Shown: positions 1 through 64,000 of the stretch, one piece after another
Layout of the letters: every line of letters starts with the position of its first letter
Numbering within the stretch: position 1 is the stretch's first letter
From: Vitrella brassicaformis CCMP3155
Taxonomy: Eukaryota; Protista; Chromerida
Reading direction: 5' to 3'
Assembly (NCBI GenBank): GCA_001179505.1
Contig: CDMY01000376.1
Location: 372,001-436,000 of the forward strand
DNA length: 64,000 nt
The notes under the pieces: generated by a model
Told to the model about the DNA's origin: nothing
The model's input: the letters and a program-made list of their open reading frames with translations, nothing else
Databases searched by the model: none
Made by a program: the position numbers and the translations under genes

Positions 1-662
1 TAGTCGGCCGGCTCGCTGCAGGACACGCCGTCCCCGCCCACGTCCACATTGGGGCAGCCGCACAGCCGATACACACGCATCTCCTCCACCACACCCAAGC
101 TGTGTGGCACACAGCTCCTCTCGCTCGACGGCACACATGACGCCGCCCTCTCCTCACGATTGTCCACTCTCCCGCAAGACTGACTCGCGTCGGCCAGCAG
201 CTGCACTCGGTGGGTCGCACCCCTGACGGACAGATCGAAGTGGCCGGGGAGGCGGGGGAGAGTGCACTCGGCCCCGACAGTGCACTCGTATCTTGGCTTG
301 TCTGATCCAGCGAAGCCGGTGCACTTGCCCTTGTAGCACGACCGCCCGTTGCCGCAGTCGGTGTCGTCCTCACATCCCCTCAGCTCAGAGAGGACGGTGT
401 TGCGGCGCTCGCGGGCCCATGCACCACGGGACGATGGCCCCTCAGCAAAGTCGGAGAGAGGGACGGTGATCACACGTTTCTGCACATGAAGCACAGCAGA
501 CAGGCAGACAGAGATCGCGTGTGTGCGTGCGCCCTGTGCGCCTGTCCATGTGTGTGCATCTACCAGGTGTCGAGATGTCGCCGCATCGGCGATGTTGGTG
601 AGTGAGAGAGCGAGGGAGGCGAGGGAGACGACGACGCCCCAGAGCAGCCGGGGCGTCACCAT
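1..662 (-). CDS. Secreted cysteine-rich protein, 5' part (runs off the window start)
   Basis: Exon 1 (662-564) encodes MVTPRLLWGVVVSLASLALSLTNIADAATSRHL, a signal peptide. A GT-AG intron (563-480) joins in phase 0 to an open exon (479-1): KRVITVP...GCEDDTDCGNGRSCYKGKC...YECTVGAEC...LCGCPNVDVGGDGVSCSEPAD. Confidence 0.65.
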   Translation of the reverse strand, partial: MVTPRLLWGVVVSLASLALSLTNIADAATSRHLVDAHTWTGAQGARTHAISVCLSAVLHVQKRVITVPLSDFAEGPSSRGAWARERRNTVLSELRGCEDDTDCGNGRSCYKGKCTGFAGSDKPRYECTVGAECTLPRLPGHFDLSVRGATHRVQLLADASQSCGRVDNREERAASCVPSSERSCVPHSLGVVEEMRVYRLCGCPNVDVGGDGVSCSEPAD

Positions 663-948
663 TGTGCGTGCGATAGGTGGGCTAAGGCAGTCAGCGGCGC
701 CTCGATGCGCCTCCCACCGTCATCTCCGTTGACGCAGACAGGGTCTTGGCCAGGAGGCTCCCGTACAGCGACACTGTAACGCAACGCACGGCAGAAAGCA
801 AGGCTGGTTTCCACTCCACCCTTGCTTGGCGATATCTGTGGGATTCAAGTGCCCATGCAGAGCAAAACTCCTGCTCGAAATGCCGTAACGCTTTTTTAAG
901 CTCGCAGACGTGCGATTCGTCCTCGGCGCCCTCCAAGCAGATCTTGTA

Positions 949-1731
949 ATGGCGTCGCCATCCAAGCAGCGTGGTGATGCTGATGCAAGCAGCTCGGAGG
1001 GATCCACTGCATCCACACAATCCGGCCACCAACACAACAGCAAGAAATCGCACGCGAGCATGATGAAGACCAACAGCAGCAGATGGCTGGCTACGCTGAT
1101 GTACTGTGTGTCGGACGTCGTCCTGCAGATTGCGCTTGCCTATCTGCTCACGCAGATCTTTGGCCCTATGCTCCGTTGGGTCAACAAGGTGGACTTCCAG
1201 ACCACGGCAGGATGGTTCGGCGCCATCTACAGCATCACGCTGGCTCACTCTCTCGCGCAATACTTCATCATCGCCACAGCTGTTGATCTTCTGGCCGATC
1301 ACGTCTTCCCCGAGTCCATCCAGCTGGCCACACACAAGCGGCGCAAGCTGCTGGAGGAAGAGGCAAGGGGTGCTGCAAAACAACGATCGGGGCCGCCTTA
1401 TGACTACGCAAACCGTGGCTACTTTGTCAACCACATGCTGTTCACCATGAGGTAGGTGGGCAGGCAACGAACGAGATCTGGGCCCCGGCCAAAGACAGTC
1501 CAGACAGACAGACAGACAGACAGACAGACGTGTAGTCACATCATACCATTGATATGCAATCAATCAGGTGGTGTGCCCCCATTGCTTTGGGAGCGGTCGT
1601 GTGGATGCCGCAGCTGCTGATCGACGAGAACCCTCCGCTGTGGCTCATCCCACTCAAGGTAAATGTGGTGACACACACACACACATGCCGTATGCACACA
1701 CAGACATACACACACCTCACCTCTGTGGCTC

Positions 1732-1765
<34 letters not shown>

Positions 1766-2801
1766 GCCACCCCTTAAACCTCACCAGGTCCAATGCGGCC
1801 TAGTGGCTGGCGACCTGGTGTACTACTGCATCCACATCTCTCAGCACAAATCGCGCACCCTCTATAAGTGGACCGATCACGGCTTCCACCACCAGTTCAT
1901 CTACCCGTGGGCCAGCACCAGCACATGGCTGGGGACTGTTGACCTGCTGCTCGCCGCCTTTGCCATTGGCGCCTGCAGCGTCTTGTGCACTCAGCTCGTC
2001 TTCGGCCGGTACACACGCACACACGCTCGCTACTTGTGTGCTGGTGTGTGGCGGGAGAGTGGTGCTCATATTGGTCTATGTGTGGCTGTGTGTATGTCTG
2101 TGTGTCTGTGTGTGTGTTTGGGGGGGTTTGTGTATCTGTGGGTGCGGTGCAGGCTTTCTTTGTTTGAATACACGCTCGTCCTCAAGTAAGTGCAGTTGGT
2201 GCGTATGGACCGGTGGCAGGCAGGGAGGGAGGAGACAAGCATGTCATGTGTTCACTCACTCACGCATCTGTCTGTGTCATTCATCGTATTGCCGGTCGAT
2301 GATATGATGTGTGGCTGTCAGTTATGTGCACGAGATGAACTGTGTCGACCACAGCGGGTGCGAGTTCCCCTTCTGGAGGTACTCTACTCACTGTACAGAT
2401 CAGATGTGTATACGGCTGGGGGAGTGGGTCCGACACCACACCCAAACAAACCGTGCATGGCATGTGTTCTCTGTTTCTTGGGTTGTCTGTCTATTGCTCA
2501 TTCTTCATCCTATCCAGCGGCTGTCCGTTCTTCCCTCCGTTGGGCTACTTGTTTAACCTCGACAAGAGCATCGCCTTCCACGAAGGTCAGTCAGCTCGGC
2601 CGTACACGCAACCAACATGGTTGCAGACAGACCATAGACAGATATTTTTCTGTCTTCCGTCCGTGTCTGTTAGCGCATCACAACTTCAACTACTACTCAT
2701 TTGGCCTGCTCGGTGTGGCAGACCAGCTGTTCGGCACGGCCAAGTATCCACCCAACTACCACCACAGCTCAGACGGCAGTGTCCAGAACAAGGCAGCCTA
2801 G
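949..2801 (+). CDS. Fatty acid hydroxylase / sterol desaturase superfamily membrane protein (multi-exon)
   Basis: Spliced product has TM helices and the His boxes YYCIHISQH, DHGFHH, VDHSG and FHE|AHHNFNYYSFG. Stop TAG at 2799-2801. Confidence 0.8.
1501..1529 (+). repeat. Intronic (CAGA)n microsatellite
   Basis: cagacagacagacagacagacagacagac in intron 1 of the hydroxylase gene. Confidence 0.9.
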
Positions 2802-3783
2802 ACGGACGGACGGACGGACGTGTGCACACGTCGACGGCTTAAGCCGTCCATGGCTGGCTACTGCCACAGAGAGGCGAAAGTCCGTTCGTCCGTCTACCTG
2901 TGGGTGGATGAGGGGAGCTGAGAAGGAATGTACAAGTGTGAGTGCGAGGCAGGGACGGGTGCGCGAGTGTACGTGTACTGTACAGCTGTGCACGTCAGTG
3001 AGTGAGTGAGTCACAGCTGTCAAGACGTGCACGGCGGGCGGGGCTGCGTTGGTTGGTGTGTTGAGTGGAGGGAGGGAGGGATAGATGGTTAGCTGGACAG
3101 ACATATCCATCGCAGGCACTGCATCAGTATCAGCGGTGTGTCGGCTCGGAAATCCGTGTGCCAGCCTAGCCATGTTTGTTCGTTCTTCTGTGTGTTTTGT
3201 GTGTCGAAGGTCAGTGTGTCGCTGTGAGCGCTTTTTTATCTGGGGTGGGTGAACACCACAACGCACGCAATGGAGACAGACGTATACGGAGAGTCGGTAT
3301 TTTTGAATCAAGTCACACAAACGACCGGCATCCATCCATCGCAACCAGAGCAATTCCACACCTACGGCACGCAGGCCGCGCAGCCAGGCAGACAGACATG
3401 CCACGCCATGCGTCGATTCGATGCATGGCATGGCCATCCGACAAGCAAGGCAACCAGCGCATTGCATTGCAACCAACCGCTCTAGTCACTTAGCCAGCAC
3501 CAAACAGGTCATCCACCACCACAAAAGCGTGCTTACGTGTCTGTCTAGACTGCATGAGCCTATCTATGCATCTCGACAAACGCAATTAACGACAAGAAGG
3601 AACGATCGACCTACGGTCCATTCATCATTTCTTAAATATGCACCACACGAAACACCATTGTACCACTCACTAACCTGGCTGGCCGTGTCCTCGAAAATTG
3701 CCATCTGTGCGTGCGTGCGTGCGAATCTGGCTGTCTGTGTCCGTCCGTCTGTCCGTCCGTCCACCCCTGTATCTATGTATGAG

Positions 3784-4554
<771 letters not shown>

Positions 4555-4622
4555 CTATTTGCGAGCTCATGAGCCAGGGAGTAGCCAGGGAGGTAAGGTA
4601 TCTTCGTCGCATCTGATCAACC

Positions 4623-6204
4623 ATGGCGTCCTCGGAGCAGCGCCCCGTACCCAGCCGAATGTAAGAGCATTCCACAAGCATGAAAGATCAGCACCGACAG
4701 GGGGCGTGTGCGCATTGTGTGTGTCAGGACGCTTCAAACGATGAAGGGCAAGAAGGTGGGTGCGTCCAAGGGCCACAGCCTGCTCAAGAAGAAAAGCGAC
4801 GCCCTCACCGTCAGATTCAGACAAATGCTCAAGACCATCGTCGAGGTAGGTGCGGTGCGCACGGCAGCCAGTCACCAGCCAGCCAGCCACACAACCGCAC
4901 AGATCAGCCAGAGGCCGGCAGGCCGGCAGGCAGCATCAAAGACAGCCGATTCATCTCTGTGCATCTGGGTGTCTGTCTGTGTGTGTCCACGTGTGTGTGT
5001 GTGTATGTGCGCATCAGACGAAGAAGGCCATGGGCGAAGAGATGAAGACGGCGGCCTTCTCACTCGCCAAGGCCGAGTGGGCCGCTGGCAACTTCAAGGG
5101 ACAAGTCAGTGTTTTAGGACAGGACAAGACAGGACAACAACAGGGATGCTGCAGACCTGTCTGTGTTGATGTGTGTCCACTCCACCAGGTAGTTGAGTCG
5201 GTGCGTCGCCCGGCCATCACTCTCAAGGTGACGGCCGACAACGTGGCGGGCGTGCGGCTCCCCATCTTCACACTGCAGCGAAACGAAAGCCTCGAAAGTC
5301 AGTCAATCTGCACACACGGGGAGGGAGGGAAGATACATAGATAGCTGCGTGCGACAAATGGCATGTATTGGTGTGTCCAATGCATTGGAATGTGTCTGTC
5401 TGCAGCGGTTGGTAATTTGGGTGTTGCGAGTGGAGGTCAAGTGATCATGGCGGCCAAGGAGAGCTACTTCAAGGCACTCGAGGCACTCATACGACTCGCA
5501 TCACTCCAGGTCAATCACACACACACACACACACTCACACACGCACGCACCGACAGATGCATGACCGGCCAGCCACACCTCTGTGTGTGTATGTGTGTGT
5601 GTGTGTGTGTGCAGACGGCTTTCTTTACGTTGGATGAGGCCATCAAGATTACCAACCGACGCGTCAATGCACTCGAAAGCGTAAGCAACACACGGGGCGG
5701 GGCGGGGCGAGCCCACACAAACCCGGACCAGCCGGCAGCAGCCCGACCCGACGGCTGGTCTGCACTGCAAGTATCTCTCTATGCATGCTATGTGTGTCTG
5801 TTCAGGTTGTGATTCCCAGGATCGAAGGCGACATCAGCCACATAATCACCGAGCTGGACGAGCAGGAGAGAGAGGAATTCATCCGGTAGGTATCCTTCCT
5901 GCTCGGCGCCGCCACACATCATTTCACACATGCCACACCACAGTCATGAAGACCTTTGTGTGTGTGTGTGTGTGTGTGCGTCAGTTTGAAGAAGGTGCAG
6001 GCCAAGAAGCAGGAGCGCGCCGCCGCCGCAGAGGCAGATGAACTCGGCGAGGCCGGAGGAGAGGGTCAGACAGCTTGACAGCCACCTGTCAAGAGGCGTC
6101 ATGCGTATGTGCATGGTATGGTTCGTGTGGTCACGTGTCTGTGGTGTGTGCTGTGCGCAGGTGGTGCGATATTCGAGGACGAAGACGACGACGTTGTATT
6201 CTAG
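4623..6204 (+). CDS. ATP6V1D: V-type H+-ATPase V1 subunit D
   Basis: Spliced exons give RPVPSRM|TLQTMKGKKVGASKGHSLLKKKSDALTVRFR...DNVAGVRLPIF...GGQVI...RLASLQ|TAFFTLDEAIKITNRRVNALE|VVIPRI...ELDEQEREEFIR|LKKVQAKK...EDDDVVF*. Confidence 0.95.
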
Positions 6205-6944
6205 AACCGACAGACAGATTGACAGACAAGACAGGAGGGAGGGGAGGGGGGCACCGCACCCATAGATAGCTAGCTACACAAATCGGCGGGCAGGGCAGGC
6301 GAGGGTCTCATCTCATCGGGTGTGGTGTAGGTGGTGCTTCGCTAGGCGCTTTCTTCCATCATGACATGACATGACGTGCCTGCCTGCCTGCCTGGAGTGA
6401 GTGAGTGACTGAGTTGCGTTTTTCGTCGCTGGTTTTGACCGACCGATGCGTAGACAGACAGACCGCACCTACCGTACGTGTGTTGTGAGTGACATGAGCC
6501 GCCCCTGGTCGGTCCGTCCGCCCAGTCTTTCTCTGGCTGTCTCACTCACACACACGTGTGGGTGTTCAATTGACAGACATGCATAGCCAGCCATAACACA
6601 CGCACTGACCGACCTGATATCACCATCCCTCCCTCCGTTGTTCACTTCACTCACGTCAAAATGAATGGCTTGCCTGTCCTGTCCTGTCTGCGCATATCAC
6701 CTCACCCACCGTACGTACCAAGGTCACTCCACTCGCGGCACCTTGACAAAAACGGGCACACCACACCACACCCGAAGTGTGCCACATGACACGCACCAAA
6801 AAGACGACACAAATTGCAGCCTGCCTGCTCCAAGCGTCACCGGAGCATCGTCGTAATTCAGACCCTCACCCATCCCCCCCCATCCCTGCTATCGACACGT
6901 GGGGGCTGTGCTGCTGACGCAGGCAGGACACTATGAGTGCGGCC

Positions 6945-7020
6945 AGGCAGGCAGGCAGGCAGGCAGTCGGTCTGTCTGTCTGTCTGCCTGTCTGTCTGCC
7001 TGTCTGTCTGTCTGTCTGCC
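6945..7020 (+). repeat. Compound tetranucleotide microsatellite (GCAG)n-(GTCT/GCCT)n
   Basis: ggcaggcaggcaggcaggcag followed by gtctgtctgtctgcctgtctg..., in the convergent spacer between V-ATPase D and the ABM gene. Confidence 0.9.
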
Positions 7021-7387
7021 CCCCTGTCTGTTTCAGTCAGCAACAGGCGGCCATCATCCGTCCTCCCCTCCGCCCCACCCATGGCATGCCCCACCCCACA
7101 CCAAACGACACCCACTGACAAAAGTGGCCATCAGCACGGCACGCACCATGGGTTAGAAAGGAGGGATGGGATATATATATAAGGATGAACCATCGATGCA
7201 TTCCATCTGTATGGCTGGCGTGGTCACCAGGCAGGGGCTAGTCACGGCAGCACGCTCGCCGGGCTGGGGAGCCTGAGCGCTAGCGTCACCGCACCGCTGG
7301 AGACTACCCAACCACACAAACCAGATGAATTCGTTAACCATCACGAAAGAGGCAGCAGCATTGGGACACCGTCAGTTCCCAGGTCAG

Positions 7388-8584
7388 TCAGAAGGAGAAA
7401 ACGGGGTACTTGGGTCGTCGGCTGGTGGGGTTGAGGAAGTTCCAGAAGCACCAGGTCATGATGGGCATTGCGATGTAGTTGTTGAGCACCAGCGCCAGCG
7501 TCAGGTTGACCAGTATGTGCAGCGGGGTGTTGTCCCAGTGAGCGTGGAGCGGCCCGATAAACATGCCCACCAGCACTACTATCGGGTACAGCCCCAAAAA
7601 CGACACCAGAATCGTCTTCCACCTGCATGTGATGTGTCCACACACACCAATCCGACCCAAGTTTCTCGTGTTGCGCCTCCTTCCCTCTCTCTGGCTGAGC
7701 TGACCTGGGTGTGGATTTGGGTGCCATGATGGGGAAGACGAACCAGTCCTCGTGCGACACCTCCACAGTCTCTGACTCGCAGTACTGACGCACCACCTCA
7801 AGGAAGGCACGCAGCTCCTCTGACTCCTCCCAACTGAAGCAATCAATAAACGGACGGGATGGGTGGGCGGATGGGTGGTCAGGTGAGGTGAATGAATGGA
7901 TGGACACGCAGGCAGGACGTGCACTGCACTGCACTGCACTGCACTGCAACGCCTGGTTGACATGCTCTGCTGTGCTGTGCCTACACTTTGAAGGCCTGAA
8001 GGCCCTGAAACTTGATGATGATGACGTACTCGGGCTGGCCGGTCGTGTGTGGACACACCACAGTGAAACCTGACACACACACACACACACGCACACGCGC
8101 CTCATTGGGGAATGAGTGTGCTGCCGGCTTGCCGCTGCGCATCGGACACACCTGCGTATCCTGGGAATCGTGACATAGTGTGCCTGCAGTCGATGAGGGC
8201 CCGCCTGAACTGCTGCTCCCATCCTGGTTTGACCACTCGCGAGATCACCTTGGTCACCAATCCCTCGTAAGCATCCTGCAGACAGACACACAAGGCAAAC
8301 AAACACGACAACCAGTGACATGCTCCGCCTGCCCTGCTGTCTCCTGTATCTTCACCCCATGACTGCAGACAACGTCTTCTTACCTTTGACACGAAGTCCT
8401 CCTTCACTGTCAACTGCTGAAGGTCGCCGTCTTGGCTCTCTTTTGACTCGTTCTCGCCAGAGGTGTCATCGTGCGGTGTGGTGCTGCCAGTGGGTGCTAT
8501 CTTCCGGCCTCCCAGCGCCGGAGAGCTCGGTTGAGTCGACTCCGACCTCACGTCGATTGGTTTCTTCGCAAGTGAAGCACCCAT
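7388..8584 (-). CDS. Antibiotic-biosynthesis-monooxygenase (ABM) domain plus two C-terminal TM helices (COG3224-like), with N-terminal MG extension
   Basis: Spliced: VTKVISRVVKPGWEQQFRRAL...SRFPGYAG|FTVVCPHTTGQPEYVIIIKFQGLQAFKV|WEESEE...DWFVFP...TPR|WKTILVSFLGLYPIVVLVG...NYIAMPIMTWCFWNFL. All four introns are GT-AG and in phase. Confidence 0.8.
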
Positions 8585-8661
8585 TCTTAGTCACCAGACT
8601 TCCGCTCGGCGATGCCTTCGACAACCACGCTTTTCCTTTCACCCTGCCCGACCTCTCACCA

Positions 8662-8677
8662 GCGAGCTTGAGCTCGC
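8662..8677. promoter_or_regulatory. Candidate promoter element: inverted pair GCGAGCT-TG-AGCTCGC in the ABM/PCF11 divergent spacer
   Basis: Perfect inverted repeat of a 7-mer that recurs in most upstream spacers of this window. Confidence 0.45.
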
Positions 8678-8777
8678 AAGAGTTTTGTCGCTTGGCGCTT
8701 TCGCTGGCGCCTTTTGGCGGGGTTTCACAGCGGCTGCCGTCGCCGGCTGTTCTGTTGATTGATTCACAGTATCAGTT

Positions 8778-11700
8778 ATGTATTCGGACCGCCGTGAGTA
8801 CTCGGACAGCCGTCGCAGGGATTTCCGTCGGCGTGAGCGTGAGCGAGAGTCGAGGGATCACCGGCCGCGGCACTCACACAGTCCGTCGCCGCGAACAGCG
8901 AGCCACCCGCACTCGCAGCCATGGGACATGGTTGAGCTGGGCAACCAGTTCTCGGCACAGCTGTCACAGCTGGTGAGCAACTCGAGGAAGCGCATCGAGG
9001 CTCTGACGGAGCTGGCGGCGCCCCTCAAGCCGTATGCACGCCAGGTTGTGGACCTCATCGAGAGGGAAATGCTCAACGTGAGGGAGGGAGGGAGGGAGAT
9101 CGGTCAGACAGGCAGGCAGACAGACAGACAGACACATCCAGTGCTCGTAGGCAGATCTGTGGATGTGTGTGTGTGTGTGTGTGTGTGTGTGATCCACCCT
9201 GTCAGGCGTCGGGCGAGCGCAAGCTGACTTTGATGTACCTGATCGACAGCATCGTGCGCAACAACCCGGGCGAGTACGCCATGGTGTTCAGTCAGCACCT
9301 CCCCGCGCTGTTCGAGGCCGCATTTGTGACGGCCGATGCGAGCGGCCAGCAGTGCCTGATCCAGCTGCTCACCTACTGGGACACCCACTTCCCCCCACAA
9401 GTGCTCACGCGCCTCCATGCCATCGCCACGCGACACACAGGGGGCGGCGGAGAGGCGGCCGGACACAGCTCACCGAGATACTCCCCTGCCAACGCTGTAC
9501 GTAGGGACACAACACAGAGCAGCGCTTCACCGAGAAATGGAATGCGTGCAGTGCACATGACATGTGGCTATATTGTATTGGGTGGCGGTTGTGTGTGAAT
9601 GTGTCAGGTGCGCCACAGCCCGCCGGCCGCTGCCGCTGCCGCTGCAGCTGCAGCTGCATCATCGTCAGCGAGCAACCACCACCAGCCGGACGGCAATGGC
9701 GATGCAGCCGACGCCCTGACGCAGACACAAATGCTCCAAAGTAATACACACATCAGACGGAGGGAGGGCGCCCGCACGTGTGTGCGTGATTGTCTGTGTC
9801 GGGAGGGAGGGAGGGAAGTGCGCTGGGCTGGCGGTGGCGCGGCGCAAGTGAGTGTTTTGGCGTGAGTGGCGTCCTGGTCTCTCTAGAGAGAGTTTGGTCT
9901 GTCTGATCTAGAGGGAGGCCAGCTGTCTGGCTGGCTGTGGCTGCCTTGTAGTAGTCTGCCAATGCGGCAGATGAGACCAACAGAACAATCTGTGCGATTT
10001 GCGTGGTGAAATCTGTTTGGTCATTTGGGTGCCTGCTTGATGTGTTGAGTGATGAGTGGCTGGCTGGATGGCTGGCTATATGTCTGTCTGCTGGACTGAC
10101 TGGCCGCCACCACAAGACCAAAAATTCGCCACGCCACCCATACCCCACCTCCCTCCCTCCCTCCCTCCCTCCCTCAATTCACATGTGTGCATGGTCGTGC
10201 TGCCCCGCCCTCCTCGCGCCCTCAATCACTCATTTCGTGTTCGTGTGCATTGTGTGTGTGGGTGTAGGTCTGCTTGAGGTGTGCTCACGCGACAGTGATG
10301 TGTCGCAGAAGGTGATTTTAACAGAACAGACACACAGAGAGAGACGACACTCTGTGATGTGTTGTGTTGTGTTGTGTTGTGTGGGGCCATCCATCCATCA
10401 GATGACGGAGGTCCTCCGTCTGCAGACGTCTGGTGAGGTGCAGAGGGCATCACAGCTGCTCAAAGCACTATACAGGTGGGTGCGGTGCAGTACAACGAGA
10501 GAGAGCCAACAAAGCATGGCATGGCATGTGATGTCCAACCAACCTTCCGCTGTCTGTCTCTTTCCGCAGGCAAGTGCACGGGGGCGGTGCAGGCGGTGCT
10601 GGTGCACCACCGTCCGACGCTGCGTCATCGGCCAACGCCAAAAGGCAATCAGGTGACTGACGAACCGACCAACACACCACACGCAGCGTAGATCAGATCG
10701 TCCTCCTTTCATAGTGCTGTCTTGCTTGTTGTGCCTCACTCAGTGAAGCGGCCCCATGAGTCCGTCGACAGTGGCAGTGGTCGCAGGAGCGACCCGTCAG
10801 GCCCTGCAGAGCCCAAGGCCAGGAGGCTCGCTGACCACAAGAGGCCCCCAGAGGCACCCGGCAGGCCGGGAGGCAGGGCGAGCATGCCGTCACCAACCCA
10901 GGGGAGGAGCACCAATGGAGGGCCAACACGGCCCAAGGCGCCACCGCCAGGCGTGTCGTCACGAGACCCTCGCATCAAAAGGTGAGTGAGTGACAACACC
11001 AGCGCCACCATGATAGATAGAGAGGCGATCACACGAATCACTTACCCCCTCGTGTTGGTCCCCTCTATCTCTCTTTGTTCAGCCGAGAGGCTGCGAGTCG
11101 CGGCAAGACCCCATCTCCCCCCGCCCTCCCACAGGTGCCCCGGCCCGTCGCCCGTCCATCCGTCCGTGTGCGGCCCCCCATCGAGGACGACGACGACCTC
11201 AGCCCCATCGACCTCGAGTCGCCACACGTCAAGGCTATGAGGAGGCAAAGCCCCACCAGCCAGCACCAGCATCAGCAGCAACAGCAGGAGCCACCCACCC
11301 ACGCGAGGCGGCCCGAGCAGCAGCCGGCTGTGAGCAGGCCTGCTCCAGCAGCAGCAGCTGCAGCAGCTGGAGGTGTTGGTGAGAGTCGGGCCAGCCCTAG
11401 TCCTTCCCCTGCTGCTTCTGGGGAGAGGGTTAAGAGTGAGGAGGGGGGCGAGAGGGATTTGGATGAGCTCGAGAGGATCTCCGAGGAGAGCAACGAGGAT
11501 GGGTGAGCCGACAGACGGAGGGAGAAAGACACAAGGAAGGGCAAGGAAGGGCGAAGTAAAGTCAGAGGTGTGTGGGTTGATGTGATGTCCTGTGTATGGT
11601 GGGTGCTTTGCTTGTGTGGTGTGGTGTGTACGCAGGCGTGGTCGTCGGAAAAGTGACCTCAATGGCGTGGGGCTCGAACCCATCGATGACGAAGAAGATG

Positions 11701-14300
11701 GTCAGTCAGTCAGTACTGACCGGGAGGGAGGGACTTCATAATTAATACCTACCGTGACTCCTTCACCTCCGTTGCATTGCCCCGTTTGTGTCTCTCCTCT
11801 GCCCATATCAGACAGCGGCACCGCCAGGTCACTGAAGGCCCGCCAGTACGCCCAGCCGTCTCGTTACGGCGTCGGGCAAGCCACGGCCCAGCCCCTCAGA
11901 CAAACAACACCCGCTGCTGGACTAGGTAGGTACACACACGACACGATTTCAACCAGTCACTGGATACGCCAACGTCAAACCAAACCCAGCCCCGTTCCCT
12001 CTCCTCTCTTCCCCTCTCTGTATCAATCAGGTGCTTTGACGCCTTTTGGCGGGCCCGCCGGCCTCTCCCGTGGTCTCTCAGGCACCCTGCTCTATCAGTC
12101 GCCGTCCATCGCCGCCAAGGGCACGGGCGAGGAGATGGCGACGGAGGAGGCGGCCGTGACAGAGTGGCGGTGGAAGTGGCTGCGGCCGCCGCCCACCAAC
12201 CTCACTGTGGGGGAGTTTCGCAACCTATGGGGCACCGTCAGCACCGTGGGCGGTCGGGAGAAGGCCGCTGCCGACATTATTGAGGGGGAGAGGCGCGAGC
12301 ATGATCTGGAGAGGGACAAGGAGGGTGGTGGCGTGTTTAAGAACAAGGTGGTGCAGGGGGTCGGCTTGCAACAGGTGGGAGGGAGGGAGGGAGGGAGGGA
12401 GAGGAACCCGCCACACGGTCTCACATTCTTGAAACGTGTGTGTGTGTGTGTGTGTGTTGGTGCAGTTGGTAGTGGGTCCGCTGCAGTCTGACGAGGTGGC
12501 GCTGATCTTCGACGGGCTCTCGCGCCTGACCAGGAGGCTCAAGAGGCGACAGACCAGCGGCGCCGCACGGGCATCCGAACTCTCCTTCGACAAAATCAAA
12601 CTGTAAGTAACCACGACACCTCACCTCACACAGCACAGCAGTCCCTTGCTCACCTCACGTGTCTGTTCCTGCCGGTGTGTAGTGACCTGGACATCGGCTT
12701 CCTGCAGCAGCTGCACGAGGGTCGGCCCCGTCAGTGCGCTCTGTGTGGCGTGCGCTTCCGCACCGCCGCGGCATACCAGCAGCACATACAAAATCACTTC
12801 GAGAGGGTCAGCCAGCACTACACACATGCAGTGCACACGCGTCTACTCACACACGCGTGCAGGCGTCAGATCGACATCACAGGACAATTTGCCCCTTGTG
12901 TGCCCTGCCTGTGTGCTGTTCAGAATGAGGCCAAGAGGCAGCGCAAGCGCATGCAGGAGGGCGGCCGACTTCTCTTCGCCGAGCTCACCGTAAGCCATCC
13001 GTCCCATTTGGCACCACACACAACCACCCTCCCAACTCTCCTCTCCACCTGTGTGTGTGTGAAAGGACTGGATGGGCGAGAGCAGCACGGTGGCCGGTTG
13101 CACTTTGATGCGTGTGTACAAGGACAAGTGCTACGAGGTTGAGGGCAAGCAGCCGCCGGCCCGCAGCAAGGAGGGCGCTGAGGGCGAGGGGGAGGCCATC
13201 GATGTGGTCGAGATGGAGGAGGACATCGAGGAGGAGGAGGCCGACACTGAGGAGGCCATGGCGTATAGGAGCGTCGTACCCGCTGACGCCAACAAGGTCT
13301 GTGGCCACTCACCTCACTCTTAGTCAGCATTTGGTGCGGAGGTCAACTGCTGTGTCTCTCTCTGTGTGAGTGTGTGCAGAGTATATGCTGCCTGTCTTCT
13401 GAGCCCTTCGAGCGGGCCTTCAGCGAGACGCTTCACGACTGGGTCTACCTCGGTATGGTGGACAGCACACACACACACACACACGCACACACACACACAG
13501 GCCCTCCTGACTGAGGGTGTCTTTGATCCATGGGATGTGTGCATCAATCAGATGCGATCGCCATCGACTTGGATACCTTTGAGGAGGTGGCCTTCGACCC
13601 CACCAGCGACCCACTGTCGGCCCCAAAGGACGATGCCGCACGGCCGAAACACGACGGCGACCAGGACGGCGGACACGACGACGATGAAGAAATGCCCGGT
13701 AAGCCAAGCCAACAAACGAAGGCAACACCCATGCACCACACGCACCCCTGCTCTCATGCTCGTGTGTGCTGTCGCTGCACAGACCCCTCGATGAGCCAGG
13801 AGGCTCGCCATCAGTGGCGGTCCCGTCAGCGCATCAACCAGCAGAAGCGCCGCGCCCGCCAGGAGCTGGAGCGGCACGTCGCCACCGACTCCGGTGGCTC
13901 CATCCTGCCCGCCTCCATCTGCCTCGTCCGCCACTCTTGCTGGAAGGCACTGTCACACCCGGCGCGGCAGCGTTTTCTAGAGGACATGACGCTTGTCGAC
14001 GACCCGGCCGCCGACGAGACGGCTCCCCTGTCTGGGGCTGCTGCTGCGGGTGAGGATGAGGATGTGTGTGTGCAGGAGTTGCTGCAGCTGGGCCTGGTGC
14101 CGCTGGAGGGCATGATGGCGGCATTATCGGGTCATGGTGGTGACGAGCCGCAGCAAGAACATGGGCCGGAGGGAATGGGGGAGGGGCAGACTGCTGTGAG
14201 AGGGGAGGGGCAGGGGGAGGGGCAGGAGCATCAGCATGGGGGCGGGGGAGAGAGGGGAGGGAGGCGGCGGGCGGCAGCAGTCAGGAAGAAGCGATTCTGA
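8778..14300 (+). CDS. PCF11: PCF11-like pre-mRNA cleavage/termination factor (CID domain plus two zinc fingers)
   Basis: N-terminal CID (SRKRIEALTE...KLTLMYLIDSIVRN...QLLTYW), RDPR motif, C2H2 finger RQCALCGVRF...HIQNHF, and a second finger ICCLSSEPFE...DWVY.DA. Exon boundaries in the low-complexity middle are approximate. Confidence 0.85.
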
Positions 14301-15159
14301 TGAATGACCCGATCGATTGATCGATCGATTGCTGTGCGTAAGTAAGATTGAGCCAGGACGAGTGGAGCTTGCGATGCGCTTTTAGACAGACAGACAGACA
14401 GACATGCCATGCCCCCCAACGATTGCTTAATTGTTCAATTCACCGACCAACCAGTGGCGATGAAATGAATGAAGCCAGCATAGCATGCAGGCCAGGCAGC
14501 CAGCCGTATGTGTGTATTTGTGTGTGAGACAAGACAGACACAGCCGCTTATCTTATTGATTGGCTAATGCAATGTGTGTGGCAATACCCACCCCACATCC
14601 CCTCCCTCAGTACCTACCTACCAAGTGAATGCGTGACAGACGAACGGACACTTTCAACCATGAAGAACTCTCGATTGAATGAATGCTCACTGAAGTACTT
14701 TCATCAAGTCAATCGATCGACAAGAGAAGGTGCCGTGTGGCCACACACCCATCCATCCATCCATCAGGCGGGCTCTCCGCACCACGGAGGCCATGCACAT
14801 GCCATTAATGCACTGCGTAGCATGGGCCTACCTAGGACGAGCCACAAATCACATGTGGATAAAGCTAGTCATGTCAGTCATCAACACACAAGCACAACGG
14901 GTACAACACATACACGCAATCAATGTCTGGACACACCTACCTCACGGCACCCTTTTCCTTTCAGGACGCCACATACCCTCGCTCATTACATACCACGACG
15001 GACACCCACACACAGGCACACAGAGGGCGCGGCGCACGCCCTTCCCCTCACACGCAGAAGGGAGGGATCAGTCGCCGGAAGGATCAACAGGCTGCGGACA
15101 AATACACGCACACACACACACATCCATCCACCCGTCCATCCATTCATCCAATCATCCAA

Positions 15160-16506
15160 TCATTGTGTCCATGCGTAGTGTGTGCTCACCCCGACGAAGT
15201 CCACGAGGAACTTTCGCCACACGGCCCAGCCTCCCACATCGCCGAAGAGGCTGCCTTTGGGTTTCTTGAGCTCGAATCCCTCCTGGCGCACCATCTCAGC
15301 ATCGACGTCGAAGTCCTTCTCCACCTCATCCCTGACCTTCTCGAACCGGGGCGGCGGGCACGAAAACCCGGTGACCGACCAGCCATAAATGGCCTCGCCC
15401 CAGCTGCACACACACAGACAGACAGACAGACAGACAGACAGACGGAGAGGGGATTTATTGACTGCCGCCCGCTGCTCTTACGTCTGACAGATCCTTACAG
15501 GCGGAATGGAATAGCATTGCCCCACTCGGCGACGATATCTGGCTTCTCGACGGCGAACATGAGGCATTTGCTGGCCACGTCGAGAAATTCGCCCCAATCC
15601 CATGTGGCAGTGGGGGCCGCGCCGCTGGTCGACGATGACGATGCCGATGCCGAGGACGATGAGGATTGAGAGGACCGGAACTCCACAGGGAGGTGTTTGA
15701 CGTCAACCTGTGGTACGCGGGCACACGCATAGGTGCGTCCGTCGTTGGGTGTTGGAAGGAAGGATGCTGTGTTTCTTACTTACAGCCGCTTTGCAGAATA
15801 TGAGGAAGTCCTCACAGATGTCCATTCTCTCTCCTCCACTGTACAAACCGCGGGTCTCGCCCTGCACACACCATGGACACACACATACCCACCCACCCAC
15901 CCACACACACACCCCGCCCTCTCCATGTCCCTCCCTCCCCCTCGTCCGTCCGTCCCCTGCTCACGTACGTACCGTCAAGACGAGCTCATCCTCGACGCGC
16001 ATGCGGTAGACATCCACCACCCACTGGTAGGCACGGGCAGGCTTGAGCTCATACGGACCGCTGAAGCCCATCTTGGCCCCCGCCTGCACGTCGATCGGCA
16101 GGCTGCCGAACGGCGCACTCGCAAACTCACCACCGATGCCGCCGGCCTTGAACGCTGCTATCAGATTCTCAAGTTTGTCGCCATCCACTCCGCCCTGACT
16201 GTTGAAGACGCCCTCTAACTTGACGGCAGGGGCACTCGTGGCAGGAGCACTCGTGACAGGGGCAGCAGCTGGTGCAGGCGTCTTCTTGGCAGCAAACTGG
16301 CGCGTGCATGCTTGTTTATGGCCGCCGCTCCAGTCCTTTCTCTGGCATGCTTTGTCACAGTAGAAGCGTGACTGCAGACAGCAGCACCAACCAGACATAC
16401 AGGCAAGCATATAGTACAGTGGTCGCGCAGCGGTGCGTACCTTGCACAAGGAACACCGCTGCTGCGTCACCTTGCCACACACGCTGCACGGACCTGATGT
16501 ATCCAT
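15160..16506 (-). CDS. MYND zinc-finger protein with conserved uncharacterised C-terminal domain
   Basis: CSVCGKVTQQRCSLCK|SRFYCDKACQRKDWSGGHKQAC, then YRMRVED...GLYSGG...AVEKPDIVAEWGNAIPFRL|WGEAIYG. The true 3' end may include one further exon. Confidence 0.8.
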
Positions 16507-16646
16507 CCTTTACGCCGATTGCTCCTTTCGGCACAGGGCACTCTACGGGCGCTTCACGAGGTCCAGAAAGATAGGCAGACGTTTCCCTGACACATTGCGA
16601 CAGTCCGGTGCTGGAATGCGGGGAGGGAAGGGTTGGAAGACGTAAA

Positions 16647-16697
16647 TAGGGTTAAGGTTAAGGGTTAGGGTTAAGGGTTTAGGGTTAAAGCTTAGGG
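16647..16697 (+). repeat. Interstitial telomere-like repeat cluster (TTAGGG/TTAAGGG/TTTAGGG variants, about 8 units)
   Basis: TAGGG TTAAGG TTAAGGG TTAGGG TTAAGGG TTTAGGG TTAAAGC TTAGGG, in the spacer between the divergent MYND and heme oxygenase genes. Confidence 0.85.
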
Positions 16698-16779
16698 CCG
16701 AAAGAGGGAGATCGGCACGACGCCCTGAGTGTTTTCGAGGCTGCTGCTGCTGCTCACTCTTACCCCTTCACCCACCAGA

Positions 16780-18129
16780 ATGAACAGATCCACCCCATTT
16801 GTATCCCAATCTTCCCAACAGGCTGCATCCGACGCTCACGCCAGGCGCAGCTCCCGGCGGCAGGTGCGGCAGCGGCTCCGCCTGCCATCATATTGTATGT
16901 GGATCTCATTGATTCTCGGCCTCTGGGTCAAACCGGCTGCTGCCTTCCGCTCGCTGCTGAGGACGGCTCCCTCGCTTCCAAGGCACCCTGGGACATGGAG
17001 CAGGCGCACCCCACCATCATCCCTCTCCCCCGGCCTCCAGCTCCACATCCCTGTTCACCATCATCCCACCTCCCTCTCTGCGGCCTCGGCGACTGAGGCA
17101 GAGGCGAAGCGAGAGAAGAGGGCGCCGCCGTCCTTCATCAACGGCCCGTTGCGTCGGGCGGCCATGAAGCTGCACACGAGGGACCAGGCCAAGGAGGGAG
17201 AGCAGCCCGCCCAGACGCCCTTCACCAAATGGGCGCCCGGCCTGGCCGACTTCATGCAGTTCCTGGTCGACTCCAAGCATGTCTTTGAGACGCTGGAGCG
17301 GTGCGTGAATGAGACGGCTGAGCTGAAAGCCTTGCGTGGGAGTGGACTGGAGAGGACGGCGGCGCTGGACAGGGACGTCAGGTATCTGCTGGAGCTGGAT
17401 CCGTCGCTGAGTGTGCCGCCGGTGGGCCAACCCGGCAGGGCATATGCCGAGGTGAGTAAATGAGGGAGGGCTGCATTTAATGGGGGAGGGAGGGAGGGAT
17501 GGACACAACACACGCCTAGGCGGTGAGGTGAGCCAGTATATATCATTGGTGCTGCTATGTTATTGTGTGTGCAGCTGTTGCTGTCCAAGTTGGATGAGGG
17601 CATCCCTGTCTTCATGAATCACTACTACAACACCTACTTCGCCCACTCGGCCGGCGGCCGCATGATCGGCAGACGCATGTGCGACACGCTACTCGGCGGA
17701 CACCTGCTACACTTCTACAGATGGGAACAACCAGACACACACACCGCGACAGAGAACCACCACCACCATGAACAAGGCCATCATGCCAGCGGCTCTGGGT
17801 CTGGCGATCGGTCTGTGATAGAGGGGCTGTTGGCTGGTGTGAGGGAGAAGATCGACCGCATGGCCCTCAGCTGGACGGAGGAGGAGAAGCAAAAGTGCAT
17901 CGATGAGACGCCAAACGCTTTCAGGTGACTGACTGACGCTCAGTGACAGACAGACAGACAGACAGACAGAAGTCATGCGGAGGGAGGGAGGGAGTTTGCA
18001 TGTTTGTTAGTTACAGTGTGTGTTGGTGTCCTGTCTGTTGTGGTGTACACCACATGTATCAGGTACGGTGGCGGGCTGCTGAGCCACCTAGCCAAGCCGC
18101 CCAAGGAGAGCGCTGGGGAGGCAGTCTAG
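16780..18129 (+). CDS. HO1: Plant/algal-type (HY1-like) heme oxygenase with bipartite plastid leader
   Basis: RRAAMKLHTRDQAKEGE, FLVDSKHVFETLE, GLERTAAL..D, HYYNTYFAHSAGGRMIG, WTEEEKQKCIDET..AFR|YGGGLL. Leader MWISLILGLWVKPAAA-FRSLLR; alternative start at 16897. Confidence 0.92.
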
Positions 18130-21100
18130 TCTCCACGACTCATTTATAGACACCGCAGACAGACATACACACACGCATAAATACATGAATGAGCTTCATT
18201 CCTTCATTTGTGCCGACCGGCGTGACTGACGTCCATAGTCAGTCGTGTGTGTCATTCATACAGCCATCCATCATATCCCAGCCGTGAGTGAGTGAATATG
18301 AGAGCTTGAAGAGAGCAGAGAGTTTGTCGATATACAGGCAGTCGAGCCAGTGAGTGGTTTAAAGGCGTGCGTGCGTGCGAGAGGGCCAGGCAGCTTCGCA
18401 GTGAGTGCGTGTGAGTGAGTGAGTGAGTCCGTGAGTGCGGGTGTGGGCATGACATCCATCTGTCGCTGCCTGCGTGGGTGCGGGCCTACCTACATTCGGG
18501 CATCCCTGGCAGGCAGACAGCAATCGGTTATGACCAGCCAGTCATCTTGGCGTGATGGTTTGTCAGTCTGGAGGTCAGCGATGCGGTGCACATGTGGGGA
18601 CATGAACCGGCCGATGCGACAACGATGCATTCATCGATGTCTTGTGTTGGATGTCGTGTGATTGATGATGGATGTGGTGGCCGTTCCGGGCCGCCCCAAT
18701 GCGGGGCGGGTAGTGTGTTTGTCACTTTGTTTCTGTCTTTCTGGCTATCGCTCCTACCTAGCATTTCCTTCCGATTTTTCCTGAAAGCCATCCAGTCCGA
18801 TGAGTGAGGACGGCGCTCTTCACATCTATCTATCTACTTCGTGTCTGTCTGTGCATAATGCGATCAATGCATGTCTAGTGTGCGTGTGGGCCAGCTGTTG
18901 AACTAGTTAACTAACACGCACAGCGCTCTGTGTGGGACGACCGACCGGCCGGACGATTGAACTATGGGCGAATGGATGGATTGACGGTGAGTCCATCAGT
19001 CAGCGAAGGGAAATTAGGTTACAAAATGTCCCACGCAGCTAGCCAGCCAGCCAGCCAGCCAGCCGTCGGCCGGTCGAGCATCAAGCACACATAACATACA
19101 TGCCAACACGTACGTTAGTTATTAGTAGTCGCACGCACCATGAATGCACTTATTCCATGCACTCCACGCAGCGCAGCCACCGATTCATCCGGCCGGCCAT
19201 GTAAGTAATGTAGCATCTTGCTTACCTTACCCCCTCACTGGCCCAAACCCATCAACACATCCAAGTCATCCATCCATCCATCCATCAAAGCCATAGACAC
19301 ATGGCCAGGCCAGCAGGCAGCAGCAGCTCCACGCATCGCATCTCCTCTAGTAGGTGCGTGCAGTCGACCGACCAATATGATATGTGGGTGTGTGTAAATG
19401 AGTATGGATGTGCCCGCCTGTCTGCCTGCCTGCCCACTGGCCCGCCCGCCTCCCTCGCTTTGCTGCCTCGGTGTGCGGCATTCCGATCCGATCGGCCAGC
19501 CAGTAAGAGAAAGACAGACAGACTTATCATCGGTAGGTAATTGTGCGGAATATCATATGAGTCTGTCTGTCTGTCTGTCTGTGTGGGGCTATTTATTCAT
19601 GTGCGCACAGATAGACAGACAGATCAATGAGAGATTGATGATCATATCGTATCCGTCTGTCTGTCTGTCGAGGGACAGGACAGAAGCAGCCAACCCCACC
19701 CAGCCCACCCCAGCCACCCACCCGATATAGCAACCCGTTCATGACATTGAGGGGCCTGCGATGCGATATGACTGATGATCGATGATGTTATTTGGTGTAT
19801 ATCCATCCCAAGGCAAGGCCTTACTAGGTACTGTACTATAGACTTACCCACACACACACACACACACACAGACGCGCACTCACCCATGGCATGCACATGG
19901 CATGGGCACACAAACGGACTCACCCACACTCGGCCGAGAAGGTAGAGAGTGAGCAGAGCACGGAGCGGAGGGCATAAAGCAAGCAACAAGCACAGCCCCG
20001 AAAGAACGAATGAACCAACCACACACACACACACACACATAAATGGACTTACTTATCATCGACGAGGGCACGCCACTCCACCCACTCATGTAATGGATGG
20101 ATGGATGGATGCGTGTGTGTGTGTTCGGGTGCTCAGCTTATGTGTCGGTGGGGTGACGTGACTTAGGGCCACAAAAGGACTGACATCACGCACCATATAT
20201 ACCGTCCATATGGACACCAGACACAAGACCACTTACAAAGACACACACACACCAGCCACGCCATTCTCATAGACAGCACAGACTGCACCCATCAACCGGC
20301 CCCACCAGAAACGGAGACAGGATACACACCGACCTCCCGCCCGCCCACCTGCCTCCCACCTGCCTGTCGTCTGTCTGTCTGTCTGTGTCAGGGTGATGCA
20401 CTGACTTGAGAAAAGACCTGCGTGTGTGCACCGCATCCACAGTGGGCCCCAAAAAAAGGAAGAAACAACGCGTATGCAGAGCGTATGCAGGCAGGCGACC
20501 AGGTGGGTACAGGTGTGCAGGTGAGCAGGCGACTGACTAGGTGGGCAACATGACATGATACGCTAGGCTAGCGAAGAAAGAATGTGAAAAACAGCAACCC
20601 TTCCCATCCACTCATCCGCCCACCGATATCACCACACACACACGCACACGCGCACCAACTAGCAGCAGGCAGCGCGAGAGCAGTAAACCGGTTCGCAGGA
20701 ATGCATGAATGAATGGATGGACGAGTGTTGACAGGGAGGCTAGGCTGGTAGAGAGGAGAGACCATGAAATGTATGGATGGATGGATGGAAGTACGTATGT
20801 ATGTATGTATGTACACAGGGGAAACAACGAACCAACACCATACGAATGAATATCGTGCACATGCAAACTTCACGACTTACAGAGACAGACAAGACGGCCG
20901 GCCCGGCAGCTAGAAGCTAGAGAGAGATATAGACAGCCCAGCCAGGCGGACAGGCAGACAGCCAGGCGGACAAGCAGACAGGCAGGCAGACAGGCATGCA
21001 CACATTCATACATGCGTCAGTCACGTAGGTACACAAACGGACGGAGAGGAGTGAGGGAGTGAGGGAGGGGAGGGGTGGGGGATGGCATGCACGCACACAC

Positions 21101-22540
21101 ACCTCGCCGTGGCGCCAAAATCCTCTGCTTTGCCTCTCCTTCCTCCTTTTCCTCCCTACCTGCCAGCCAGCCACCAGTCAATAAGCAACAAGTCGTGTCA
21201 TTCAGAGAGCGATAGACAGACAGACAGACAGACAGGTCACTAGTGTGTGTCTGGGCCCGGCCAGCTGGCCACAAGACACCGCCACCCGGCCCCCCACCCA
21301 CACAACCCCCCTCCCTCTGTCGTCTCGGAAGCCGTGTGGCCAGAAACAAACAACCATTGCTGCCTGGCTGTTCACTCATTCCCATGGGTTGGCTCGAGGC
21401 AAAAATTTGTCTCAGCGCCTTGCTCGCTCGCCCCTCGCCACCGTGTGGTCCGTGTGATGTCATGCCTCTGCCCCCCTCCATACAGAATGCACCTGCCTGC
21501 CTGCCCTCCGTCGCTGATTCATTACATCAGTGTGTGTGGGTGTGCAGAAGTGTGTGAGCGTGTCTGTCTGTCTGTCTGTATGTAAGTATGTAAGTATGTC
21601 TGGTATGGAGTGCACAAATTGATAGATATGTGGATGGAATGGATGCAGCTTAGAAGTCAGTCAAAGTGCGTGGGGTGCGTGGGTGCATGCGTGGGTGGGT
21701 GGGTGCGAGTGGAGAGCCGAGAAGAGCCAGGGAGAGGAGAGCCTCACTCACTGAGACAGACAGAGACGGAGAGACGGGATGGGATGGAAACACACCAACA
21801 CGGATAGGATAGGACACACACACACAAACAGGTATACAAACACTCATATGCAATGCAACCCAACCACCCCACCCTGTCCTTCCCCTTCCTCACCTCCCCC
21901 ATGTCATGTCATGTCATGCGTGTTAGCCATGCGCCGATTCACTCACGTACTAAGCACAACACCGATCCATCACATCAGGCGAGTAACTCAGCTCAGACCT
22001 TACGGCCCTGTTGTTTGCCTGCCTGCCTGCCTGCCTGCCGGCTGCGGCAATCACAAAAACAACACTAGTCAAAATCCACTTTTACATCTCCACCGTCTCT
22101 CCCTCCCTCCCTCCCTCCCTCCCCCCTGTCCCCCTGTCGTTCCGTTGGCCGTGTGGACAATCAATCGTGAGAGTGTGTGTGTGGACACATTCATTCATCC
22201 AGGCGGACTGACTGACGAAATGGTATGGTGTGTGTAGGTGTGTAGGTTAGGTAGTAGTAATTACTCGAGTGAGTGAGTGATGTGATGCCCCCGTCTCTCG
22301 TCCATCACATCAATCATATCATATCATCATGACAGTCGCACCGCACAGACCGACAACCGCGTGTGAGCAAGCAATCGCGTGGCGTGGCGTGACAGGCAGG
22401 CAGGCAGGCGAACAAACCAATCTCGATAAATAAGGCAGACAGGCAGGCAGGCAGACAATCAGTCAACAAGACAGCCGAACGGGCAGGCAAGCGGACAGAC
22501 AAGCAAGTGCGTAAGAGTGTGCGTGTGTGTGTGCGTCTCA

Positions 22541-25492
22541 TCAGAATACGAGTGGCGGCAGCTCAGCAGGAGGTGTGGCTGTGGTCTTGACGAGACGCGC
22601 GAGGCGAAATGCCTTCCGGTACATCGCCTGATCGATCGGCCGACCCACCCCACCCATCACATGAAGACACACGCAGGGTGAGCAAAGGAGACATGACGAA
22701 ATTCGCTCATCAGTCAGTGGCGAGGGACGTACGTACCTTGAGGTGCACGATCCTGTAGTGCGGAAAGTCGGGATCGTTCTCGATGTCCAGCCCCGGCACG
22801 GCACACCGACGAATGCGATTCACAAACCGCTCAAACCTAAAACACCCAAGACACACACACACGACACTCACTGTCTCTGTCTCTTCCAGCCGTTCACTCC
22901 CCCCTCCCTCCCTCCTCCCGCTTATTTACTTACTGTGCCGATTTCCTCCTGAGGTCGTCTTTCATGTCTGACAGCCACTCCGGATCCACATCCATCACAG
23001 ACGTCCCAGACGACAGACTGAAGCCGGAACTGCGCGAGGGGCTGGAGACCGGCAGCCTGCTGGTGGCAGCGGTGGTGGTGGCGGCGTGGGGTGTGGCGGC
23101 CGCTGCGGCCGCACGGGCGTCCGAGAGGCGCTGGTGTGCACTGGGCGGCCCCCTGAGGATCTTCCACACCGCGGTCACGTAGTTGCGCACCAGGGCTGTG
23201 TTGACGAACCTGACAGACAGACAGACAAAGCATAACACGCAAGCCAAGCGTCAGTTAGATGATGCGATTGACAAGAAATTGTCTGTTTGCTTGTTGAGAT
23301 GTGCTGTACGTGCGGCGTTCCTCAGGGCTCTCAGCGGTCTTGAACTTCATCTCGCCTCCCTCGAGGAAGGCGTCGACGTCCTCGCCCCTCTCCTCCCTCT
23401 CCACCATCTCGGCCAGGTCGAGGTCAAACACCTGCTCGGCCGCCAGCGCTAAGGAGCACGCCTGCAGCATCTCATTGACGCCGTCCTCCAGATGGTCCAG
23501 CAGCGCCGTCAGCTTGATCAGCAGCACCGCCACCATCGCCTTGATCTTGCACCCACACAGACACGAGCATGACCTCTCCGGCGATGGCGTGACGTCCTCG
23601 GGGTCTTCCCCGTCCTCCGCTCTCCTCCCCTTGCCCACCCCACATTCGCATGGGCAGGAGCAGTCGACGGGCGGCAGGTCGACCATCCCATCGGCCCCCG
23701 CACACGACGACGCCGACTCGTCGCCGTCATCGTTCCACCTGCGTCTGTCCTTCGCCTTGCCCTCGGGAAAGAAGCTCAGCCCAAAGACAGTCGGGCAGCA
23801 GTCGAGCGAAGGGGACTCCTGCGGCCCTTCGGACATGTGCAGCCGCACCGTCGTCCGGAAGCTCTTCTGCCGGCTGGTGGGGGTGGAGGTGGGCCGGCCG
23901 GGACCCTCCGCGATGCTCACGGCCACCGAGGTCGACACGATCCGCAAAAGGCCTTGGGTGGTGGTTGGGGGCTTGATGATGCGCAGCTGGAGCAGCCTGC
24001 GAGCGGGGTAGGGGCAGGGAGGGGCGTCGGGGGAGAGAGAGGGGGACGGAGGGGGGACGGGAGAGATGGTCACCTCGCTGCACTCCCTTGTGCGGCCGAT
24101 GGGCAGGGTCAGCCGTGGTCCGAACGATGCAGATGTGGTGGATGGCAGCCACGCCTCGGCCGTCGAGATGGCCTCGCCGGCCAGATCGATGTCGAACTCC
24201 AGCATGGTGCTGTAGCTGTCCTTGCTGCCGCGGGAGAGGGCCCTGACCATCTGGTGGTGGCCCTTGGCCTCGCTCGCCTCGTACACCTCCACGTGAGCCG
24301 ACGACGGGTCGCCCTCGCCATCGGAGATGACGACGAGGAACACGAGGGTCTCGGGGACCTCCTCGGTGCCCTCCACTGCGGCCTCCTTGAAGTAGGCGGA
24401 TGTGGCCAGCACCCCGTCGACCGCCTGTGCCACCACCCCCTGGATCTCGCCATCGATGTCGTCATCGAGAGTGGATGGGAAGTCCCACGCCCGGCTGGAG
24501 TTGGACCGCTCTGCGTCCGAGTCGCCGTCGTCCTCCTGGTCTGTCGCCCCGATGCGTGTGCTATCGTCGCCCGTGGCCGTCTTGCCCGACACGCTCCCCG
24601 CCGGCGTGTCCTTGGAGCATGGCGGCTGCAGGGTGGTTAAAGAGTTGGAGCTCAGCGATGACTGCCGGGGTAGGGGTTGGGGGTGGGAGCCCGGCAGACG
24701 TCCTGTGGCCTCGCCCCCGTCGCTCTCTTCCTCCCCAGCCTTGAGGTATGCGTCGAGGTCCATGGTGTGTGGCGGTTTCTGGACGTCGATCGTCATCTCG
24801 AGCGACTTCTGGGGGGCGGAGGAGGGGTCGCTCGACTGCGGGGACAGGTTGTCGGGGCCGTACGAGGCGCGCGCCTTCATCGTCCGGTCGCCGTCAGCGA
24901 TGCACCGGAAGCGGTTGCCTCGCTGCATCGTCTCCCGCACATAGCTTGCCATCTTGTCGTGGCGCGCAAACACATCCGTCAGGGAGAAGCGGGGAATCGG
25001 CGAAGGGGCGTGATGATCACCTTCAGGCCTGATCGCGCTCCCCGCCCTGGCCGGCAGGAAGCTGAGCATGGTGCTCGCGGCTGTCGACGTCGATGTGTCC
25101 ACTGGCGTGTGGAGCAGCTCCCCAAGACGCTGCAAGTTGCGCTCGAGGCCTTGATAGTCTATTCCTCCCTCAACCCTCTGCACATAATTCCCCTCCGCAA
25201 GCTCACTGGAAACACACACACACACGCCCACACACAGACGATCCAATCCGGCAAGTGCGTACCCCACATAGGTCTGAGCTATGGCAGGCGCGCGCACCGA
25301 CCGTTCGAGGGCGTCATGAAGGGGCGGCAGGATGGGGTCGAGTGATGGTGAGGCTGTCTTGATGTGACTCGGCTCCGGCTCCGGCGACAAGGGCGAGTGG
25401 GCCCGGTCTGCCGGGCTGTAATCTTGCATCCTCCGGTTGGTTGTGCGGCTGTTGACGCCAGAGAACGTGTGGCCTCTGCGGAAGAGCGGCAT
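22541..25492 (-). CDS. Hypothetical protein of about 900 aa, mostly low-complexity, with short ordered-looking N- and C-terminal blocks
   Basis: 745-codon ORF (25492-23255) plus in-phase downstream exons: VRFVNTALVRNYV...KSAQ|FERFVNRIRRCAVPGLDIENDPDFPHYRIVHLK|AMYRKAFRLARLVK...LVF*. No family recognised. Confidence 0.6.
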
Positions 25493-25754
25493 TGCGGGCC
25501 TCCCGCCGCCAGATCTCTGCCCCTCGACTCCTCCAGAGCGATGCAGACCTAGCCCTGAGACCTCTGCGCCACCGCAAGCATCACACAGGTAACGGCCGAT
25601 CGTTTTTCAGCTCGCGCGGTGCTTGCGTAGTTCGACAACAGAGGAACATTCTGTGACAGGTGTAAGAGTCAAGATCGTCAAGATTTTCAATATCTTCAGA
25701 AGAAGCGTCGCTTCCCGGTTTCCTTTTCTCTCTCCATCTTCCCTCCCTGCTGAG

Positions 25755-28099
25755 ATGCTCAGCACCTTGCGGCATCCAGCAGGCCGTGCATGCTGCGCCA
25801 CCAATGCTGTTCGACCACGGCCCGTCCGGCCCAGCCCTCGCTCAGATTTCTTTCCCCTCTCGCTCTCGTCCAGGCAACCGACGGCAACCGCACCTGCACC
25901 TGCCATACTCCCCTCAGCCACATGCTTCGCGCGCCACACGAGGTCATGGCACCAATACGGTGGATGCGGCAGCACCCACCGCGGCTTTGGCAGTGCAGCA
26001 GCGGCAGCGACCCACCGTGGGAGGGAGGAGGGAGCACCACTGGAGGACAACGACATCCATGAGCACATCGGTCGTGACCTGCTGTCCTACCGGCAGGCGT
26101 ACGACCGCATCGTCATCACCGACAGCCTGGAGCGCATCGTGGACGACTTCAACAAGGTGACCATGACGGGTGGGCAGATCGTCCACCGCATGCTGCGCAA
26201 CAAGGGCGTCGAGTACGTCTTCGGCTACTCGGGGGGCGCCGTGCTGCCGCTGGTGGACTGCTTCTACGACGAGAAGATCAAGTTCTTCCTCCAGTGCAAC
26301 GAGCAGTGCACGGGCCACAGTGCGGCGGCGGTGGGCAAGTCGACGGGCAAGCCGGGTGTGGTGGTGGTGACGTCGGGGCCGGGACTGACCAACCTCATCA
26401 CACCCCTGCAGGACGCACTCATGGATGGGGTCCCCATGGTCGTCCTCTCCGGACAGGTAGGGAGGGCACCTGTGGACACACACATCTATGGGCAGACAGA
26501 GAGACAGACGTGCAGTGCAGAGTGGTGGACGTGTGTGTCTGTGTGTGTGCGAAGGTACCGACGACGGCGATGGGCACGGATGCATTTCAGGAGTGTCCGG
26601 CAACGGCCCTGACGAAGCCCTGCACCAAGTGGAACTTCCTGGCGCAGGACATCGAGTCGCTGCCATGGGCACTCGAACACGCATTCAAAACGGCTATGTC
26701 CGGACGGTATGTCAATCAGCTCAAAAAGATGGATACACTTCACTCCACCCCTTCGTGCAATGCAATCGCCCAACGTTGTGTGGTGTGGTGTGTGTGTGGC
26801 TGGTCTGCCTCTCTGTCGTTGGTGCGGTGCAGCAAGGGTCCGGTTCATGTGGATCTGCCCAAGAATGTGTCGGCCGGTACGGCGCAAATACCGATCTCCC
26901 TCATCGCACCCAGGATGGGACAGGTGAGTCAGGTCAGAGAGCACAGCACACATACATACACGCAAAGCGCCGCTGGCTGTGTGAGTGAGTGATTGTGTCC
27001 GGCCATGCCATGTCTGTCTGTGTTGTGTTGTGATGTGGCACGTTACATTAGAATGACCTGGCCTACAATCTGGCAGAGCGCGAGAACGCCAAGCTCAAGG
27101 TGGAGCCCGAGAAGATGCAAAGAGTGGCTGACCTCATCGCACGGTATGCCATGGCAGCCAGTCCCGGAGGGAGGCCACAGACGCGATACACGACATGGGT
27201 ACACCCCGCGCATGACATGTCCGTCGATGTGTTGTGTGGTCAGTGCGGAGCGTCCGGTGATGTATGTGGGCCACGGTGCGTCAGAGGCGTGGAGGGAGGT
27301 CAGAGAGCTTGCCATCAAGGTCAGTAATATATATTACCCTCCCTCCCTCCTTGCCAGCCAGCCTGACAGACAGACAGAAGCCCACACGGACGTCTGTCTC
27401 TCTGTGCCTCTCTGCCTGTCTGATTGTCTGTCTGTCTGTCTGTCTCCCTTGGTGCGGTGCAGTGTGACATTCCGACGACCACGACAGTTCACGGGATGGG
27501 AATCTTCGACGAGCTGCACCCGCTGTCTCTGCACATGCTGGGCATGCACGGCTCTGCCTACGCCAACTACGCCATACAGAACGCTGACCTCATCCTCGCA
27601 ATCGGAAGCAGATTCGGTCAGCCAGACACACATCCCAACAACCGTCATACAGACAGACAGATCCTGACAGACAACAGAACAGTCTCTCTCTCCCGTGTGT
27701 TGTGTGTTGTGTGTTGGTGTGGATGGATCATATGATGTGGATTGGATCAGACGATCGCACCACCGGTGTGATAAGCAAGTATGCGCCCAGGGCTCGTGCG
27801 GCAGCTGTTAAGGGCGAGGGCGGCATCGTGCACATCGATATCGAGGCACGGCAGTTCGGCAAGTGTGTCGAGCCGAACCTTGCCATCCACTCAGACTGCA
27901 GAAACGGTGTGTGAGATGGGAGACAGAGAGGGAGAGGCAGGAGGCACGCATTTCTGTCGCTGATTCGTTGTGCCGTGACTCACGTGTGTATCTCCTTCCG
28001 TCATTCCGTCATTCAGCGTTGCTTCAGCTGTTGCCCCTGGTGTCTGAGCAGACGAGGTCCGAATGGGTCGCACAGGTACTGCAGCATGGCAGCATGGCG

Positions 28100-28130
<31 letters not shown>

Positions 28131-29405
28131 TCACCACGTCTCCCTGGCTGTCCTGTCTCTCATGACCAGATCCAGAAGTGGAAGCAGAAGTTCCCCTTCT
28201 CATGGATTCCGGCCCCCGAAGGACGCATCAAGACACAAGACGTACGTAAACTATCTAACAACGTACACTAACAAACACACTCACTGCTGAAGCGAGAGCG
28301 GTAGACGCTCTGCCCCCGTGTGTGTCCTCCACACACACAGGTGTGTGACGGCATCTACCGCGCGACTCGGAAGCCCGACGTGGTGCCTGAGGGCAAGGAC
28401 GTCATCTACTGCACGGGTGTGGGCAACCACCAGATGATGACCGCCCAGTTCATCCGGTGGCGGCGGCCGCGGCAAATGATCACTTCGGGCGGGCTGGGCA
28501 CCATGGGCTCGGGACTGCCCTTCTCTATCGGCGCACAGGTGCGGTGTGCTGCGCTTCACCGCCACCACCAGCACTCACATATCGGACACCGCAGCCCACT
28601 CGTGTCTCTGTGTGTGTGTGTGTGTGGCCGTGCGGTGCGGCTGTGTGTGTCATTCAGGTGTCTCATCCCGACAGTTTGGTGATCCTGATCGATGGTGACG
28701 GCTCCTTCAACATGACCCACGTCGACCTGGCCAGCGTGAGGCGGTATAACCTGCCCATCAAGATAGCCATCATGAATGACGGAAAGTACGCAACGCACGA
28801 CAACGCATCCCATTCCGACCATATGAACGGACCATCCATCGCATGTGCTGCGTGTGTGTGTGTGTGTGTATGTTGTGTCGTTGGCTTGGCTGGTCTGGTT
28901 GATGCGGTGCAGGCAGCAGATGGTGGCAGTGTGGCAGAAGCTCTTCTTCAATGGCCGCATGCTGGCCACCGACAACACAAACCCTGACTATGTCATGGTG
29001 CGCAGCGCAGCGCACTGCACTGCAGCGGCCGACATACACACACAGCAAATCAATCAATGTACACACGTGTGTATCTGTGTGTCGGTTGGTTTGTGCAGCT
29101 GGCGAACTCTCACGGCGTTCCTGCCGTGCGGTGCAGCCACGTGAGCGATCTCGACAAGACCATCGCAGAGTGGCTCAGCACCGAAGGGCCCTGCCTCGCA
29201 GACTTCAGGCACCATACGCACACACATCACGTACCTTGTTCATGGACGGATCCGTTTGTGTCTCTGCTCTGTGTGTGTGTGTGTGCCCAGGGTTGTGCCC
29301 GACATCTGTCTGCCGATGGTTCAGCCGGGGCGGGCACTGGACGAGATGCTGCTCAACCCGGAACAGCTCGAAAACGCCAAAATGGAGGGGCTGGCGCCAT
29401 CATGA
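25755..29405 (+). CDS. ilvB: Acetolactate synthase (AHAS) catalytic subunit with mitochondrial-type presequence
   Basis: [25 protein letters not shown]|[52 protein letters not shown], ThDP motif GDGSFNM...IMNDG, and MVAVWQ. Confidence 0.97.
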
Positions 29406-30084
29406 TGGATAGACAGATGGGTCACGGGTGGGTGGGGTGGCTAGACAGACAGACGGCGGTGTGTTGATGATTTGATTTGATTTGTGCGATCGACGGATGG
29501 CACGGCACAGATGAAGGAATGAATGCAACGCAGGGCGGCCGGCCATGTGATGGTGAAAGCTATGCGTCGACATGGCCGCCGGCCCTTTTGCGGCTTGATC
29601 AAAGGATGAATGGAGTTTGATTGATTGCGTGGTGTCTGTGATCGATGTGTGATCTCTATATCGATGTGTTGTATGTGTATGTGGGATGGATGGCTACATC
29701 TGCATAGCTTGTGTGTTTATACGGACGGCCACATGGTGGAGTGGAGTGTGTGTGTGAGGGCAGCGGTAGCCTACGGTAGGTAGCCAAGCTTGACTCATGC
29801 GGACGGACGGCTTGATGCGATACGATGTATGCATTGCATTGACCTATGTGTCGTCTGTGTCTGTGTCACCTGATCTCTAAACATTTTTCATTTTAATTAA
29901 CCCGCCCCGTCATCGCCCCATCTGCCTTGCGAGCCGAAGACGGTCCCAAGAAAAAGATCGCCATCTCATCATTCTTTCTTTCGCCTTCCCTTCGATTCAA
30001 AATCGTTGTTCTTGAAAGCCCTTCGCACCCTGCGTACTGCCATTCGTTTCCATCGCCTTCGGCCTCGGCGCGACTTCATCGCTG

Positions 30085-32402
30085 ATGGACTCTCACAGCC
30101 AACGGCCTCCAGAACCGGAAGGTAAGGAGGCCCCCTCGTCTGCCAACTTCTTCATATGGGGGGTAGCACCCTGGACGCCTTCCAAGGTCATCAGCCGGCC
30201 ATTCCTGACGGAGAAGATAGCGGGCGACATCAAGGATGTGGCCATTGGGGCCTCATGGATGGTCGCTCTTCTCGAGAACGGGGAGCTGTGGTCCTGGGGT
30301 GAGGACAGCAATGGATGCCTCGGACTGGTGGGCAATGAACCCATACACCATACATACACACTGGCATGCACTCGTTCCTGCCTTTCTCCTCTCTGGGGGT
30401 GTGTTAAGGGCCAGGACCGCACGTCAGCGCCGGAGCCCGCGCAGATTCATTTGGAAACTCACAGCTTGGCGCTTCCCACCGCCGCGTCGCGTGTCAGTTT
30501 CGTTGACACGTCGCCATCCGCCAGACCGTCGCACGCCTCTATCCGCAAGGCCAGCACTGCCACAACCGGTGCAGTGAGGATGCCCGACACAGTGGTTGGT
30601 CTGGTGGGTGGGGGGGACTTCGTGCTGGCGTGGACGGCGCGCGGCTGTCTGTATGGGTGGGGATCAAACGCCGACGGACAATTGGGCGTCGGGGATTTCA
30701 GCAATCGCTTCCAACCGGCACGAGTGGACGCCCTCGAGGACGATGCTGTCTCCCAGGTGCTTGTCGCCCACGGCCATTCTGTGTTCGCTTTATCTGAAAG
30801 GGGGAGTGTCTTCGCTTGGGGCAACAACTCAAAAAGAGAGCTGGGGCTGGACACAGGAAAGAAGAAGACCCAGGGCCACAGCCACAGCCAGGAGCCGATT
30901 CAACCGACCGCAGCAGCTAGAGCGGCCGCCACACATGTGCAGACGAGGGTGGCCAGGCCTGAGCCCCTCGTGAGCCTGCGGCCATACAAGATCAGCCGCA
31001 TCGAGAGTAAGAATGGTACGCTGCTCGCCCACATCGACCACGGCAGCAAGAAGCGAGCGGCCATGGGCGTGCATCAAGCAGCAGAAGGTGCGCTGAGCGA
31101 GGCCCTCTCTCTCAAGACACCCTCACCCGACACCAAACCAGAGCCCCAACATGCCCGCCTGCCTGTCGAAGAGGTTGAGCTGCTGCAGGGGGTGGATTTC
31201 CTGCGCAAGGTCTTTGAGCAGATGGCGTCGTGGTGGGAACAGCTGCTGCGGCTGCGGCACGGCGAGCCCGACCCCTCGTCGATGGACACAAATGCGGACC
31301 TCCACCACCGCGCAAATAGGGAGCTGCCGGCACACGAGATGGATCAGAACGTTGAGGAGAGTGCGCTGCTGCACGCACTTGACAGCCTGGGAGGGCTGCA
31401 CAGGGCGGCCGTGGCACAGCTCAAGGAGGCACAGGGCGCTCCCAGGGCTAAGAACATCCGGCTTCTGCTGACTATCTTCATTGACGACTGCCGGCTCCGC
31501 ACGGTGGGTTTGTCGTCTTGTGTTGCAGACAGCATGGCACGAAGCCCTCCCTTTTCTTTTCCATGCTCTCTCCCCTTGTTGGTTGTGTGTTGGGTCAGGA
31601 GAAGGTCCAACGCACATTGGGCGCCCGGCGGCTGACGGACCTCAAGCGAACCGTCGAGAAGATCCCCGGCGAGCAGGTGCACGAGTTCGGCAACAAGACT
31701 GCATCTGACATCAAGAAGCTCCTTGCCAGCAGCAGCCAGGCGGAGGCGATCCTGCAGCGAGTGCGCAGCGCTGATGTGTCCGACCTGCTGTGCAGAGAGC
31801 TGCAGCTGTCTCTCGCACAGACAATGGAGGCCCGTGTGCAGCTCTATGAGACACAGATCCAGCTGCTGCAGCACCTGCAGAACACCGCTCTCCATGGCCT
31901 CAGCGACGCGCCTTCGGCCAGCGACCCCACTTTGCCTGCCCTTTGTGTGGTGGCCGAGAGGTGGCGCCATCTCAAGAGCTTCTCATTGGCCAAGCTGTGT
32001 GCCGAGTGCGAGAGACACGCACACGAGTACGGGGACAAGGAGGAGTTTCTGCAGTGGCTGGTCAAGGCGTCGGATCAGAAGATCGACCAGCTGCTGCTCA
32101 TGCAGAAGGACCCACCTGCCGTCATGCAGGACTGCCTGCTGCCGACACTGTGCTACGATCTTTTGCACGAGAACGCTGAGCTGCGCAAGATGGCCAACGC
32201 CTACCAGCTGCGGGTGTTCATCCTCCACAAGAGGGCACAGGCTCATCATATTCATGGTGGGGGTGGTTTGGGAGGCACCATGGGCACACTGGGGCTGAGC
32301 AAGAGTGGCGGTGTGTCAGGGATGGGTGTGTCTGGGGGCTCTATGTCGGCTGGGATGAGCAGGGCGCCTGTGCCCCCGCTGCCGCTGAGCAGGAAGCATT
32401 GA
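30085..32402 (+). CDS. RCC1/BLIP-II repeat protein with helical/coiled-coil C-terminal half
   Basis: Repeats LLENGELWSWGEDSNGCLGL, WTARGCLYGWGSNADGQLGVG and LSERGSVFAWGNNSKRELGL, followed by a Leu/Gln/Glu-rich helical region. Two introns inferred. Confidence 0.8.
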
Positions 32403-33320
32403 GTAAATGAGAGACGCGGGGAGGTTTGTAGAGGTTGGGTATCACACATACACAGTGTTGGGGGGATGCACCTCCAGAGAGACAGACACGGTGTGCACTG
32501 CACGGAGTGCCTACGTGTAGCTAGTTTATTCTCACTGTGCTCTCTGTGGGATGTGAGTGCGTCCATGCGCTGATTGGTGGATGGATGGATGGATGGACGT
32601 ACTGGTGACCTTTCCTGCCATTTCATGACCCATTTAGATTTCGATGTCAGCAGTCAGTCAGTCCATGTGGACAAGGCGCACACACATTCTCGCGTCTCTG
32701 TCTGTCTTTGCCCGTCATATATGTCGGCGCACCGCACCGTGGCGTTCGTTCACCTTGACGGGTGCAGCTGTAGCATTCGAGTGGGTGGGCATTATAACAC
32801 ACAATCACGTGGCATTATAACACACACTCACATGACATACTACAGCAGACACACGCCAGGCGAGCACCATGCCATGCACGCCACGCACAACCTGACTGAC
32901 AGATTCCTCCACTCCGTGTGTCGGTGCAAGCGCAGCGACAGCCACGCCACGCGCATCGCATCGATTGTCCGCTCATCTCATTCACTGACTGTTTGCAAGT
33001 ACGTACGTAAGCATGTATGTATGTATGTATGGGTTTCACTGTGCAGCAACAGCCTCGCTGTGAGCTGCCTGGGCCAGAGAGTGAATGAGAGAGTGAGTGA
33101 GCAAAAGAGAGAGAGGGGCGAGTCCAGTGCACACACGCACCGCACCCGCTCTTCCTTCATTCGTCAGGCCTTCAATAGTCAGTCGATCAGGCGATCGACG
33201 CATTGCATTCCATCCCTCCCCTCCCCTCCTCTCCCCTCCACATGAACACATGGAAACGAAAGGAGAAAAAATGGGGATTGTCGATACGATGCACACACTC
33301 ATGGATGGATGGATGGAGCC

Positions 33321-33365
<45 letters not shown>

Positions 33366-34241
33366 AGGCAATAGAAACCAAGGAAGGCAAGGCAATCCAA
33401 TCGGTGAGAACAAAATCAGTCAGGGGTAGTAGCTAGGCTAGGCTAGGCAGGCCGACAGACAAGGGGAGGTGGAAGGAAAATAACTCACAAAACTGGGCAG
33501 TGAGTGAGTGACGATACACACATAAGGACGGACATCTGCAAGTGGGGTGGGTAGGAGGGGAGGAGAGGAACCGCTTAGCGTTAGTCGACAAGAAAAGCAA
33601 GCACGCGGGAGGCACACACACACACACAGTGCATCCATCAATCAGGCCACCCACGATCGTGTCGTGGTGCATCGCATCGGTGTGGGTCGCATCGCATCGC
33701 ATGTAGGTAGGGATGGGCTGATGAAAACAAACTCTCTGTTTATTGCGTCAGTCATCTGTGCAATCAATGCACGCAGGCAGACCGGCATCTCTCTCTCTTT
33801 TGCGCATGCATGGACGGCGCAGCACACGACACCTCTCTCGCTCTTTCTTTGTCTCAGCCTACCGCTACACACACCGCACCGCACAAACACTCAGACACAT
33901 GGTCGACTGACACACAGACAGTAAGTAACATGAAGAGGCCAAGCCCCAAAGCGGCTGGCCTGACCCACATACACATTATATTGCATGTATGTGTATACGT
34001 ATGTGTGTGTGTGTGTGTGCGATCGCCCGCATTCAGACAGCCGGCGAGTGAGTCCGTCCATCCATCCATCCATCCATCCCAGCACCTCAGAACCCCACCC
34101 TCTAATTCTACACATCACCATCGCGTCTCACACATATATAGTCAGCCCTTTCTTCAAAGCATGTAGTCAGTCAGTAAGCAAAATGCAGCCCGCCCGCCCC
34201 CGTCCCTCGCGCCTGCGCCTGTCATGACTGACAGTCTTCAG

Positions 34242-35975
34242 TTAGGCCTTTTTGCTCTCCAACGACTTTGACACACCGTACAGGAGTGTGCCGCCGACGG
34301 CGATGGCCGATCCGAGTGCGCCGAGTGGTGTGAATTTGGTACCGAAGACGATGACGGACGCCAGGATGAGGGCCACGCGCTTGAAGGTGTTGGCCACGGC
34401 GTGACTCACAGTGTTCAAACGAGACAGAGACAGGAAGGCCACCTGAACAAGACAGATAAGACACACGTGCGGCAATGTGTAAGTGTGTGTGCAGCCACCC
34501 ATGGGTTGGTTTGGTTCTCACCTCGTTGTAGAGGTAGTACCAGAATCCCGATCCGACGACGTGTCGGATGATCTGCTTGCCGGTGATGCCGTTGGCGAGT
34601 GCGTTGTTCCACACGGGCACGATCGACTTCATGTCGAACAGCGCCAGAGGCACCAGGAACATGGTCGCGAAGATCGTCAGGATGGCGTACATGTTGCTGG
34701 GCGTCAGGTTCTCGCCAAGCTTGTCCTTGTCGCCCATCGCCTTCTTGCTGTAGATACCTGCACTCACACAACAAACAGAAGCACCGGTGAGTGACACACA
34801 TACTGACTGACTGGCTGTAGTTGCTGGTCTGGTCTACTGGTGAACCGTGTCCGTGTCTGTCTGTCGGCGGACCTCTGAGCGATGACCCGACGTTGGAGAC
34901 CATGGCACCGATGAAGGCCCTCCAGGTGAAAGAGAGCTCCTTGAGCGACGCGAGCGACACGCCAAAGATGATGGGGACCAGGCTGAGGTAGGTTAGGGGC
35001 GAGAGGTAGTTCTGCAGCACCACCGCAGAGAGCACCGAGGTCGTCACGGGCTCGGCCGCCTTGACGATGTGGACGAACGAGATGGCGCCGGCGCCCAGTG
35101 CGATGACGGCCGAGATGTGGACGGATGCGTGGAAGAGGCCCTGGATTGCGAGCTGCTTGACGCCCTCGGAGTTGTAGATCTTGGGCTTGGGTCGGATGCC
35201 GGTGAGCCAGGGGAGCATGAAGATGGGGATGCCCACGAGCATCTGGAGGGCTGACACCGTCAGCGGCAGGGGGTACAGGTTCAGCGCCCTCTTGTTGTCC
35301 ACATTGTACAGCACGTTGAACGCATACCTGATAGATACATACACACACACACATGGATGGATGGACGGATGGATGGATGTCTCCCCTGGTACCACCAGCA
35401 TAGCATGTGTGTGCCTCACTGCCTGACTGACTGACTCACCAGAGGAAGAGGAAGAAGAAGGTCTTGGCGGTCTCGACCATGTCACTCCCGGTGTCCCCGT
35501 TGACCTCCTTCTTGAGGGTGCTCAGCGACTTCTGGTACCCCTGCTTCTCCAGAAACGCCATGACCTTGTCCAGGTCAAGGTCGAGCGTGCTTGTCGCCAT
35601 CGACGTGGTCGTCGCCTCGGTCGTGGCCACCGACTCTAGCGCCGTCATGCCCTCGGGGAAGAGCCGGCCATTCCTCGCCCGCCCGAATCGCTGCGCTGAT
35701 GGGACGGGCTGCGAGAATGGGGAGGCCACGAAGCCCTCACCGGACGCCATGAGGGAGGCGAATGCGTCGGCGGCATCGTCCAGGTCCGACAGGAAGGCGT
35801 CCGTTGCGTCGTCCCGTGCAGTGGTGTCGGCCTCTTCCTGGAGATCCTGCCTTTCCAGCAGCGGCGCCAGCTGGTTGAGGCCTCGTGTGGCGCGGATCTT
35901 GTATGCCACACTGCTGGCATACCCGCAGCTCACCAGGCATGCGAGGCATAGCGCAATGACGCTCCTCATCATCAT
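34242..35975 (-). CDS. TPT: Plastid triose-phosphate/phosphate translocator (pPT, apicoplast TPT-like) with bipartite leader
   Basis: W|YAFNVLYNVDNKRALN, GAISFVHIVKAAEPV, YLSLVPIIFGVSLAS, GFWYYLYNE|VAFLSL..LNTVSHAVANTFKRV. Signal peptide MMMRSVIALCLACLVSCGYA. Confidence 0.95.
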
Positions 35976-36200
35976 ACTGGTCGGGGTGGGCAGATGAGAT
36001 GGTGAGTGGAGGAGGGCGGGCTGCTCAGGAAGGAGGGGGGAGGAGCAGGGGTGGTAGAGGCGGTACTTCAACTTTGAGCTCGCACCAGTGGGATCGTTTC
36101 GTTTTTCGAAGGCGCTGACGGGCAGCCCACCCATCGCCATTCTGCAACGTGTTTGTAGCTTAGCTCTCTGCTGCTGGTGATCTGATTGAGCGCTCACCAC

Positions 36201-39169
36201 ATGGCCGGGAAAAAACAAATGGCCGGTGGGGGGAAGGAGTCGTGGAGGCTACCTTTGCCGTGCGTTGAGACGTTCTCCAAGCTCTTTTTCACAAAGAATC
36301 CGCCAGGTAAGATCAGAAAACACATACGGGATGCCTCCCTCACTGTGCTTGCACTGGGTGGTGTGGCTGCAGCGGAGGAGCAGATTATTCTACTGCCGGA
36401 ACCTGCTCCCGCCGCCAACACGGCCCATCCCGCACCACCGCCATCATCATCAGCAGCAGCGCCAGCATCAGCAGCACCAGCAGCAGCAGCAGCAGGAGCA
36501 TCGACCTCCAGCTCATCGGTGGCCGCATGTGGCCCTGCGGTGATCCTACCAGACCGGCAGGCTGACGGTAGGGGGAGTGGGCAGCGTCAGTATGCACCCC
36601 ACGGGTTCTTCACCAATGCGTGGACGAGTCAGCCAGAGCAGCTGACGCTAGAGTTGGTAGAGACCGTTGACAACCAGCCCGTTACGCAGCCGCCGTACAC
36701 CACCTACACACATCCACACACGGAGAAGCGCCTCACATGCTGTCCATCTGTCTGTGTGCCCACCCACCCCCCCACAGAATCTATGCCATAGACAACTTCC
36801 TACGAGAGGAGGTCAGTGCAGTGCAACCTTATCCCAAACCAGCCATGGGACCCTCCAGAGAGAGCAGGTCTGCCCTTCTGCTCGTGCGGGTATGTGTGTG
36901 CAGGAGTTGGCGCACTTGGCCTTGTTTATTGAGTTGAAGGAGCAGCAGTCCGGCGGGTTTAGGAGGAGCCTCACGGAGGACGACAGGGGCGTCCCAGAGG
37001 AGATGCGCGAGCGAAGCTCGTCCAGCGTCAGGATACCCAAGGCCGCCACCCACCTCGTTAGAAACATCGAAAGGTGAGGCTGCCATCAGCCAGTGAGGGG
37101 AGGGAGGAGGGGAGGGAAACACGGCACCACCTGGCCTCTCGTGTGTGTGTGTGTGTGTGTGTGCAGACGTGCTGCTGCTTGCTTCGGCCTGCCCGCAAGC
37201 CACGTCGAGCCGCTTCAGATCGTGCGCTACCAACGGGGCGAGGTAACCTAAGAGTGTGGCCACAGTGATACACGAATTACATCGAGGCCGTCCATCCATC
37301 CATCCATCCATCCATCATTGCAGGAGTATCGTGTCCATCACGACATGGTGGAGCTGCACAAGAAGGGCCGCGGGTGGGGTGGCGTGTACCTCGACAGCCC
37401 GTCGGACGAGGAAAAGGCCAAGGGGGTCCGCGTGGGGACGATACTAGTGGTGAGGCAGGAGAGGAACCTTGTGTTGGTGGATGCATAGTATTCATGGTGT
37501 GGTGTGGTGTGTTGTGTGATGTGCTGCCTGCAGTATCTGCACAGCCTGGATAACGGCGTGGGGGGCTGTACGCATTTCCCCTTGCCCCAAGGCGGACTGG
37601 ATTTCACGCCTGTGCGGGGCCTGGCTATCATGTGGAGCAACATCAAGGACGCCGACCTCACACCAGGTGGGCGGGGCGGGGTGGGTGAGTGACGAAGGAA
37701 GCAGCAAAGACAGGCAGGCAGCACACACTCGAGTGACACGACAGACAGAGGGAGATATCATTCTCTGTCTGTCGCTTGTTCAGACCTTCGGACGGCGCAC
37801 GAGGGGAAGAAGATACTCCGCAGTGGCTGCAAGTACGGACAGACGAATGGGATGGGGGCACACAGAACAGACGCACACAATTAGACGCACCGCACCGCAC
37901 AGGCAGGCAAGTTGGTTCTCTCGACGTGCGTGTGCGTATGTGTGTGGCAGTAAGTACGCCCTCAACATTTGGGTCAGCAACGTCCCCGATACGAGCAAGC
38001 CCAACGCACTACAGAGGAAGGCCACGCAGCTCCACAACCTCCTCGGCAAAGTACCCTACCCCTCCACAGAGTGAGAGAGAGATGGAATGGCACCAATCAA
38101 ACCGACACGACACGGCAGAAAGTCGGGACACACACGTGCACGTGATGATCATGATCGCTTCCCTCCCTCCCTCAGGCCTCTGCATCTTGCGAAGGCCCAC
38201 ACTCTGCCCCCCCTGCGCAGAGACGCGAAGGGCACGCCACTGGAGGACCCCTGTCCTGGCAACGAGCCCATATGTGTGCTGTGCGGTCGGGGCGACGAGT
38301 GGGACGTCAACCAGCCCGGCATCCTCCTCGCCAACACGGATGCATCGGATGGGGCGGCGAGGGCTGTCGAGCCATCGAGGGCGCGAGAGCCGCACGAGAA
38401 CAGGCTGATCATCTGCTGTAGCGCCATGTGTCGGCGGGCCGTGCACGACTTTCCGTGTCTGGCCAACTATCGGAAGCGGATTGCGGCCTCGGCCAGCAGT
38501 AGCAGCGCCAGTCGATCGCACACCGCCCAGGGTAGGAACAAAAGGCAGACAGCGGCACAAGACGAAGCATTCGGTCCCTCCCTCTGATCTGTCTGTCTGT
38601 CTGTTTCTGGGTTGGGTTTGTTTGTTTCTGCAGCCCCATGGCTCTGTTTCGAGTGTGAGGACGACGCGGATCGTCGTGTGCCCAGTGACGACCACGGCGA
38701 TGCCCCCGGGCAGCAGCCGCGGCAACGGCGGATGAAGAGGACCCGGGACTCGCCCAGCGATGAGCCGGCGCGAAACCTCACCCGGCGTCAGCAGAGACTC
38801 GCCGAAAGGCCGAGGATGGAGGAGCTGGGACCCATCATGCCGCCGTCGCCCCTACGTGCGCCAACGCAGGCCGGCACCCCTCCAGTAACCCCAGAGCACA
38901 GCCCTCGGCAAGGTGGAGAGCCACCGGCAGCAGCAGCAGCAGCAGCTGGTAGTGGGGGGGGTGGGGATAGGTGGCGACTGGTGCCCAAGAAACCGACGAG
39001 GGCAGACCTGCGTCGGTTGTTCCCGTCTGTGTTTGAGCCAGGGGTGGACGTGGGCACCCAGGCTGACCTGGGCAGCGATGGCGACTTCCGCAGCTGCCGT
39101 GAGGACCAGTCAGTCGCCGACGAGGGTCAGCATATTGAGACCGACCTGACGGAGATGAAGGACGCGTAG
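36201..39169 (+). CDS. Prolyl-4-hydroxylase-type Fe(II)/2-oxoglutarate dioxygenase fused to a C-terminal PHD finger
   Basis: P4H core: IYAIDNFL..EE, EPLQIVRYQRGE|EYRVHHD, RVGTILV|YL...GGCTHFP, P.RGLAIMW.N, D.RTAHEG, KYALNIW. In-phase splice (ga|g, 38069 to 38176 region) into CVLC...CCSAMC...HDFPC|...PWLCFEC. No signal peptide. Confidence 0.8.
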
Positions 39170-39881
39170 ATCCATGGCATGTATATAGGACACGGCAACT
39201 ACATATTCGTGTAGCTTCGTGTCCGGGCAAGTCTTGTGGGTGCTGCCTGCAATGGTGGTCACCCCGTGTGTGTGCGTGCGCTTTGGACAGTCAGTATATG
39301 ATGGGATGTACATTAATTAGAGGCTGAGAGACTCATGTCATGTGAGCGCTGGTTGACTGGTTGATGCATCTATCCATCCATCCATTCATTCATTCATCCA
39401 AGACCCTGCCTACGTCTTGTCCGTTCGTGTGTTGTTGTGTACATATTCATTTGACCTCCTTTCGTTTCCTTTCATTTCCACACGCTACGCTGCTTGATTG
39501 ACATCTCCAATCGTCAGTCACGAGGAGGGACCACAAAAACACACAAGGTCGGTCGCATAGATAGACATATGCATTGCATTCGGGCACACACGGCACACAC
39601 AGCACAGCTGATTGATCTGATGGATGGATGAACCATCCATCCATCCATCCACATCACATACTCGACAGTCCGCATAGCCTGCTCTCCTCGCTGTACAAAA
39701 CTTGGCACACCTCGGCAGCCCGAGGTGTGTCAGGTGGGCACTCTAGTTGGGTGGCACCCAACGCCCAAACCCTCGCCCGAATCAACAGAGGCCCTCACTC
39801 CCTCCTTGCCGGCTGCTGCTGCATTCGCAGAGTGGTTGGCTGTGCGCTTCGCGCAGGCTGATCGCAGTCAGTGGCGTCCTC

Positions 39882-40122
39882 TCATGAGTCGGACTTCTGT
39901 TTGTTGACGTTGAGCACCGCCATGAACGCTTCCTGGGGCACCTCAACAGACCCAATGTTCTTCATACGCTTCTTGCCCTGCATCACATCACATCACACAC
40001 ACACACACAGACACGAGCAAGGCAAGGCGGACAGCGCGTGTGGTGTGGCCAGAAGTGCGTTTGATGCGTGCTGGTCTTGGTGTACCCACCTTCGCTTGTT
40101 TCTGTAGGAGTTTTTTCTTTCT

Positions 40123-40155
<33 letters not shown>

Positions 40156-43100
40156 ATCCTTCCTGATGGCGGGGATGTGACTCGACGCCACTGGCTTGCT
40201 GCCTGCAGGCATGACACACATGACACACACAGGGGCGACTGATGGATGGTTCGTGCTTTGCTTTATGTGTTTCGTGTGTGTGGTTAGGTTACCCCACACC
40301 ACAGCCGCTTAGCTTACCGATGCAGGCCTGTATGGGGACCTTGAACTGCTGCCGGGGGATGAGCTCCTTCAGGGCCTCGGTCAGCTTCTTGCCGTGGGGG
40401 TGGGCGTTGTCCTTGTGCACCACACACGCCAGCGGCGGCGCGTCCTCGCCGTTGATGCGCACCGCCAGCTTGACAAGGGGGTTCACCCGGTAGCCCGTCA
40501 CACTGTATTCCATAGACGCATACCTGACACACACAGACGCCCGACACTATGATATGGATGGATGGCGGGCGCCCCCCACCGCACCCTTTGGTTCGTGATT
40601 TGAGCATGTCGAAGAAGTCGGTGATGACTTCAGCGAGGGGGAGGTCGTAGACTATGGTGGTGCGGGTGGGCGACAGGTACTTCTGCTCCACCAGCTCGCC
40701 GCGCCGCGACTGGCACAGATCCATCACACCACCGACAAACCTGACGTACACACGGGACAGACAGACAGACAGACATCCGCACACACTACCATGCCGCCAT
40801 CTTCGTCCGTTGTCCGTACTCGCTCGGCACAAGGATTTCCATCCTGCAGTACGGCTCAAGCGTCTCGGCGATGTCCTGCGTCTCCTCCGGCCACTTGGCA
40901 GGGTTGTCCACCATCAGCTCGCGGCCGTCCTTCATCTTGACCATGAAGTTGACCGAAGGCGCCGTCACCACCAGGTCGAGCCCGTACTCCCTCTCCAGCC
41001 TCTCTTGCACGATGTCCATGTGCAGCAAGCCGAGAAAGCCGCACCGAAAGCCAAAACCCATGGCAATGGAGTTCTCGGGCTCGAACTGGAGGGCCGCGTC
41101 GTTGAGCTTGAGCTTGCTGAGGGCGTCCTTGAGGTCGTTGTACTGGTCAGTCGATGTGGGAAAAAGTCCGCAGTAGACCATGGGGTTGGCCTCCGAGTAG
41201 CCGGGCAGCCGCTCGACCTGGTCCTTCTTGAAGGCAGAGGTGAGCGTGATGGTGTCGCCGACTCGTGCGTCCTCGACGGACTTGATGGAGGCTGACAGCC
41301 AGCCAACCTCCCCGGCGCGCAGGACGTCCACCTCCCTCTGTGAGGGCGACATGACGCCCACCTGGTAGACCTCGAAGTCCTTGCCCGTCGCCATGAACGT
41401 GATGCGGTCGCCCTTGCGAACCTCACCGTCAACCACCTACACACACATACCGGTTCACATCATTTCCGTCGACGCGATGCAATGCATCCCTGTCTGTCTG
41501 CCTGCCTGTCTGCCTGCCTGTCTGTCTGTCTGTCTGTGTGGCTTAGTTACCCTGAAGAAGACGACAACCCCTCGGTATGTGTCGTAGTAGGAGTCGAATA
41601 TGAGGGCTTTGAGCGGTCCGCCCGTGGGAGGTGTGGGCGGGGGCACCTTGTGCACGACTGCCTCGAGGATCTCCTCGATGCCGATGCCCTTCTTGGCGGA
41701 CGCCTGGATCGCGTCAGAGCAATCCAAACCTGCACAATGATATCATAGGCATGCATTGGCAGCAAACAAACTCTCCGTCATATATTTCAGGCTTCTTGTA
41801 CTGTGCAGTGCAGTGCTGCTCGCTCACCGATGGTTGTCTCGATCTCGTCGAGGACGCGATCCGGGTCAGCAGCCTGACGCGACACATCACATCAACAACC
41901 AAGACACCATCCATCCATCCATCCACTCCCCTCGCCCGCAAGGCCTCTCCTCTCTGTCGAATGCTCTTCCTTACCGGCATGTCGATTTTATTGAGCACAG
42001 GTATGACCTCCAAATCGTTGTCGATAGCCAGGTACACGTTGGCCAGTGTCTGCGCCTGCACACCCTGGCTGGCGTCAACCACCAGCAGGGCCCCCTCGCA
42101 GGCCGCCAGGGACCGTGACACCTCGTACGAGAAGTCGACATGGCCTGCGGGCAGCCGCGAAACACAGAGAGAGGTCATACAGACGGTGTCTGTCTTGGAG
42201 TGAGCGTCTCCTCTTCGCGGCCTCTTTGTAAGGCAGACATACACACCATACCTGGCGTGTCGATGAGGTTGAGGATGTAGGTCTTGCCATCCTTGGCGGC
42301 GTAACGCATCCGTGCTGCCTGATGACGGAAGACCACACACACACACACACACATGCACACACACATGTGAGGGTGAGAAGGAGGGCTGGCGATGGGGAGG
42401 GTGGGGGGGGTGGGGGGGCGACCTGCAGTTTGATGGTTATTCCCCTTTCCCTCTCCAGGTCCATGCTGTCGAGAAACTGAGCCTGCATGTCCCGAGACTC
42501 AACTGACACACACACACACACACACATACGAGGCAGCATCACATCCACACCACCCACCCCCCGGCCGTCGAACGGACCTGCTTTGGTCATTTCGAGCATT
42601 CTGTCAGCCAGTGTGGATTTGCCGTGGTCGATGTGGGCGATGATGCAGAAGTTGCGGATCAGAGAGGGGTCGTAGTCAGACCTGGGGGAGGGCATTTGCC
42701 TGCCCGCGGGGGACGACACACGGGGTGGTGCACTCTGCACTGCAGGGGTGTGTGCATCTGCTGCTTTGGGGGGCGGTGCTGCTGGGGGGTCTGCTGTCAC
42801 AGACGGGGCCGGCCGCTCTGCGAACAGCACCAGAGGGAGGGACAACAAGCACAATAATCCGTCGGTGAAGGAGATAGCATTCGTTGTGTTGTGCGCCCAC
42901 CTTGTGTGGCGGATGACATATGCGCTGCAGGTCGCCGCCTCTGGTGCCGCATAGCAGCCGGTGCAGCTCGCCTCGGCCACCTCATCACGCCAGGCCGCAC
43001 GAAGGCTTCGCTGCCACTCGCGAGTGTCGAAAGAATGGATCCACCTGCAGACATACAGCAGAGGCATAAAACATTCATTCGCAGCCAACACAAAGGAAGG

Positions 43101-43518
43101 CCAATGACATCAATGACGAGCAATCAGGCGTGTGTGCACTGTACTGCCGAGATGACTCACTTGGTAGATGCGCTGCATCAGAACAGAGCCAGTGAAAGAA
43201 GCAGCCGATTGACAGAGTGGTCCACAGGGAGTGCCATCTTCGAAATGGCCTCCAGCAGGTCCTGTTGCCTCGGTGTGAAGCAGCCTCCCGCCTCAGATCT
43301 GAGCGTGTTGATGCGCTGCTCGCCGGATCTGGCGCACAAGAGGCAGATTCGGCAATGCAGGGCTCCATTCTTTGCATCCTTTTCGCAACCTTAGGGGAGC
43401 CAGTCTTTTTGCGAGCCCGAGTCTGAGCTTGCGTGAGGCGAAAGTGAGCTCTCCTGTAAGGTAAGCGGTGTGTAGCAGAGGGTCCGAAGCAGCAGTGTAT
43501 TGGCAGCATTTCTCTCAT
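39882..43518 (-). CDS. lepA: Translation factor LepA/EF-4 (GUF1), plastid type with bipartite leader
   Basis: [36 protein letters not shown]|[77 protein letters not shown]. The start may be ATG 43377 rather than 43518. Confidence 0.97.
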
Positions 43519-43527
43519 TGTGTGTGA

Positions 43528-44808
43528 ATGCAGGCTCCTGACACAATGATCTCGATGGAGGCCCCCTCAGGCTCTTATCGTCTGATCCACAGCCCCTCTG
43601 GCCGTGTCGGCTCTCCCAGTGGCGTGCCGTTTAGCCTGCTGCCGGGATCTGTGATTCAACTCATCCCTCAGTTCCTGACTCTCAGCTCAGCAGTGCTTCG
43701 CTTCCGTCGCGTCGACAAGCACACCCTCTCTCAGCTGAGCCTCGCTGTCGTCATCCCCCTCCTGACGCGCCTGCTTGCCCTCCTGGTGCCGTCTTTGCCT
43801 TTTGGGGCGCATGTCATGGTAACCTTTCCTCAGCTGCCCCTTCGACTGGAGTCCGTGGGCGATGGAGATGGGATGAGCTGCCATCTATCGGTGCTGTTTG
43901 AGCAGCTGACCCGACGGCTATTCTTTCTTGAGAGGGGCGGCGACTGGGGGAGATGGAAGCCGCACGTGGAGATGCTCTCGGTGATGGTGGTAGGGCAGCC
44001 CATCGCCCTGGACGAGGTCAACTTCAGCGGATTCGGCCAGTGTGCTGACTATCTCGGCAAAAATGAGGCAGTGCGGCAATGGCTGATCCTGAGTCGTCTA
44101 ATCGCTTTCCTGTCAATCTCCCACCCTCAGCTCCCCACCATGCTGATGGACGGCAATCGTATCCGCCCAGTCCCCCTCCGCCACACCCTCTCGCTGCCGG
44201 ACATGCTGCCAGCAGATCCTCTGTTCGGCAGAGGCCAGTATGATGCGGCCAATCCCCCCACAGTGCTGGACGACGACCGGTCCATCACCTACCGGAGCTA
44301 CTCGTGCATGGTGGCCTTTGTGCTGTTCAAGTATCTGTGGGCGGCGGGTGTCCTCCGCTGTGCCAAGTCCTGGCTGTCGACCCGCCTGATGTCCCTCTCG
44401 TCACGGCGCGCAAGGCACCTCATGGCTGCGAGTGGGGTGGGGCAGCTGCGGCACTGTGCTGCTGTTTGCGACCGCAAGGGCGAGTACGGCTCTCACGAGC
44501 GGCTGATCGTCCTGGGCGGCGAGCAGCTGGGCGCGACGGGACAGCTGGCCTTCCTGACAATGAGGGACACGGGGGTGAGCTACCTGATCAGTGTCCTGAC
44601 GACGGAGTCGCCGCCTTTCGACCGCACACGGGTGGCGGTGATGCGGGTGGTGGGCGAGCACTTCACGCTGGCATGCAAGCTGTGGCTGGAGGAGAAAGAG
44701 GAGGAACCTGCGATGAAGCTGCCGAGCTCTGCGGGCATTGCTTGGATGGTATTTGGGGGCCTGAGGGTACACAGACACAGGACTGGGAATCGACGATGGG
44801 GCGTGTAG
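43528..44808 (+). CDS. Intronless 426-aa hypothetical protein resembling a Vitrella-specific expanded family
   Basis: Single long ORF with no microsatellite introns. Motifs EQLTRRLFFLERGGDWGRWKP..EML, EAVRQW.ILS, ANPP, RLIVLGG and TTESP match my recollection of a large Vitrella-only family (not verified by search). Confidence 0.65.
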   Translation: MQAPDTMISMEAPSGSYRLIHSPSGRVGSPSGVPFSLLPGSVIQLIPQFLTLSSAVLRFRRVDKHTLSQLSLAVVIPLLTRLLALLVPSLPFGAHVMVTFPQLPLRLESVGDGDGMSCHLSVLFEQLTRRLFFLERGGDWGRWKPHVEMLSVMVVGQPIALDEVNFSGFGQCADYLGKNEAVRQWLILSRLIAFLSISHPQLPTMLMDGNRIRPVPLRHTLSLPDMLPADPLFGRGQYDAANPPTVLDDDRSITYRSYSCMVAFVLFKYLWAAGVLRCAKSWLSTRLMSLSSRRARHLMAASGVGQLRHCAAVCDRKGEYGSHERLIVLGGEQLGATGQLAFLTMRDTGVSYLISVLTTESPPFDRTRVAVMRVVGEHFTLACKLWLEEKEEEPAMKLPSSAGIAWMVFGGLRVHRHRTGNRRWGV

Positions 44809-45216
44809 AATAGAAGGGAAGGAAGACTTAGTGGTGGTGGTGGTGCTGCTGCTGCTCGTGGTCGTGGTTGACTGTCTCATGGCGTGGCTCGGCTCCCTTT
44901 TGTCTCCCGTTTTGTGGTCATTTTGCCGATGTGCAAATGCGTGTGAGTGGGAAGGATGCAATTAATCGACATTTGTTGATCAGTCAAAAGTTGGAGTGAT
45001 TCTTGATTGTTCCGCCCTCTCGCTCTCCTTTTCCTTACCCCCTGTGTGCATGCTTCGTGCGTGTGCATGCTGCCTGTTTGGTGTGTGCAACGAAAGGTGG
45101 GCGCCGGGCTTAGGGACAGGCGTCTCGTCAAACCCATAACCGCGCCCCGCGAGCTTCGTCGGAGAGTGCAAGGAGGCAGCAGAGTGTAGGCGAGCACACA
45201 GTGATTCTCTCTTGCG

Positions 45217-45495
45217 ATGGATCTGCGGCCACCGATAGATGAGAAACAAAGAAGACGATGCTCATCGGTGCTGCCGCTGATCTGCATATCTATCAGTCAG
45301 CTTCTCCCTCTCTCCACCTGCAGCACCGACTCGATGGCAGTTCATGAGCAGCAGTCGGCGTCACGGCCACGGCCACGGCGGCATCAGCCGCCTGCATTCT
45401 TCAACCTGCTGCAGCCTTCTGCAAGGCCCGGGGTGAGTGAGCCCTTGAGAGAGACTCATAGATCTCGTTGACTTTGGATGCATTCGTGTCTGTGT

Positions 45496-45531
<36 letters not shown>

Positions 45532-47993
45532 ATAAAGAGGAGCCTGCAGACCTACTCAGTGGAGGACTCGCGGAAGAACAGATATAGGTTCCAGGTGCAC
45601 ACCAAGATAGCCGACATCAAGAAGGGTAAGGGAGGGAGGACATAAAAGGAGGCAGGCCATGCGGGCTGGGCTGGGCCGGCGGGGCGCCAGGGCCTGCCTC
45701 ACTGCTGGCGTGTGCTGTGTGTGACTGTCGTGACAATATGTATGTACAGAGGTATGGGACAGGTGTGTGTCCGAGACGGACAGCCCGTTCGTCGAGTATG
45801 ACTGGCTCTACTCACTGGAAGAGTCCAACTGTGCATGCGAAGGCACAGGTAAGCCGTCAAGTCAGATAAGGGCAGGAAGGAGAAGGGCAGGGCAGACAAG
45901 GCGGGCGATGCTGCCTGCTCGCGTGTCTATCTCTCTGTCAGGTTGGGCGCCGTTTCACCTGACTGTCCACGAGGAGGAGGCACCCGATGATGACATCCTC
46001 GCCGTCGTGCCCCTTTACATCAAAACGGTCAGTGAGTGAGAGGGGACAGCCCTTCGGCCAGCTGTGGCGTTTCTGTTGTGTGTGTGTGTGTGTGGCAATG
46101 CAATGCAGCACTCGAACGGTGAGTACATCTTCGACCATTCATGGGCGGACTTCAGCTACTCCAACGGAATCCCCTACTTCCCCAAGCTGCTCTGTGCCGT
46201 CCCATTCACCCCGGCAGGCGGGGCGCGCATACTCATAAGGCCCTCATACACGGACGAGAGAAACTTCCTCAGGTTTTTAACTAAGACACACACGAGGAAT
46301 GACTGAATGCATCAATCAATTGTCGTGTTGTTTGTGTCATCTCATCCATTATCTTAATGAATGAATGGTCAGGAGGATCATAGCGTCGTTCATGCGCAAG
46401 TTGGCAGAGGACTCCAACATATCCTCTGTGCACGTCAACTTCTGCACTCAAGAAGAGGTCGGCGGAGCGGAAGGACACACACAACCAACTATCGACCCAT
46501 CCATCCATCCATCTGTGTGTCGTGCATGGCCGGCCATGTGTGTGGGCGTGGCGTGCGTCATTCCATGTGATGCCATGTGATGTGTGTGGTGTATAGGGTG
46601 AGTCTCTGGAGGCGGTGGGTTACATGCCTCGCAAGAGCACGCAGTTCCACTGGCGGAACTACAACAAGGACACCGGCCAGAGATACACCAGCTTCGACGA
46701 ATACCTCAGCATGTTCAAGGTGAGTTGGGTGCGGTGTGGTGCACCACACACACACACACAGAGAGAGAGCGCGATGCCACAATCCACCCATCCATCCATC
46801 CACCCACACTGGTGGGGTGGGTGTGCGTGTGGTGCCACCAGGGCAAGAGGCGGGGAGCCATCAAGCGTGAGAGGCGAGCCGTCTACGAAAAAGAGGGGTG
46901 CGAGCTGGTCGTACTCAGAGGTAGGTACACAGAGGTCCAGTCCAGTCCACCTCACACACACACACACGCCACCAACCGCCATGCCATGCCATGCGTGTGC
47001 TGTGCGTGCCTCTGTGCCCTTTGCAGGTGACGACATAACCCCGGCTTTGTACAGGACGGCCTTCGAGCTCTACAAGACCACCATCGATAAGCTCATCTGG
47101 GGCAGGCAGTACCTCTCAGTGCGATTCTTTGAGCTGCTTCAAGAGACGGGGTGGGGGAGGCGGAACCTGTGTCTGATCCTGGCCAAGAAGGACGGCCGCA
47201 TCGTCGCCGGCACCATCAATGTCGTGAAGGCAGGGCACTTCTACGGGCGGTACTGGGGGGCCTTTGAGGTGAGGGAGGGGGCAGATGGGATGGATGAGCG
47301 GGGGCTGGATCAGCCTGACACACACAAGTATGGATGTGTGTGTGTGTGTGTGTGTGTGGCCTCTGTGTGAGTAGTTTGTGAAGAATCTTCACTTCGAGAC
47401 GTGTTATTACAAGTCTGTCGAGTACTGCATACAAGAAGGTCGGTTGGTTGGTCGGTCAGCAAGCCCGCCCGCCATGCACGCACATCCCATACCATCATCC
47501 ATCCCTCCATCCCTCCCTGCGCCTGTGTCTGTGTGGTGTGAACTTGATATACCTTACAGGTATTGATGCGATGCAGCCAGGCGCTGGAGGGGGCGACTTC
47601 AAATTCATGAGGGGCTACGACCCCGCCATCTGCCACTCATCGCACTTCATCGTCAGACCTGAACTAAGACGAGGTCAGTATGCAAGCCACAACACACCAT
47701 CAACACGCACAAGAGCACAGAGACACTCACTCTGTGCTGTCGACTCGACTCGACTCGACTGGACTCGACTTGACTGTACAGCGATACGTGCGTTCCTTGA
47801 GATGGAGCGTGACAGGGTGCAGATGGTGGCAGACGAGCTCAACGAGAAGACCAAGGTGAGGGGGGCCGACCGGTCACAGACCGCCGCACAGGCGGCCGTC
47901 ACAGACGACCAGGAGGAAGAGCGAGACGGCTATGAGAAAAAGGGCAGCGAGGCGGGCAGGGAGGGGAGGGAGGGGAGGAGAGAAGAGACATAG
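45217..47993 (+). CDS. FemAB-like / DUF482 (COG3146) GNAT-fold protein with probable plastid leader
   Basis: SPFVEYDWLYSLEES.C, GW.P.HL, PLYIKT|HSNGEYIFDHSWA, YFPKLLCAVPFTPAGG.RIL, SSVHVNF, QFHWRN, FDEYL, YGRYWG, LHFETCYY, AM.PGAGG..K..RGY.P. Confidence 0.88.
45499..45528 (+). repeat. (TG)15 microsatellite abutting a 3' splice site
   Basis: The TG run ends directly at the CAG acceptor (45529-45531). It is representative of many introns here. Confidence 0.9.
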
Positions 47994-48461
47994 GAGAGAA
48001 AGGACATGACGTGAGGTGACGTGTTGATGTGGGTGGGGTGCCGAAGCAATGGTATGATGTGGTGTGGTGTAGAATAGGCACGTTGGTCACTCACTGGTCA
48101 CGCTGGTGAGTGCAGTGCGTGTATGTGGTGTGGTGTGCTGCCATTTAGTGGGGTGGGTGGGTTGATCAGATCAATGCATGAATGCTCTTATTGCTACTGG
48201 TATGTATGTATGGTGCGTCTTGTGTTGTGAGACAGACAGACTGGTTTTGACTTTTGGTTCCCTCCCTCGACAAATGAATCAGTCAAGTCCCATATGAATG
48301 CAATGCAATGCAATGCATGGATGTCACTCACTCCCCACTCCACTAACACCGACCGCACAAAACAACCACATACATACCCAACGACACACGCCATGCCGTA
48401 TGTATCGACACACACTCACGAAGACCCCACCTCAACTCAACGCGCACGTCAACCAAGTCAG

Positions 48462-51219
48462 TCAGGCGAAGTTTTTGAATGGGTTCCCACCGGTGCGTTC
48501 CAGCACCTCAGCCAACTCCAGGAATCTTTCTTCTTTCTCGTCCAGCTCAGCCGACACCTCACCCAACTGCCCCCACAAGGCACTCAGCTCGCGACCCGAC
48601 GCACCGCCGCCATCGATGGTCTGCTGCAAAGCCTCCTGCCGCCCCCTCAGCTGCTGGATAAGCTTAGGCAGGAGGTTGACCTCTTTCTTCTCCGCATTGC
48701 TCAGGGACGACTTGACGTTGACATTATTGGCTAGCGCTGCCGCTGCCGCTGCTGCTGGTGCTGCTGCTGGTGCTGTGGATGTCTCGCTGTGTCTGGCGGC
48801 TCTCTTGCTGTCTTTCCTGTCGGCCTCCTTCTCCATCTTCTGCTTTTCCCGAAAATAGTCCATGAACTCATCGAATGAGCAGTCATAGCGGCGGATGATG
48901 CCGTCGCCTTCGAATGAGAAGAGAGTGTCCGTCGTCCGGTCCACAAACGCACGATCTGCGTATGGATGGTGTACATCCGTTCATCGGCTGGGCTGTGCTG
49001 GGCTGTACGTGTCGATGTGTTGTGTATGTGTGTACTTAGCTACCATGTGAAGCGATGACAACCACACCAGGAAAGGTCTCCAAAAAGTCTTCGAGTGCAG
49101 AGATGGTCGCCAAATCTGACAAAACACCACCAGCCTGCCCGTGTCTCTCTCTCTCTGTCATCTCTCTTCACTCACCGAGGTCGTTTGTGGGCTCGTCGAG
49201 CAGGAGAAAGTTGGGCTCCTTGACCAGCACCGACAGCAGCTGCAGCCTTCGCTTCTCCCCGCCGCTCAGCCGATCCACATAGTCATACCACCGGGTAGAC
49301 GGAAACTGGAACTTGTTCAGCAGCACACGGACCCTCTCTTGCCGGCCTTCCAGGCTGCTCATGGCCGGAGACCCCACACCGAAACCAGAGCCACCTTGCG
49401 ATGATGCGTCGGCGGGCGTGCCGAGGTCCGACAGTTCCGATACCAAAAAGTCGAACAGGCGTGTGTTTGGCGGGAAATCGAGACCCGATTGGCTGTAGTA
49501 GCCGAAGCGGACTGTCTGGCCGACCTCCACATGGCCTGATGTGAGGGGCTGCTGGCCGGTCAGGGTGCGGCAGAATGTGGTCTTTCCACAGCCATTTTTC
49601 CCGACCAATGCAATTCTGTCGCGGGGCGCAAACTGCCACACGCACACACACGCTAACACAAAGAGATGACAGCCAGACGACACTGTGAGTCGGAATGCTC
49701 TCCCTGTTGACCTGGTAGGTGAATCCATCGAGTATGGTCTTGTCATCGAAGGCCACCGTAGCGTCCTCAAAGGCCACGATGAAGCTGCCGAGCCGCTGGG
49801 ACGCCTTAACGCTGCTCAACGCCACCGTCTGCCTCGACGTCCTCTGCGTCTCCAGCCCCTCCTTGACCTTCGTCTTCAGCTCCTCCACCTCTAGCAGCCG
49901 CAGCTTCGATTTTCGCTGCCGGGCTTTGGCGCCGCGTCGCAGCCACAGGATCTCCTTCTTGAGCCTTGACTGAGCCGATGCCAGTTGTGCCAGCTCGTTC
50001 TCCTCTATTTTGGCCTTTTCTCGAAGATAGTAGGCGTAGAGCGAGCCCTCGTAGCTGCCCTGGTAGACGTAGAGATCCTTCATGTCGATCTCGAAGACGT
50101 GGCTGGCGACCTTGTCGAGGAATGCCCGGTCGTGTGTGGCGATGAGCACCGCCATGTCGCCCGCTGCCACTGTCCTCTCCAGCCACTCGATGGCGAAGAA
50201 ATCCAGGTGGTTTGTCGGTTCGTCCAGCAGCAGCACGTCCGGCCTTCGGATGAGTGCCGACGCCAGCGCGACGCGCTTCCTCTCTCCGCCAGAGAGGTCC
50301 GATAGCAGCCGGTGCTTCAGCCCCTTGATGTCAAGCCCCTCGAGAACCTGGTCGATGTACGTCTGGACGGACCAGGCTTCCTCTGCCTCCATCTCTTTCA
50401 GTGCCCTCTCCATTGCAGCATTTGCCCTCATCCTGTCGTCTACCAGGTGGGCTGATGAGCCTGGATCATCCTGATGCATCCTGGCTTCGACGCCTTCGAG
50501 CTGCTGCAGCGTGTCGTAGTAGCGCCTCACTGTGGCGAGTATGGGCACGTCGGCTGACCAGATTGCGTCTTCGACGGTGGCCACACTCATGCTGATGGGA
50601 CCAGAGGGGCCTTTCAGTGACACACCATGCACCAGAGGGTCCTGCTCCACCTGGACACACACACACACACGCGCAGACAGGCACACGCAGAAACACAAGT
50701 GAATGCCTCACACGAGCGCCAGCTGCTGCCTTGTTTGTGTTTGCTTACGTAGACAACTGAGCATTGCCCTTGACGCTGCACTGTCCCCTCATATCCCTCC
50801 CTGTCGGCCAATACGCGCAATAATGTGGACTTGCCGCACCCATTCTTGCCCAGCAGAGCCACTCGCTGCCCTTTGTTCAGCGAGAAGCTGAGATCCTTGA
50901 ACTGATAGGTCTCGCCATCATTGGCCTTGCTGAGGTCCTTGACGACGATAAGCTCTGGCCCTGTCTGAGCCACGACAGCGTCCGCCATCCTGATGCCGAC
51001 TCTGCTGCTGGTGCTGCTGCTGCTGCTGTGCATTGGCCGCCGATGCAGATGGGGCACACGACGCAGTAGCCTGATGGGTGTGACGAAAGATGCTGGAGGC
51101 GTCCATCGCTGGGCAGCATGATAGGCTTCGCATCGCCAGCGCCAGAGGAAGATGAATAGCCATGACGTTGCGCGGATGAGATCTACCCACACCATCGCGA
51201 TGAGAACGAATTTGAACAT
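48462..51219 (-). CDS. uup: Bacterial-type ABC-F ATPase (Uup/YfmR-like) with bipartite plastid leader
   Basis: Two ABC cassettes ([28 protein letters not shown]; [26 protein letters not shown]), interdomain linker [10 protein letters not shown]-terminal coiled-coil tail and no TM domains. Leader ...[11 protein letters not shown]. Confidence 0.92.
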
Positions 51220-51250
51220 TTCCTTCCTGCTCAGAAGTGCAAGTCGGTCC

Positions 51251-51270
51251 AGGGTTTAGGGTCTAGGGTT
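51251..51270 (+). repeat. Short telomere-like cluster AGGG TTTAGGG TCTAGGG TT
   Basis: Lies 32 nt upstream of the Uup-like ATG (51219, minus strand). Confidence 0.6.
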
Positions 51271-51460
51271 CATAGGCCGACGAAGGGCGGACCGGCGTCG
51301 ACGACAGACGCGCATGACACGTATTGAATACAATACACGCACCAAAAGGTCTCTCTCGCTGTTATGAATGCATGCAGCCATGCACTGCACGCACTGCACC
51401 AGGCTATCTATGTCACACCCAGCGGAAGACAGATCTCAGTCGACCGACTAACGCACTCAC

Positions 51461-52915
51461 TCACAATCGGAATCCGAATATCCCTCCGATTATTCTCAAG
51501 ATGAAATTGCCGAACCGGCCGAACATCCGCACCATGGTCCGCAGGGCCGTCAGGTAGAGGGCGTTCTTGACTATCCGCCCCGCCATCTGCACCATCGGGT
51601 TGCTGAAGATCTCACTCAGTGCCTTGGGCAGGCTCGGCTGGGGAGGTGGCACATTGCCCTGCCCACCGCCCGTCGGCCCTCCCGCCCCCGGCTGCTGCTG
51701 CTGCTGCTGCTGCTGTCCGGCCCCCGCCTGCCGGAAGAGGTTCTCAAAGAGACCTTGGAAGGGCGGCGGGACGCCCGGGCCTCCACCCATGCCACCGAAG
51801 GGCTGCTGAGGGCCACCGAAGCCGGCTCCTGCTGGGCCCAGGTCCCTCTCTCCCACCTGCTGCTGGGTGGTGCGGCCGTCGGGGGTGCGTGTGGTGAGGA
51901 TGGTCTGCTCGATCAGACGGCCGTCACGCTGGATGATGACCCGCTGGTAGGAGGTGGATGAGGCCCCCATGCCGTTGAACCCACCCATGCCCATCCCCGG
52001 CATGCCGCCGGGGAAGCCGCCCATGCCGGGCATCCCAAACGGACCTCTCATCCCCCGCAGACCCCCAAATAATCGCATGAGCTCCTCGAGCTCAGCTTGG
52101 TTGACGCGACCGCCGAAAGCCCCCGGCCCCCTCCCTCCCGCGCCTCTGGCCCGCATGGCGGCCGAGAGGATCTCCTGGAGAATCTGATTGACACTCCTGT
52201 TGCCGAACATCTGGCGGAAGATGGCCTCGGCCTCCTCGGGAGTCATCCGGTGGCCGCCGGGGAACCCGCCAGGGAAGCCACCTGGGAAGCCGCCTGGAAA
52301 GCCCTGCGCACCTCCAGGGAAGCCTTGGGCGCCGCCTGGGAAGCCGCCTCCGCCACCTCCCATACCCGCACCGCCCCCTCCGAAGCTGCGGAACGAGTCG
52401 TATTGGCTGCGCTTGTTGCTGTCGGAGAGGCACTCGTATGCCTCGGCGATGTTGCGGAAATTCTTCTCGGCCTCTTCGCGCTTGTCGGGGTTTCTGTCTG
52501 GATGCCACTGACAATGACACGACACACACAGCCAACCCAACGCACACACGGACAGCAAGCAGACACATGAGGGCCAGAAAAGGCTTGCGGACATGAGAGC
52601 TGCAGGCATGTGTTGTCATCATATACCGACCTGAAGTGCGAGTTTTCGGTAGGCCTTCTTGATGTCGTCTTGACTGGCTCCCCTGTCGACGCCAAGACGT
52701 TCATAAAAGTCTTCAGAAGATGTGTTGGCGAACCACCGGTGCTGTGTGTGCGGCACCCGCGCCCTGCTGGCGATGATCCTCCGGAAGGACGGCAGCGCAG
52801 CGCACGCCGAAAGAGCGCGAACGCCACCAAATAAAACGGGCAGCGCAGCGCCATGGGTATGGGTCAGCAGCGGTGCTGCATGCCGCTGCAGGACATACCG
52901 CAGCTCTCTTCTCAT
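51461..52915 (-). CDS. Class B J-domain (DnaJ) protein with G/F-rich region and probable mitochondrial presequence
   Basis: [27 protein letters not shown]|WHPDRNPD...[19 protein letters not shown], followed by (GFPG)n repeats. R-rich N-terminus ending HRWFAN. One intron. Confidence 0.9.
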
Positions 52916-53150
52916 TGTCTTGATCTTGGGAAACAGTTGCTGAGCATCGCTCCTTCCACCATCGAAAGCCTTCTCACAGCTGAAGAAGTCTGATTTCTCA
53001 GTGTCACTCAGAAGCCCTTTGTGAAGACAGAGGCTATTAAGCTCGCGTTCCGATCGCTCCTCGGCGGAAAAAAGCTTGTAACGAATTGAACTGCGCAGGG
53101 CGTGGGTCAGGCAGGCAGGTAGCGAAACAGGATCGAAAAAGGGATTGTAA

Positions 53151-56043
53151 ATGGCGGTTTCTGTGCGGGTATCGTCGACGGTGCTGGCGGCCCCTCGAGG
53201 CACCCTGGCTCTCGTCCAGCGTCTGCCGACGGCCCCCCGAGGCGCCTCCGCCTCGAATGATTCATCGCAATCATCTCACTCTCTGTGGGGAGTTATGAAG
53301 CGAGGACGTTATTCAGGCCGAGATCTGCTTAGGACTGCTCCTCACTGCCGCACTGGCAACGCCAAAGTGGCATTTGCACGCATTATTCAGCAGCAGGTGA
53401 CGGAGGGCACTACACTCATGGCTGGATGGATGGATGCCTGTGATTGATTCCTCCTGTTGACTCATGTGCAGGGCCGGTATCACCGGTTCTTCAGCTCAGC
53501 GTCGTCTGCCTCGCCAGCCATGGCTGATGAGCAGGCTGTAGGCGCTTCCCCGACAGAGGAGGCGGCGGGCCATGAGCGTGGCGATGAGGCGGGCAGCGAG
53601 GGTGCAGCGAGTGATGCGGTGGCTGAGCCTAAGCAGAACAAGCGGCTGCTGTCGTGGGCGAAGCGCAGGGCTGACTCGTGGCTGCAGAAGGGATGGCTGC
53701 TCCAGTAAGTCAACACAGACAGACAGACCCATTCATGACGCCTGTCTGTCTGTCTGTCTGTCTGTCTTTTGGGGNNNNNNNNNNNNNNNNNNNNNNNNNN
53801 NNNNNNNNNNNNNNNNNNNNNNNNNNNNNNNNNNNNNNNNNNNNNNNNNNNNNNNNNNNNNNNNNNNNNNNNNNNNNNNNNNNNNNNNNNNNNNNNNNNN
53901 NNNNNNNNNNNNNNNNNNNNNNNNNNNNNNNNNNNNNNNNNNNNNNNNNNNNNNNNNNNNNNNNNNNNNNNNNNNNNNNNNNNNNNNNNNNNNNNNNNNN
54001 NNNNNNNNNNNNNNNNNNNNNNNNNNNNNNNNNNNNNNNNNNNNNNNNNNNNNNNNNNNNNNNNNNNNNNNNNNGGGGGGGGGGGGGGAAGCGTAGGATG
54101 CCTGAGATGCTTGTCGACTGGTATCAGAAGGTCCGGGCCGATGAGGCGGCCGCGAAGGTAAGCAAGCAACGCGGGAATGCATGACGAGAGGATACATACA
54201 TACATGGTTGTCGGGTCTGTCGGCCATTCCATTAATGCATTGCTTTCCCTCCCTCTTGTCAGTCAGAGCGGTTACGCAAGCGCGCCAGGGGCGCCCTTGA
54301 GAAGGCCATGAAGACTCATGGGTATCTATCACTCTATGGAACGAACACATACCAACCAACTCTTGCATGCATTCGTCCATCACGCCACGCCCTCTATGTG
54401 CTTGATGTGCTTGTGTGTGTGTCAGTGAGGCCGAGCCAGCGAATCTGCTGCAGTGGTACGAGATCCACCGAGAGAGGGTCCGGAAACAGAACATCATCAC
54501 CAAGGTTGGTGAGCGATTAAAGCTGGCGACAGAGAGTGAGTGAGCTGTGTCGACGGCGGCTGTGTGTTCTCTTATCGTCAGGCACGGCGCATCAGGAAGC
54601 GGCGTGCGCTGCAGCTGTGGCTGGACAACGTCAAGCTGTCCGAAGCCAAGTGAGTAGCGTAGTCAGTGAGCAATGGAGGGAAATAGATCGGTCTCGTGTG
54701 TCCTCTCGGCCTATCTCTCTGCTGTCCATCCATCCATCCATCCATCCATTCAGGAACGAAGCAGCTGACAAGGGTGTGGATACGGACGACTGGTCCGACC
54801 AGCAATTCATAGACTGGTAAGGCAGGCAGGCAGGCCGCCTGCTCGTGGTAGGAGCTGATAGCATGGCGGCCGTGCACCACACGTGAGAACACACACATCC
54901 ATCGTTATACGTGGCTACCATCAATGCCTCCCTCTTCTGTCTGCAGGTGTCTTGGTGAGCGGCGCGCTGCGTACGACGAGAAACAGCGGAAGCGGATGCT
55001 CTCGACGGCGAGACGAGTTCTCCGAAGGAGATGTAAGCACCGAAACATACACACGCATTGCATGTATCTGTGAAGGAGGGACCAACCTGTTGTGTGTGTG
55101 TGATCGCTCATGTCTGTCCCCAGTCGATTCGGGTGAGGTTGATTTGGACCCCGAGGAGGCGGCTGAGGAGCAGATGCTGGCCTGGTACCGGGAGGACAAA
55201 CGGCAAAAACTACTCCAAAGGGTATATAACATGAAAGGAAGGGAACCAACACTCGGTGGAGGTGTCTGTCGTTCATCGTGTCCATCTGGCTGGGCTGGGC
55301 TGTGCTGTGCTGTGCTGTGCTGTGTTGTGTGTATCCGTCTGTGTGTGCGTGTCTGTCCGTCTGTATGTGCAGGCGACCTCAGCAGGGAGGCGCGTGTCCA
55401 AAAAGTGTGAGAAAGATGGCACAGACCCCCCCATTGACATGGTAATCAATCATTCATTCAACCACACACGCCAACACACCACGAACCACCACACGAGGCG
55501 TCCACACAATTCTCTGCTGCTGTGATCTGATCTGCTTCTCTCGGCCTTTCTGCTGCCGCCTGCCTGCCTGCTTGTCTTGCTCAGAGCAATGCGCTTGACG
55601 ACGATGTGCTGCAGTGGTACAACACGGTCGTCCGACACAAAGAGGACCTACTCATCATAGAGGCCGACAGACTGGTGCGACAAGAGGAGGTAATGAATGA
55701 ATGCAATGCACGGACTGGACTGACTGGACAGACAGACGCAGCCAGACATACCACGTCACGTAATTTGGTCTCTCTGTCCACTGCATGCTTGCAGGAAGAG
55801 CATCAACACCACCAGCACCAGCACCAGCACGAGCCAGCGGCGAGCGAAGAAGAGCATCAGCATGCCTCCCAGCCCACCCACACACAGCCACTTCATCAGG
55901 AGAGGGCGCCAGTCAGCCTCAACGACCAGCCCAAGGACATCTGGGTGGGCGAGGAGGTGCTGCGGTCAGACGACGGTGACAAGTCTGCCAGGCAGCCGGC
56001 AGAGCAAGACAATGGCGGTGTGCAGATGCAGGCGCGGCACTAG
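53151..56043 (+). CDS. Hypothetical Arg/Glu-rich helical protein with dispersed L-x-W-Y repeats and probable mitochondrial presequence (spans an assembly gap)
   Basis: In-phase GT-AG exon chain: MAVSVRVSS...|[11 protein letters not shown]...LLSWAK...|MLVDWY...|NLLQWY...|...FIDW|...MLAWY...|VLQWY...QARH*. Some internal junctions are uncertain. Confidence 0.6.
53775..54074. other. Assembly gap (300 N) flanked by G homopolymer
   Basis: GGGG-N300-G15, lying inside an intron. Confidence 0.99.
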
Positions 56044-56221
56044 AGGGAGGGACTGCATGAGCGCGAGACTCTTACGCACATTTCAGACATATACATACAT
56101 ACATGCTGTGGATGAACAGACGCTTTGCAATGCAGTGTGGTCATGTTCCTGATGTTGCGGGACGTGCATTGCATTGAAACCCGCACCAACACACGACGAA
56201 AAGGCCCCTTCGCGCCGATCC

Positions 56222-56231
56222 GCGAGCTCGC
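56222..56231. promoter_or_regulatory. Candidate promoter element: palindrome GCGAGCTCGC upstream of Sec24
   Basis: Overlapping two-strand copy of the AGCTCGC motif, about 120 nt upstream of the ATG. Confidence 0.45.
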
Positions 56232-56350
56232 ACCCTCAGAGAGCCCTTCGGCATCGCAGAGACCTCATGGCCCGGCCTCCTTGACAGATCCCCCGAAAGA
56301 AGCGCCTGATCTGTCTGTTCGTGTGATCTGATCTCCCCTCTGGCCAGAGA

Positions 56351-59300
56351 ATGCAACAGGCGGCGTACGGCTACCCCAATGCGCAGCCCTACTCCACCCA
56401 GCAACAACAGTACCAGCAGCAGCCGCAGGGCGCCGCACAACCCCTCTCAAACCCATTCGGCGGCGGGGCGGGAGCGCCGGTTTTATCCAGCCCGTTCGGC
56501 ACCCGGCAGCAGCAGCCGCAGGCGCCTCAGGCGCCCAGTCAGCCCACACAGCAGCCACCTGGTGGTGGGTTCGGACAGCCGCCCATGGGCAAGGGCATCC
56601 CCCCGCCGCCCACCAGCGCACAAATGTACGCACAGTACGAACGACCCTTGTCTGATCAGATCTGCTGGGATGCGATGCGATGCAGGCAGATAGATGGATC
56701 CAGACAGACAGACAGACAGACAGACAGGCGTTGTGTTCACATCACATTCTCTCTCTGTTCTGTGTGTGTGGGTTTGTTGTGTGGTTGTGTTGCTTGTGCA
56801 GGGCTGCTGGTGGGTACGGCGCTCCTCCCGCCGGTGCGGCCCCCCCTCCCACCACGGCACACGCCCCTACTAGCTTCAAACACGGAGGAACCAGACCAGT
56901 AAGGAGGAAGGACACTACCTACCGTACCAACACACCAGCCCAGCCCAGCCCAGCCACCCCGTTTGTTTTGTTTGCCTACCCTACCATGCTCCTGTCTGTC
57001 TGTCTGTCTGTCTTGTCTACCATGCTATGGTGGTGTGGTGTCCACCTACCAGGGCTACTATCCGCAGGCTGCGGCCGGCGCTGTGTCCCAGACGGGGGCT
57101 GGGGGGTATCCCGAGTACCCGGGGGTCGGGGGACAGATGCCGGGGATGCCCGGGATGCCCGGACAGGCGGTCTCGCCCACACACGACGCGCAAGCGGAAG
57201 CCATCGCGGTCAGAGAGAGAGAGAGAGAGAGAGGCAGATCAGATCAGATCAGAGTGCCAGGTTGTGTTTATCCGTGGATCGGATTGCGTTGGTTGTTTTG
57301 TTTCCCCAGAAGGAGTGCGCTGAGTTCAACGCCCCGCCGACCTTTGTCAGGCCATCGCTCACCAAGTATGTTATGTTCGTCAGGCGGACCGCACACACAC
57401 ACACACATACGAGACGAGGAAAGCCCGAAAGGACAGACAGTCCCGCATCGTATGTATGTATCCTTATGCGGTGGGTGTATGTATTGTCTGTCTATAAGGT
57501 TCCCCAACTCTCAGAACATGAAGCAGAAGGCGAAAATACCATTAGGTGGGCAGGGCGTTTGCTTGCTTCCATGCGCTGTGCGCATTTCCCATGCATCCAA
57601 TCCGTCCATTCGCCCTGTCTGCCTGGCTGCCTGCAGGTGTGTTGTTCCAGCCGCTGGCCAGGAAGTATCGCGTACCAGCTGTCAACTTCGGATCTGTCGG
57701 TACGCAAACAAACCTGCCAGCCACCACACACCTCACGTGTAGCTGGCTGGCTGAATGTATGTCCGTTCGTGTGTGTGCCTGTGTGTGTGTGGGTGTGTGA
57801 CTCCCTCCGTCCCTCTTCTAGGGACGGTAGTTCGTTGCAAGAGGTGTCGGACGTACATCAATCCGTTTGTGCAGTGGGAGGCCAACGGCCGCCGGTGGGT
57901 CTGCAACCTCTGCGGCTACATCAACGACACGCCAAACCACTACTACTACAACCTAGACGAAACCGTAAGACAGACAGACCTACCAGACCAGACAGACAGA
58001 CCAGCGAGCGGCATGGCATACCAACAGACTCACTCAACGCACCACATCACATGTAATGTGTGTCTGTGTCTGTGTCTGTGTGTGTGGTCCATGTTATGTG
58101 TGGGACCACACACACCATGTTGTGTTGTGTTGTGTGTAGGGGAAGCGTGCCGATCGTTATGAGCGGTGTGAGCTGTCGACGGGGTCGGTCGAGTATATTG
58201 CACCGGGCGAGTACATGGTCAGGCCGCCGCAGCCACCCGTCTTCATGGTCAGCAAGGGATACAAGAGAGAATGAACAACGAGATGCATTAATAGATGCAC
58301 TCGACTGACTGCACATACCTATGGGTCTCGATGTGTCCTGGCGTCGCGGTGTGTGTCAGTTTGTGATTGACGTGACCCTTCCGGCCGTCAACAACGGCCT
58401 CGTCGACACCGTCGTCCACGCCATCAGGGTATGTCAACCAACGTCGCACTGGCGCCTGTCAACACACACACATGCCAGACAATCAATTGTCGTGTGTGTG
58501 TGTGTTTCAGACTGCGTTGCAGAGCGAGAAGCTGCCTGGGGGCTCGCGGACACAGATCGGTGAGTCTAGATGCTTGTATGTGTGTAGGTACTTTGGTGTG
58601 TGTTGTGTTGTCTTGTGTTGTGCCGTGGGGTGTCTGTCGTGTCGGATTGTGTTGTGTTGTGTTGTGTTGCGTTCGGATGATGAGTCTGAAATTATCACAG
58701 TTTGTGTGAGTGTGTCGTGCTGTTCACGGACTGAACCCCCGTGAAGCCGCGACGCCACACTGAACACACATACAGTTTCTGACGAACCAACACAGACAGA
58801 CAGACAGAGCCCATGTGTGTGTGTGTTCGTGCGTTCATGGCTGTCCACTCACACGCGTCCCTCCTCTGCCCTCTGTGTATACTCTGTGTGTCTGTCTGTG
58901 TGTGTATGTTGTGTAGGCATCATGACGTTCGACTCGTCGATTCACTTCTACAACCTCAACGGCGGCCTCGCGCAGCCGCAGATGCTGGTCGTGTCAGACC
59001 TAGAAGACCTGTTCCTACCTCTCCCCGTAAGCAGCTCTCGACGCAGCCGCCTGCCGGCCTGCCTCGGTGTAGCTGGCAGATGTGTGTCTGCCTGCCTGCC
59101 TGCCTGCCTGTGTCACTCAGGATGACATCCTCGTCAACGCGTCGGAGAGCGAGAAGGTGCGTGTGGCTCGGCTGCTCGTGGCATCATGGTCTTGCGGCTG
59201 TCGTGACCTTGTTCCTTCCTTTGTTTGTGTGTGTGTGTGTGTGTGTGCAGGTGGTGCAGGGTTTGCTGGACTCGCTGCCCAGCATGCATCGCAACACCAA

Positions 59301-62300
59301 AATCAACGAATCTTGCCTGGTGGGTAACTGCGGGACGCCCACCACATCCATACAACGCACAAACGTCGGCCCTCTCTCTCTGTCTGTGTGTGTGTGCGTG
59401 TGTGGTGTATCAATCAGGGGAGTGCCGTCAAGGCGGCTCACATGGCTGTCAAGCACATCGGCGGCAAGGTCCTCGTCTTCGCATCCACACTACCCACTGT
59501 TGGAGAGGTAGGTACATCCACACACACATACACACACATAAACACGGGGCCTACCATCACACGCACCGCAGACTGGCAGAGGGCGCCCCGGCTTGCACAC
59601 CGCTGTCTGTCTTCTGTATTTCTGTGTGTTGGTGTTGGTGTGTGTGGCTGGATCGGCTGGCTGCAGCTTCAGCTCAAGTACAATCGGTACAAGCCCCCGA
59701 TGCTCAACACCGAGAGGGAGGTGGAGCTGCTCAAACCTGCCGACGAGGAATACAAAGTCAGTCAGCCAGGGCATGCATGAGCACCTTGACCATAGACGCG
59801 CGTGTCATCATCATGGTCGCCGTGTGTCCTTCCTTCATGCCATGCATGCGCTTCAGGCGTTGGCTGTCGAGTTGACGAGGGTGCAGATCAGTGTGGAGCT
59901 CTTCCTCTGCCCAAACCAATACATCGTGAGCGAGCAAGAAAAGGACAAGAAAATACCCAACCCCACACAACACCCACCCACACATGCATGTGTTGTGTGT
60001 AGGACGCCGCGTCCTTGGCGCCGCTGGTAAAGTTCACGGGCGGCGACCTCCACTACTACAGCAACTTCAACGCCTCACAGCAGGGTCAGCGAGCGACCAT
60101 TACACGAATCGAGTGTGTGCCCCATCTATCTACAAACACCCATCCGTCTCTCTCCGTGTGATGTGTCTGCGCCCAGGTGACAAGTTGCGTGAGGAGCTGC
60201 TGCACGTGCTCACGAGGAACATGGGGTCAGTCAGTGAGACAGATGAGACAGACGACAGCATACACACGCGCACTCAGACGGACAACAACATTTGTGCGTG
60301 TGTGTGTGTGTGTGCGTGTGTAGTTGGGAGGCGGTGATGCGCATCCGCGTGTCGCGTGGGTGGAAGATCACCAACTTCTTCGGACACCTCTACATCAGGT
60401 ACACACACTCTCGATTGCAATGCGATGTGTGCACCAGATACACCCAGACAGGCACACACAAGCCAGCCCACCCATTGTGCCGTCTCTCTCTCTCTCTCTC
60501 TCTCTGTATGTGTGCGTGTGTGTTGGTCATGTGTGTATGCCTGTTTGTTAAGGGGGATGGATCTGTTGGTGGTGCCCAACTGCCACAGCGACCAGACCTT
60601 CTCAATTTGCCTCGACCTGGAGGAAAACGTGAGCCACTTGAGAGAGGGAGGAGGACTGTGTGTCGATACATCCATCTTATGTATGACTGACTCAGGTCAT
60701 TCCCGAGCCGATTGTGTGCGTCCAATGCGCCCTGCTCTACACCAACTCTGACGGTAGGTACACACACACACACAGGTGGCTGAACTGGGCTGCCCGGCCC
60801 GCATCGCTCGCATGGGAAGATATCTACATACATTCATATTCGGTCGGGGTGTGTATGTGTGTGTGTCAATCAGGGGAGCGCCGCATCCGTGTGCACACCT
60901 ACTCGATGCCCGTCACACAGAGCTTCCCAGTACGCTACGCTCACACCACCCACACCACCCATCCCATACGCTGGTTGGTTCGTTTTGTTTGTCCAGGAGA
61001 TGATGAACTCGATGGACGCCCAGGCGGCGGCGAGCCTACTCTCCCAACAAGCCGTCGACCAGGTAGGTACACGCACTCACACACTGGCACTTGTATCATA
61101 TGTGTGTGTCTTCATACCATGACATGCCTGTGTTGTGTTGACGTGATCAGGCGTTGAAGGCCAAGTTGGCTGACGCGCGGACGTTTCTGCAGTCGTCGTG
61201 CAGCCAGATCGTGGCCAGTGCGGGGACAGGCACGCAGGGCGGGGAGCCGCTGAGGCTGCTGCCGCTCTACGTCATGGGCATGCTCAAGTCAATCGCATTC
61301 AGGGCTACCAACGACGGTAGGTCCCCTCGGCCGACACACACATTCCATCCCCCCCCCCCCCCCCCCCCCCCCNNNNNNNNNNNNNNNNNNNNNNNNNNNN
61401 NNNNNNNNNNNNNNNNNNNNNNNNNNNNNNNNNNNNNNNNNNNNNNNNNNNNNNNNNNNNNNNNNNNNNNNNNNNNNNNNNNNNNNNNNNNNNNNNNNNN
61501 NNNNNNNNNNNNNNNNNNNNNNNNNNNNNNNNNNNNNNNNNNNNNNNNNNNNNNNNNNNNNNNNNNNNNNNNNNNNNNNNNNNNNNNNNNNNNNNNNNNN
61601 NNNNNNNNNNNNNNNNNNNNNNNNNNNNNNNNNNNNNNNNNNNNNNNNNNNNNNNNNNNNNNNNNNNNNNNNTCCCCCCCCCCCCCCCCTCTCTCTCTGA
61701 GGATATGTGTGTATATGGTGGCCGGGGTGTTTGTGTGGTTGTGTTGTGTGGACTGACTGCAGTTCACCCCGACCAGCGTGTGTTCAGTTGGCTGCGTCTG
61801 GAGTCGCTGCCTGTGGACATGCAGGCGTCCTTCTTCTACCCGCGGATGGTCGCGCTGCACAACCTCGACCACACGGCGGGAACCGTCGACGAACAGTAAG
61901 TACAAAGCAAAGCCAGATGGGATGGATGGACCAAATGGATGGATGTGCGTGTGTCTGTGTGTGTGTGTCTGTCAGGGACCAGGTGCAGTTGCCTGCGCCG
62001 ATGAATCTCACAAGCGAGGGCATGAGCCAGGTAGGCACACCTGCTGGCATAGCTATAAGTGACACAAAGTGCTTGTGTGGTGTTGTTCAGGACGGTGCGT
62101 TCCTGATGGAGGACGGCGAGATGATGATGATGTGGATCGGCAGGTACACACACACACACACACACACAAACACTCCACTCTGCCATGCCATCCATACGTC
62201 GCATCCGATCCTCCCTCCGTCGTGTGTATCTGTGTGTCCGCTGTCCTGTCAGGTCGATAAGTCTGAATTTCCTCTACTCTGTGTTTGGGGTGTCCTCCCT

Positions 62301-62910
62301 CGACCAACTCAACCCTGACGTGGCGGAGACACTCATCGGTCAGTCAGTCAGTACTCTCACATCGACATGATGTCAGGCAGGTCCTGTGTGCTGTGTTATG
62401 TTGTGATTTGATTATTGTGACGCGTAGGCACCACTGGTGACCAGTTGTCATCTCGCGTCAACGCCATCATCCAGGCCATCCGGCTGGAGAGGGAGCCACC
62501 GTACATGAAGCTCTACATCATACGACAAGGAGAACCTGCAGAAAACAGGTACACACACGTCAAGGCCACCACACACACACCTGGACGTGACCTGCAGCAA
62601 TGGGTTCGTGCGTGTGTGTGTGTCTGTGTGTGTGTCGTGCCCATCATTCAGATTTTTCTCCAACCTGGTTGAGGATCGGACGCTGGGCCTCCAACTCACC
62701 TACAACGAGTTCCTCAGCAAACTAGGTCAGTCGGTCAGCAGAGCGATCCGATCCACTCATATGGCGAGGCGCTGTGAAAAAAATAACATGTGTGTGGATT
62801 GGATGGATGGTTGGATGGATGGCATGGATGTCTGGACTGGATGGATGCAGGGAGCCGACCCATGGGCGCAGCAGCAGCAGCAGCCCCCACAGCAACGGCC
62901 GGGCCGATGA
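56351..62910 (+). CDS. SEC24: COPII coat cargo-adaptor subunit Sec24 (about 30 exons)
   Basis: P/Q/G-rich N-terminus; zinc finger [15 protein letters not shown]...WVCNLC; trunk [19 protein letters not shown]; [12 protein letters not shown]; GERRIRVHT; [12 protein letters not shown]; gelsolin-like LTSEGMSQ|DGAFLMEDG; LVEDRT...TYNEFL. Confidence 0.97.
61373..61672. other. Assembly gap (300 N) flanked by C homopolymers
   Basis: At least 24 C before the gap and about 16 C after it, inside a Sec24 intron. Confidence 0.99.
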
Positions 62911-64000
62911 GGCAATACTGACCGACACAACAGACCCACTGACCGACTGATGCGAGGCGTGCAGTGCATCAATGGCCGTCATGGCCCCACCCACCCAGCC
63001 ATACATATTCTTCCCCCTCCCTTGCCTTGCACTCTGCCTCTCTTGCCTACTGACTGACTGACTGACTGACCCCTCTCCCTCTCTCCCTCCCTCTCTGTCT
63101 GACCTCCCGGCCGGCCGCCGGCCATCAATTAAGTAACGCATCCATACGGCGGGCAAACACGCCTGCTCCGCCCGCCACGCCCCGCCCCGCCCCGCACAGC
63201 AAGACAGGAATGGACAGATAGTGAGATCTGTAGCCAGCCAGGCAGTCCAGCTCGTCTGTGGGATGGCTGTGGTATTGCGAGCAATTCGGTGAACTGACTG
63301 CTTGGGGAGGGAGAAGATTCATTGAATCATGAGACGCGATTTTCCGGCCTGCCTGCCTGCCTTCACTCGTGGTATCTATCTATCTACCCTAGTGGATGAA
63401 TGGATGTGTTTGGGTGTTTTCAATGGATGAAGGACGCACAGGTGGATGGATGGATGACTGATGCACAGACGATGTGATAGCTCTGTCGTATGTCTGGACA
63501 CGTGTGCTTGCGTGAAGACGTACGTAATTCAGCAATCAATAAATGGAGGTCAGCTGCTGAGCACCTCCCCTCAGACACACACGCGTGACATCCATTCCAC
63601 CCGTCCATGGCATGGCATGGCATGGACCTGCCTGTCTGTCTGCACACGCCGCCACATGCAATCAATGCAGTCATGCCATGCAAGGTTAGTAAAACAAGCC
63701 ACCTACGTTAATCACTCACCTCTTTGTACACCGCAGCCATACACACACACACACACACACACCCCTATACACCCTTTTCCCGTGTAATTACGATCACACC
63801 CCACCGTCAGTCAGCGATACCAATACCACCTGCCGAACGAGACGAAACTCACTTAGGCACCACCAATATTTACCCGAGTCCCTCTCACGAAGCCTGTTTG
63901 TTTAACCAGTCGATTAATCAATCCCGCCTGCCTCCCCTTCCCGACCACTTACTTCTAACCTAACCAACGACGGGGCTCATGCCGCTCCCAACCTCGCAGC

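Follow-up and report, generated by a model that had tools for sequence, protein, structure and literature searches.

A collagen-type prolyl 4-hydroxylase domain joined to a PHD-like zinc finger in Vitrella brassicaformis

The window analyzed here, a 64,000-nucleotide stretch of V. brassicaformis CCMP3155 (contig CDMY01000376.1, positions 372,001 to 436,000; coordinates below count from its first letter), contains an expressed nuclear gene of this GC-rich, intron-rich alga. At 36201-39169 on the forward strand, the spliced model has 11 exons and encodes a 675-aa protein in which a predicted prolyl 4-hydroxylase (P4H) is joined to a PHD-like C4HC3 finger. This fusion is genuine and seemingly unique. 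The finger extension is absent from the approximately 50 nearest P4H relatives, and no counterpart was found among the relatives or in the literature searched, in line with the initial annotation, which had called the architecture undescribed. The protein consists of a disordered Ala/Pro/Ser-rich N-terminus (residues 1-142), the P4H domain (143-352), a short linker, the finger (412-505), the basic patch RRMKRTR, and a Pro/Arg-rich tail. As a whole, these features are probably best explained, at somewhat better than even confidence, by a P4H that its PHD-like finger and basic patch would target to a nucleo-cytoplasmic substrate.

Gene structure and transcript support

The spliced coding sequence matches L001 and L002, two public transcript-type contigs from two JGI samples, letter for letter, so the exons and phases in the initial annotation are all real. 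Both contigs span the P4H-to-finger junction 38070|38176 (...CCACAGA|GCCTCTGC...) as well as the intron within the finger, and the claim that the P4H runs in frame into a C4HC3 finger and a basic patch is borne out by a single mRNA. Additionally, six introns have GT..AG joints in the Logan contigs of runs X1 and X2. The two junctions critical for the fusion, first placed at 38069-38176 and 38531-38634, exist in the transcripts, but their coordinates needed correction (introns 38071-38175 and 38532-38633). At the 5' end of the gene, the earlier model lacked one in-frame intron that is spliced out in L001 (Table 1). If retained, this intron would add 22 aa, among them the sole (mildly) hydrophobic stretch.

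The P4H and the finger are parts of one protein rather than products of two genes, because the transcripts cross 38070|38176 and remove a 105-nt intron that holds an in-frame TGA. Under the alternative, a P4H would end at the TGA at 38072, a separate finger gene would follow, and the apparent fusion would be an assembly artefact. Such a reading could draw on the position of this TGA directly after PYPSTE if intron 9 is read through, and on a downstream frame that opens with an ATG at 38087. The transcript contigs also chain an antisense LepA gene, being colinear with the window to 39979 and then continuing along the exons of that minus-strand gene, which indicates that these contigs do merge overlapping transcripts. 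However, L001 and L002 both lack exactly 38071-38175, a canonical GTGAGA..CAG intron, and no transcript end at the TGA is seen in them. RNA contig depth is zero within 38076-38175, where the DNA runs X3 and X4 are continuous. The match of one Logan RNA contig breaks off at 38071 although the contig continues, and that of another begins at 38176 after 17 unmatched letters. Moreover, a start codon 13 nt past the preceding stop codon leaves no space for a 3' UTR or promoter. The two-gene reading is already contradicted by these observations, and its probability is very low. Retention of intron 9 would yield a stand-alone P4H of 379 aa due to the in-frame TGA at 38072-38074. The Pfam matches of the minus-strand neighbor include LepA_C and GTP_EFTU.

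Table 1. Features of the P4H/finger gene, in window coordinates.
Feature	Position	Strand	Evidence or remark
5' UTR (minimum extent)	36101..36200	+	L001 starts at 36101; in-frame stop upstream of MAGKKQ start
Exon 1 (aa 1-35; start codon at 36201)	36201..36306	+	First 200 nt of CDS exact in L001
Intron 1 (66 nt, in frame)	36307..36372	+	GT..AG; spliced out in L001
Exon 2 (aa 36-142; Ala/Pro/Ser-rich low-complexity N-terminal region)	36373..36694	+	Joint 36694>36778 in X2
Exons 3-9 (P4H-type 2OG/Fe(II) dioxygenase, aa 143-352, and linker start)	36778..38070	+	GT..AG joints, L001/L002, Pfam, PDB, fold
Exons 3-9, singly	36778-36811, 36904-37073, 37167-37242, 37324-37449, 37534-37666, 37784-37832, 37951-38070	+	
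H241-H242-D243 codons (predicted HxD iron ligands in VHHD)	37336..37344	+	H and D invariant; align to HYD of B. anthracis P4H
H328 codon (predicted distal iron ligand in TAHEG)	37798..37800	+	Invariant in alignments
K340 codon (predicted 2OG C5-carboxylate-binding Lys in NKYALNIW)	37952..37954	+	Invariant in alignments
Intron 9 (105 nt, GTGAGA..CCTCAG)	38071..38175	+	Absent in L001/L002; RNA depth 0
Exon 10 (linker and first six putative finger ligands)	38176..38531	+	Spliced model; two X1 records map here
Putative finger (CVLC...CCSAMC...H...C...WLCFEC)	38273-38656	+	C4HC3 ligand order
Intron 10 (102 nt, within finger)	38532..38633	+	Joint in X1 and X2 (sides 114 and 91 letters); absent in L001/L002
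Exon 11 (finger end, basic patch, Pro/Arg-rich disordered tail; stop at 39167-39169)	38634..39169	+	
W500-L-C502-F-E-C505 (putative last ligand pair)	38639-38656	+	
Basic patch R529-R535 (RRMKRTR)	38726-38746	+	Just C-terminal of finger
3' UTR region (overlaps 3' end of convergent minus-strand LepA/GUF1-type gene)	39170..39979	+	L001, L002

Predicted catalytic and zinc finger domains

Residues 143-352 form a P4H-type 2-oxoglutarate (2OG)/Fe(II) oxygenase. The only Pfam family matched in the protein is PF13640 (2OG-FeII_Oxy_3), which scores 33.1-34.7 bits (cutoff 27) over positions 1-97 of the 98-position profile, and a JmjC catalytic domain is absent. Pfam searches of single exons gave no match, as the exons are too short. 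The full-length searches used P0001, which comprises the 584 C-terminal residues without the first 91. H241, D243, H328, and K340 occupy invariant columns in the alignments A3 and A4 (23 and 22 sequences, respectively) and line up with the motifs of the B. anthracis P4H. The complete P4H core proposed earlier, with all catalytic residues, is thus present and invariant among 23 relatives. PDB sequence matches include the P4H of Bacillus anthracis (1.6e-7), Chlamydomonas P4H-1, human C-P4H alpha-2, PBCV-1 P4H, and P4H-TM. The AF2 model of the catalytic domain has a pLDDT of 79, and its best 34 Foldseek matches are all P4Hs, namely 2jig (2.3e-14; TM 0.72 by target) and 3gze (about 2e-14), followed by 5c5t, 3itq, 7zsc, and 6tp5, among others. 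EGLN-, PhyA-, and PPHD-type enzymes appear at rank 35 at the earliest, at 1e-9 or weaker, and are absent among the PDB sequence matches. These sequence and model comparisons place the domain outside the EGLN/PHD-type prolyl hydroxylases and predict a prolyl 4-hydroxylase with the double-stranded beta-helix P4H fold and an intact catalytic apparatus.

The protein is predicted to be soluble. Neither a signal peptide nor a membrane anchor is found in the transcript-supported sequence, which contains no hydrophobic segment; the best 19-residue Kyte-Doolittle mean is 1.11 overall and 0.78 for the first 60 start positions. Splicing of intron 1 removes the sole mildly hydrophobic stretch. The absence of a signal peptide noted in the initial annotation therefore holds, whereas its statement that P4Hs of this subtype are normally luminal in the ER/Golgi needs qualification. 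The nearest relatives found are short stand-alone metagenomic enzymes, many of them with a membrane anchor, along with fusions to Sel1 repeats encoded by uninterrupted ORFs; an alignment-based word search added one further Sel1-P4H. Within this branch, a PDB entry of the solved B. anthracis enzyme (5v7y) is, according to its title, EF-Tu-modifying.

The predicted finger has the ligand order C4HC3. Its putative ligands in exon 10 are C412, C415, C460 or C459, C464, H469, and C473, and those in exon 11 are C502 and C505, with W500 two residues ahead of this last Cys pair, as in the PHD-type W-x-C-x2-C signature. The PHD consensus is C-x2-C-x(9-21)-C-x(2-4)-C-x(4-5)-H-x2-C-x(12-46)-C-x2-C. Compared with this canonical arrangement, the ligand order and five of the seven spacings fit, but loop 1 between C415 and C459 (43-44 residues) and the His-to-Cys spacing (H-x3-C) deviate. 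Of the 13 Cys in P0001, 9 fall in the 131-residue finger segment; when the residues of this segment were shuffled 200,000 times, a relaxed C4HC3 arrangement arose once. The finger also contains a long insertion as well as runs of Ser/Ala. The usual Trp two residues ahead of the His is absent, and the residue preceding the His is Val, compared with an aromatic residue in DIDO-type fingers (EEWFH). An aromatic residue at this position is typical of PHD fingers that bind H3K4me3.

Profile searches of the whole protein and of six finger cuts gave no match to a Pfam PHD-clan profile at E<=10, although HMMER filters may hide very weak matches. When 1.84 billion representatives were searched exhaustively with HMMER, no relatives of the finger exon were found. 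The only other match, the bacterial repeat protein P0002, was rejected because it aligns to the Ala/Asp/Gly-rich loop and not to the ligands. A single-sequence AF2 model of the finger has a pLDDT of 34 and a pTM of 0.24. In the ESM-Atlas, all best named neighbors of the finger are PHD families (0.88-0.89, and 0.77 without PHD families), scores that lie under the tool's own line of 0.9 and whose calibration is not for parts of proteins. The segment PHENRLIICCSAMC locally matches the PHD fingers of DIDO1, DATF1, and PPS, with non-significant E values of 0.4-1. Apparently strong PDB matches to PRDM9 and other C2H2 arrays were discarded as an artefact, because their scores add up numerous 6-7-bit alignments between SHTAQAPWLCFEC and the HTGEKPY-C-x2-C linker repeats, none of them significant by itself. 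RING (C3HC4), RING-CH, and MYND (C6HC) readings were set aside, as C4HC3/PHD is the only type compatible with a His-Cys pair in third place and a C-x4-H spacing. Because its support consists of the language-model neighborhood (0.89) and the weak DIDO-type matches, the finger is called PHD-like and not a proven PHD finger. It appears to be an atypical C4HC3 zinc finger with a 43-residue insertion in loop 1. Of the PHD finger claimed earlier, the ligand order and the W-x-C-x2-C signature stand, whereas a Pfam PHD match is lacking and two spacings are non-canonical. The basic patch that follows is a putative nuclear localization signal (NLS) by pattern only.

Proposed function and alternative explanations

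In the proposed mechanism, H241, D243, and H328 would bind Fe(II) and K340 would bind 2OG. The substrate would be a nucleo-cytoplasmic protein, in which a peptidyl proline within a proline-rich segment would be hydroxylated with O2. Nuclear import may be mediated by the basic patch, and the finger may tether the enzyme to chromatin or to its substrate. This design principle would be that of the JmjC demethylases with PHD fingers, and of animal PHD2 with its MYND finger. Reading of histone H3, a histone or chromatin proline as the substrate, and sensing of O2 or 2OG are conceivable extensions of this scheme. In its most far-reaching form, the protein would be the first collagen-type P4H to act as a nuclear reader-writer. 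Its finger would bind a histone tail or some other protein of chromatin or transcription, and the enzyme would hydroxylate a proline-rich segment nearby. Chromatin state would thereby be coupled to the supply of O2, 2OG, and iron, and skipping or retention of intron 9 would switch between targeted and free enzyme. We regard this full version as rather unlikely.

The same gene and fusion may also be explained by a finger that acts as an adaptor between proteins, in the manner of the MYND finger of PHD2 or in line with the EF-Tu activity reported for the B. anthracis enzyme. The substrate would then lie outside chromatin, e.g., a cytosolic or nuclear component of translation or of a chaperone system. 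This explanation is possible but doubtful. A match to a PHD HMM and the aromatic-cage-type Trp before the His are both missing, the same structural branch includes the entry 5v7y with EF-Tu modification in its title, a Toxoplasma prolyl hydroxylase works on translation elongation (PMC6437050), and the zinc finger of PHD2 reportedly binds p23 (PMC6916684). However, the ligands follow the C4HC3 order of the PHD type and not the MYND order, the language-model neighbors are PHD families only, and an NLS-like basic patch lies just past the finger. An adaptor is still a better prospect than a C-terminal half that is a lineage-specific, partly degenerate appendage with a structural or vestigial Cys cluster, which would leave a soluble P4H with proline-rich proteins in general as substrates, perhaps its own Pro-rich termini among them. 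The finger exon without relatives, the long insertion and Ser/Ala runs within the finger, its fold prediction without a confident structure, and the Pro content of the protein flanks (13%) would all agree with such an appendage. Nevertheless, an ordered C4HC3 with W-x-C-x2-C is very improbable by chance, and the frame is kept across two introns and approximately 300 codons in an expressed mRNA, so an appendage appears improbable.

Few substrates of proline hydroxylation are known outside the secretory pathway (e.g., HIF, Skp1, and ribosomal/translation proteins), and to our knowledge enzymes of the EGLN or OGFOD branches account for almost all of this hydroxylation. In this alveolate alga, a P4H of the collagen type lacks a secretory signal and is fused to both a PHD-like finger and a basic patch of nuclear type, which suggests that targeted prolyl hydroxylation in the nucleus or cytosol was invented independently. 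Should the finger prove to read chromatin, the oxygenase-plus-reader design would reach past the JmjC enzymes and offer a new handle on O2/metabolite sensing at chromatin, with a photosynthetic relative of apicomplexan parasites as the host. Otherwise, the protein would stay a lineage-specific curiosity, a single gene of one species for which the searches gave no orthologue. As the construct is short and can readily be cloned, direct tests are feasible.

Comparison with known systems

The collagen, plant, algal, viral, and bacterial P4Hs (Chlamydomonas P4H-1, 2jig/3gze; PBCV-1 vCPH, 5c5t; B. anthracis P4H, 5iax/3itq; and human C-P4H alpha, 7zsc) share the predicted fold, the HxD...H triad, and a Lys instead of an Arg for 2OG. 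They provide the best matches in both sequence and structure, although identity to the solved enzymes is just about 20-25%. Compared with these enzymes, the V. brassicaformis protein lacks a signal peptide, membrane anchor, PDI-binding region, and ShK module, and has a 17-residue insertion after the HxD and a 320-residue C-terminal extension with the predicted zinc finger. It also differs from the eukaryotic secretory-pathway P4Hs of the collagen/plant type, which have an N-terminal signal or type II anchor. For the finger, the PHD fingers of the DIDO1/DATF1/PPS class (1wem, 2m3h, and 5wle) have the motif PH-x-NR-[FL]-[MI]-I-C-C-x(2,3)-C-x4-H in common with the third to fifth putative ligands. 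However, their first Cys pair lies approximately 10 residues upstream, compared with 43 here, and their Trp before the His is absent here.

Animal PHD2/EGLN1 is similar in that a zinc finger is part of a prolyl hydroxylase. Its MYND finger recognizes a PXLE motif, and the EGLN-type domain uses an Arg for 2OG. The N-terminal MYND finger recruits the enzyme to its substrate pathway and reportedly binds p23 (PMC6916684). In contrast to the finger described here, the MYND finger is N-terminal and has another ligand order, and the EGLN-type domain ranks lower in Foldseek. A precedent for histone proline hydroxylation is EGLN2-dependent hydroxylation of H3P16, which affects the PHD-finger reader KDM5A PHD3 according to a review (PMC11103982); this case involves another hydroxylase subfamily and an enzyme without a reader domain, and is limited to animals. 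The JmjC demethylases (KDM5, KDM4, and KDM2/PHF2/PHF8) combine a 2OG/Fe(II) oxygenase and a C4HC3 reader-type finger in one chain (PMC2938197), and thus have the same oxygenase-plus-finger design principle as the V. brassicaformis protein. The latter differs in that its finger is not recognized by PHD models and its catalytic domain belongs to the classical P4H branch, for which prolyl hydroxylation would be expected rather than lysine demethylation.

The P4H-Finger Gene Is Expressed as One mRNA

The P4H-finger gene, rebuilt from the window sequence, has 11 exons on the + strand and a 675-aa product, with introns that are GT..AG throughout and 66–118 nt in length. This gene gives rise to one mRNA and one protein, in which a P4H-type 2OG/Fe(II) oxygenase domain (residues 143–352) is followed by a C4HC3 finger (residues 412–505). 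An exhaustive HMMER search with exon 10 against 1.84 billion representatives returned a 584-aa database protein (P0001) that is 100% identical and corresponds to the model from residue 92 through the C-terminus. The P0001 ORF is uninterrupted on two JGI transcript-type contigs, L001 (5182 nt) and L002 (4017 nt), each from a different sample, and BLAST against the window indicated that all introns are absent from both. The spliced CDS assembled from the window is letter-for-letter identical within these contigs, and the 38070/38176 junction can be read directly, with ...CCACAGA joined to GCCTCTGC... The initial annotation had proposed a fusion of both domains, to be abandoned if transcripts ended at the TGA following PYPSTE. 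This in-frame TGA (38072) lies within a spliced intron and the introns are absent from the transcript contigs; therefore, the alternative of a P4H gene stopping there and a separate downstream finger gene is refuted. At the 5' end, L001 provides 100 nt or more of UTR with an in-frame stop ahead of the ATG at 36201, and the 66-nt in-frame intron 36307–36372 is removed.

Public sequencing runs were also surveyed. The locus occurs in eight runs, two of which (X1 and X2) are catalogued as "RNA?"; their Logan contigs are spliced when placed on the window and are therefore cDNA-derived. These contigs have GT..AG joints for introns 36695–36777, 36812–36903, 37450–37533, 37667–37783, 37833–37950, and 38532–38633. 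X3 and X4, which are DNA runs, align colinearly to the window. For intron 9 (38071–38175; 105 nt), no joint is listed in the X1/X2 contigs. One X1 contig has a match that ends at 38071 with 11 letters remaining, another has 17 unmatched letters before its match starts at precisely 38176, and RNA contig depth within the intron is zero. The donor site of this intron overlaps the in-frame stop (GA/GTGA, 38071–38074). If retained, the intron would reduce the product to a stand-alone P4H of 379 aa that lacks the finger; no such form was seen among the X1/X2 RNA contigs.

Several repeats were observed. Introns 6 and 10 contain two short low-complexity motifs (37494–37518 and 38587–38608; TG-rich, and CTGT repeats), where contig depth rises from ~22 to ~300 in the DNA runs and to 60–67 in the RNA runs. 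These look like fragments of a simple repeat that is very abundant in the genome, and create spurious joints of 1,066–1,071 nt between both introns. (GT)n and (CCAT)n microsatellites occur in introns and the 3' UTR region (37141–37166, 37290–37316, 39370–39400, and 39625–39650). In a GCA/GCC-rich coding stretch (36430–36508; Ala/Ser/Pro run), L001 differs from the window by 6 nt in length and contains 10 Ns, which is an assembly weakness or length polymorphism; L002 matches exactly.

Regarding neighboring genes, the 3' end of a LepA/GUF1-type gene extends into the 3' UTR of the P4H-finger gene, and the unstranded transcript assemblies L001 and L002 therefore chain both genes in a single contig. 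On the other side, a divergent ORF with a signal-peptide-like N-terminus (MMMRSVIALCLACLVSCGYASS...) and the P4H-finger gene would have a short bidirectional promoter region in common.

Exons of the P4H-finger gene and neighboring features (window coordinates)
Feature	Position	Strand	Remarks
Exon 1	36201–36306	+	
Exon 2	36373–36694	+	
Exon 3	36778–36811	+	
Exon 4	36904–37073	+	
Exon 5	37167–37242	+	
Exon 6	37324–37449	+	
Exon 7	37534–37666	+	
Exon 8	37784–37832	+	
Exon 9	37951–38070	+	
Exon 10	38176–38531	+	
Exon 11	38634–39169	+	
LepA/GUF1-type translation GTPase gene	39880–43334	-	Multi-exon, convergent; Pfam GTP_EFTU, EFG_C, LepA_C
Divergent ORF	35436–35985	-	Starts ~215 nt upstream of P4H start codon

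Catalytic Domain and Its Relatives

The P4H catalytic domain is intact, as the initial annotation had stated. Pfam 2OG-FeII_Oxy_3 matches at 33–35 bits (cutoff 27), and H241, D243, H328, and K340 are invariant in a 23-sequence alignment. Among solved structures, the significant sequence matches are all prolyl 4-hydroxylases (B. anthracis P4H, 1.6e-7; Chlamydomonas P4H-1, 2.4e-6; human C-P4H alpha-2), followed by weaker matches to PBCV-1 and P4H-TM (E ~0.03). The AlphaFold model of the domain (22-sequence alignment as input; pLDDT 79) has Chlamydomonas P4H-1 (2e-14), PBCV-1 vCPH, B. anthracis P4H, human C-P4H-II, and P4H-TM as best Foldseek matches, with EGLN-type enzymes ranked below the P4Hs.

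The closest database relatives share 30–41% identity and include stand-alone enzymes of 210–264 aa, many with a hydrophobic N-terminal anchor, and Sel1-repeat fusions of ~470 aa with uninterrupted ORFs on metagenome contigs. The nearest (P0006; 264 aa, 41% identity) has such an anchor. It is carried by a 5.2-kb Logan contig (L033) with tightly packed genes, none of which apart from P0006 has a Pfam family; such an arrangement resembles a viral or prokaryotic sequence more than a eukaryotic one. Unlike these anchored relatives, the P4H-finger protein has no hydrophobic segment anywhere in a hydropathy scan, which agrees with the earlier statement that a signal peptide is lacking. Moreover, the chains of all the relatives end 2–55 residues past the Lys-bearing strand, whereas the P4H-finger protein continues for ~320 residues. 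A P4H with a C-terminal finger is absent from the ~50 nearest relatives and from the literature searched.

The C4HC3 Finger and C-Terminal Tail

Residues 412–505 follow the pattern C-x2-C-x43-CC-x3-C-x4-H-x3-C-x28-C-x2-C. The ligand order is C4HC3, as in PHD fingers, and RING and MYND orders are excluded because the His-Cys pair comes third. W500 is located two residues ahead of C502. The 131-residue finger stretch accounts for nine of 13 Cys in P0001, and the Cys/His pattern was reproduced in only one of 200,000 shuffles. The segment PHENRLIICCSAMC...H has weak matches to the PHD fingers of DIDO1, DATF1, and PPS (E 0.4–1). An ESM-Atlas feature search returned PHD families only at the top with a score of 0.89; the C-terminal two-thirds alone scored 0.88, and the score fell to 0.77 once PHD families were skipped. 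These scores are below the tool's own reliability line. The AlphaFold model from single-sequence input (pLDDT 34) is uninformative on the fold.

The C4HC3 order and the Trp signature agree with the designation as a PHD finger, but Pfam PHD-type models did not match in any cut tried, loop 1 is double the longest length usual in PHD fingers, and the His-Cys spacing is H-x3-C. The residue ahead of the His is Val, not aromatic. The finger is best described as a PHD-like C4HC3 module, and its membership in the PHD superfamily is somewhat favored. A serious rival explanation is that the finger acts as a non-chromatin adaptor. A lesser rival is that the C-terminal half is a degenerate appendage. Besides the identical P0001, exon 10 has no homologs in the exhaustive search; the rarity of the finger pattern among shuffles points the other way. 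Downstream of the finger, RRMKRTR (residues 529–535) has an NLS-like pattern only, and the Pro/Arg/Gly-rich tail has no family match.

Possible Function and Precedents

For the PHD-like module joined to an intact P4H, we infer a prolyl hydroxylase that acts on a proline-rich nucleo-cytoplasmic substrate. The protein may be imported into the nucleus and recruited via the finger, and the predicted reaction would be prolyl hydroxylation of this substrate. Of the initial annotation, the observation was confirmed and the interpretation supported in part. The architecture is genuine, directly testable, and apparently unique, and was found in one species. Its design has precedents in JmjC demethylases, which bear PHD fingers (PMC2938197), and in animal PHD2, which has a MYND finger that binds p23 (PMC6916684). 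For histone proline hydroxylation, the precedent is EGLN2, which hydroxylates H3P16 (reviewed in PMC11103982).
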